IMG/VR virus record: IMGVR_UViG_3300045018_000072
Coordinates: 1 to 34,098 of that record
Reading direction: 5' to 3' (one strand)
Source of the DNA: a virus
Taxonomy: Duplodnaviria > Caudoviricetes
Length of the DNA stretch: 34,098 bases
A program made the translations under genes and the position numbers. The stretch's first letter is position 1. The number at the start of each line of letters is the position of its first letter. Of this stretch, positions 1-34,098 are shown piece after piece. The notes beneath the pieces were generated by a model that ran no database searches, was not told where the DNA came from, and worked only from the letters and a program-made list of their open reading frames with translations.

Positions 1-293
1 AAGGCATCGCCGAACACCGTCTCGATCACGGAGCCCGCGTGCAGGCCGCCCGCGGCCGAGCCAGTCCGAGCCATGCGCACCGAACCAGTCGCGTAGGCCC
101 CGAGTGGAGCCGTGCCGGCGGTGAGCCCGCGGTAGAGCCGCTCCACGGCGAGCGAGGCGCGGGCCAGAACCATCGCCTCCTCGTAGAGGATCTCGCCGCC
201 ATCGCCGTCGATCCGCGAGTCCCACCACTCTTGCGGCACGGTCTTGCGCGCGAGAGCAAGGAGATCCGCTTGGCTCTTGGCAGAGACGATCAC
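1..293 (-). CDS. Baseplate protein, probably a second baseplate-J-like paralog (partial, runs off the left edge)
   Basis: GTG at 293 overlaps the stop of the J-like gene (GTGA). The frame is open to the window edge: VIVSAKSQADLLALARKTVPQEWW...YATGSVRMARTGSAAGGLHAGSVIETVFGDA. This echoes ARVVLTFSRTGSASGTVAAGTKAQTAAGIEF of the upstream J-like protein. Confidence 0.6.
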   Translation of the reverse strand, partial: MIVSAKSQADLLALARKTVPQEWWDSRIDGDGGEILYEEAMVLARASLAVERLYRGLTAGTAPLGAYATGSVRMARTGSAAGGLHAGSVIETVFGDA

Positions 294-1387
294 TGGTTCA
301 CCTTCACGCGGTCGGCGCTTGTTCGGATTACCTCCGTGGCCGTGGGCACGACATCGGCAGCGGGAGCGGCGACCTGTACGCTGTTCTTCGCCACGGCGAA
401 GTCGCTGCGCACCGCTTCATAGATGGCGTTCAGCATGAGCTTCTCGCCGATCCTGAGCGAGTTCACAAAGGCAACGACGGCCGCGCGAACACGGTTGACC
501 GCCGAGACGGAATCTTGTCCGGCCATGACGGCGAACTCCACGTCCACGTCAAGCCACTGAATGGTCGCGGCGACCGGAGAGACGTAGACGCCGCACGGGC
601 GCCATTCGTCGAGCACGGCCAGCACGGCGTCAGCAAGGGCCTGGTTCGCGTTGCCTTCGGAATCAGCTACCGCGAGCTGCACGGCCAAGCCCACGGTGTT
701 GCCCGCCAAGTCCGTGAGGGCCGTCTCCGTTGCCTCAGCCATGCCCACGCCGTCTACGTCCAGCGCGCCGAACTCCACGGCCGCCAGCGTGCCACGGCGT
801 GCCGAGAGCCAGTATCGGCGTGCCCGGGCCCGGAACGCATCATCATCCTCGCGAGCGGAACCACCGGCCGCGACGGCCGCGTTTGTGACGGTAAATGTGC
901 TGTCGAACAGGGCGACCGGCAGAATATTGATGGCCCCGGCCACTACATTGCCCTGCTCACCAGCCATGGAGCAGATCGCCTCCACGTCCGCGGTCAGCAG
1001 GTACGAGGGGAAGATCAGATCGTCGAGCGTCCAGAACTCGATTCCGGCCGCAGTCTGCGCCTTGGTTCCGGCGGCAACGGTTCCGCTGGCCGAGCCCGTG
1101 CGCGAGAATGTCAGCACGACGCGAGCGCATGCTGCGTCGTTGCGCAGCAATCCGAACCAGTCCCAGACGATGCGATCCAGCGCCTCGCCTCGGGCTGTCG
1201 AGAGAAGACGATCTTGCAGTGCAATGCCGACCTGTCGCGCGACCTCTTCGGCCATGGTCGCGGGCACGGCCACAATGGCGTTCGCATCCGTGCCGCGCTT
1301 GTCCACGACGGCCGCCTGGAGTTTGCTCTGGCGGGCCAGGATCTCGTCTCGGCCGATCTTGAAGAAGTCCGCGAAGCGCGGCAGCAT
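290..1387 (-). CDS. Baseplate J-like wedge protein
   Basis: 365 aa with typical gpJ motifs: TARGEALD, G(E)QGNVVAGAI, VTNAAVAAGGSAREDDDAFRAR, EWRPCGV. Lies in the baseplate module. Confidence 0.92.
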   Translation of the reverse strand: MLPRFADFFKIGRDEILARQSKLQAAVVDKRGTDANAIVAVPATMAEEVARQVGIALQDRLLSTARGEALDRIVWDWFGLLRNDAACARVVLTFSRTGSASGTVAAGTKAQTAAGIEFWTLDDLIFPSYLLTADVEAICSMAGEQGNVVAGAINILPVALFDSTFTVTNAAVAAGGSAREDDDAFRARARRYWLSARRGTLAAVEFGALDVDGVGMAEATETALTDLAGNTVGLAVQLAVADSEGNANQALADAVLAVLDEWRPCGVYVSPVAATIQWLDVDVEFAVMAGQDSVSAVNRVRAAVVAFVNSLRIGEKLMLNAIYEAVRSDFAVAKNSVQVAAPAADVVPTATEVIRTSADRVKVNQ

Positions 1388-1396
1388 GGGCGCCTC

Positions 1397-2206
1397 CTAC
1401 CCGTTGCCCGTGACGCCGAATGCGTCCGTGATCGTCCCGAGCTTGGTTTGCACGACGGCGCCGAACACGACCTCGCCGCCGCCGCGATCCTCGACCGTCA
1501 CCAGGGCGTCACGCACGAGCGGCAAGGCCAGGATCTCGGCCTTGCATGCGCTGGCCGCGGCCTGGAGTCGTGCAGGGCCGCCAAGCGACTTGTTCTTGAC
1601 GCCCGCGCCGAACCCCGGCTCATGCGCCCATTCGCCGGCCGCCGTCGTGAGGGCGCGGAAGATCAGCTTCCGCAGCGTCTCCACGCTCGGGCTGAGAGCA
1701 TAGTCGCCATGCTCCATGATCGACAGGTGCCCCGTCACCAGGTCGCAAGCTAGATCCTCCAAGCCCGCCACGGTCTCCACGGCCGCCTGCATGGGCATGA
1801 GCTTGGGCGCTGCGCCGTAGTAACTCGCGCTGCTCGTCTGCACATAGGCTCCGCCCCCGAGCGCGGCGATGAACTCCGATGCCGTCACGGTCGCGGCTTC
1901 GTACTGCCGGACCTCTGCCGCCGCAAAGCACAGCCTCACCGTCGTGGTGTCCACCACCTCGATCCCGAGCAGATCCGGAATCGCCTTGCCGTCGGAACGC
2001 ACAACGGCCCAGTTAGCCGGATTCAGCGCGTCGTCGTCGTAGAGCTCGCCGTCCATCTCGACGGGAAGATCAAAACGCGCAATGAGCCCATGCTCGCTGT
2101 CGTGGTAAGCCCGCATGAGCTTCGGCCGCACCCACACGTCATAGTGCAGGATCGCGAAGCTGCACGTCGTCGCGGGGCCTGTAGGAGCGAGCCAGAAAGC
2201 GGCCAC
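1397..2206 (-). CDS. Baseplate wedge gp25/gpW-like protein with an N-terminal beta-rich extension
   Basis: GTG start with SD GAGGT. The C-terminal LIFRALTTAAGEWAHEPGFGAG fits the gp25/gpW pattern (L.T..GE....P.FG). Directly upstream of gpJ. Confidence 0.72.
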   Translation of the reverse strand: MAAFWLAPTGPATTCSFAILHYDVWVRPKLMRAYHDSEHGLIARFDLPVEMDGELYDDDALNPANWAVVRSDGKAIPDLLGIEVVDTTTVRLCFAAAEVRQYEAATVTASEFIAALGGGAYVQTSSASYYGAAPKLMPMQAAVETVAGLEDLACDLVTGHLSIMEHGDYALSPSVETLRKLIFRALTTAAGEWAHEPGFGAGVKNKSLGGPARLQAAASACKAEILALPLVRDALVTVEDRGGGEVVFGAVVQTKLGTITDAFGVTGNG

Positions 2207-2214
2207 GGACTACC

Positions 2215-3120
2215 TCACCACGGGAACATGAGCCCGTTGTACACGATCCTGTTGCCCGCCGTGTTCGCGGTCCCGTCCGCGACCGCGGCATCAGTGCGGT
2301 ATACCTCGCAAAGCCAGCCCACGACCTTGTTGATGCTCCGGTCCTGAATCAAGATCGGATAGCCCGCCGGCTCGCTTGCCGCCTTGGTCAGCATGTAGCC
2401 GTCCATGCTCAGGCCGTTGTCCATCACGGCGTTGTTGAACCCGAGCCAGGCGGCGTTGGGCACGCGGCCCTGCGGCACGGCCCCCCTGCCCCAGTGGCCC
2501 GCCACGTCATCCCACTTGGGGTAGCCGCAGAAGAAGACGGCCGGCTTGGTCACGAGCGACGGCTCGAAGTCATACATGGCCCCGGCATAGAAGCTCGTGT
2601 CCCATGAGCCACTGATGCTCTCGTCGCCGAGCAGCAGGAACGCACTGTTGTCCACGACGCCGTTGAGCGCATGCTCGACGACGGCCAGGTGGAAGACGGT
2701 TGCGGCGTTGTTGCCCGAGCCAGCGCCACGCGCGTACAGGAGCCCCGTGAAGAGCGCCGCGCCGAATGTCTTGGTCCCGGTGTCCCATCCGCCATCGGGC
2801 GCAAGGCCAGCGACAAGGCCGGTGTACGGTCCCGCGTAGCCGCCGATGGCCAGGGCCGCGTTCGTCGCGCCGAACATGATCTGATGCTTGACCCCGCCCC
2901 AGGCATAGGCGCTCTCGACAACGAGGAAGGCGCCAGAAGTCGGCCCTGTCTCCGAGGTCCAGTTGCCGGCCGCGCCCGGATACGCCTCCACAACGCTGTA
3001 GTGTCCGGGGAAGTTCGACGGGAGCCAGTTCGTGAAGAAGTAGTAAATGTGCCAGAGGATGCGCGTCGCGTTCGTCCCGGCCGTCACGAGATTGCGCCGT
3101 ACCTTCCACGATGCCGCCAT
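2215..3120 (-). CDS. Putative virion structural protein (Gly/Trp-rich; tail or baseplate associated)
   Basis: 301 aa with strong SD (AGGAGG). Composition is beta-rich and Gly/Ala/aromatic. Lies within the baseplate operon. No family recognised. Confidence 0.6.
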   Translation of the reverse strand: MAASWKVRRNLVTAGTNATRILWHIYYFFTNWLPSNFPGHYSVVEAYPGAAGNWTSETGPTSGAFLVVESAYAWGGVKHQIMFGATNAALAIGGYAGPYTGLVAGLAPDGGWDTGTKTFGAALFTGLLYARGAGSGNNAATVFHLAVVEHALNGVVDNSAFLLLGDESISGSWDTSFYAGAMYDFEPSLVTKPAVFFCGYPKWDDVAGHWGRGAVPQGRVPNAAWLGFNNAVMDNGLSMDGYMLTKAASEPAGYPILIQDRSINKVVGWLCEVYRTDAAVADGTANTAGNRIVYNGLMFPW

Positions 3121-3129
3121 GTCTGCCTC

Positions 3130-3219
3130 CTACTCCCGCGTGACCGAGCACGCCGGGACCTTGATGCCGCAGCCGTCCTCGTAGACGAACGGCCATACAT
3201 ACGTCAGCCAGAAACTCAT
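3130..3219 (-). CDS. Small 29-aa ORF MSFWLTYVWPFVYEDGCGIKVPACSVTRE
   Basis: AGGAGG SD just upstream of the ATG at 3219. Fills the gap between two genes, and its TAG abuts the next SD. Below the size cut-off of the ORF track. Confidence 0.5.
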   Translation of the reverse strand: MSFWLTYVWPFVYEDGCGIKVPACSVTRE

Positions 3220-3228
3220 CGAGCCCTC

Positions 3229-3543
3229 CTACGGCAGCGGACCAGCCGCGTGCCAGTTGAGCGTCCCGCTCGATCCGGCCACACCCTCCAGGTGTAGCAC
3301 GATGCTCTTGTGATCCGCCGCAGGCGTGACGCTACGGATCAGCGGCTGCGAGCCTACGGCGGTCACGAAGGCCACGGTCAGGTCATACGTGTCATCGAGG
3401 AACGCGAGCGGGAATGTGATCGTCACGTCGAACACAGCCGGCGCGCCCACGAGCGGCCCCCAGGCAACGGGCGCCGTGTAGCCGCCGCCGTGAAACCAGG
3501 CGTGGCCGCCGTATCGCACTTCCATCGTCGTGAACGTGGGCAC
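3229..3543 (-). CDS. Small beta-sandwich virion protein (resembles tail-fibre-tip domains)
   Basis: GTG start with SD AGGAGG; 104 aa. The pattern VTITFPLAF...Y...V...LNWHAAG resembles C-terminal domains of phage tail fibres. Confidence 0.5.
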   Translation of the reverse strand: MPTFTTMEVRYGGHAWFHGGGYTAPVAWGPLVGAPAVFDVTITFPLAFLDDTYDLTVAFVTAVGSQPLIRSVTPAADHKSIVLHLEGVAGSSGTLNWHAAGPLP

Positions 3544-3552
3544 GTGTCCCTC

Positions 3553-4137
3553 CTATGCCGGGGCCGAGTAGGCGCGCGCGCTCTTGCCCCGCTCGCCCAT
3601 GAGCCTCCCGATGCAGTCCGCCAGGTCAAGCGCCAGCGACGGCGACGGCAGCGCCGTGCCGCCGTCCACGGGATGCGAGTGATTGATCAAGGCCACATAG
3701 GCCAGGTGAATCACGGTCATGAGCGGGTAGAACAAGGCCAACTCAAGGGCGCCGCCAGCGACCTCGACTCGGCCCGCGTCGAGATGGATCGCCATGCCAG
3801 ACGGCGCCATGAACCATGCGTCGTCGCCACTCACGGGCAACGCGTGGGCCTGATTGTGCAGCCCGGCGATGGCGTAGCCACCCGCGTTCGGGTCGCCGCT
3901 CGGGAACACGCACAGCACCTCCGCGTCCTTGGGGGCGGGCAGGTACAATGCGGCGCCAGAGCCCATGGCGAATCCAACCTGCTTGACACGACAGCGCCAG
4001 CCCTCGGGCTTTGCGCGCACGTCGAGCCAGCGGCCCTGGGCATTGGTCACAACGGCCTCGACGATTCCCGTGATGGCCCAGATCCGCGGGTCAATGCCGG
4101 GGCGGGAGAAGAAGTCGGCCGCGCGCTGTGCGTTCAT
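3553..4137 (-). CDS. Baseplate central spike (gpV/gp5-like OB-fold protein)
   Basis: ATG at 4137 overlaps the hub stop. Contains YLPAPKDAEVLCVFPSGDPNAG (gpV OB-fold pattern) and an HxH motif (NHSHP) near the C-terminus. Confidence 0.8.
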   Translation of the reverse strand: MNAQRAADFFSRPGIDPRIWAITGIVEAVVTNAQGRWLDVRAKPEGWRCRVKQVGFAMGSGAALYLPAPKDAEVLCVFPSGDPNAGGYAIAGLHNQAHALPVSGDDAWFMAPSGMAIHLDAGRVEVAGGALELALFYPLMTVIHLAYVALINHSHPVDGGTALPSPSLALDLADCIGRLMGERGKSARAYSAPA

Positions 4138-5828
4138 GCGAGCCCTCCCGCGAGGTCTATGTCCAAGGTCCCCGCCTTGAGTTCCTTCTCGATCCGCGCG
4201 ACCTGATAGTTGATTGCCGTGCCGTGGCAAGAGTAGCCGTCATCGGCAGACCATCCGTGCTCGATCGTCTGGACGTACCATTGCCGCACTGCGTTGTCAT
4301 CTTGGCCGCTGATCTCGGCGGCCACGTCTGCGGCGGTCTTCTTGTCGTGGCCGAGCTTCACGAGCCAGGCCGTAAGCTGCTTCTCGCCATACGCAGCGAT
4401 GCGCGGACTCGTGCCGATGGCTCCTTGGCCCGTCTCCTGGCCCGTGCCTTCCTCCGCGTCATAGATCTCCACGGGCGAGCCAGGCTTCAACTCCAGCAGA
4501 TCCGGATCGTAGTTGTCTCCGCCATAGGAAGCGAGGCTACTGGTCGTCCACTCCGTATTCATGTCGGCACGACCCGTTTCCTCGAAGACCTGTCTGGCGA
4601 TCTCCTTCAGGTCGGCCTCACTTGTGAATCCGGTCACGACCTGCTGGCGGACTTCCTCGCTGGCCCATAGGCCCTTGGCGTCCACCTTGGTCGCGCGGGC
4701 CTTCTCCGGCCAGCGGGCCTTGATGATCTTGTTGCCGTCCGCGCAGACGACTTCGATGGTCGGCGCCTTGACGCGGCCCAGGGTCTTGCGTTCATCGAGA
4801 CTCGCTAGGTTGCTGCCGTAGACCAGGGCTGGATTCTCCAGAGCTTCGTCCGTGATCGGGTGCCTGCGCTCCCGCGCGGAGAACGGAACGATCTCCATAA
4901 CGGCACCCGTTCGCGCGTCGGCGACCTTGCGCGCGGCGCTCGCGGAGAAGATGGAGGTGGGGCGCGCGAGGACAAACCGCCCGAGCGGTCGCGGGCCGCC
5001 GCTCGGGTCCTCGCCCTGCCACACATCGGCATAGCAGACAAGGCCCAGGCCGACGCTCAGATCGGTCATGAGATCCCAATACTTCTCGTTGGCGATCTTC
5101 GGCGCGCGGAAGGGCTTTGCGCCACCTCCGGCCGTCTGTGCCTTCCCATTGGCAAGGAAGATCTCGCCCGGCTTGAATCCGTCCAGGTGGAGCGGCAGGC
5201 CCTTGGTCGGCGGCAGGCCGTCCAGGAGCGAGAGAAAGATCTGCTCCACTGGCAGGCTCCAGTCGGTGTCGCGGTATACGTCCGGGTGGACCTCGTTGTC
5301 GATCAGGTCGCTCGTGAAGTCCCGGAACGCCGCGGACAGCACCTCGCCGCCCGATGAGCGAGACAGCCCGATCTCATGCGTAGAACCGACGAACCGCAGC
5401 ATGGCCGGCGAGATCATGTCCACCGCGCCGATGCCAGCCGGACCCCATGCGGATTTCAGCACAGTAGGGCTGATGCCCTTGCGCACTGCCTCCTGCCACG
5501 TCGCCGGGCCGATGGTCCCCATGTATGCCGCCACGGAGAGCGAGCGGATGAACTTTGGCTTGATGGGCAACTCCTGGGCGCGGAAGCTCAGATTGCACTC
5601 GTCCGCCTGACGGTAGGAGTTGCGGCGTATGGACATCGTGCTCGGCACTATGGGTATGCGGATCGAGAGCCCGTCGTCGGCGACGGCTTCGTTTGGATCT
5701 CCTGGCAGATTGTATTTCGCGATCTTCCCGCCTTTGAGCGTTGCGATGGCCTGCGCGGATAGCGGCCGCTTGAACTCATCGAGGCGAACGTACAGCATCG
5801 CGAGCGCGACCGGGTAGTACACGCCCAT
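4134..5828 (-). CDS. Baseplate hub protein (gpD/gp27-like)
   Basis: 564 aa between the LysM gene and the spike gene. Has N-terminal SIRRNSYRQADECNL and C-terminal WYVQTIEHGWSADDGY, patterns typical of hub/late-control-D proteins. Confidence 0.72.
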   Translation of the reverse strand: MGVYYPVALAMLYVRLDEFKRPLSAQAIATLKGGKIAKYNLPGDPNEAVADDGLSIRIPIVPSTMSIRRNSYRQADECNLSFRAQELPIKPKFIRSLSVAAYMGTIGPATWQEAVRKGISPTVLKSAWGPAGIGAVDMISPAMLRFVGSTHEIGLSRSSGGEVLSAAFRDFTSDLIDNEVHPDVYRDTDWSLPVEQIFLSLLDGLPPTKGLPLHLDGFKPGEIFLANGKAQTAGGGAKPFRAPKIANEKYWDLMTDLSVGLGLVCYADVWQGEDPSGGPRPLGRFVLARPTSIFSASAARKVADARTGAVMEIVPFSARERRHPITDEALENPALVYGSNLASLDERKTLGRVKAPTIEVVCADGNKIIKARWPEKARATKVDAKGLWASEEVRQQVVTGFTSEADLKEIARQVFEETGRADMNTEWTTSSLASYGGDNYDPDLLELKPGSPVEIYDAEEGTGQETGQGAIGTSPRIAAYGEKQLTAWLVKLGHDKKTAADVAAEISGQDDNAVRQWYVQTIEHGWSADDGYSCHGTAINYQVARIEKELKAGTLDIDLAGGLA

Positions 5829-7090
5829 CAGGCCACCGCCGGGATCACGAGGAACATGCCCACGCTCAAGTCGTCACCCGCCAGGTCGTTGCACTCGGCC
5901 ACGTCCTGCCAGTGGTCCTGCGTGCCGTAGTAGAGGATCGAGACCTTGCGCAGCGTGTCGCCATCCTTGACCATGTAGACATCGAGATAGTCGGAGACGA
6001 TGTACTGTGCTGCCGCGTCGGAGACCTGTTGCGCCGTAGCCAGGAGCTTGTGCTGGCCCTGGGTCAAGCTCTTCTGCTGCACGGCGAGCTTGGCCTGTGT
6101 GGCCGCGCTGCTCTGCTCTCCGGCTGGCTTGCCCTGCGTCGAGGTCCAGGGCAGGAAGTCGATGCTGTCGCCCGTTGCGGCCCACTCATCGGCGACGGCC
6201 GCGTACTGTGCTCGGAGGGCAAGCGCAGACGCCTGTATGTCCCAAACATCCTGCTTCACCTGCTGCGCGGTCAGCAGGATCGACTTGGCCGTCTGCGCGG
6301 GCAGGGCGGCAATGATCGCAACCTCATCGAGCAGATCGTCCACCTGCTGCACCATGGCCGCAAGCTTGGCAACGGGCTGTGTGATGTAGTCCTTGTACGC
6401 TCCCTTGGTCTCATCGAGTACTTCCTTGGCCGCATCGAGCATGTCCTGGAGTGAGTCAAGCAGGCTCTTCGCCTTGGGCTTCGGTGCCGGGAACTTCTCC
6501 TGGGGCTTCAACTCCGAGTCCGCGATCCACTCGAAGTGGATCTCCCACTCGATGCGCTGCGGCCTGTGCTCGGGGAATCGCACGGCCTCGATGAGCCCGC
6601 GCTGCACTGTCTCGAAGTTCTCGCGGCCCCACTTGACCACGACTTCCTGGCCTGAGCGGCACATATCCAGGAGGATCTTGCGGCCGTGCTCGGGCGTGAG
6701 TATGTGCTGTGTCTTGCTGCCCGGCTCCTCGTAATCGAACCCGCCTCCGCCACTCGGCCCGTCCGGATTCATGTATCGCGCGAGCAAGATTCCCTTGACG
6801 GTCAGATCTGTGTGGTGCGGACCGAAGACCTGGGCCACGGCCTCGGTGCTGCCGGGGTAGTATTCGATCTTCATGCGCTGCCGCGCGGTCAGGTCCACGG
6901 GCCGGAACGGCAAACAGCGGGCGGTCAGGCGCACGAGCCGTCGCCGGCCAGTCGTTTCCTGGATCGAGAACGCGGTGGGCGCCGACAGGACGTTGTCCGC
7001 CGCCATGGCCCTGGCAATGTCGTCAATGCTCTTGGATTTCCCAAAGATCGGCAGTTCGCTCGGGAGCCCTATGGCGGAGAGCATCCCCAT
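5828..7090 (-). CDS. Tail tube initiator/baseplate protein with C-terminal LysM domain
   Basis: The C-terminal YMVKDGDTLRKVSILYYGTQDHWQDVAECNDL...LVIP is a LysM motif. A coiled-coil middle follows a beta-rich N-terminus. Follows the tape measure gene. Confidence 0.8.
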   Translation of the reverse strand: MGMLSAIGLPSELPIFGKSKSIDDIARAMAADNVLSAPTAFSIQETTGRRRLVRLTARCLPFRPVDLTARQRMKIEYYPGSTEAVAQVFGPHHTDLTVKGILLARYMNPDGPSGGGGFDYEEPGSKTQHILTPEHGRKILLDMCRSGQEVVVKWGRENFETVQRGLIEAVRFPEHRPQRIEWEIHFEWIADSELKPQEKFPAPKPKAKSLLDSLQDMLDAAKEVLDETKGAYKDYITQPVAKLAAMVQQVDDLLDEVAIIAALPAQTAKSILLTAQQVKQDVWDIQASALALRAQYAAVADEWAATGDSIDFLPWTSTQGKPAGEQSSAATQAKLAVQQKSLTQGQHKLLATAQQVSDAAAQYIVSDYLDVYMVKDGDTLRKVSILYYGTQDHWQDVAECNDLAGDDLSVGMFLVIPAVA

Positions 7091-7091
7091 G

Positions 7092-8831
7092 TCACAGCCC
7101 CGCCACGGGCGCGAGCCGGGACTGCCCGAGGGAGAACGCCCTGCGTCCGAGCGCGTTCACGATGGACGCACAGATCCGATCCGGGTCCTGGTGTCGTGCG
7201 TCCACCTTGACCTCGATCTTCGAGCCGCGAAAGTCGTTGACGTGCGGCTTGGGCTTGGCGTCGTCGCCCGCTTGCTTCTTGAGCGCGTCCAGCATGAGCT
7301 TGTAGGCCTGAAACGCCGGCATGTTCTCCGTCAGGACCGCGTGGAAGGCCCTGGCCCACTCTTCGGTATACTGGCGCACGAGCGCGTTGTTGCTGCGCAA
7401 GCCCTCCCCGAGCGTGTCGGGTATTTCTTCGGCCGTGATTCCCATCGCACGCATCGTGCCCATTGCATCGATCCAGCCCTGGCGCAGTTCCTCGACGGCC
7501 TCTTGCGCTCCCGCCGGGATCTGGAGTCCGGCCACTCCCGCTGCGCCCATGCCGAGCGCTCCGCTGGCCTGGAGCGCGGCCGTCGCCTGCTGCGTCTGCA
7601 AGAGCTTGAGCGTGCCCTCCAGCCCGCCGTAGGGCCCCACGGCGGCCATTTCGTCGAGCTTCGCGGCGGCTCTCGTAGCCGCGTCCGCCGTGGCGACGAG
7701 CGCGCCCGCAGCCGCGCCCCCCGCGCCCGCGACCATGCCCATGTCGCCACCGAGCATGTCCGCCGCGTCGCCCATCTGCTGCATGGAGCGCGCTGTCTCA
7801 TCCGCCGAGCGCCGCATCGCGGTGATGCCCGCGAGTGCTCCGCCGTGCTCCGCCCCGCCCATCGCGTGCGATATCGCCTTGGGCAAGACGCCGAACGCCT
7901 TGCCGATCCAATCGAGCGGAGCCGTCACCTTCCCGAGTATCTCGACGGCGAAGCCGAGGGCCTTCACGAACATCTGCACTGGAGGCAACGAGAAGGTCGC
8001 TCTGACAAGATTCGTGAGCGCCTTGAACACCGGCAGCATCGGCGCGAGCACGGTCTTCACGAGGTCCATGAGCGTCGCCTTTGCCGCCGCGAACGTATTC
8101 TCCCATGTGTCGCCCATCGCGTCGGCAGCAGCCCTATTCTGCTCCATGACGGACAGGAGCATTCCGAGCGCCTGGGCCGGATCGCCCTTGGCAACGGCCG
8201 CGATCTGGCGCGCCACGTCCACGCCGAGGTTCTGAACGAATACCGCACGCAGGTTGGCCATGCCCGCGAGCAAGCGCATGACGCCACTGGTGGTATCCTC
8301 CACGCCGACGCCCCACGCTTTGGACAGCGGCACGAGAAGCTCGGTCAGCTTGAACACGTCCTCGACGCCGCCGCCCGCTCTCATGATGGGCAGGACAAGG
8401 CCGCTGAATCCGGCCTTGAGATCGGAGACACTCCCGCGCCCCTCCTTTGCCATCTCGACGAGCCTGTGACCCGCTTCGCCCGCGGCCTCCATGGACGTAG
8501 CAAAGTCGCCCAGTCCAGTGATCGTCCCGGCCTTCTGAAGCTGGCTGAACAGAGCCGCGACGCGGAAGCGGCTCTGCTCCGCGTGGCTCCCGATGTCTAT
8601 GATCTGCTCTGCCACGTGCGCGATCTGCTGAACGCCGAACGCGGCGAATCCGATATGCGTCAGGGCACCGAGCGCGCTGTTCAGTTTGCCGAGCCCGACC
8701 TTCACGCCGTCGAACGCAGTGCTCGTCTTCTGTGCATGGGCCGTGAGCCGATCCATGGCCTGATTCGCGGGTGTGTCGAACACCTGCCATACGGCACTTA
8801 CGCCAACATCCGAGCCTTCTTCAGCCATCAA
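7092..8831 (-). CDS. Tape measure protein
   Basis: 579 aa, Ala/Gly/Met-rich and helical, with hydrophobic stretches. Directly follows the tail assembly chaperones. Confidence 0.85.
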   Translation of the reverse strand: MMAEEGSDVGVSAVWQVFDTPANQAMDRLTAHAQKTSTAFDGVKVGLGKLNSALGALTHIGFAAFGVQQIAHVAEQIIDIGSHAEQSRFRVAALFSQLQKAGTITGLGDFATSMEAAGEAGHRLVEMAKEGRGSVSDLKAGFSGLVLPIMRAGGGVEDVFKLTELLVPLSKAWGVGVEDTTSGVMRLLAGMANLRAVFVQNLGVDVARQIAAVAKGDPAQALGMLLSVMEQNRAAADAMGDTWENTFAAAKATLMDLVKTVLAPMLPVFKALTNLVRATFSLPPVQMFVKALGFAVEILGKVTAPLDWIGKAFGVLPKAISHAMGGAEHGGALAGITAMRRSADETARSMQQMGDAADMLGGDMGMVAGAGGAAAGALVATADAATRAAAKLDEMAAVGPYGGLEGTLKLLQTQQATAALQASGALGMGAAGVAGLQIPAGAQEAVEELRQGWIDAMGTMRAMGITAEEIPDTLGEGLRSNNALVRQYTEEWARAFHAVLTENMPAFQAYKLMLDALKKQAGDDAKPKPHVNDFRGSKIEVKVDARHQDPDRICASIVNALGRRAFSLGQSRLAPVAGL

Positions 8832-9015
8832 CGCCCTCCGGCAGCTTGTGCTCGGCCTTGATCAGCGCGCTCAGGTGGACATGGAAGAGGAGCAGATCAG
8901 ACAGCGGCATCTCCTGGAGGTCCGGAATCCGCTGATGTCCGTGGCGTGCGCAGAATGTCATGATCCCCCACAGCGCACTCACGCCGTCGCCGTCCTCGTC
9001 TCCGAGGTGAAAAAA
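8821..9015 (-). CDS. Tail assembly chaperone, -1 frameshift extension (gpT-like part of a gpGT fusion)
   Basis: The -1 frame is open from the slippery heptamer: FFHLGDEDGDGVSALWGIMTFCARHGHQRIPDLQEMPLSDLLLF..., ending in overlap with the tape measure start. Confidence 0.75.
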   Translation of the reverse strand, partial: FFHLGDEDGDGVSALWGIMTFCARHGHQRIPDLQEMPLSDLLLFHVHLSALIKAEHKLPEGVDG

Positions 9016-9302
9016 GCGTCTTGGGTCTCCTTCGGGTGATTGTGGATCTTGCCGTAGCACGCGATGAGCAACTGCGCGTCCGCGAGCGGAAGGTCGGCCC
9101 AGATCTCCTCTACGTTGTTCGCGTCCACGGCGACACCGCCGAGCTTGACCAGGCTGCGCTTTGTCAACTCGGCCGTGACGCGCATCTTGTCCTCCTGGTA
9201 CAGGCCCATCGTCTGGATCGCCTCATTCGTCGTCAGCTCGCGCATGACTACGGGCCGCCCGTCCGGCAGCGTCCAGGTCCTCTGCTGTAGCACTCGCGCC
9301 AT
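8979..9302 (-). CDS. Tail assembly chaperone (gpG-like)
   Basis: 107 aa between the tube and tape measure genes. N-terminal WTLPDGRPVVMRELT; slippery site near the 3' end. Confidence 0.8.
   Translation of the reverse strand: MARVLQQRTWTLPDGRPVVMRELTTNEAIQTMGLYQEDKMRVTAELTKRSLVKLGGVAVDANNVEEIWADLPLADAQLLIACYGKIHNHPKETQDAFFTSETRTATA
9009..9015 (-). promoter_or_regulatory. Programmed -1 ribosomal frameshift heptamer T TTT TTC
   Basis: The minus strand reads GAC GCT TTT TTC ACC, an X XXY YYZ heptamer in frame. The -1 frame continues into the downstream ORF. Confidence 0.8.
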
Positions 9303-9330
9303 GGTGTCCCCCGATGCTCTCGCACCGCGA

Positions 9331-9765
9331 CTACGAGAGCAGCTTGCGGTTGTCGACCGACCACGTGAAGCCCAGTGTCACGTAGTCGCCGCGACCCGAG
9401 GCGTTCTTCTCCGGGTCGCTGATCTTCACGTCCGGGTAGAGGAACTTCACCGTGTCCCCGCCCGGATAGTAGTTGGTCTCCACGATGTTGATCGCGAACG
9501 TGGCGATGTCGCCCTTGGCTCGGTCGATCACGTCCTGGATCAGCGTCTCCGCCTCCTTGCGGTCGCAGTGGAACGAGATGTTCCCGGTTGCGCCGTCGAA
9601 GACCTCATCGTGGCGGTTCGTCGTCTCGCCGAGGAACCCCTGCTCCAGGACGCGGAGCTTGGGCCGCACGGAGTACGAGACGATGTTCGTGTACGCCTGC
9701 CAGATCTTGCCGCCCTTGATGAAGCGGATTTCGACCTGCTGGCCTTTCAATCTCGGCAGAGACAT
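9331..9765 (-). CDS. Tail tube protein
   Basis: 144 aa, beta-rich, with an excellent SD (GGAGGTGA). Lies downstream of the sheath and upstream of the chaperones. Confidence 0.8.
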   Translation of the reverse strand: MSLPRLKGQQVEIRFIKGGKIWQAYTNIVSYSVRPKLRVLEQGFLGETTNRHDEVFDGATGNISFHCDRKEAETLIQDVIDRAKGDIATFAINIVETNYYPGGDTVKFLYPDVKISDPEKNASGRGDYVTLGFTWSVDNRKLLS

Positions 9766-9803
9766 GAATCACCTCCGTATTGTGATGGCAGTATAGGCCG
9801 CCC

Positions 9804-9989
9804 TCACTTGCACTTGCCTCCCGCCGCCTTCTTCTGCGCCACGACGAACCGGGCCAGCGCGTGCGGGTTCTCGACCTCTTCGTGTTCGGCGAGCTTCCCC
9901 GCCAGTTTCTTCGCCTTCTTGAGCTTGTCCGCGGGCCACTTGGTCTCTTCGTCCGCCGCCCTCTTCGCCCACTTTGCGATCTCGCCCAT
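9804..9989 (-). CDS. Small basic hypothetical protein (61 aa)
   Basis: SD AGGAGGT and host-like codon usage. Lys/Ala-rich; inserted between the sheath and tube genes. Confidence 0.65.
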   Translation of the reverse strand: MGEIAKWAKRAADEETKWPADKLKKAKKLAGKLAEHEEVENPHALARFVVAQKKAAGGKCK

Positions 9990-10000
9990 CGGTTGACCTC

Positions 10001-11647
10001 CTACGCCGCGACTTCGCTGATCTCGACGCTCTCGCCGATGAGCGTCTGGAGCACGATGAAGTCGAGGCTGCTGTACGTGCGCACCTTGGTGATGATCGTG
10101 AAGATGCCCTGGGCCAACTTGGCCGTAGTGTTGCCACTCTGCTCGTCCACCAGGTAGTCCTGGATGCGGGACGCGGCCGGGTTCTCCGGGCTCTTGAGGC
10201 CCTCCAGGAACGCGCGAATCTCTGCCCCGATGGCAGAGCGCCGGGCGGGCGTGTTGAGCTGCTTCTGGAAGGCGCCGAGGCGCCCCGCGATGCTATCCTG
10301 GATGTAGTCAGCCATGCGCCGCCGCGCGATATTGACCAGCGACGGATATGTCGCCGGATCAACACTCGTGACGCCCGACTGGAACCAGGCGCCCACGGCC
10401 GAATCCATCTTCGGCGCGCAGATGCCCTTGCTCCGGAACACCTCGTAATCCGTGACAGTCAGGCCCGTGACGCCGCTCTCGATGCCGAGCACGTGGCCGA
10501 GAAAGTCGTTGGCCTGGCCTGGGTTCTGCTCTGGCGCGAGTTGTGACAGCACGGACGCGAGCGAGGAGTCCGAGGCCGTGTCAATGAACCCGTCGAAGGT
10601 GGACGTGATGTACGCCGCGGGCATCTCGGGGATGTAGGTCCGGATGCCGGGGTAGCAGTAAATGAGCCGGTCAGAGAGACCGACGTTGCCCACGCCCTCT
10701 GTCCCGGCGCCGGCCCCCTCTGCTGTGGCCTTGGCGAGCCCCAGGATCGGAGAGGCGCACGCGACCCGACCCTTGCCCTTGGCCGACGCGTCTATCGCGT
10801 GCTGCTTGAGGGCCTTGATGATCGTCTCGCCCGCGGTCGTGCCGGGATGGCGCGCAGACAGGACAACGCTCACGTCCTTGGCTGGGGACACGTCGTTCAG
10901 CAAGGCGTTGAGTGCGGTCGTGTAGTAGCTCGCCATGGCCGCCTCATCAATGGCGACCACTGCCGAAATACCCTCGCAGTCGAGCGTATAGCCGGGGAAG
11001 CAAGCCGTCGCCTCGTAGGCATTCACGGCCGACGCGGCGTCGTTCCACGGCCCCGCGCCCGCGCCCACGCAGCGGCGGATCTTGATGCCGGTCTTCGTGC
11101 ATGTGTACGGTCCGGCACCGACCCAGTCCGTGGTGTCGTTGAAGCTTACGTCGTCGAGCAGCGCGAAGCCGTCCGCGAACGGCACGCTCTCGACGCGCAA
11201 GCCCGCCGGGATCTTGCCGGAGAACTTGGGATACCAGCCGGCCCCGAGCGGGTTGGTCGTGATCGAAATGTCGGCCGTGCCGACGTCCTGTTTGACGTTC
11301 ACGAGCACGAGGCGGCCGAATTTCTTGTTGCGCACGGCCAGGAAGCCGTTGCCGTCGTAGCCCGTCTTCGGGCTGGCCGGGGGATAACCCGGCGCAGGAC
11401 GGACTCCGCCGGGGTTCGAGTACGGAGACCAGCCCCCGAGGTTGTCGAGCATCTCCTGGGCGCTCGTGACTTCGATGGGCGTGCCCACCAGGGACGTGCC
11501 CTTGAGGAACTCGCCGAGCACGGCGACCATGCCCGTGCCCACGCCCTGTATGCTGCCAGGCGGAGTCAGGTCGATGATGTTGATCGCCTCAATGGCCTTG
11601 AGCACGGCGTCACTCGGGATGCTTGTGTATCTCCTTATGATCGGCAT
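10001..11647 (-). CDS. Contractile tail sheath protein
   Basis: 548 aa. N-terminal PPGSIQGVGTGMVAVLGEFLKG; C-terminal NIARRRMADYIQDSI and YLVDEQSGNTTAKLAQGIFTI...SSLDFIVL, which are sheath C-terminal motifs. Confidence 0.93.
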   Translation of the reverse strand: MPIIRRYTSIPSDAVLKAIEAINIIDLTPPGSIQGVGTGMVAVLGEFLKGTSLVGTPIEVTSAQEMLDNLGGWSPYSNPGGVRPAPGYPPASPKTGYDGNGFLAVRNKKFGRLVLVNVKQDVGTADISITTNPLGAGWYPKFSGKIPAGLRVESVPFADGFALLDDVSFNDTTDWVGAGPYTCTKTGIKIRRCVGAGAGPWNDAASAVNAYEATACFPGYTLDCEGISAVVAIDEAAMASYYTTALNALLNDVSPAKDVSVVLSARHPGTTAGETIIKALKQHAIDASAKGKGRVACASPILGLAKATAEGAGAGTEGVGNVGLSDRLIYCYPGIRTYIPEMPAAYITSTFDGFIDTASDSSLASVLSQLAPEQNPGQANDFLGHVLGIESGVTGLTVTDYEVFRSKGICAPKMDSAVGAWFQSGVTSVDPATYPSLVNIARRRMADYIQDSIAGRLGAFQKQLNTPARRSAIGAEIRAFLEGLKSPENPAASRIQDYLVDEQSGNTTAKLAQGIFTIITKVRTYSSLDFIVLQTLIGESVEISEVAA

Positions 11648-11656
11648 CGCTACCTC

Positions 11657-12244
11657 CTACATGTCCTCTTGCCGCACGCGGACTTCGAGCGGGCCTACCG
11701 CCTCCAGCCGCAGCATGGGCAACTGCGCCGACACCTGCATCGTGGCGATGCGGTGCCGCTTGAACGTCTCGTCTCCTGTATCCTCGTATGCGACAGCGCG
11801 CGGCTCCACGACGGCAGGCGCGGCCCCGCCGAAGTAGTCAGGAACGGAAATCGTGCGGCCGTAGACGTTGCGCTCCTGCGTGTCTCGGTCCTGGAGGACC
11901 TCGCGCACCTGCCGCACGAGCACGCCGCGCATCTCTGGCGTCGTGCACCAGATCGCGACGGACAGGACGCCGGTGAACTCGCCGTCGCACATGAGTACGT
12001 GCTCGCCGTCCCAGGATTCCTCGCATTCCGCGGGCACGGGCTTGCTGCCCGAGTACTCGCCGGAGACGGGAGCGACGGCAATGGCCGGGAGCACCTGCTC
12101 CTGTGGGGGCTCTTGCCATTCGGAGAAGACCGCGTCGACCCTCTGGCCCTCCCATCGAAGCGCGCCAGAGAACAGGTCGCGCAGGGCCCGTCCGATGGCG
12201 GTTGCCTCGTCCACGGTCGGCGCGTAGCGCTCGGCGGTCCTCAC
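11657..12244 (-). CDS. Putative tail terminator/tail completion protein
   Basis: 195 aa directly upstream of the sheath. Contains the LPAIAV and LSVAIWC..PEMR patterns. Call is mostly positional. Confidence 0.55.
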   Translation of the reverse strand: MRTAERYAPTVDEATAIGRALRDLFSGALRWEGQRVDAVFSEWQEPPQEQVLPAIAVAPVSGEYSGSKPVPAECEESWDGEHVLMCDGEFTGVLSVAIWCTTPEMRGVLVRQVREVLQDRDTQERNVYGRTISVPDYFGGAAPAVVEPRAVAYEDTGDETFKRHRIATMQVSAQLPMLRLEAVGPLEVRVRQEDM

Positions 12245-12807
12245 GACTGCCTCCCCGCGCGCAACTCCGCCGCGACCTCGCGCTTCGTGAGTCGCCCGGT
12301 GGCCGCGACGAAAGCGGGCTCGGTCAGAATGTGGCGGCCCTGGATTCCACGAGCGTGGAGCTTCTGCTGGATCGCAACCGCAATGCGGAAGGCATTGAAT
12401 TCACGGATCGCTCCGGTCATCCCACGGCCGCCTCCGCCGAGTTGTCGCCTGAATTTGCGCTGCACCCATGCGACAAGCGCCGGGAAGGGTCGCGGGTGCT
12501 GATAGCCCCGCCGATACGGAGTGGGGATACGGCCAGGCCGGACGCCGTGCTCGATGAAGGGCGCATGCGGCGCGTCGTTGAAGACCCGCGCCACAAGCGG
12601 GCCCGATGGGAAGATCTCGACGCGCCAGGACGACTTGAGCCGCCCGGTGTCCACCGCCGGCCAGGGCTTGGTGCGGCCCGTCCGCATCACACACTTGCCC
12701 TGCGTCAGCATAGCCGCCGTCTGCATGCCGCGACGGATGGCCGCGCCCTGTCGCGCGCATTCGCGCCTGATCCAGGCCGGGAACTGCGCTGGCGTGATCG
12801 TGATCAT
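12241..12807 (-). CDS. HK97 gp10-like neck/tail completion protein
   Basis: Motifs PAVDTGRLKSSW and FNDAPHAPFIEHG. Basic protein in the neck region. Confidence 0.8.
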   Translation of the reverse strand: MITITPAQFPAWIRRECARQGAAIRRGMQTAAMLTQGKCVMRTGRTKPWPAVDTGRLKSSWRVEIFPSGPLVARVFNDAPHAPFIEHGVRPGRIPTPYRRGYQHPRPFPALVAWVQRKFRRQLGGGGRGMTGAIREFNAFRIAVAIQQKLHARGIQGRHILTEPAFVAATGRLTKREVAAELRAGRQS

Positions 12808-13268
12808 GCCGCGAGCCTCCCGCGCTCAGAGCGAGCCTGGTCTTGCTCGCGCAGCCGCATGCGCCAGCCGACCTCTCCGGGCATGCGCTCTGGCGGTCCA
12901 GCAGGGAAGAAGCGCCGCCTGCATCCATCGTCGTAGCGGACCTCGTACCAGTATTGCATATCGTCGTTGACGTGCGGGATGAGCGTCGCCTCCGTCTCGC
13001 GGGCCAGTGAGATCTCCGACAGCTCGATGTCTCCGTGTTCGTCCGAGCCGACGATATGCAAGGCACGCTCCAGGGACTCGATGCCGCTGAGGCGCGGCGT
13101 AGGCAGCAGCTCTCGCTCTGCGCGCTCGACTTCCCTTCCCTCGCCGCGACGCGAGCCGGACCAGCGAGTGCCGATCAGCCAGACGCGATACGGTCGCGTG
13201 CCGAAGTCGCGGTGCAGATCTCGGATGTCATCGGCGATGGGCGCGAAGTCGGTCACGAAGTCAATCAC
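12804..13268 (-). CDS. Putative head-closure (stopper) protein
   Basis: GTG at 13268 overlaps the upstream stop; 154 aa, beta-rich. Called by position between the adaptor and gp10-like genes. Confidence 0.55.
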   Translation of the reverse strand: MIDFVTDFAPIADDIRDLHRDFGTRPYRVWLIGTRWSGSRRGEGREVERAERELLPTPRLSGIESLERALHIVGSDEHGDIELSEISLARETEATLIPHVNDDMQYWYEVRYDDGCRRRFFPAGPPERMPGEVGWRMRLREQDQARSERGRLAA

Positions 13269-13684
13269 GCCGCCATCCTCGTCGCGTTCATGTTCCCGCC
13301 CTGGCCTCCGCCCTGCCACGACATGGGATTGATCGGCGCGCCGGTATCCTGCGAGAGCCGGCCAACCCAGTGCAGGTACTCGCGCCGCCGCGCCTCGCAC
13401 TCGTCACTGCGCAGCCTGATGTCGCCCACGCCTTCCGCCTTGAGCCGTCGCTGCGCCGAGTACAGGTCCTCCTCTGTCGCGTCGCAGCGGGCCAGGGCCA
13501 CGCGGACCAGATCGGCGGCCTCGGCCCTGATCTGGCGCAACGCGCCCTCAACCGGAAACAGGGCCTGGTAGATCGTCGGCACGCCAAGCCCGATCCCCGC
13601 CGCCATCACGTTCTGCGGATAGCCCAGGTGATGCCTGATCCGCGCGAGCTCCTCATCGGTGAACGTGGCGAGGGTCAGTGGCAC
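13265..13684 (-). CDS. Putative head-tail adaptor/connector
   Basis: GTG start with SD AAGGAGG; 139 aa, helical (FTDEELARIRHHLGYP). Positional call. Confidence 0.6.
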   Translation of the reverse strand: MPLTLATFTDEELARIRHHLGYPQNVMAAGIGLGVPTIYQALFPVEGALRQIRAEAADLVRVALARCDATEEDLYSAQRRLKAEGVGDIRLRSDECEARRREYLHWVGRLSQDTGAPINPMSWQGGGQGGNMNATRMAA

Positions 13685-14232
13685 GCGCCCTCCTTGCTCG
13701 GCACGTAGTAGGCGCCGCCGATCTTGCGAGCGCCCCTCAGCTTGCGCCCGTGCGGCATGGGCATGTAGTGCACACCGTCAACGACAAGCCCAGACTCGGC
13801 AGGCGCCGCCATATCGGGCGCCTTCTTGTCTACTTCTTCGGTCGCGGGCGCGGGAGTCGAACCCGCCTGCGCGGGGTATGAGCCCGCGGACACACCGCTT
13901 GTCGAGCCCGCAACGGGCCTGCACCGTAGGCCGTAGGTCGAGATCCAGTTGTTGGCCTCGGCAAGAGACGCGTGGGCCGGCACGAATATCGTCCCCGCGC
14001 GCATGACTATGATCCGTCCGCACCAGTGAATCCGGCAGGAGAGCAGAACGGCGTGCTCTTCGTGCTGGCGCGCGGGATCGATCTCCTGGACCGCGCCCTC
14101 GTCAGTCGGTGGCGGCTCCTTGCGTAGCCGCGCACGGAATGAGTCAAAGGCGCGGGCGATCGCTCCCGTGTCTCGCGCCTTGAATAGCTCCAGATCCATC
14201 CGATCCAGGCCAGCAACCGCTGCCGTCGCCAT
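13675..14232 (-). CDS. Hypothetical protein downstream of the major capsid gene (start 14232 or 14199)
   Basis: Protein-like segment MDLELFKARDTGAIARAFDSFRARLRKE...WISTYGLRCRPV. The stop overlaps the adaptor start. The frame reads through a tRNA-like element. Confidence 0.6.
   Translation of the reverse strand: MATAAVAGLDRMDLELFKARDTGAIARAFDSFRARLRKEPPPTDEGAVQEIDPARQHEEHAVLLSCRIHWCGRIIVMRAGTIFVPAHASLAEANNWISTYGLRCRPVAGSTSGVSAGSYPAQAGSTPAPATEEVDKKAPDMAAPAESGLVVDGVHYMPMPHGRKLRGARKIGGAYYVPSKEGACH
13842..13912 (-). tRNA. tRNA-Met(CAT)-like cloverleaf with initiator-type features; CCA not fully encoded
   Basis: Minus strand reads TGCGGGC TC GACA-AGCGGTG-TGTC C GCGGG-CTCATAC-CCCGC GCAG GCGGG-TTCGACT-CCCGC GCCCGCG A(CCG). 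It has a 7-bp acceptor stem, a D-arm with GG, a CAT anticodon and a TTCGA T-loop. Confidence 0.75.
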
Positions 14233-14239
14233 GCGCCCC

Positions 14240-14646
14240 CATGCCCATGCCAGTCTCGGCCGGGCGCGGGCGGACGCGGCGCACGGGATACTCGCTGGAG
14301 TACGGCCAGCGGACCCCCGCCCGTGTCCTCGCCGCCCGCGACGCGCCAATCTGCGCGCCCTCGCACGGTTGCTCCGCGCCCGCGCATGCGCCCCATTGTG
14401 CAGAATCCCGCTCGGGGGAACGGGCCTGCACCACAGATCGCACACGCGAACACCTCGCCGCCGTCGTCCCTCGCGGGACCGCGACGTGCCCCGATGCCGC
14501 CGGCTCGCGCCGGGTGCATCGTGTCGCCGCCTCCCAGGTCCGCCCATGGGCCCAGGCGCAGCGCTCGGGCAGCAGTGGGCGCCGCCACCCGAGAGACCAC
14601 AGCTCCTCACAGAGCGAGCGCGGGGCGGCCCTGTGGCCGCCCGCGC
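14240..14646 (-). ncRNA. Candidate structured RNA region downstream of the major capsid gene
   Basis: No convincing ORF. A run of hairpins, including two with GCGA (GNRA) tetraloops (14493-14520, 14466-14479) and a G-U-containing 12-bp stem (14564-14593). Confidence 0.4.
14618..14646 (-). terminator. GC-rich hairpin directly after the major capsid stop (terminator or mRNA-stabilising stem)
   Basis: GCGCGGGCGGCC-ACAG-GGCCGCCCCGCGC. There is no real U-tract, so intrinsic termination is uncertain. Confidence 0.4.
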
Positions 14647-14648
14647 AG

Positions 14649-16052
14649 CTATGCGTGCTCGATGACCACGACGCGCTTGTACGCGCTCGAGGTCGTCGCC
14701 GGCAGCGTCGGCTCCGGCTGACCCGGCGTCAGGTAGTCCGTCCCGACCACATGCTCGCCGTGGAACGCCCAGGCGGTCGTCACCACGCGCTGCATGACGT
14801 CCATGGGCCGCCGTATGATCTGCTGGATGCGGTCGGTCATCACGATCAGGCCGTCGTTGGTCACGTTCCACTCGCCGACCTTGCCGGAGAATCCGACCTC
14901 GGTGGACACGATGGCATCCTTCCAGTACTCGATGCCCATCTCGCGGCCAGCGATCACGGTGCGGTTCACGCGGAAGCCACCCGCGTTCGTCAGCTCGCCG
15001 GCCCAGAAATCCTCGCCCGTGCCGTACACGCCAGTCCCCTGCCAGACGTTGGCCACCTGCGGGACTTCGTTGTTGCGGTAGAACTTGCAGCCCTCGACCG
15101 TCGCGACGACGAACTTCGCGTAGGGCTCGTTCTCGTCCACGTCGATCCCGCGGCCGCGATGCAGGAGCAAGAACTCCGTATCGGCGAAGATCTCGGCCTC
15201 GGCCTGCGGAGACAGGTGCAGGTGGTAGTATCCGTCGTCGAACGGCGCGACGTTGCGCGAACGCAGAACAGCCACAGCCTCGCGGATCGTCGCCAGGGTG
15301 AGCAAGTCGGCCGCGCCGAGCACGTCGACGCTGAATCCGCCGCCGCCCGAACGCACGATGTACGATGCCGACTCGGCGAGAACCGGGTCGCGCGCCGCCG
15401 TCGCGAGCGCCACGGAGAGCGTGATCGTGCCCGGCCCGTACTCGTCTCCGGGTATTGCCGGCGTGGCCGCGATCACCTGGCGAGCGTTCCACACGCCGCC
15501 CGTCCAGAAGTAGACGTTCAGCGGGTTGGCCGCGCTCACGGGCTGGAAGCGCCGCGTGTTCGCGTCGAAGGCCCGGCAGAAGCCGTTCAGGAAGGGCACG
15601 ACCTTGTTCACGCCCGCGCCAACGCTCGTGGTCACGGTCTGGCCGTATCCGGCCGCGTTGTAGAGCGCGGTCCTGGCGAGCCGGTTGACCGCCTGGCCGC
15701 CAGACATACCCACGGCCTGCGCGTCGGACATCAGCAGGTCGGCGAGCGTCAGGCCGGCCACGACGATGTCGGTGCCGATCTGGTCGCCATACTCCTGGAT
15801 GCGAACCGGCCACTGCTCGAAGCCGTAGGTGCTCGGCAGCGGGTCGGTCTTCGGCGCAAGGCGCAGCATCTTCGGCGGGATGAGCCCGCGACGCGTCCGC
15901 ACGCCCTCCTGCGATCTGTCGGTCCACTGCTCCGGCGTGAACTCCTGGCGGAACAGGAGCTCCGGGAACAGCGCGTCGAGGAACTGCTTGGCGAGTAGGT
16001 TCTCCTGGATGATGGCCCGCACCTGCGGGTTCTGGACGAAGTAGTCAGACAT
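14649..16052 (-). CDS. Major capsid protein
   Basis: 467 aa following the scaffold. HK97-fold-like segments: WPVRIQEYGDQI, LTLATIREAVAVLRSRNVAPFDDGYYHLHLSP, IIRRPMDVMQRVVTTAW. Strongly biased codon usage. Confidence 0.88.
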   Translation of the reverse strand: MSDYFVQNPQVRAIIQENLLAKQFLDALFPELLFRQEFTPEQWTDRSQEGVRTRRGLIPPKMLRLAPKTDPLPSTYGFEQWPVRIQEYGDQIGTDIVVAGLTLADLLMSDAQAVGMSGGQAVNRLARTALYNAAGYGQTVTTSVGAGVNKVVPFLNGFCRAFDANTRRFQPVSAANPLNVYFWTGGVWNARQVIAATPAIPGDEYGPGTITLSVALATAARDPVLAESASYIVRSGGGGFSVDVLGAADLLTLATIREAVAVLRSRNVAPFDDGYYHLHLSPQAEAEIFADTEFLLLHRGRGIDVDENEPYAKFVVATVEGCKFYRNNEVPQVANVWQGTGVYGTGEDFWAGELTNAGGFRVNRTVIAGREMGIEYWKDAIVSTEVGFSGKVGEWNVTNDGLIVMTDRIQQIIRRPMDVMQRVVTTAWAFHGEHVVGTDYLTPGQPEPTLPATTSSAYKRVVVIEHA

Positions 16053-16072
16053 CGAGATGCCCTTTCACGCCG

Positions 16073-16780
16073 CTACGCCGACGCAGGCGGCGGTGGTGGT
16101 GCCGGTGCCTGTGCCGGAACGTGCGGCATCGCACGGATCTGCCTCATGCGCTCTGCGATCTGATCCTTGGTCGCCTTGAGCGCGTTGAACGGCTGCGGCC
16201 CCCCACTCGGAGGCGCGGCCGGGCCTCCACCTGGCGGCGCGGTCGAGACCGGAGCCGGAGGCGTGGCCGGAGCCGGGGCGCCCGTGAACACGTAGGGCGC
16301 CTCGGTCTTGAGCGTCGCGAGGAAAGCAGCTTCGTCGAATTTCTCCAGAGCCGCGTCGTCGAGCGTCTTTACGTGCGCGACGAAGCGCGACATGGCGTAG
16401 GGCAGGTCGGCGGGCTTCACGCCGCCCTCGACGAACAGCCGCTCCGCGCGGGCGCGCTGCTGTGCACTCTCGTGGTCCGCCGTGAGCCTGTCCGTCGCAG
16501 TCTTGTGCTCGGCCGTGAGCCTGTCCGTGACTTCCTTCACGGCCTTGTCCACGGCGGCCTTGATCTGCGTGGCCACGTCCGCTGCTGGTTCCGGCGGCTC
16601 CGGCTCGCGAGTCCCCGCCTTGCGCGCCTGCTTGAGCCAGCCCTTCATATCGCCGAAGTCCTTGAACCCTGCGTCCTCGGCCATGTCGTTGAGCATGTCC
16701 GTGGCCATGGTCTTCGCGGCCTTCCGCGCGAGCCTTTCGATCTGTCCCTCTGGTATCTGCTGCGGTGTGTCTTCTGGCAT
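16073..16780 (-). CDS. Capsid scaffolding protein
   Basis: 235 aa with a charged coiled-coil (includes the repeat TDRLTA(E/D)H), a YVF motif and a Pro/Ala-rich tail. Directly upstream of the capsid gene; SD GAGGAG. Confidence 0.75.
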   Translation of the reverse strand: MPEDTPQQIPEGQIERLARKAAKTMATDMLNDMAEDAGFKDFGDMKGWLKQARKAGTREPEPPEPAADVATQIKAAVDKAVKEVTDRLTAEHKTATDRLTADHESAQQRARAERLFVEGGVKPADLPYAMSRFVAHVKTLDDAALEKFDEAAFLATLKTEAPYVFTGAPAPATPPAPVSTAPPGGGPAAPPSGGPQPFNALKATKDQIAERMRQIRAMPHVPAQAPAPPPPPASA

Positions 16781-16819
16781 CCCCGATGTCTCCTCTTCGC
16801 CGCCCCCGCGGCACCCCGA

Positions 16820-17188
16820 TTACTCCCCGGCTACCAGCACGTCGGCGTTGCCCGTCCCCGAAACAGTCAGCGCCGTGATCGGATGTTGGATCGACCACAG
16901 CAGGAGCCCCGTGTCGCAGGGTATGACCTGCGCGACTCCATCGGCGGTCGTGATCTTGAACGTGAGTATGCCGCCCTCCACCTTGACGACCAGCAGGCGT
17001 ACCTTGGTCATGCCCACGGGCATGATGTCGGTGTTTACGGCGCCGATCAGGGCGAGCGGGATGTCTCGCGCGATGGGGAATAGAACCTGCTCCGCGTCCC
17101 AGGCGAACGAAAGGCTCGTCACGGGAAAGGTTGCGCCCGCGAGCGGCGTGGTCTTGATCGCGAGATCCAGATCGAGCAGGTGGGACAT
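16820..17188 (-). CDS. Hypothetical beta-rich head-region protein (122 aa)
   Basis: SD GGAGG and protein-like composition. Lies between the Com-like gene and the scaffold. Confidence 0.65.
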   Translation of the reverse strand: MSHLLDLDLAIKTTPLAGATFPVTSLSFAWDAEQVLFPIARDIPLALIGAVNTDIMPVGMTKVRLLVVKVEGGILTFKITTADGVAQVIPCDTGLLLWSIQHPITALTVSGTGNADVLVAGE

Positions 17189-17190
17189 GC

Positions 17191-17220
17191 GAGCCTCCGG
17201 TCATCGACACCCAGAGGCTC
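17191..17220 (-). promoter_or_regulatory. Hairpin sequestering the SD of the 122-aa gene
   Basis: GAGCCTCTGG-GTGTCGATGA-CCGGAGGCTC forms a 10-bp stem (one U-G pair). GGAGG lies in the 3' arm, 5 nt from the ATG. Confidence 0.6.
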
Positions 17221-17248
17221 AGCACGTCGGCCTTCAGACGCGCGGCGT

Positions 17249-17485
17249 CTACCCAGTATCGTCCGCGCGCACGGCGTAGTTGTCAAGCGGCATCTCGTCG
17301 GGCGCTGGCAAAACGTCGAAACGATTGATGTTCTTGCACCGATTGTTCGTGCACTTGATCTCGACGTGGGCACACCGGACCGCGCGGCCGTGGGCCACGA
17401 TCGTGCCCATCACGGCGAACGCGAGCACCGCGCCGCAGCGGACACAACGCAGTTCGTATCGTGCGTCGCTTCGTGCGTCGCTCAC
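17249..17485 (-). CDS. Mu Com-like zinc-finger protein (putative translational regulator)
   Basis: ELRCVRCGAVLA...VEIKCTNNRCKNIN matches the Com pattern RCxxC..LL...EIKC..C...N. Confidence 0.65.
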   Translation of the reverse strand: MSDARSDARYELRCVRCGAVLAFAVMGTIVAHGRAVRCAHVEIKCTNNRCKNINRFDVLPAPDEMPLDNYAVRADDTG

Positions 17486-18369
17486 GCCGCGATCCTTCCG
17501 GTCTTGTCCGCGCGCACCAAGATGAGCGTGGCTCTATCGTGCGGGCGGTTCGGTGGGTGCGCGTATTGCCGGCCAGTCTTGGGATCGGTGAATGGCTGCC
17601 CAGGCCGCCGGAGTTGACCATGCAGGCGCAGCGAGTCATCGCCTACGCGGTCGTCGAGCGGGCGAGCCGGGCCGCGCCACGGCTTGCTCTTCGGCCCTCC
17701 CCACGTCGGTCCCTGTGCGTGCTCGTGCCACATGAGCCAGAGGTCCGGGCGGGTCTCCGCGACGGCATCGAGGCTCGCGCGAGTCCCGGCATTGTAGGCG
17801 TGCGAGATCTCCGTGCGCACGATCCGCTCCGCCTTCCATGCCGCGTCAGGCCAGACCTTGGCGCGCTGCAATCGCTCAACGGCGGCCTGTGTGCTCTCTC
17901 CAGTCAGCAGTGAGGTGGCAAGTTCCCGCTCGATATCGCCCACGGTCTGGAGTCCGTAGATCGCCGCACCGCGTCGTGCGCGGTCGGCCTCCACCGCGCG
18001 AAGTATGGTCTGCCGATCCACGATCTTCTGAGCCTCTGGCACGGGCAGCGCCACGTCCTCCGCGCCCCGGAACTCCTGCGCCATGGCCTTGACCTTGGCC
18101 GAAGCGTCCTTGGCCGAACGATCCAGCGCGTCCTCCTTGGCCTTGCCGAGCACTCCGCCCAGATCGCGAGAAAGGCGCGCCATGGACGCCTCGACCTGGG
18201 CGAGCATCGTCCAGTGGGCATCGAGCGTATACCGGCCAGCCGTGCGCGGCATGCGACCGAGGATTTCGTCGCGGGCCCGGGTCAGGGCCTCCAGCATGTC
18301 CCGCTTGGCCGACATGCTCATTGCGTCGAGACGCGCCTGCTGGATCTTCAGCACGTCCGCAAGCGCCAC
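17482..18369 (-). CDS. Head morphogenesis protein (Mu gpF/SPP1 gp7-like)
   Basis: Motifs AERIVRTEISHAYNAG, D.RV..D...LHGQ and HPPNRPHDR. Directly downstream of the portal. Confidence 0.85.
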   Translation of the reverse strand: MALADVLKIQQARLDAMSMSAKRDMLEALTRARDEILGRMPRTAGRYTLDAHWTMLAQVEASMARLSRDLGGVLGKAKEDALDRSAKDASAKVKAMAQEFRGAEDVALPVPEAQKIVDRQTILRAVEADRARRGAAIYGLQTVGDIERELATSLLTGESTQAAVERLQRAKVWPDAAWKAERIVRTEISHAYNAGTRASLDAVAETRPDLWLMWHEHAQGPTWGGPKSKPWRGPARPLDDRVGDDSLRLHGQLRRPGQPFTDPKTGRQYAHPPNRPHDRATLILVRADKTGRIAA

Positions 18370-18370
18370 G

Positions 18371-20320
18371 TCACGCCCCGCTGGTCTTCAGCAGATCTTC
18401 CACGCCCGCGGGATTCTCGCGGGCCTTGGCCTCTGCCGCGTCGGCCAGGGCATGCGCGGCTTGATACTCCATGCCAGCGGCCATGAGCGAGCGCTCGGTC
18501 AACTCGTGCACAAGGGTGAATGGAATCGTGTCCTCTCCCTGGCCGTCGTCTATCCAGACCTCGCCCTCCGGGATCATGTCTGGGTAGACGAGATCGTGGC
18601 CGCCCTGGCTGAAGCGAATCTTGGCGTCCTGTGCCTCGGCATTGCGCACGGCCTCGCCGTCCACAAGCCAGACCTTGACCTCGCCAAACTCGCCCAGGAG
18701 CCTTTTGCGCGGCGCTTCGGGCTCCTGCGGCTCGCCGCCCTCGTAGCCGGGCGCAGCCCGCGTCCCAAGTCCGGCAGAGGCCGCGAATCGATCCGCCTCA
18801 TCCGCAGCCTGCTGCCTGATTGCCGCGATCTCTGCGTCCACGTCCGGGATACCGAGCACCGTTGCGCACTGCCGTATGGCCGTCTCTCGTGACTCCAGAC
18901 CAGCCGCGATGGCCGCGCCGTGCATGGTGATGACGGCCTGCTTCTGTTCCGGGCCCATTTGTACATGCGGAGGCCACTCCACCGTCACATCATCGTCGGC
19001 CGGCGGGGTGAGCCCGACCATTGGGCCGGCCAGCGCCTCGAAGCCCACCTTGCGGCAGAGCCGGATGAACATCTCCGCGAGCCGCTCCATGGCATCGCCA
19101 TACTGCGCCCGCAGCTCGTCGGCCCGGTCCAGCATCGCGGACTGAAGCCGCTCCACTTCCGTCGCCGTGCGCCCGCCCGACGGCTCGATGGTCAGGACGC
19201 AGTGCGTGTTCTCCAGCACCGCGTCGCGCAGCTCGATGGCCCGCTTCGCCGCCGCCTCGCCGCCCGAACCGGCCAATTCGAGGAGCGAGGCATCATCGCC
19301 CGGATCAAGCGTGATCGCAGTCGAGGAGCCGGTGCGCACCGTGGCAGTCGGACGCTTGGACTTGACCACGAGCGTCGGGTCCGCGTTGTAGTGCGTCCCA
19401 CGGAAAGCCTGACTCAGGAGCGCGTCAATGGCGTCGAGATTGTCCCACTGCTGATCGCAGTCTGGCTTGCCGTCAAGCGGGTCGCCAAGGACGACGGAGT
19501 TGCGGACCCAGACGTAGGGTACGAACCCCAGGCCATGCGCCACGGGCTCCCCGAGCAGTGTCCATGCCGCTCCCTTCTGCTCGACGGGAGCCACCATCGC
19601 AACGTCCTCGTCGCGCGTGATGATGCGGCGATACCACTCCAGGCCCTCCTTCCACACTGGCCCGTCTCGCTGCTGCTCGTATCGCCCGAATGGCCTCTTG
19701 TAGAGGACCTCCAGGCTGTCCAGTTCCTCGCTCTCGGGATCTCCGTCCGTCCACTGCGGCGTGCACCACTTCGCATTCAACACGTCGAGCAGCGGTCGCC
19801 CCTTGCGAAGCTTCACGCCGGGCACGACAGAGCCCTGGCTGCCGCCGTAGTCGCGCGCGCTAGACCAGCCGCGCCACCATTGCATCGCCTTGAGGCAGGC
19901 GTCGAGCCATCCCTGTCCGTTCGCGTCTGTCGCGCGGATCGCCGGCGTCCGGGTCTCCCCAAAGAGCAAGCCGGTGAAGCGCTCCACGATGGCATGGCAG
20001 AGCTGCGAGCGAACAAAGGGGCGCCGGTTGTACCAGGGAGTCAAGTCGAGAGGCGTGGAGACGGCCCCGCCAGACAGGACGAATGGCATCCGGACGTCCC
20101 GGTCGTAGTATAGCTGGCCGTCCCAGTTGACCGTCTTCTGATCGTGCTGCGTGCCGCGGAAATACGCCTCGGCGCGGTCCAGGTCGCGGAAGCGAGGCGA
20201 ATCGCCGAAACGACGGTTGCGGTCGAAGAACGCGGCCACGCTGTCGGTCGAGGCGCGGCCGAGGAAAGAGGCGACGCGCATGATTGCCGCGTCGGCGACT
20301 GAACTGCCCCGGATCAGCAC
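18371..20320 (-). CDS. Portal protein (SPP1 gp6-like) with an extra C-terminal HExxE domain
   Basis: 649 aa with AEAYFRG, IVERFTGLLFG, VAHGLGFVPYVWVRN, VTVEWP and GLESRETAI. Lies upstream of MuF and carries a ~110-aa acidic C-terminal extension. Confidence 0.88.
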   Translation of the reverse strand: MLIRGSSVADAAIMRVASFLGRASTDSVAAFFDRNRRFGDSPRFRDLDRAEAYFRGTQHDQKTVNWDGQLYYDRDVRMPFVLSGGAVSTPLDLTPWYNRRPFVRSQLCHAIVERFTGLLFGETRTPAIRATDANGQGWLDACLKAMQWWRGWSSARDYGGSQGSVVPGVKLRKGRPLLDVLNAKWCTPQWTDGDPESEELDSLEVLYKRPFGRYEQQRDGPVWKEGLEWYRRIITRDEDVAMVAPVEQKGAAWTLLGEPVAHGLGFVPYVWVRNSVVLGDPLDGKPDCDQQWDNLDAIDALLSQAFRGTHYNADPTLVVKSKRPTATVRTGSSTAITLDPGDDASLLELAGSGGEAAAKRAIELRDAVLENTHCVLTIEPSGGRTATEVERLQSAMLDRADELRAQYGDAMERLAEMFIRLCRKVGFEALAGPMVGLTPPADDDVTVEWPPHVQMGPEQKQAVITMHGAAIAAGLESRETAIRQCATVLGIPDVDAEIAAIRQQAADEADRFAASAGLGTRAAPGYEGGEPQEPEAPRKRLLGEFGEVKVWLVDGEAVRNAEAQDAKIRFSQGGHDLVYPDMIPEGEVWIDDGQGEDTIPFTLVHELTERSLMAAGMEYQAAHALADAAEAKARENPAGVEDLLKTSGA

Positions 20321-20340
20321 TGGGCCTCCGAGTCAGCCCG

Positions 20341-20757
20341 CTACGGCTCCACGTTCGGCGCCTGGGTCTCGAGGCGTCCGCCATGCGGCCACGTCGAGTC
20401 GATGTGGTCGGCCTGCGACGGCAGCGGGTTGTACTGCACCGCGACCGCCACGACGGCATCCGCCGCGTTGAACGTCAACGTGTGCGCGTCGGGATTGCAC
20501 GCGACCTCGCCCGCCGCAGGGGCCACGCCCGCCGGGATGACCGTGAACGGCCCGGTTGCGCCGCCAGCGGTCACGTACACGATGGGCGTGCTCGCTGGCC
20601 TCCGCGACAGCGTGACCACGTTCGCCACGGCCAGGAGCACCTCTGTCTGCTGCTTGATCATGCCGCGCAGCATGGTGCCGGTGCGCAGCTTGCGCAGGCA
20701 GTCCGCCGCTTCGTTGGGGTCGGAGAAGTTCAGGGCGTATTCGGTCGTGAAGGCCAT
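20341..20757 (-). CDS. Putative virion structural/decoration protein (138 aa)
   Basis: SD GGGAG; Ala/Val/Thr-rich with beta-type composition. First gene behind a putative promoter, ahead of the portal. Confidence 0.55.
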   Translation of the reverse strand: MAFTTEYALNFSDPNEAADCLRKLRTGTMLRGMIKQQTEVLLAVANVVTLSRRPASTPIVYVTAGGATGPFTVIPAGVAPAAGEVACNPDAHTLTFNAADAVVAVAVQYNPLPSQADHIDSTWPHGGRLETQAPNVEP

Positions 20758-20809
20758 CTTCTATCTCCCGACGCGCTCCGGCCCCCGATCCCGCGAGCGC
20801 TTCGGCACA

Positions 20810-20838
20810 AGGATGCGCGCGGCGCCACCCGTTGTCAA
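20810..20838 (-). promoter_or_regulatory. Putative sigma70-type promoter for the head genes
   Basis: TTGACA (20833-20838) - 17 nt - CATCCT (20810-20815), in the intergenic gap. Confidence 0.55.
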
Positions 20839-21881
20839 GGACGCGAGTACCCAAGATGGGGGAGCACAACCCCTGGCCTTTCCAGAACGCGGCGTTGCCG
20901 GGGACGCTGGAACGCGAGCATCTTGCGGCCGTCGTGCGTGCCCCACTCAAGCGCCGCACGGCCCGGCAGGCAAGAGCACAGGAACGGCCCGGCGTCCGCG
21001 AGCTTGACCTGGCCGCCGTCACACCACGCATCGGCGGGCGCGGGTACGTCCAGCACAATCACGTCAGCCTGTTCGTCGAGCCGCCCGAGCACGTCGCGGA
21101 TGTCGGCGGCCCGAGTACGCAGCCAGTGATGCAGGAGCGAGAGCACCAGCACGGCATTCCATCGCCCGGACACATTGGCCCGCAGCCACTCTGCCGCATC
21201 AGCACAGTGCCAGCGGAAGCCAGCAGAGAGGCCGAAGGCCACGGCAAACCGCGCCGCGATGCGCAGCACATGGAGATCCTGGTCAACACAGTCGACGGCG
21301 GAGAAGCCCAGACGCACAAGTTCTCTGCTGAACCGGCCCGTGCACGCGCCGAGATCCAGGGCCGATCCGCAAGACACGCCGAGCCTCTCCAGCCCGTCCC
21401 GCATCGCTCGCACCCGCAGAGAGGAGCGGCGCTGCTGCCAGGCGCCGAACCAGGGGTGCTCGACTTCCTCGTAGAGGGATGCGCCCCCGTAGATCGCCCA
21501 GAGGTCCCGCTCCATGGCGGCCCACATGGGCGAAACCTCGCGGATGTCCACCTGGAGCCATTCACAGCCCTCCGCAATGGCGCGGCTTGCCCTGTGGTGG
21601 CCATCCAGGAGCTCGAATCGGCCGTCGCCGGTGATGCGACAGGGGAGCGCATCCAGGGAGAACGGACCGTTCATGAGCCCGGAGCGGTAGGCGACTACCT
21701 GGGACACGGCCGCGGGATCGCATCCCCATCTATTGGGCAGGCCCTTCGCGTACCAACTGCCCTGCGTGGGCCGACCCGCGAGCACGGCGTCCACAAAGGT
21801 CCGGTGCGGAGTCAAGGCAACGGGCGCACCCGTGTTGAACTCGTAGACCATTGATGCCTGGACGCACAGGATCGTGCCCAT
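20835..21881 (-). CDS. ParB/Srx-like domain fused to a class I SAM-dependent methyltransferase
   Basis: N-terminal FELLDGHHRASRA (ParB-like DGxHR); C-terminal ALDLGACTGRFS, CVDQD and VLVLSLLHHW. Confidence 0.75.
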   Translation of the reverse strand: MGTILCVQASMVYEFNTGAPVALTPHRTFVDAVLAGRPTQGSWYAKGLPNRWGCDPAAVSQVVAYRSGLMNGPFSLDALPCRITGDGRFELLDGHHRASRAIAEGCEWLQVDIREVSPMWAAMERDLWAIYGGASLYEEVEHPWFGAWQQRRSSLRVRAMRDGLERLGVSCGSALDLGACTGRFSRELVRLGFSAVDCVDQDLHVLRIAARFAVAFGLSAGFRWHCADAAEWLRANVSGRWNAVLVLSLLHHWLRTRAADIRDVLGRLDEQADVIVLDVPAPADAWCDGGQVKLADAGPFLCSCLPGRAALEWGTHDGRKMLAFQRPRQRRVLERPGVVLPHLGYSRP

Positions 21882-21885
21882 GGTC

Positions 21886-22527
21886 CTACTTCCACACGAC
21901 GATCACGGGCTGCATCGCGTCGGCATTATGCCGCGTCACCGCTCGGGCATGGAGCACGGCAAGGGCGAAGTGCTGCCATTCCGTGCCCGAGGTTGGAACC
22001 CACGGCCACGGAACTGACCAATCGCCCACCTCGGCCTTCTGCGAGAGCAAGGAGACATAGTAACTATGATAGAAATTGCAGTGATCAAAAACGATGACGC
22101 CGCCTGGCCGCAGTCGCGCGAAGAGGCCCGTCAGGACGCGGAAGCCCTGGACGTTCGACAGGTGATAGAAGACGGCCATGGAGTAGATGATGTCGAACGT
22201 CATGTCGGCGGGCAAGTCCTGGGGCCAGTCCACGCGCAGACACCGCGCAGTCGGGACGTTTGCGGCACAGCGAGCGAGGATGTCCGCCGAGGCGTCGGCG
22301 CAGACGAGCGACTTGCAACGAGGCGCCACGGCCTTGGCGATACGGCCGTCGCCGCAGCCGTAGTCGAGCAGGTCCTTGCCGTGCGGCGGGCCGGCGAGGC
22401 CGCAGACCATATCCGCCGAAGCCACGCCCGAGAGCCAATACTGTTCGTCCGTGGCGTTCGCCCCGCCGTCAATGGCCTTGCGTCCGTGCTCCGCGTGGAG
22501 CCGATTCCATGTCGCGCCGAAGTCCAT
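21886..22527 (-). CDS. Class I SAM-dependent methyltransferase
   Basis: ATG at 22527 is coupled to the upstream TGA. Motifs LLDYGCGDGR, CADAS, FDIIYSMAVFYH and LRPGG. Confidence 0.88.
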   Translation of the reverse strand: MDFGATWNRLHAEHGRKAIDGGANATDEQYWLSGVASADMVCGLAGPPHGKDLLDYGCGDGRIAKAVAPRCKSLVCADASADILARCAANVPTARCLRVDWPQDLPADMTFDIIYSMAVFYHLSNVQGFRVLTGLFARLRPGGVIVFDHCNFYHSYYVSLLSQKAEVGDWSVPWPWVPTSGTEWQHFALAVLHARAVTRHNADAMQPVIVVWK

Positions 22528-23195
22528 CAGGCACCTCTCTTCAGGGCCGCGACGGCCTTGCCAACGAAGCGTCGCGCCCAGTCCTGATCGTAGTGCGCCC
22601 AGGAGCACGTCGGCGAGAGCGGCGGTGCGTCCCAGGGAACAGCGAACACCGGCCATCCGAGCGGCGCAAGCGTATGCACCATCTCGGCTTGGTGCTCCAT
22701 GAGCCTGGCCCGATACTCGCTCTCGCCGTGCACGCGGTATCGCCCCGAATGGTAGAGCACGATGCCGCCACGACCTCCGCTTACTTGCAGTGCGTGGTGG
22801 ACCGCGAGCCAGTCCGCGCGGACATCCTCGACGGAACGCTGCGGCAGGCCCGGATATCGAGCGCGGAAGCCCTTCCAGTCCGGCGTCTCCCATGGCGCGC
22901 CCTCCGGCCGGATGGGGACGCCGTCCACGTCGTAGTAGTGATACATCGCGTCCGCAAACGGAGACCAAAGGACGGCGCCTATGTGCTCCGATTCCGCGGG
23001 CAGATCGCCGAAGTACGAGAAACCGAACGAGCGCAGCGCATCACAGGCGGCCGCGTATCGCTCTGCGCAGTCCCGGTCGCCTGATACGAGCGCGCGCACC
23101 ACGTCAGAGCGGAGATATTGCGTCGCCACACACGGATGCGTCGCGGCCCACGGCAGGCCCACACAGCCAACGGAGAGGAGCGGGCGGTCCGTCAC
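22527..23195 (-). CDS. Hypothetical protein in the glycosyltransferase cassette
   Basis: 222 aa, coupled to both neighbours (GTGA and TGATG overlaps). No motif recognised with confidence. Confidence 0.6.
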   Translation of the reverse strand: MTDRPLLSVGCVGLPWAATHPCVATQYLRSDVVRALVSGDRDCAERYAAACDALRSFGFSYFGDLPAESEHIGAVLWSPFADAMYHYYDVDGVPIRPEGAPWETPDWKGFRARYPGLPQRSVEDVRADWLAVHHALQVSGGRGGIVLYHSGRYRVHGESEYRARLMEHQAEMVHTLAPLGWPVFAVPWDAPPLSPTCSWAHYDQDWARRFVGKAVAALKRGA

Positions 23196-24121
23196 TCCAG
23201 CCCCCTCATGATCGTACCGATCAGCCCGCCTACATGGACGGCTGACCAGCCGCGCGCGAGTTCGCGGGCCACTTCTGCTCGCTTGTCCAGGGCCTCGCGC
23301 GGTTCCTCCGCAAGAGCCCGGAGCCTACAGGCCAGGTCATCCGCCTGGCGCGTCTCGGCAATGTAGGCGCCGTCCTCTCCGCCATGGCCCATGAAGGGCC
23401 GCGCTGGTGATGCCCCGCATGACAGGATCGGGCAGCCCAGGGCCGCCGCGTCCACGACCGCCGCGGAAAAGCCCTCGTGCAATGAGAGCGACGCGAACAC
23501 GTCCAGCGAGTCGTACCACGCTGGCATGTCCTCGGGCCGCAGGAGTATGTCAAGACCCGCGACTTCGAGCGTGACGGCCACGCCCATATCGCGCGCCGTC
23601 GTGATGGCCTCGCGCATCACGCCCACGCCCTTGTGATCCAGCGCGTTATGAGACCAGCCGTTGCTGATCATGCCGACGCGCAGGCCCTCATGGGGCGTCA
23701 CGACCCGCTCCCGCTTCGGGTGCACAGGGTCGGACGGGAACGGATGGAACACGGCATCGGGCCGCACGACCAGAAATCGAATCGACTGCGTGAGCAACCC
23801 GTCCGCCAGGGCCAGGGCAAAGGCGAATGGCTCGCGGTTGTGCCAGGAGTAGTCATCCACTACGTCCGCGAGATACTTGCAGCCGGGCCGCGCGAGCCCG
23901 CGCTGATGCAGCTCGGCCAGAAACCACCAGGACGTGCAGTAGACCACGTCCGCGTGCGGCATGCCCGCATAGTTGGGCTGGTGGCCTTCTCGCAGCGCCG
24001 CAAGCGATGGGATCAAGTAGTGCGTGCTCGCCTCGATGCCGCGCCCCAGGTGCGGAATCACCCGGCGCGCGAACGAATCCAGCGCCCATCCTGGCACGTC
24101 AACGACGAAGACAGCCTTCAT
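23192..24121 (-). CDS. Glycosyltransferase, GT-B fold (GT4-like)
   Basis: HKG, then MPAWYDSLDVFASLSLHEGFSAAVVDAAALGCPIL, the GT4 EX7E-type region (here E-x7-D). Confidence 0.85.
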   Translation of the reverse strand: MKAVFVVDVPGWALDSFARRVIPHLGRGIEASTHYLIPSLAALREGHQPNYAGMPHADVVYCTSWWFLAELHQRGLARPGCKYLADVVDDYSWHNREPFAFALALADGLLTQSIRFLVVRPDAVFHPFPSDPVHPKRERVVTPHEGLRVGMISNGWSHNALDHKGVGVMREAITTARDMGVAVTLEVAGLDILLRPEDMPAWYDSLDVFASLSLHEGFSAAVVDAAALGCPILSCGASPARPFMGHGGEDGAYIAETRQADDLACRLRALAEEPREALDKRAEVARELARGWSAVHVGGLIGTIMRGLE

Positions 24122-25236
24122 GTTCCTCCTGTCAACGCCTCGATCATGCGCGGCAGATCCTCTCGTTGCCAGCGGTCAACGTCCGCGAGGTCGCGGACGC
24201 GACGCACGGCCGCCTGGCGACAGCGCTCGCGGATCGCCGGTGCTCGCGTCGCGATTGAGTTGAGCGCGCCAGCCGCCACGGTCGCCAGATCGCCAAGGTC
24301 TGGCAGGACGAAACTTCCCGTCTCTGGCGTCGCCACATTCCGCACGTCGCCCACGTGCGTCGAAACCACAGGCACGCCGGCGGCGAGAGACTCCCAGACC
24401 ATGCAAGGCGAGCCCTCCGCGAACGAGAGCAGCAAGGTCGCGTCGCAGGCCGAATAGAACGGGCGCATGTCCGCGGTCGGCGGAAGCTCATGTACGCGAT
24501 CCGCGATGCCCAGATTGCGGGCGAGGGTGCGCATCGAGTCTCGACAGTCGGACCAGTAGCGGACGAACTCGGGCGCCTGGCGCTCGTCTACGAGCCCGGC
24601 CAGGGCCAGGTGAGCGTCGAGCCCGAGACGCCGCAAGATCTCGACCGCCGCTACGAGCGTGACCACGCGCTTGCCCCAACAGGCCCGACCTGCATACCCT
24701 ACGATGAAGCCGCGAGCGGGCAGGCCCAGGGCAACGCGCGCCGCCGCCTGACTGAGGGCCGCGAACTCCGCCGCGTCGAAGCGGTTGCGGACGCAGACGA
24801 CGCACTGGCTCGGCACGCCTGCGGCGATGGCCTCGGAGACCTCGTGCTCGGCGATGACCACGACGCGATCCCAGAGAGGCAGCAGATCTGGAGTGAGGAA
24901 CCGCCGCGACCAGGTGCCGAGCGAGTGCAGGACGCAGGACATGTGCCGCACGAGCGGCCGAGCGCGCGGCAGAAGCGGGATAAGCGGCTCCGCGATGTCG
25001 CAGACAAACGCATCTTCAGGCTCCAGGTGGCACGCAAGCCACGCGGTCGTCAGTCCGCGCGCGTCAATGACCCGCACGGACGGCCGCAGCATGCGCTCGA
25101 AGATGCCGCCCGGATGGCAGACCAGGACCGCGATCCGCACGCCCGCATCGGCCAGCGCGTTGATCCACCCCATGGCCGCGCGGTCAGCACCGCCGAGCCC
25201 AAGTGAGAGACAGGCAAACCAGAGGCGGCCGGTCAT
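24118..25236 (-). CDS. Glycosyltransferase family 4
   Basis: ATG at 25236 is coupled to the upstream stop. Motifs LGGADR, GYAGR...KR and SFAEGSPCMVWESLAAGVPVVSTHVGD. Confidence 0.9.
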   Translation of the reverse strand: MTGRLWFACLSLGLGGADRAAMGWINALADAGVRIAVLVCHPGGIFERMLRPSVRVIDARGLTTAWLACHLEPEDAFVCDIAEPLIPLLPRARPLVRHMSCVLHSLGTWSRRFLTPDLLPLWDRVVVIAEHEVSEAIAAGVPSQCVVCVRNRFDAAEFAALSQAAARVALGLPARGFIVGYAGRACWGKRVVTLVAAVEILRRLGLDAHLALAGLVDERQAPEFVRYWSDCRDSMRTLARNLGIADRVHELPPTADMRPFYSACDATLLLSFAEGSPCMVWESLAAGVPVVSTHVGDVRNVATPETGSFVLPDLGDLATVAAGALNSIATRAPAIRERCRQAAVRRVRDLADVDRWQREDLPRMIEALTGGT

Positions 25237-25436
25237 ACTTCGTTCTTGCCCCTTGGTCTCGGCCGCTCCGTTGCTCCCCACCTTGCCCTTGCTGCCTTGT
25301 GCGCTCGCTCGCTCCGCTGCTTCGGCGTGGCCTTGCGCGCGGCGGCCAAGCCGCCCATGCGGGCGAGGTCAGTGACAGTAAGGGGCGGACCGCCTTGAAT
25401 CTCTAATGGCAAGACATGATGGGTGCGGCCCGCCAT
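25233..25436 (-). CDS. Small basic protein with a GG.A.A....(E/Q)RSE.A.KAA.ARW motif (putative nucleic-acid binding)
   Basis: 67 aa; LARMGGLAAARKATPKQRSERAHKAARARW. The stop overlaps the GT4 start. Confidence 0.6.
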   Translation of the reverse strand: MAGRTHHVLPLEIQGGPPLTVTDLARMGGLAAARKATPKQRSERAHKAARARWGATERPRPRGKNEV

Positions 25437-25443
25437 GCCGAGG

Positions 25444-25476
25444 AGGCTACATGCTTGCCGGAACGCTTGTCAAGCG
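25444..25476 (-). promoter_or_regulatory. Putative sigma70-type promoter with a palindrome over the -35 element
   Basis: TTGACA (25468-25473) - 18 nt - TAGCCT (25444-25449). The perfect inverted repeat CGCTTG-A-CAAGCG spans 25464-25476. Confidence 0.55.
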
Positions 25477-25480
25477 CTCT

Positions 25481-27022
25481 TCACCACCGCCCCATGAGCT
25501 GGCTTGCACCGATGGGGATCACGGCCCCGAAGTTCTCGTCGGCGTGAGCCCGCGCGATGAGAAGGGCGGCAAGGCGGTCGCCCATATGCTTGTCCGGCGC
25601 ATAGTAGAGGATGTCCTGGATGAGCTTCGCGACCTCTCCGCTCGCGGGTTGCCCGTTGATGCTTGGGATCTCCCAGAGGCCCTGTTCAAGCTCGACGGCG
25701 AACTTCTCGAACTCGAACTGCAACGACGCCTGGCCCGAGCCAGTCGTGTGCGGCCGGACCAGAGCTGTCGTGAGCCAGCGCGCGGTCTGCAAAAGCAAAT
25801 CCTGCGTCGCGTTGTTCTCGACCCAGAAGATCGGGCTGTAGCGGGCGTTGTGGTCCGCGATCCGCTGCACCATTTCCGGCGCGGTCCACTTGCCTCCCTC
25901 GACGCAGAGCAGACGCCGGGTACGATTGCGCCGTACCAGGAGCGACACCATCGCCGCGTCGTCCGCCGCGGCGCGACGCGACGCGGCCAGGTCCATGCCC
26001 ACGAGGATGAGCCCGTCGCCGTCGCCCTCGCGCTTGAGGTCCACCGCGGACAGCGCAACCCCGCCGCGACCGTCCGAAGTCCGCGTCCCCTTGTGCAGCG
26101 CAGCATCGATCCACGCGCGCTTGACCCGCGATGTTGCTTCGTCGTGCGGCTCGTTCAGGAGTTGCCGCGCGAACTCCCAACTGCCGATCTCCTGCCGCTT
26201 GGCCTCCAGGCGGGCGAGCGGCCACTGCTCGGGCCAGAGCGGCGTGCCGTCCGCGACGATGGCTCTGTCCACAATGGCGGGCCAGCCCTCGCGCATGAAC
26301 GTGTGCGGCACGTCGTCGGGATGCCAGGACGTGCCGATCAGAACGGCGCGTGCGTCGGCCGTGAGTCGCCCCAGGAGCGTGGCCTTGATCCAGCCCACGG
26401 CGTCCGCGCGTCCGGCCGGTGTGCGCGTGTTCTCGTAGTCACACACGTCGTCCATCACGAGCCAGTCGAGCCGGGTCCCGAGCACGGAGCCGTGGACGCC
26501 GAACGCCTGGATGCTGTAGTCCTTGATGCCCACGGCGCGGCCGGCCAGATTGATTGCACTGCCTGTCCACGGCTCGCCGGGCCGGAGAGACGGGAACACG
26601 CGCCGGAGCTTCTCGTTGCGCGCCACGTGGTCCCGGATTGCTCCGAGCACCTTGGCCGCCTGGGAGTACGTGTTGCAGCACAGGCCGGCCCGCAGGTTCG
26701 GGTTTCGGCCGAGTTCCCAGAGCGTCCGGGCAATGGCGAGCTGCTCCGTCTTCGCGTGCTCGATGGGCGCCAGGATCACTGACCGCGGATGCGCGGAGAC
26801 GAGCGCTTGCCAGCGCCGATGACAGTCCGCGTTGCGCCACGGTCGCTTCTTCTGATCGGCGAAGCAGAACTGCGTGAGTGCGTCCAGGTCGTCGCGGGAC
26901 TCCTCGGTTGCCTCGTCCTCGCACGCAGCCAGCACGGCCTCGTGCTCCGCGAGGAAGTCGGACTCGCCACACCACTGCGTCTTCTCTTGCGGGGAGCCCC
27001 TGAGACGATGCCGGCGGGCCAT
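25481..27022 (-). CDS. terL: Terminase large subunit
   Basis: 513 aa. Walker A-like APIEHAKTE, Walker B LVMDD, coupling motif IGTSW, LWPEQWP, and nuclease acidic motifs VGMDLA, WVENN and HMGDRL. Confidence 0.92.
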   Translation of the reverse strand: MARRHRLRGSPQEKTQWCGESDFLAEHEAVLAACEDEATEESRDDLDALTQFCFADQKKRPWRNADCHRRWQALVSAHPRSVILAPIEHAKTEQLAIARTLWELGRNPNLRAGLCCNTYSQAAKVLGAIRDHVARNEKLRRVFPSLRPGEPWTGSAINLAGRAVGIKDYSIQAFGVHGSVLGTRLDWLVMDDVCDYENTRTPAGRADAVGWIKATLLGRLTADARAVLIGTSWHPDDVPHTFMREGWPAIVDRAIVADGTPLWPEQWPLARLEAKRQEIGSWEFARQLLNEPHDEATSRVKRAWIDAALHKGTRTSDGRGGVALSAVDLKREGDGDGLILVGMDLAASRRAAADDAAMVSLLVRRNRTRRLLCVEGGKWTAPEMVQRIADHNARYSPIFWVENNATQDLLLQTARWLTTALVRPHTTGSGQASLQFEFEKFAVELEQGLWEIPSINGQPASGEVAKLIQDILYYAPDKHMGDRLAALLIARAHADENFGAVIPIGASQLMGRW

Positions 27023-27056
27023 GGATCAGGCCCCTATGGGCAGAGAGCGGAGTGGC

Positions 27057-27185
27057 TCAGGTCCCGGAACTGCGCGCGCCCGCCGCCGCCCTCGCGCCTC
27101 CGCCCTTGCCGCCCTTGCCGCCCTTGCCGCCCTTGCCGCCCTTGCCGCCCTTGCCGCCCTTGCCGCTTGCTGTCTTCTTGGCCAT
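27057..27185 (-). CDS. 42-aa Gly/Lys-repeat peptide MAKKTAS(GKG)7GGARAAAGARSSGT
   Basis: SD AGGAG lies 7 nt upstream of the ATG at 27185. The ORF starts 4 nt after the previous stop and ends 34 nt before terL. Absent from the ORF track because of its size. Confidence 0.75.
   Translation of the reverse strand: MAKKTASGKGGKGGKGGKGGKGGKGGKGGGARAAAGARSSGT
27102..27164. repeat. Perfect tandem repeat, 7 x 9 bp (GCCCTTGCC; GGCAAGGGC on the minus strand)
   Basis: Read directly from the sequence. The unit is codon-length and encodes Gly-Lys-Gly. Confidence 0.97.
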
Positions 27186-27189
27186 CGCA

Positions 27190-27663
27190 CTACTCCTGCC
27201 GCCTCAATGGCAGCGCAAGATCATTCGACGCCGCATCGGGCTTGCTTGTCAAGAATCGAATGCTCGCCTCCGGAAGGGCAATCCCTTCCTGTCTCGCCAC
27301 GGTCAGGCCGTCGAGGTACTTGTCCCCACACCAGCCTTTCGCGCACAAGAACGCCTCTTTCTGCTCGCGCGACTGAAAGCACAAGCAGCACCAATACTCG
27401 GAATCCGTTGCCGCCACGAATCGCCGGATGTCCTGCGCTCGGCGTTCGGCGAATGCCCGCTGCACGGCATTCAGCTCCGCCTTGCAATCGGCCTCCGTGT
27501 TGTTGGTCCGGACCACTCCCGCGAGAGGATCTGGTCGCGCGGGCGCCAGAACCACCGCTCCATCGTCGGAGCCAAAGTCGGTCTGTGCCAATGCCGCGAG
27601 CGCCGCATCGTTGCCGAGACGACGCAATGCCTCGATGTCAGGGTCAGCGTCGGGAGCACTCAT
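27190..27663 (-). CDS. Hypothetical protein, partner of the PP-loop enzyme (157 aa)
   Basis: ATG at 27663 with SD GGAGGT overlaps the end of the upstream gene. Contains the motif-like block TDSEYWCCLCFQSREQKEAFL...GDKYLDG. Confidence 0.7.
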   Translation of the reverse strand: MSAPDADPDIEALRRLGNDAALAALAQTDFGSDDGAVVLAPARPDPLAGVVRTNNTEADCKAELNAVQRAFAERRAQDIRRFVAATDSEYWCCLCFQSREQKEAFLCAKGWCGDKYLDGLTVARQEGIALPEASIRFLTSKPDAASNDLALPLRRQE

Positions 27664-28351
27664 AGCGAAACACCTCCAGGTCTGCCATCGGGAACCACTC
27701 CAGGATGCGAGCATAATCTCGTGGATACCACTGCTTGATGCCGTAGAGGAAACGAAAGTCGAGCCCGTCGAAGCTCCGGCCGAAGATGCGGTACTCGGCC
27801 GGAAGCCTCGTTCCGCAGCGGTGAATCAGGTCCACTACCGCCGCCTTGTTCATGTCCCACACCGGGAAGTACGTGTGCTTCTTTCGCCGAATCGGGCCGT
27901 ACTTCGTGAACGCCATGCGGCGCTGTATATTGTCGCAGGCCCGAGTCCCGACCGCGTTCCACGGGGAGACAGACAGGCCCACGTCTTCCGCCACGTCGTC
28001 CCGCACGTCGTCATCCGAGAACCGCGCCAAGCGGCACGCCGCGATGATCGGGCCGCGCTCCGGCGGCTGAAACACTCGGTTGCGGAGCATCCGATACAGG
28101 GATGGGTGCGGAACGCGGATAATGTGACAACGAAAGAACTGCTCATAGTAGTGCAGTCCCTCTTCGACGAACTCCAGGTCGGGCACCAGGTACTTGTAGA
28201 ACGGGATCACCTCGTCGAAGACGGGGCGAAGCACCAACCACGCCGCGAGCGAGTCCTTGCCGCAGGAGAAGGCCAGCAGGGTCCGCGGTGTTTCCGTTCG
28301 CACCTGTCGCGCGACTTCTAGGCCAGTCGGCCATTGCGGCGCGAGGTTCAT
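27644..28351 (-). CDS. PP-loop (adenine nucleotide alpha hydrolase) protein, PAPS-reductase-like
   Basis: LLAFSCGKDSLAAW (PP-loop SxGKDS), AVGTRACDNIQRR (GxRxxD/E..R) and FPVWDM (P..DW-like). Confidence 0.85.
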   Translation of the reverse strand: MNLAPQWPTGLEVARQVRTETPRTLLAFSCGKDSLAAWLVLRPVFDEVIPFYKYLVPDLEFVEEGLHYYEQFFRCHIIRVPHPSLYRMLRNRVFQPPERGPIIAACRLARFSDDDVRDDVAEDVGLSVSPWNAVGTRACDNIQRRMAFTKYGPIRRKKHTYFPVWDMNKAAVVDLIHRCGTRLPAEYRIFGRSFDGLDFRFLYGIKQWYPRDYARILEWFPMADLEVFRYECSRR

Positions 28352-28923
28352 GCTGTCTTCTCCGTCGCCTCGGGCGCGCCCCCCACGATGAGCCGCAGCC
28401 GCTCCTTGGCCCGCTCCCGCACGTGGGGAGGCAAGGAGTCGAGCCGCTCCTGGAGCGCAAGCCAGCGCCGTTCGCGTGCCTCCGGAGTGTCCGCCTGCAA
28501 GGCCACTCGCTGGTCTGGCTCGCCGTGGAGGAACGCATACAGCCGCATGAGCTTGTCGATCATGGGCACGAGGTCAGACGGCTCAATATCCCTCGGGTCA
28601 AGCGGCTCCACCTTCCAGACGCCGCCCTCCTTCACGCCCGAGACGCGCTGTATAATCTTGCTGACCAGTGCATCGATCAGCAGCAGAGCGCGGTCCTTGG
28701 CCTTGAGTAGCCGGTCTTCCGTCGCGCGCTGGCCTGCTGCGGTGAATCGCCGCAGTCGCACTATGAGCGGCTCGATGCCGCGAGAAGGGTCGCCATGGAG
28801 AATGTACTTGCGGACCGTGTTCTCGTTGACCTTGCATGCTCGGCGGACATGTTCCATGGTGGGGTGTTCGCAGTAGGCCGCGAACATTTCCTCTATCCGG
28901 GCGGGTGTCAGCTTCTCAGCCAT
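28348..28923 (-). CDS. Putative terminase small subunit
   Basis: 191 aa with an N-terminal HTH-like segment (MEHVRRACKVNENTVRKY), a helical middle and LHGEPD. First gene of the packaging operon. Positional inference. Confidence 0.6.
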   Translation of the reverse strand: MAEKLTPARIEEMFAAYCEHPTMEHVRRACKVNENTVRKYILHGDPSRGIEPLIVRLRRFTAAGQRATEDRLLKAKDRALLLIDALVSKIIQRVSGVKEGGVWKVEPLDPRDIEPSDLVPMIDKLMRLYAFLHGEPDQRVALQADTPEARERRWLALQERLDSLPPHVRERAKERLRLIVGGAPEATEKTA

Positions 28924-28929
28924 GGGCGC

Positions 28930-29406
28930 CTATCCGCGGCTCGCACGACGTGGGATCAAGGCGCGGGTCGAGAGAGAGCGTCTCGGCAAGGACTCCCCTC
29001 CAGGGGGCGACGGCGTGCGCGTTGGTGTCGCGCCGTGTCGTCGCTGAGGGCGGGGCAGAGGACGCCCTACTCCGCCCGCCCCCGGAGGCGAGCTCCTGCC
29101 GAAACCCATGTTCTCCTGTAGCCTGCTCTCTTACGGGGCTGTGGTGTGGAACGCGGCCGTTCCGCCCTCGTGGCAGGTCAGTCGAGCGCATGTCGCCCGT
29201 GAACGCAAGGCGGTGAGTCGTGTCCGGCGTCCTGTTTCGGACCTCCCCCCGCAAGCAGACGCGACGGCCTCGGGCGCACCATCGCCCGAGTTGCCGCAGC
29301 ACCGTCGCACCGCACCGCCGCCACTTGTCATTCACGAACCGCCCGGCCACTTGTGCCCGTTCTTGGGGCCGTGCTGACAGCGCGTTGGCGCGACCGGGTA
29401 CGCGCC
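28930..29406 (-). ncRNA. Candidate structured leader or ncRNA upstream of putative terS
   Basis: Begins at the predicted +1 of a sigma70-like promoter. Contains multiple hairpins and a ~126-nt multibranch stem at 28980-29105. Confidence 0.45.
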
Positions 29407-29412
29407 GAACAC

Positions 29413-29442
29413 AGGATACGAGCGCACGGGATCGGCTGTCAA
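29413..29442 (-). promoter_or_regulatory. Putative sigma70-type promoter for the packaging/late operon
   Basis: TTGACA (29437-29442) - 18 nt - TATCCT (29413-29418). Confidence 0.6.
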
Positions 29443-29481
29443 GCGACCGGCGGATGGAGCGCAACTCGGCGGCGTGGTCAG

Positions 29482-30714
29482 TCATGCGGCCGGCTCCAGA
29501 TCATCGAACGCCGCCCCGTCCTCGCGCGTCGCCTTCCTGCCTGTGAGCCGCTGCCAGCGACGGATGATCACGTCGCAGTAGTGCGGGTCAAGTTCGACAA
29601 GGCGCGCAATGCGACCCAGTTGCTCCGCCGCGATGAGGGTCGTTCCCGAGCCCGCGAACACGTCAAGAATCGTCTGGCCGCGCGTCGAAAGCCTCTTGAT
29701 CATCCATCCCCACAGAGCTACCGGCTTTGGGCATGGGTGGTCTATGTCGGCGGCATTGGCGGGCACATTGAGATTCAGCGCATCGGGCCAAGATCCTCGC
29801 CCGGCGCGCGACCTCGGATCTTTACCATAGGCCAGGAATGGGGTCCAGCAGTTGAAACCCCATGGTGACGGAAACGGACCTGCACCATAGAACCAACAAA
29901 GCACCCAATCGGGACACGGATATAACCATTGCTCTCTTATCCCACACGAGAAAACAACGGCATGTGCCGCCTCGCGTGCGAGCGGCAGCCACCTTGCCGC
30001 GAGCGCACGTGCGGCCTCCTCTGAATCGTCAAATGATCTATATCCCAGGCCCACGCCGTACGGCGGATCCGTCAGGCAAACATCAGCGGTTTCCCCACTC
30101 ATGGATTTTGCAACAGCGGCCGGATCGGTGCAGTCCGCGCACAAAAGCCGGTGCCGCCCGAGCATCCACAGGTCGCCCGGTCGCGAAACCGTGGCCTCCT
30201 GCGCAGCCGGAGCCTCGTCCTCGGCCGTCGGGCCATCCGGCTCCGACGCCTCGGACGTTGTCGCCGCCTGCGCCAGTTCGTCCATGAGCACGTCGAGCCG
30301 CAGCGGCCCGAGGTCTACTTCCTGTGACGCAAGCTCCTCAAGTTGCCTGAGCGCGTCTTCCGTAAACTCGCCGCCGATGCTCGGGTTGTTCGCTGCGATG
30401 TTCGCCTGCCGCTCCGTCTGTTCATCCCAGTCCACCACGCGCACGGAGAAGCGCTCACCCGTGGCAGGGTGTTCTATCCAGCGCCGCTCGCCGTCCACGA
30501 TCCATTCGGTCGCCCCGGCCGCGCGTAGTTGCGCAATGCGCTGGTGTCCCGTGACCAGGTGCCCGGTGCGCCTGTTCCATGTGATGCCCGCGATGTCACC
30601 AAAGCGGCGCAGGCTCTCCCCGAGTCCGGCCGCGGCTTCGGCGGTGATCCGCCGCGGGTTGCGCGGGTCGGGAGCGAGGTCGGCGATGTCCCGCGAAGTC
30701 TGTTCCCTTCTCAC
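29482..30714 (-). CDS. ParB-like N-terminal domain fused to an N6-adenine/N4-cytosine DNA methyltransferase (beta class)
   Basis: GTG at 30714 is coupled to the upstream stop. Motifs PDPRNPR, LVTGHQR, GDLWMLGRHRLLCAD, TDPPY, HPCPKP, LDVFAGSGTT and ELDPHYCDVIIRRW. Confidence 0.92.
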   Translation of the reverse strand: MRREQTSRDIADLAPDPRNPRRITAEAAAGLGESLRRFGDIAGITWNRRTGHLVTGHQRIAQLRAAGATEWIVDGERRWIEHPATGERFSVRVVDWDEQTERQANIAANNPSIGGEFTEDALRQLEELASQEVDLGPLRLDVLMDELAQAATTSEASEPDGPTAEDEAPAAQEATVSRPGDLWMLGRHRLLCADCTDPAAVAKSMSGETADVCLTDPPYGVGLGYRSFDDSEEAARALAARWLPLAREAAHAVVFSCGIREQWLYPCPDWVLCWFYGAGPFPSPWGFNCWTPFLAYGKDPRSRAGRGSWPDALNLNVPANAADIDHPCPKPVALWGWMIKRLSTRGQTILDVFAGSGTTLIAAEQLGRIARLVELDPHYCDVIIRRWQRLTGRKATREDGAAFDDLEPAA

Positions 30715-30962
30715 TTCTCGCTCCCTGGCTTTGATCTGCGAACCGACAAGCAACTGGCCACAAGCGCGTTGGCCCTCGCTACGGCCAGGGCCTTGGCGGC
30801 CTCGGCCAGCTTGCCGGACAACTCCGCAATCATGTCAGTGTCTTTGTCCTCGATGAAGACTGCGCGCATGATGGCCCCAGCCATCCGGCGCACCCTCTCC
30901 CCGGCCTCGTATACTGGATCTCGCGGCGTTGTCGCTTTTGCCGCCGCTGCCCCGCGAGCCAT
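30711..30962 (-). CDS. Hypothetical protein (83 aa)
   Basis: SD GGGAG; helical and Ala-rich. The stop overlaps the MTase start. Confidence 0.6.
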   Translation of the reverse strand: MARGAAAAKATTPRDPVYEAGERVRRMAGAIMRAVFIEDKDTDMIAELSGKLAEAAKALAVARANALVASCLSVRRSKPGSEK

Positions 30963-31029
30963 TCTCCCCCCGATGCGCCTCCCCCGTGGCGCGTGTTCAT
31001 TCTACCGCCGTGGCGCCCCGGCGTCCACC

Positions 31030-31206
31030 TCAGCCCCTTTCCGCCAGGATCTCCTCTACCGTCGCCTCGTCGTTCAAGATGGCGAGTATGTCGTGCGGGA
31101 ACAGCTCCGCGCCGCACCTGCATGCCCAGAGCGACAGGTAGTTCGCGTTGCGGTCGTCCTCCGAGTCCACGTAGACCTCGTGCCAGAAGTGCCGATGCTC
31201 GCTCAT
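31030..31206 (-). CDS. Hypothetical 58-aa protein (MSEHRHFWHEVYVDSEDDRNANYLSLWACRCGAELFPHDILAILNDEATVEEILAERG)
   Basis: ATGA overlap with the upstream stop. HxH and CxC could bind metal. Below the ORF-track cut-off. Confidence 0.6.
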   Translation of the reverse strand: MSEHRHFWHEVYVDSEDDRNANYLSLWACRCGAELFPHDILAILNDEATVEEILAERG

Positions 31207-31793
31207 TGCGCGTCGCGCTCCGCGAAGACCTCTTCTATCGTCGCACAGCGCGGGCCGCGCTTCGCCTTCCGCTTCGACGGCTCAATGCCCTTCCGCCGCG
31301 CCGCTTCCATGAGCATGTCCGCTTCCTGTCGAGCACGCCGTTGCCGCCAGCCCCAATAGCGGGCGGCAGCCCGCATGACGCGCGCGAGCCCGGCCAGCAC
31401 CTCGCCCTCTTCATAGAACTCCTGGAGGGCCTTCTCGTTGTCCTCCTGGCACCACCGCAGGAGATCGATTCGCTCTCCCGGCTGCCCGCCGTAACGCCGC
31501 TCGTACCACGCGCCCGGCGTGAGCAGCAGCGCCAGCGGCTTGCGCGGCGCATCGGGCGGACTCCACGGATGCGGGCGCTTGCCGAGGGCGATGACGACGC
31601 AGTCGCAGTAGCCGCCGAATCGGGGCTTCACTCGTGCGACCTCTACGAGATCGGCCCGGCTTCCGTGCTTTCGCGGACGGATGTTCGTATCCGCCTTGGC
31701 GGCGCACAGATCTTCAAAATGCTCGCTGCGCCAGGCCGACAGCTTGATCCGGCCTGGCCCGCTCAGCGTGAGCGGCTTCTGCTTGTCCTTCAT
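31203..31793 (-). CDS. Hypothetical basic protein (196 aa)
   Basis: ATG at 31793 is coupled to the RusA-like stop, with protein-like composition. Its position after rusA is where late regulators often lie (inference only). Confidence 0.6.
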   Translation of the reverse strand: MKDKQKPLTLSGPGRIKLSAWRSEHFEDLCAAKADTNIRPRKHGSRADLVEVARVKPRFGGYCDCVVIALGKRPHPWSPPDAPRKPLALLLTPGAWYERRYGGQPGERIDLLRWCQEDNEKALQEFYEEGEVLAGLARVMRAAARYWGWRQRRARQEADMLMEAARRKGIEPSKRKAKRGPRCATIEEVFAERDAQ

Positions 31794-32239
31794 GCCGGCC
31801 CTCCGCACCCGCGCAACCACGCGGGCCCCATCGGTCCAAGCGCCTCTATTGCCGCCACGTACTCGCGCCACTCCGAGACCGAATAGACCTGGACCTCGAC
31901 AGGCGGCCCCGCGTCCGTCGCCCGGTGCACGTGGTGGTCTACCACGTCCTCATCGCCTGTGACCCGCCCCTCTCCGCGCCTGCCGCCGGGCTCGACGCGG
32001 CCGAAGAGAATGCCCTGGCAGGCGTCTTCGAGCACCTTGACGGCGTTGCTCGCGTCCGCGCCACCTCTCACGATCCAAAGGACGCAGACCTTGCCCTGGA
32101 GGCACGGCCCCTCGCGGAAGAGACGCCACTCTGTCGCGAGCGCCTGCTTGACCGCGCCCATGCCCCGGACCGGGCGCGTCTGCCGATTCACCGTTCGCGC
32201 AAGCGGGGCGAGCGGTGTCTCAATGCGGGAGCGAGTCAT
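31790..32239 (-). CDS. RusA-like Holliday junction resolvase
   Basis: ADASNAVKVLEDACQGILF matches the RusA D-x2-N-x2-K-x3-D motif, followed by GDEDVV after a short insertion. ATGA-coupled start. Confidence 0.72.
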   Translation of the reverse strand: MTRSRIETPLAPLARTVNRQTRPVRGMGAVKQALATEWRLFREGPCLQGKVCVLWIVRGGADASNAVKVLEDACQGILFGRVEPGGRRGEGRVTGDEDVVDHHVHRATDAGPPVEVQVYSVSEWREYVAAIEALGPMGPAWLRGCGGPA

Positions 32240-32388
32240 TGTCGCCGCCTCTGCTTCCGTCTGGCTTTCCGCGCTGCCCGGGCCGCTGCCTTGCGCCGCC
32301 TTGTCTTGTGCCTGGTGTCTTCTCTCACCATACAGGTGCGGCGACTGTCGCACTTCAGCGGACTCGGCTGCCGGCTCCTCCTACTCAT
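32236..32388 (-). CDS. Small Arg/Lys-rich peptide (50 aa)
   Basis: SD GGGGAGG; sequence MSRRSRQPSPLKCDSRRTCMVREDTRHKTRRRKAAARAARKARRKQRRRQ. Overlaps both neighbours in coupled fashion. Confidence 0.55.
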   Translation of the reverse strand: MSRRSRQPSPLKCDSRRTCMVREDTRHKTRRRKAAARAARKARRKQRRRQ

Positions 32389-32725
32389 GGTCGCCTCCCC
32401 GCTGTCTGCACTCCCTCACTTTGCCCCATCCTCTCCCGCTGTACCCCACTTCCCAGCACTCGCCCGCCATCCCGTGCCACTCCGCCGCCGCCTCGACAGC
32501 GGCACGCGCGCTCGTTCGCGGATCGCGTTGCTGCTCGCACGAGTAGCGGGACCAGCGCGGGATCACGCCGCCGATACCGCAGGCTCCAGAGCGCGGGTTG
32601 ACCGCCTCCGGATCGAACCCGCTCTCCACGTGCAGGCATCGGTGCCAGAGCCGCGCGCAGACGGGGGCCGGGAGGGCGGAGAAACATTCCGTCACGAGCC
32701 ACAATGCTGCCAGCAGGCTACTCAT
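32381..32725 (-). CDS. Lytic transglycosylase (SLT-like), possible lysin
   Basis: HVESGFDPEAVNPRSGACGIGGV resembles the SLT ES...P.A....GA.GLMQ motif. Hydrophobic N-terminus; 114 aa; ATGA-coupled to the MTase stop. Confidence 0.65.
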   Translation of the reverse strand: MSSLLAALWLVTECFSALPAPVCARLWHRCLHVESGFDPEAVNPRSGACGIGGVIPRWSRYSCEQQRDPRTSARAAVEAAAEWHGMAGECWEVGYSGRGWGKVRECRQRGGDHE

Positions 32726-33630
32726 GCCGTCAGCCCTTCCCGTTCCGCAATGCTCTGGACCCACCGTCCGACAACTTCCGCGACCTGCGGCACGACCGCG
32801 TTGCCAAGACAACGGAGGCGAGCACGGCGGGCACGAGCGTCCAGCCATCCGGGAACCCCATCAGGGCCTCCACGAACGAAGGAGAAAGCACGCGGCCGGG
32901 TGGGCGCACAGTTGGGATGCCGCTGGAGATAGTCGCGCCATCCGTCTGCGTCGTCGGGCCCGGGAGGCCAGTCATGGCATACGCTGGTCGCTTGCCGCCG
33001 TTCCCTGCGTATCGTGCCTGCGCCATGTCCTCTGGCGTCTCCATCCCTGCGGTCGGCGACGGCCATGTCCTCGCCTGCCTGTCCAGCCCCGCCTCCCCCT
33101 TCCGCTCGCCACCCCGGCTGCGAAACGAATCCGCGCCCGGCGTCTGCCAGCCATCCGACGACGAAGATCCGGTGCCGTCTGTGCGGTGCTCCAACGTCGC
33201 ACGCTCCGATACGACACCACTCCGCATCGTACCCGAGGTCGGCCAGCGAACGGAGCACGTCTCCGAAGGCGGTGCCCCGGTTTGCCCGGAGCAGGCCGGG
33301 TACGTTCTCCACGACGACAAGGCGCGGTCGTAGCACGCACAGAACCCGCTCAAACTCCGGCCACAGCCACCGATGATCGGCTTGCGCTCGGGCCTTGCCC
33401 GCACACGAGACGGGCGGGCAGGGGAAGCCGCCGCAGATGAGGTCGGGTCGGACAGCAGAAGCGTCAACTGCTCTGACATCGGGATACCTCGTCATGCCGG
33501 GCCAATGCCGCTCCAGGACTTCGCGGCAGTACGGGTCACATTCGCACTGCCAGATCGTCGGCCCGAGGCCAGCGCGCTCAAGGCCAAGCTCCAGGCCGCC
33601 GATCCCACTGAACAGTGAGCCGATGGTCAC
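32722..33630 (-). CDS. DNA (cytosine-5) methyltransferase, main (alpha) polypeptide
   Basis: GTG at 33630 is coupled to the upstream stop. Motifs I LFSGIGG, IV GFPCPPVS, VI VENVPGL, VIII HRRHRIFVVG and X LGNAVVPQVA. Confidence 0.93.
   Translation of the reverse strand: MTIGSLFSGIGGLELGLERAGLGPTIWQCECDPYCREVLERHWPGMTRYPDVRAVDASAVRPDLICGGFPCPPVSCAGKARAQADHRWLWPEFERVLCVLRPRLVVVENVPGLLRANRGTAFGDVLRSLADLGYDAEWCRIGACDVGAPHRRHRIFVVGWLADAGRGFVSQPGWRAEGGGGAGQAGEDMAVADRRDGDARGHGAGTIRRERRQATSVCHDWPPGPDDADGWRDYLQRHPNCAPTRPRAFSFVRGGPDGVPGWLDARARRARLRCLGNAVVPQVAEVVGRWVQSIAEREGLTA
32730..33479 (-). CDS. Nested +1-frame polypeptide (putative beta subunit of the C5-MTase, carrying motif IX)
   Basis: A 249-aa ORF entirely inside the MTase gene, with SD GAGGT 6 nt before its ATG. 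RVLSPSFVEALMGFPDGWT resembles C5-MTase motif IX. Confidence 0.72.
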   Translation of the reverse strand: MSEQLTLLLSDPTSSAAASPARPSRVRARPERKPIIGGCGRSLSGFCACYDRALSSWRTYPACSGQTGAPPSETCSVRWPTSGTMRSGVVSERATLEHRTDGTGSSSSDGWQTPGADSFRSRGGERKGEAGLDRQARTWPSPTAGMETPEDMAQARYAGNGGKRPAYAMTGLPGPTTQTDGATISSGIPTVRPPGRVLSPSFVEALMGFPDGWTLVPAVLASVVLATRSCRRSRKLSDGGSRALRNGKG

Positions 33631-33818
33631 GGCTCCTCCTCCCGCTCTCGCCGCAGCGCCGCTAGGGCGTCGGCCAGGGCGCGGGCAGCGCACTCGCCCT
33701 CCTCGACCTCGTGCGCCCACACCTGGACGCCCAGGACGGCCGTGGTGCGCGTCCCGTGCATCCGCGTGCAGTAGAGTTCCTCCCAAGCTTCCTCGACCCG
33801 CTTCTCGGCCTCAGTCAT
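33627..33818 (-). CDS. Hypothetical protein (63 aa, MTEAEKRVEEAWEEL...)
   Basis: SD GGAGGG; ATGA and GTGA coupling at both ends. Confidence 0.6.
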   Translation of the reverse strand: MTEAEKRVEEAWEELYCTRMHGTRTTAVLGVQVWAHEVEEGECAARALADALAALRREREEEP

Positions 33819-34051
33819 GTTCCCTCCGGCTTCTCGCGGTCTGTCATCGCCCACCCAAGCACGCCAACCTCTTGCTCGAAGTAGAGCCGCCTTCCGTCGC
33901 GCACAACGCGCACACCCTTGATGTCGCCACGGAGCGCCTGCGCAACAAGGCACGCCCGCGCCGAAGCATCGCTCGCGTAGTGATGCTTGATACCGTCCAC
34001 GAGATCCTTGACCAGCACCCTGCCCTGTGCGACCCGCTCTCGCACTACCAT
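33815..34051 (-). CDS. Hypothetical protein (78 aa; true start may differ)
   Basis: Protein-like composition. The stop overlaps the next start. Confidence 0.5.
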   Translation of the reverse strand: MVVRERVAQGRVLVKDLVDGIKHHYASDASARACLVAQALRGDIKGVRVVRDGRRLYFEQEVGVLGWAMTDREKPEGT

Positions 34052-34098
34052 GCACGTCTCGCGCCACGGAGACCAGTACGAAGACGTTGCGTTGCCGG

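Follow-up and report, generated by a model that had tools for sequence, protein, structure and literature searches.

An initiator-like tRNA inside the reading frame of a small head-module gene of an uncultured lake-water phage

Phage and gene content of the locus

The window, i.e., the whole stretch of DNA that was analysed, is an entire virus record of 34,098 bases with a G+C content of 67%. The minus strand carries a structural operon of terminase, portal, head morphogenesis, major capsid, neck, sheath, and baseplate genes. By this gene set, the phage is a myophage-like tailed phage. DNA of this uncultured phage was contained in contigs from lake-water runs, and the capsid scan of GTDB genomes detected no prophage. 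Around the terminase gene, methyltransferase-like, glycosyltransferase, PAPS-reductase-like, and two DNA methyltransferase genes were seen (21886-25281, 27644-28351, 29482-30753, and 32722-33786, minus strand), which are possibly a DNA modification set. A short tandem repeat with a period of 9 nt lies upstream of the terminase gene at 27100-27160.

The features of the locus are as follows.

14649..16052, minus strand: major capsid protein gene (PHROG 1357, E 5.6e-9; 80 homologs)
14233..14648, minus strand: spacer of ~415 nt from the capsid stop to ORFX, apparently non-coding, without a coding-like frame and of similar length in many relatives
13675..14232, minus strand: ORFX, the host gene of the tRNA, 185 aa from ATG 14232 or 174 aa from ATG 14199, assigned by profile matches and codon use
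13912..14094, minus strand: folded domain of ORFX, ~60 aa (beta hairpin, helix, strand), from HMM positions 1-62/63 and AlphaFold2
13840..13912, minus strand: tRNA-Met(CAU) of predicted initiator type, from ARAGORN, an initiator covariance model, and a cloverleaf as minimum-energy fold
13840..13911, minus strand: 24 tRNA-encoded codons, AGSTSGVSAGSYPAQAGSTPAPAT, a predicted unstructured linker (pLDDT 52-59, no secondary structure)
13675..13812, minus strand: last 45 ORFX codons from internal ATG 13812 (codon score 0.55; weak ribosome-binding site, anti-SD pairing -4.5 kcal/mol)
13265..13684, minus strand: putative head-to-tail adaptor gene, named by position only, with a homolog at 71/80 capsid loci
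13912..13925 and 14419-14432: two identical 14-nt stretches in direct orientation, the first abutting the 5' end of the tRNA, perhaps by chance (expectation of 0.43 such pairs in a simulated window)

The start of the putative adaptor gene overlaps the end of ORFX by 10 nt, and the gene has its own strong ribosome-binding site at 13695-13689 (anti-SD pairing -11.9 kcal/mol). PHROG and Pfam searches gave nothing informative for its protein. No sigma-70 promoter was found in 13200-14800, and the single weak terminator-like site (13804-13788) compares with 0.3 expected by chance. The spacer 14233-14648 (minus strand) is GC-rich and is a candidate structured RNA or processing region. ORFs 14007-14600, 14144-14443, and 13778-14023 were rejected, being without homologs or without coding-like codon use, and the 750-aa extension of the ORFX frame given by the ORF finder was not coding-like upstream of 14232.

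The host gene ORFX and the nested tRNA

In related loci (80 loci with this capsid type), a small conserved gene sits between the capsid and putative adaptor genes. A profile from 65 distant loci, made without the window and without its close relatives, matched only the frame 14232-13675 within the region (E 8e-7 on protein). With a profile from 18 close homologs, the same frame was the sole match in the six frames of the window (E 6e-7, 62/63 positions); the alignment by which these homologs were retrieved contained the protein of the window itself. From its 21 matches, the long repeat proteins P0089 and P0103 were dropped. Direct search with ORFX alone gave no matches among 566 candidates, and Pfam and PHROGs contained no family for it. 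An open frame by itself is weak evidence here, since none of the three minus-strand frames has a stop within the tRNA, and it is the homology that shows the CDS to be real. Codon use in the ORFX frame scored 0.37 bits per codon before the tRNA, 0.01 inside it, and 0.59 after it. The 9 codons ahead of internal ATG 13812 were also coding-like, and zero codon adaptation was confined to the tRNA stretch. Judged from sequence, the frame around the tRNA is a real gene, the homolog of the small gene conserved in the family. The initial annotation had placed the tRNA in the ORF after the capsid gene; a real same-strand CDS was recovered there by profile matches, with the qualification that it starts ~415 nt past the capsid stop.

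The domain alone was modeled by AlphaFold2 with a mean pLDDT of 96, and it ends at the codon containing tRNA position 1. In distant relatives, the protein stops at most 10 residues after the domain in 63/65, and one has 49 more, a count from which the L016 row was left out because a poor domain had been picked. The close homologs have a tail in 19/19 cases, of 29-153 aa, low-complexity and rich in P, A, E, S, G, T, K, and D. The tail of the window's ORFX is 77 aa and like theirs in composition, with 24 residues coming from the tRNA. In two ORFX homologs (L091 4322-4714 and P0090), the tail ends in a zinc-finger-like motif by weak Pfam matches, which would mean that the tail of ORFX homologs swaps modules.

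In fold comparison, three Foldseek runs on ORFX models gave no matches at E <= 0.001, and two VIA runs gave none at Z >= 5. With the full ORFX model, PDB 2lsm, which stands for the fold of the C-terminal domain of lambda gpFI, was placed at rank 2 in Foldseek (E 1.1, TM 0.46, not significant), and it was absent among the matches listed for the domain-only model. The best VIA matches were mitoribosomal chain 6hiv_AI in one run (Z 3.5, rmsd 3.5, 52 aligned) and CMG helicase chain 3jc5_A in the other (Z 3.2, rmsd 3.0, 51 aligned). The gene of lambda gpFI comes after the capsid gene, as ORFX does. This position and the weak fold matches suggest that the ORFX product may be a gpFI-like packaging helper.

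A complete cloverleaf at 13842..13912, followed by A-CC-G, had been claimed without a strand. The four stems were recovered as described, on the minus strand. Positions 1-72 of the tRNA are 13912-13843, A73 is 13842, and C74C75 are 13841-13840, followed by G 13839. Since the 3' end in DNA is A-C-C-G and A76 of the CCA is not encoded, the final A must come from the host. The 7/4/5/5-bp stems, U8, A14, G18G19, U33, and T-loop UUCGA are all present. All 22 stem pairs are intact, i.e., 21 Watson-Crick and 1 wobble, and the T-loop and anticodon are perfect.

The ORF reads through the tRNA without a stop, as the initial annotation stated, in 24 codons (13911-13840) that are identical in independent assemblies. 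L001, L002, and contigs of runs X7, X8, and X9 cross the tRNA with 0 differences. Because of this agreement, sequence error is excluded. Contigs of runs X10, X12, X13, and X14 gave no coverage of the tRNA region, and their 35-nt matches with 5 differences are other DNA.

By ARAGORN, one tRNA was detected in the whole window, tRNA-Met(cat) at 13840-13912, with a score of about 125, kept at threshold 125. The control, 200 Markov-4 simulated windows, gave 6 calls in total, none of them Met. A covariance model of 73 other viral initiator-like tRNAs scored the element at 63.1 bits (E about 2e-15) and the next site in the window at 11.5 bits. The score is partly circular, because the element itself fits the anticodon/T-loop pattern by which the model tRNAs were chosen; the circularity touches the anticodon and T loops and leaves the acceptor and D arms unaffected. 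With this model, 64-75 bits were obtained for four further viral CAU tRNAs that share its anticodon arm, and 30-55 for other isotypes. Rfam RF00005 gave no match for the element at the gathering score. Its best Rfam match was tRNA-Sec (30.4 bits, E 0.001), and the Rfam library also missed the tRNA-Met of L079, an ARAGORN call. In blastn against 50,697 phage records, only partial, non-significant matches were found.

The cloverleaf is the minimum-energy fold, both alone and with 6/8 flank lengths tried. GCGGG/CCCGC is common to three stems, so a misfold lies just 0.5 kcal/mol above the cloverleaf, and the ensemble probability is about 0.33 for the anticodon and T arms. Immediately 5' of the tRNA (13916-13932, minus strand), the folded message shows a hairpin of 5 bp whose loop has 7 nt.

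For initiator identity, R29G30G31/Y39C40Y41 and A11:U24 are described as initiator features, and G12:C23 as an fMet discriminator in cellular genomes (PMC1635315). The element has a CAU anticodon and the anticodon stem G29G30G31/C39C40C41, i.e., three G-C pairs that agree with the first of these features, and also A11:U24, A73, and the formylase pairs G2:C71 and C3:G70. G12:C23 is absent, and C12:G23 stands instead. The pairs of Ile2 type (C4:G69, C5:G68, or G3/A3:C70/U70) are absent as well, the element having G4:C69, G5:C68, and C3:G70; these determinants of tRNA-Ile2 are not universal (PMC1635315). Three G-C pairs and a non-Watson-Crick 1-72 pair had been read as initiator hallmarks. The G-C pairs stand, and the 1-72 pair is U-G as claimed, but it is a U1·G72 wobble and not the usual mismatch. 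Natural initiator tRNAs with U1·G72 exist and may also elongate, and 2:71 and 3:70 are the formylase pairs (PMC6265465).

The viral initiator-like set came from the first 120 of ~2,700 viral stretches whose anticodon arm and T loop are of the initiator type. For base counts, 121 matches gave 111 CAU calls, of which 103 were unique and 96 were scored, 7 being skipped for odd acceptor length. Among these matches listed, U1·G72 is shared by 3/96. Position 38 is A in 85, T in 10, and C in 1 (here C38), and position 9 is G in 50, A in 39, T in 5, and C in 2 (here C9), again among the matches listed, where G21 (3/96) and G48 (7/96) are likewise rare. The variable loop is 4 nt. At sequence level, the assignment of the element as an initiator-like tRNA is supported.

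The register of ORFX puts codons on tRNA positions 8-10 and 36-38. Among the matches listed, this register is stop-free in 6/96 viral initiator-like tRNAs and the other two registers in 76 and 26, and positions 8-10 are TAG in 35/96. Here, C38 makes the usual in-frame U36-A37-A38 stop (TAA) into TAC, and via C9 the codon at 8-10 is TCG. Such rare bases at stop-prone codons would fit selection for an open frame. C38 may be older than the nesting, as it is also present in the tRNA-Met that lies between genes in relative L079. The stop would equally be avoided by G9, the most frequent base at this position, other rare bases of the tRNA are unrelated to stops, and the chance that 79 codons of such composition stay open is 0.15.

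Occurrence among relatives and alternative readings

The nesting was found in a single lineage, i.e., only the near-identical L001 and L002, and in 0/77 further capsid loci and 0/19 close homolog proteins. In the closest lineages with DNA (L014/L093, L015/L092, and L091; capsid 51-55% identical), the tail is present, with no tRNA or remnant. A T-loop-type peptide motif was found in 0/19 close homolog tails, by a motif test and not a DNA test. We infer that the tRNA gene was recently gained in the lineage of the window. The tRNAs found elsewhere in related loci are as follows.

L079 2567-2641: tRNA-Met, just after the capsid gene, outside conserved genes
L083 5531-5617: tRNA-Tyr, just after the capsid gene, outside conserved genes
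L088 2881-2967: tRNA-Tyr, just after the capsid gene, outside conserved genes
L054 2936-3010: tRNA-Thr, in the head module, between genes

Besides the window's copies, a tRNA in the capsid-adaptor spacer was found only in L079, L083, and L088 among 72 spacers. ARAGORN also gives a candidate tRNA-Pro in L038. A weak ARAGORN tRNA-Met in the L021 homolog was rejected, as its stems are broken, and it is a possible pseudogene. In L102, L128, L142, L155, L174, and L196, viral initiator-like tRNAs were seen around which a frame stays open, for 150 nt or more on the upstream side and 60 nt or more on the downstream side; these are possible further nested cases, or GC-rich chance.

HNH-endonuclease-like ORFs were seen by eye between capsid and adaptor in L018, L026, L032, L034, L078, and L081. 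The capsid-adaptor spacer appears to be an insertion hot spot. Apart from tRNAs, a conserved hairpin was observed in 23/72 post-capsid spacers (E < 0.01), with near-identical loci counted separately. It consists of GCAAACC, a variable stem, and GGAACCGC, with an outer stem closing. These spacers include those of L019, L023, L027, L032, L035, L038, L069, L071, and L087 and are apparently non-coding, ~400-500 nt. By eye, the stem sequences vary while the pairing is kept. Rfam search of the hairpin in L019, L030, and L069 gave nothing at E <= 0.5, and the spacer of the window has no match to the motif. The hairpin is possibly an undescribed phage ncRNA.

Of the alternative readings, one takes the element as a relic, i.e., a captured tRNA gene that is now linker code only and is not matured or charged usefully. 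The rare C9, G21, C38, G48, and C12:G23, the lack of an encoded CCA and of an Rfam match, the competing fold 0.5 kcal/mol away, and the absence from all relatives examined agree with it. However, the 22 stem pairs are all intact, neither the T-loop nor the anticodon shows a flaw, the element reaches the model score of other viral initiator-like tRNAs, and its third positions are without drift to the codon preference of the genome, although a very recent capture would look alike. We consider a relic unlikely. As an account of origin, the idea in the initial annotation of a captured tRNA turned protein linker describes the locus well, since the closest homologs have a linker-like tail and no tRNA.

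In another reading, the cloverleaf matters mainly as a processing signal, at which RNase P and 3' nucleases part the capsid and neck/tail messages and reduce ORFX output, the tRNA product being incidental. In favor of this are the location at the head/neck boundary, a domain end that coincides with the predicted cut, and the strong ribosome-binding site that the next gene has for itself, and a like logic was proposed for selC in selB (PMC8124441). But a cutting site has no need of CAU, three G-C pairs, A11:U24, or formylase pairs, and all of them are kept. A spacer tRNA is missing from most relatives and occurs only in L079, L083, and L088 besides the window's copies among 72 spacers. That the element is mainly a processing signal seems quite improbable, and nothing observed speaks for it over the reading with a tRNA product.

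The annotation in public data corresponds to an ordinary intergenic tRNA, followed by a separate 45-aa ORF from ATG 13812, with the upstream frame accidental or a sequence error. By exact look-ups, the public protein collection has the last 45 aa of ORFX, and the 185- and 174-aa forms are absent. The frames open in all three registers across the tRNA also suit this reading. The ribosome-binding site of the 45-aa ORF, listed in its favor too, is weak. Against it, the upstream frame is the conserved gene of the family, and a tail is present in 19/19 close homologs. As no stop lies ahead of the tRNA in any spanning assembly, a ribosome on the upstream frame must read through. An ordinary intergenic tRNA is very unlikely. 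An attP, i.e., an attachment site for integration into a host tRNA gene, is hardly credible, for although a 23-nt T-arm/acceptor stretch is exact in 3 GTDB contigs, 2 of them within CAU tRNAs, the GTDB tRNAs with this match differ completely in the 5' half, no tyrosine integrase was found in 4 related records (17-49% complete) or among 42 window proteins scanned, no contig joint lies at the tRNA, and integration there would split the virion operon.

Proposed dual use and comparison with known systems

The reading that we favor, with some reserve, is dual-use DNA: ORFX would be translated through the element, and host nucleases would excise a working initiator tRNA from the late mRNA. On the sequence evidence, this is somewhat probable. 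The mechanism follows general tRNA biology and the model that was put forward for selC within selB (PMC8124441). The uncut late message would give the full ORFX protein of 174-185 aa. If the cloverleaf forms before a ribosome reaches it, RNase P would cut at 13912, 3' nucleases would trim, and the CCA-adding enzyme would complete the end, giving a 74-nt initiator tRNA. The 5' piece left by excision would be a stop-less message ending at the last residue of the domain. Its rescue may lead to tagging and degradation, or to release of a domain-only protein like the short form of distant relatives. The 3' piece would retain the weak internal start at 13812 and the strong ribosome-binding site of the adaptor gene. 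The tRNA is probably tolerated inside the gene because the Pro/Ala/Ser/Thr tail is length-tolerant and no stop stands in the register.

The benefit is likely to be more initiator tRNA in late expression. C38 possibly gives resistance to anticodon-loop nucleases as well. Enteric VapC cuts tRNA at the A38/C39 bond (PMC4105405), and C38 falls at this bond position, which agrees with the anticodon-nuclease hypothesis (PMC10264068). The support for an anticodon-nuclease role of C38 is circumstantial, and the loss of the in-frame stop would explain C38 equally. A stronger form would make the locus a working switch in the late message, with RNase P cleavage at the end of the domain, release of a nuclease-resistant initiator, a change from tailed to domain-only protein, neck/tail expression uncoupled from capsid, and C38 and C9 selected because they hold open a register that is normally closed. 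We regard this full switch as doubtful. If it were true, tails of phage genes would be routine, overlooked landing places of tRNAs, hidden by annotation pipelines.

The locus shows a route by which a tRNA lands in a length-tolerant tail beside the most highly expressed late gene. It also points to a blind spot of annotation, because, for a gene conserved in the family, the public collection has just the last 45 aa and lacks both full-length forms. Because the locus is small (560 nt), a direct test of translation versus tRNA maturation competing on one message is possible.

The element was compared with bacterial tRNA-fMet (PMC6265465, PMC1635315, and PMC2528185). Both have CAU, G-C pairs 29-31/39-41, G2:C71, C3:G70, A11:U24, and A73. 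The element differs in having U1·G72 in place of the C1xA72 mismatch and C38 in place of A38, by which the C32·A38 contact is lost. It also differs by C12:G23, C9, G21, G48, the 4-nt variable loop, and the lack of CCA. Phage tRNAs with anticodon-loop changes (van den Berg 2023, PMC10264068) are similar in having a changed base at a nuclease cut site, whereas they are described there as free-standing genes in tRNA-rich phages. According to the same source, phages as a rule avoid carrying a tRNA-fMet gene where tRNA-fMet is the target of VapC-LT2.

The lambda gpFI packaging chaperone (PMC13595911), like the ORFX product, has a small alpha/beta domain and disordered parts, but the fold match falls short of significance, and no sequence family is matched. 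In mitochondria of Armadillidium, a tRNA-Lys lies wholly in the coding region of cox1 in direct orientation (cited in PMC8124441). That case is one of organelle compaction, with a 60-nt degenerate tRNA and no phage context. In the open-access literature, which was the scope of the search, no report of a whole tRNA inside a phage gene was found. PMC4324244 concerns nested protein genes.

For bacteria, a whole tRNA inside an ORF has already been published, namely selC (tRNA-Sec) within selB in Alphaproteobacteria (Mukai 2021, PMC8124441). As in the window, the tRNA lies whole and on the same strand in a C-terminal extension of its host gene, counts a multiple of three nucleotides, often lacks an encoded CCA, and sits in an ORF whose end overlaps the next gene. 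Processing of selC was predicted to leave a non-stop message, in work that is likewise purely bioinformatic (PMC8124441). The two systems differ in logic and spread. SelB binds the nested tRNA, which gives a homeostasis logic, and many species share the layout (PMC8124441). In the window, by contrast, the host is a head-module gene with no tRNA link that is known or that its sequence or fold would suggest, the tRNA is initiator-like, the tail is older than the tRNA, and the nesting belongs to a single lineage.

Follow-up and report, generated by a model that had tools for sequence, protein, structure and literature searches.

A PP-loop enzyme, a partner protein and a tailed basic peptide form a conserved phage module beside unrelated terminases

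Three genes packed beside terL

The window, by which is meant the whole 34,098-nucleotide stretch of DNA analysed here, is a piece of a tailed-phage genome. It carries terL and the genes for portal, capsid, sheath and baseplate on its minus strand, and the sequencing runs that contain it are lake-water metagenomes, with no RNA run among those listed; reads taken from four DNA runs were fragmentary. Packed between a 191-aa gene and terL lie three further minus-strand genes: a PP-loop enzyme of 235 aa (27644..28351; called from PHROG matches, a fold model and an alignment), a partner protein of 157 aa with SEYWCCLCFQSREQKEAFL (27190..27663; called from profile and alignment), and a tailed basic peptide of 42 aa, MAKKTAS-(GKG)7-GGARAAAGARSSGT (27057..27185; called from ORF reading and tail counts). 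The partner gene overlaps the enzyme gene by 20 nt, and the start of the enzyme gene is in turn overlapped by 4 nt by the gene upstream. Within the peptide gene, a perfect 9-bp tandem repeat of 7.4 copies (27100..27166, minus strand) encodes (GKG)7 and is lineage-specific rather than conserved in the family, and the codons of the R-S-S-G-T tail, together with the stop, occupy 27057..27074 (minus strand; defined from the sequence and its synonymous variation). A Shine-Dalgarno-like AGGAG (27193..27197, minus strand) is found 7 nt 5' of the peptide ATG, immediately 5' of the partner stop. An earlier note, made from the letters of this DNA, had described three packed genes at 27057-28351, the last with a good ribosome-binding site of its own; the coordinates, motifs and seven GKG units all proved exact, as did the site. 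It had further described the set as splitting terS from terL, which holds for terL (25481..27022, minus strand; phrog_38, E 5.8e-48); the upstream 191-aa gene (28348..28923, minus strand) is a putative terS by position only, family and relative searches with it having returned no match.

The packaging region of the window is rich in modification genes. Two GT4 glycosyltransferases are encoded between terL and the portal gene, together with two SAM methyltransferases (20835-25281); an N6/N4 DNA methyltransferase fused to ParB lies upstream (29482-30753), and a further methyltransferase is found at 32730-33479, all on the minus strand. The packaging region has been described (PMC6536676) as the place where phages gather DNA-modifying genes. 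Directly after terL there is also a basic 67-aa ORF without a family match (25233-25436, minus strand), and the region's top sigma-70-like promoter match (10/12; 29413-29442, minus strand) precedes the putative terS by about 490 nt. Palindromic 6-mers are strongly avoided window-wide (CTCGAG, 4 against 46 expected; CGATCG, 6 against 43; GGATCC, 2 against 28), as expected under restriction pressure. A word purge linked to the module (GGA, GGG and other 3-4-mers) was found neither in the window nor in its 43-kb twin, both of them partial genomes.

A PP-loop enzyme without conserved cysteines

The enzyme carries SCGKDS at residues 29-34 and GTRACD at residues 135-140, matches PHROGs 2302 and 424 ('PAPS reductase') with E values of about 1e-12 to 1e-11, and has 614 homologues in one search. 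Across 103 aligned sequences the conserved elements are SxGKD, GxRxxDSxxR, PxxDW and YxxFGRSFDGxD, with the PP-loop residues S29, G31, K32 and D33 kept in 101-103 of the 103. Fold comparison of the model (pLDDT 96.5) gave FAD synthase as the closest structure (Z 13.8, rmsd 3.0 Å, 160 residues aligned), followed by APS/PAPS reductases (Z 12.4-12.6), the ATP sulfurylase CysD (12.4) and TilS (12.0); the matches to FAD synthase, CysH and CysD span 155-185 residues at rmsd 3.0-5.0 Å and 8-12% identity. Nearly all of the 37 chains at Z>=8 belong to the PP-loop/adenine nucleotide alpha hydrolase superfamily; a Foldseek search is led by TtuA, GMP synthase and TilS, with TtuA-TtuB at the top (E 3e-6). 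At the sequence level the enzyme profile has no hits among the sequences of solved structures, and NCBIfam PRK02090 is matched by 3 of the 103 members (best E 6e-4). The modelled fold thus places the enzyme in the PP-loop/adenine nucleotide alpha hydrolase superfamily, in the branch of PAPS reductase, FAD synthase and ATP sulfurylase. PP-loop enzymes activate their substrates by adenylation; FAD synthase, APS reductases and ATP sulfurylase adenylate phosphate or sulfate, not carboxylate.

None of the enzyme's cysteines is conserved. The only frequent one, C30 in the PP-loop, is present in 72 of the 103 sequences and replaced in 31, C232 is present in 8, and a conserved Cys pair is absent from the alignment. 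CysH requires a catalytic C-terminal cysteine and DndC, too, requires a catalytic cysteine (PMC8175902), so that neither function fits an enzyme that conserves none. An ordinary metabolic PAPS/APS reductase or FAD synthase with the peptide as a bystander is what the database labels and the best fold matches would suggest, and phage genes of this kind have been listed as metabolic and counted as sulfur metabolism (PMC10434257 and PMC11318856). The missing cysteine, the low identity to solved members and the fixed linkage to a partner and a tailed peptide make this explanation scarcely credible; the possibility, allowed for in the earlier note, of an ordinary PAPS reductase is unlikely on the first of these grounds.

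Locus L019 carries another PP-loop gene, a distant one (phrog_424, E 6e-50), directly upstream, and the Lys-rich start of the next downstream ORF replaces the free peptide there (3098-3790 and 5278-5886).

The partner protein and its likely link to ParB-like proteins

The partner consists of a variable N-terminus, a long helix and a conserved core, DSEYWxCxCFQSREQKEAFL...GDKYLDG. Its profile matches 165 of 169 loci fetched with the enzyme (of the four misses, two are ParB-type phages, one is a contig end and one another locus), and in the reciprocal direction the enzyme is found upstream in 36/36 evaluable clusters of a partner-first set. The family amounts to 1,648 clusters at 50% identity (E<=0.001) and is without a Pfam name. 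A full-length model of the partner (pTM 0.46) has no meaningful match among solved folds, and the 157-aa protein has no ParB match, the ParB/Srx N-terminal domain being absent. The protein tends to be acidic, with a negative net charge in 108 of 162 members and a median of -4.

Several observations connect the partner to the phage ParB-like proteins that accompany the enzyme in ParB-type loci such as that of Riemerella phage RAP44. The PHROG hit by three partner members also has a match in a ParB-like region, and an Atlas structure row points to a ParB-like cluster. In 26/26 ParB-type loci, among 484 ORFs, the top-ranked match to a profile of the partner core is the C-terminal segment of the ParB-like neighbour; 20 of these loci are close relatives of RAP44, so that about six independent sequences are represented. 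The E values range from 1e-4 to 0.49 against 2.8 for the next match, with a core cut by a pattern chosen after a single comparison with a ParB-like protein (E 0.019, weak); the unrefined partner profile missed LR1 and RAP44. Sequence comparison therefore makes it likely, short of proof because kin of RAP44 dominate and the core pattern was chosen post hoc, that the partner is homologous to the domain at the C-terminus of phage ParB-like proteins, the ParB domain itself being missing. Among longer partner fusions (355-2000 aa) none scored, which is weak evidence, ParB fusions falling below that range. Two partner-profile matches were observed in BigBern1 and Morgana (W02 37834-38436 and W04 86567-87238), and several two-stretch hits in the family search suggest a duplicated partner domain.

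A short basic peptide with a conserved C-terminal tail

Short ORFs rich in Arg, Lys, Gly and Ser, with strong Shine-Dalgarno sites, recur beside the enzyme-partner pair and are alike at the C-terminus. The strict tail, R[ST]SG[ST] followed by a stop, was found in 15 of 56 dereplicated lineages (60 enzyme clusters at 70% identity minus two without a partner match and two truncated) against 1 of 434 control flank windows, the pattern having been derived from these same enzyme-fetched loci. A relaxed form is present in 21/56 lineages against 1/434 control windows, and any basic short ORF in 46/56 against 60/434. Since the tail pattern came from enzyme-first loci, it was retested in a partner-first set of 80 metagenome loci, where the strict tail marks 16 of the 38 clusters that could be evaluated (41 in all), compared with 0 of 87 controls, under slightly looser filters and with several clusters recurring from the first set. 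When 60 peptide types were collected with no tail filter, Ser or Thr stood at position -1 in 45, Gly at -2 in 39, Ser at -3 in 39 and Arg at -5 in 41; an S[GSNA][ST] ending is seen in 35 of the 60 and other endings in 25, some types carrying the motif followed by 1-5 extra residues or ending in Arg, and the last tail residue varies (S, T, A, L, F or Y). The strict tail is written in 53 synonymous DNA encodings that use both Ser codon families and all three stops, which argues for selection at the protein level. On account of the same synonymous variation, the idea that the conserved element is a motif of DNA or RNA and no peptide is rejected.

The 84 distinct tailed peptides are 21-56 aa long and free of Cys; 64 of them are also free of Lys, and GKGGK occurs in one. 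The (GKG)7 repeat, which the earlier note had made much of, is hence no general feature, its likeness to the tail of histone H4 is incidental, and lysine modification, also suggested there, falls away as a general mechanism. What the same note had proposed as a set of enzyme, partner and peptide is borne out by the co-occurrence and by the tail with its controls: the scan of homologous loci that it called for did find short basic ORFs with a conserved C-terminus. Two or three peptide paralogues are present in 5 of 60 clusters, with a common tail and bodies otherwise mostly unlike one another, and in Lactobacillus phage JNU_P7 three basic proteins all end in GS[KR]GG. The peptide gene lies 1.3-3.7 kb upstream, with its tail retained, in four loci (L104, L093, L024 and L060). 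Neither a conserved N-terminal leader in the peptides nor a dedicated peptide promoter was found (for the latter, a match in 0 of 20 lineages, compared with 1 of 100 controls).

The earlier note was also right that ORF callers miss the peptide: its exact sequence is absent from a collection of called proteins that holds both of its larger neighbours, and 3/3 related peptides are missing as well (4/4 overall). Both peptides of Pasteurella phage Pm86 are unannotated, and those of Morgana and CA1NRNZ are annotated as hypothetical. In three loci (L165:3810-3917, L022:5147-5278 and L116:5087-5203) the peptide gene is antisense to enzyme and partner, and the antisense peptide gene of CA1NRNZ is co-oriented with terS. 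TerS-like proteins of Bifidobacterium phages (L164:2332-2697 and L068) end in RKTGT or RRTGT, like the peptide tail, which may be chance or may mark a second candidate substrate.

Two explanations that dispense with a covalent link to DNA draw on these features. The peptides might be protamine-like, internal virion or DNA-condensing peptides, whose tail would be a loading or maturation tag that is only modified (by AMPylation, cyclisation or peptide-to-peptide ligation) and never linked to DNA. Very basic, Cys-free bodies of 21-56 aa with several paralogues per locus, strong Shine-Dalgarno sites, a position heading the packaging genes and a partner that leans acidic, as a chaperone of basic cargo would, are all in keeping with this; it leaves unexplained, however, why relatives have a ParB domain fused to their partner, and the acidity of the partner is modest, and we consider it unlikely. 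The peptide might instead be a regulator, activating or inhibiting an enzyme whose true substrate would be a nucleotide or a factor of the host, with a role in counter-defence or superinfection exclusion. About 15 of 19 loci re-scanned by hand have no tailed peptide in the fetched DNA, five Snodgrassella loci included, so that in some loci enzyme and partner persist where a peptide was not detected, and Cys-less PP-loop proteins are accessories in type IV-B CRISPR systems (PMC8175902). Two or three paralogous peptides with one common tail suit substrates better, though, and the window proteins have no match in PADLOC; regulation seems to us distinctly improbable. The five Snodgrassella loci that keep enzyme and partner (L122, L137, L141, L142 and L144) are candidates for orphaned or host-adopted copies.

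One module beside many terminases

A terminase gene lies within the nearest three ORFs in 31 of 53 representative loci, and at least five TerL families are involved, as judged from a scan of 150 of 151 neighbouring ORFs (three per locus) against PHROGs in which ORF choice was often wrong-strand in GC-rich DNA. In most relatives the module precedes terS-terL instead of splitting them, and it also accompanies phrog_9 terminases. Named hosts of the loci include Actinomycetota, Pseudomonadota, Bacillota, Myxococcota and others, and the strict tail is scattered across many host phyla in a tree of the enzyme, a quick-mode tree of 82 hand-chosen and hand-labelled rows whose deep forks are unsettled and which carries no claim of co-evolution. 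Cultured carriers include the Gordonia phages Morgana and VanLee, Bifidobacterium BigBern1, Cutibacterium CA1NRNZ and Pasteurella Pm86; plasmids contribute one record. Enzyme, partner and tailed peptide are one conserved phage module that occurs beside unrelated terminases.

Two stretches of unusual composition were noticed in cultured carriers. In Morgana (67% GC) an unannotated stretch of 713 nt about 3 kb upstream of the enzyme (L167:317-1030, ~82150-82860) is nearly free of CG, and in CA1NRNZ an AT-rich, CCG-poor stretch (L179:10750-11600) lies close to the end of the record.

Predicted complex and proposed mechanism

The three chains were modelled together, as the earlier note had advised. 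The prediction with ATP scored 0.42 against 0.02 for the best control and 0.00 with the enzyme swapped, which favours a complex weakly, but the three runs disagree (0.42, 0.06 and 0.70), with contact agreement of at least 0% and partner pLDDT of at least 38, and the output named no interface. Of 157 solved complexes, 116 attain the mark for a complex, as do 2 of 215 mismatches; at <=0.60 it is attained by only 18 of the 157 solved complexes and by both mismatches. The predictions lend weak support to an enzyme-partner-peptide complex.

That the enzyme acts on the peptide tail, and that the tail is its handle, we regard as probable. A variable basic body, a fixed tag, several paralogues and an adenylating fold together point to the tail as the part that the enzyme handles. 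What follows from this contact is put forward more tentatively, as an ATP-driven ligation of the peptide, by its tail, to phage DNA or to a packaging protein, which we hold to be quite possible. The enzyme, with its partner, would recognise the C-terminal tail of the peptide and adenylate its free C-terminal carboxylate (ATP giving AMP and pyrophosphate), after which the AMP would be displaced by an amine, either of DNA (the slightly favoured option) or of a packaging protein. Activation of the carboxylate is preferred for three reasons: the small size and flexibility of the tails, the variation at the last residue, and the glycine end of ParB-type relatives; an acceptor on DNA or a packaging protein is suggested by the position of the module and the ParB fusion in relatives. 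The partner would serve as an adaptor for presenting the peptide; where it is fused to a ParB domain, as in ParB-type relatives, that domain would direct the complex to phage DNA. Conjugation would be timed late in infection, and the basic body would keep the peptide on the DNA and mask it from host nucleases or sensors. Taken to its conclusion, phages would covalently tag their own genomes at packaging with a ribosomal protamine-like peptide that shields the incoming DNA from nucleases or sensors, a DNA-directed peptide ligation with swappable bodies behind a five-residue tag; this fuller proposal is possible but rather doubtful.

Several observations weigh against ligation through the carboxylate. 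Motifs followed by 1-5 extra residues, or Arg ends, fit an internal Ser target better, the 25 peptide types that end outside S[GSNA][ST] are awkward for it, and the nearest folds adenylate phosphate or sulfate, although TilS (Z 12.0) is nearly tied. Ligation of any kind must also contend with the peptide-less loci and the uneven complex runs, and DNA bearing many peptides of 3-5 kDa would be hard to package through the portal. The chemistry might instead run in reverse, with the enzyme adenylating DNA, at a backbone or end phosphate as in DndC-type enzymes or at a base as in TilS and GMP synthase, and the Ser/Thr hydroxyl of the tail or a peptide amine displacing AMP to leave peptide-capped or sparsely tagged DNA. 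The transfer of AMP to phosphate or sulfate by the nearest folds would suit this direction, as would the last-place Ser or Thr in 45 of 60 peptide types, the Ser at -3 in 39 and the tolerance of variants with the motif plus an extension. DndC, of the same family, modifies DNA (PMC8175902). On the other side, ParB-type relatives are glycine-terminal and some tails end in A, L or F. The module accompanies phrog_9 terminases, which presumably make cohesive ends as a rule, and a covalent cap would block these. The reverse direction is not a likely account, and carboxylate ligation is preferred.

The conserved tail is a candidate substrate, which puts the enzyme within direct reach of a test that takes three small genes and a synthetic peptide. 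If peptide-linked DNA is indeed the product, it would represent a DNA modification of a new class, and the system would offer a compact tag-and-ligate tool.

Comparison with known systems

Phages with a 'PAPS reductase family' protein paired with a 'ParB-like nuclease' (Riemerella RAP44, Lactobacillus LR1 and JNU_P7, Bacteroides BS-TP2) resemble the module in their enzyme (22-32% identity), in its position before the terminase, in a short basic gene nearby and in a C-terminal domain that matches the partner core; they differ in the partner, which here has no ParB domain, and in the tail, which here is R[ST]SG[ST]. The region is the one called the ParB-Tls locus (Iyer et al. 2013, cited in PMC6536676), for which a part in directing DNA modification during packaging has been proposed. 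The pair carries no assigned function, and the accessible text mentions no peptide. CysH, FAD synthase and CysD share the fold and the PP-loop (Z 12.4-13.8), whereas the enzyme has no conserved catalytic or Fe-S cysteine and does have a fixed partner and peptide. DndC and SspD are members of the PAPS-reductase family that act on DNA, and one enzyme homologue faintly matches SspD (E 0.0055), yet their conserved sulfur-transfer cysteine is absent from the enzyme family (for DndC and SspD, PMC8175902). Nor were dnd or ssp genes found among the 150 neighbouring ORFs compared with PHROGs or among the window ORFs.

Systems in which a PP-loop enzyme engages the terminus of a small protein include TtuA-TtuB and Cap9-CdnD/QatC-QatB (Z 9.6 for Cap9-CdnD). 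Of these, TtuB is a sulfur carrier, folded and ubiquitin-like, TtuA depends on an Fe-S cluster, and Cap9 is QueC-like and modifies an N-terminus; the peptides described here, in contrast to these small proteins, are short, of low complexity and conserved at the C-terminus. Ubiquitin-like proteins, ThiS and TtuB have a beta-grasp fold and a Gly-Gly end, where the present peptides have 21-56 aa and mostly Ser or Thr ends. RiPPs and Pup or ubiquitin-like tags share with the module a short encoded substrate, a conserved terminal motif, an ATP-dependent enzyme and paralogous precursors, but here it is the C-terminal tail that is conserved and phage packaging that forms the context; a protease, transporter, E1/ThiF or PafA-type ligase was not seen among the neighbours scanned (three ORFs per locus and the window).

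A published account of the module was not found in the full-text literature, a coverage that takes in few subscription papers. The 'PAPS reductase' label is likely to be wrong for a large family (the partner alone forming the 1,648 clusters counted above), because the cysteines needed for that activity are missing from this branch, which is bound up with a partner and an often unannotated peptide. The superfamily is known, and the tailed-peptide system, with its putative function, fits none of the described kinds compared. This analysis adds the ParB-less branch, the R[ST]SG[ST] tag with its controls and the likely link, drawn from sequence comparison, between the partner and the C-terminal domain of ParB-like proteins.
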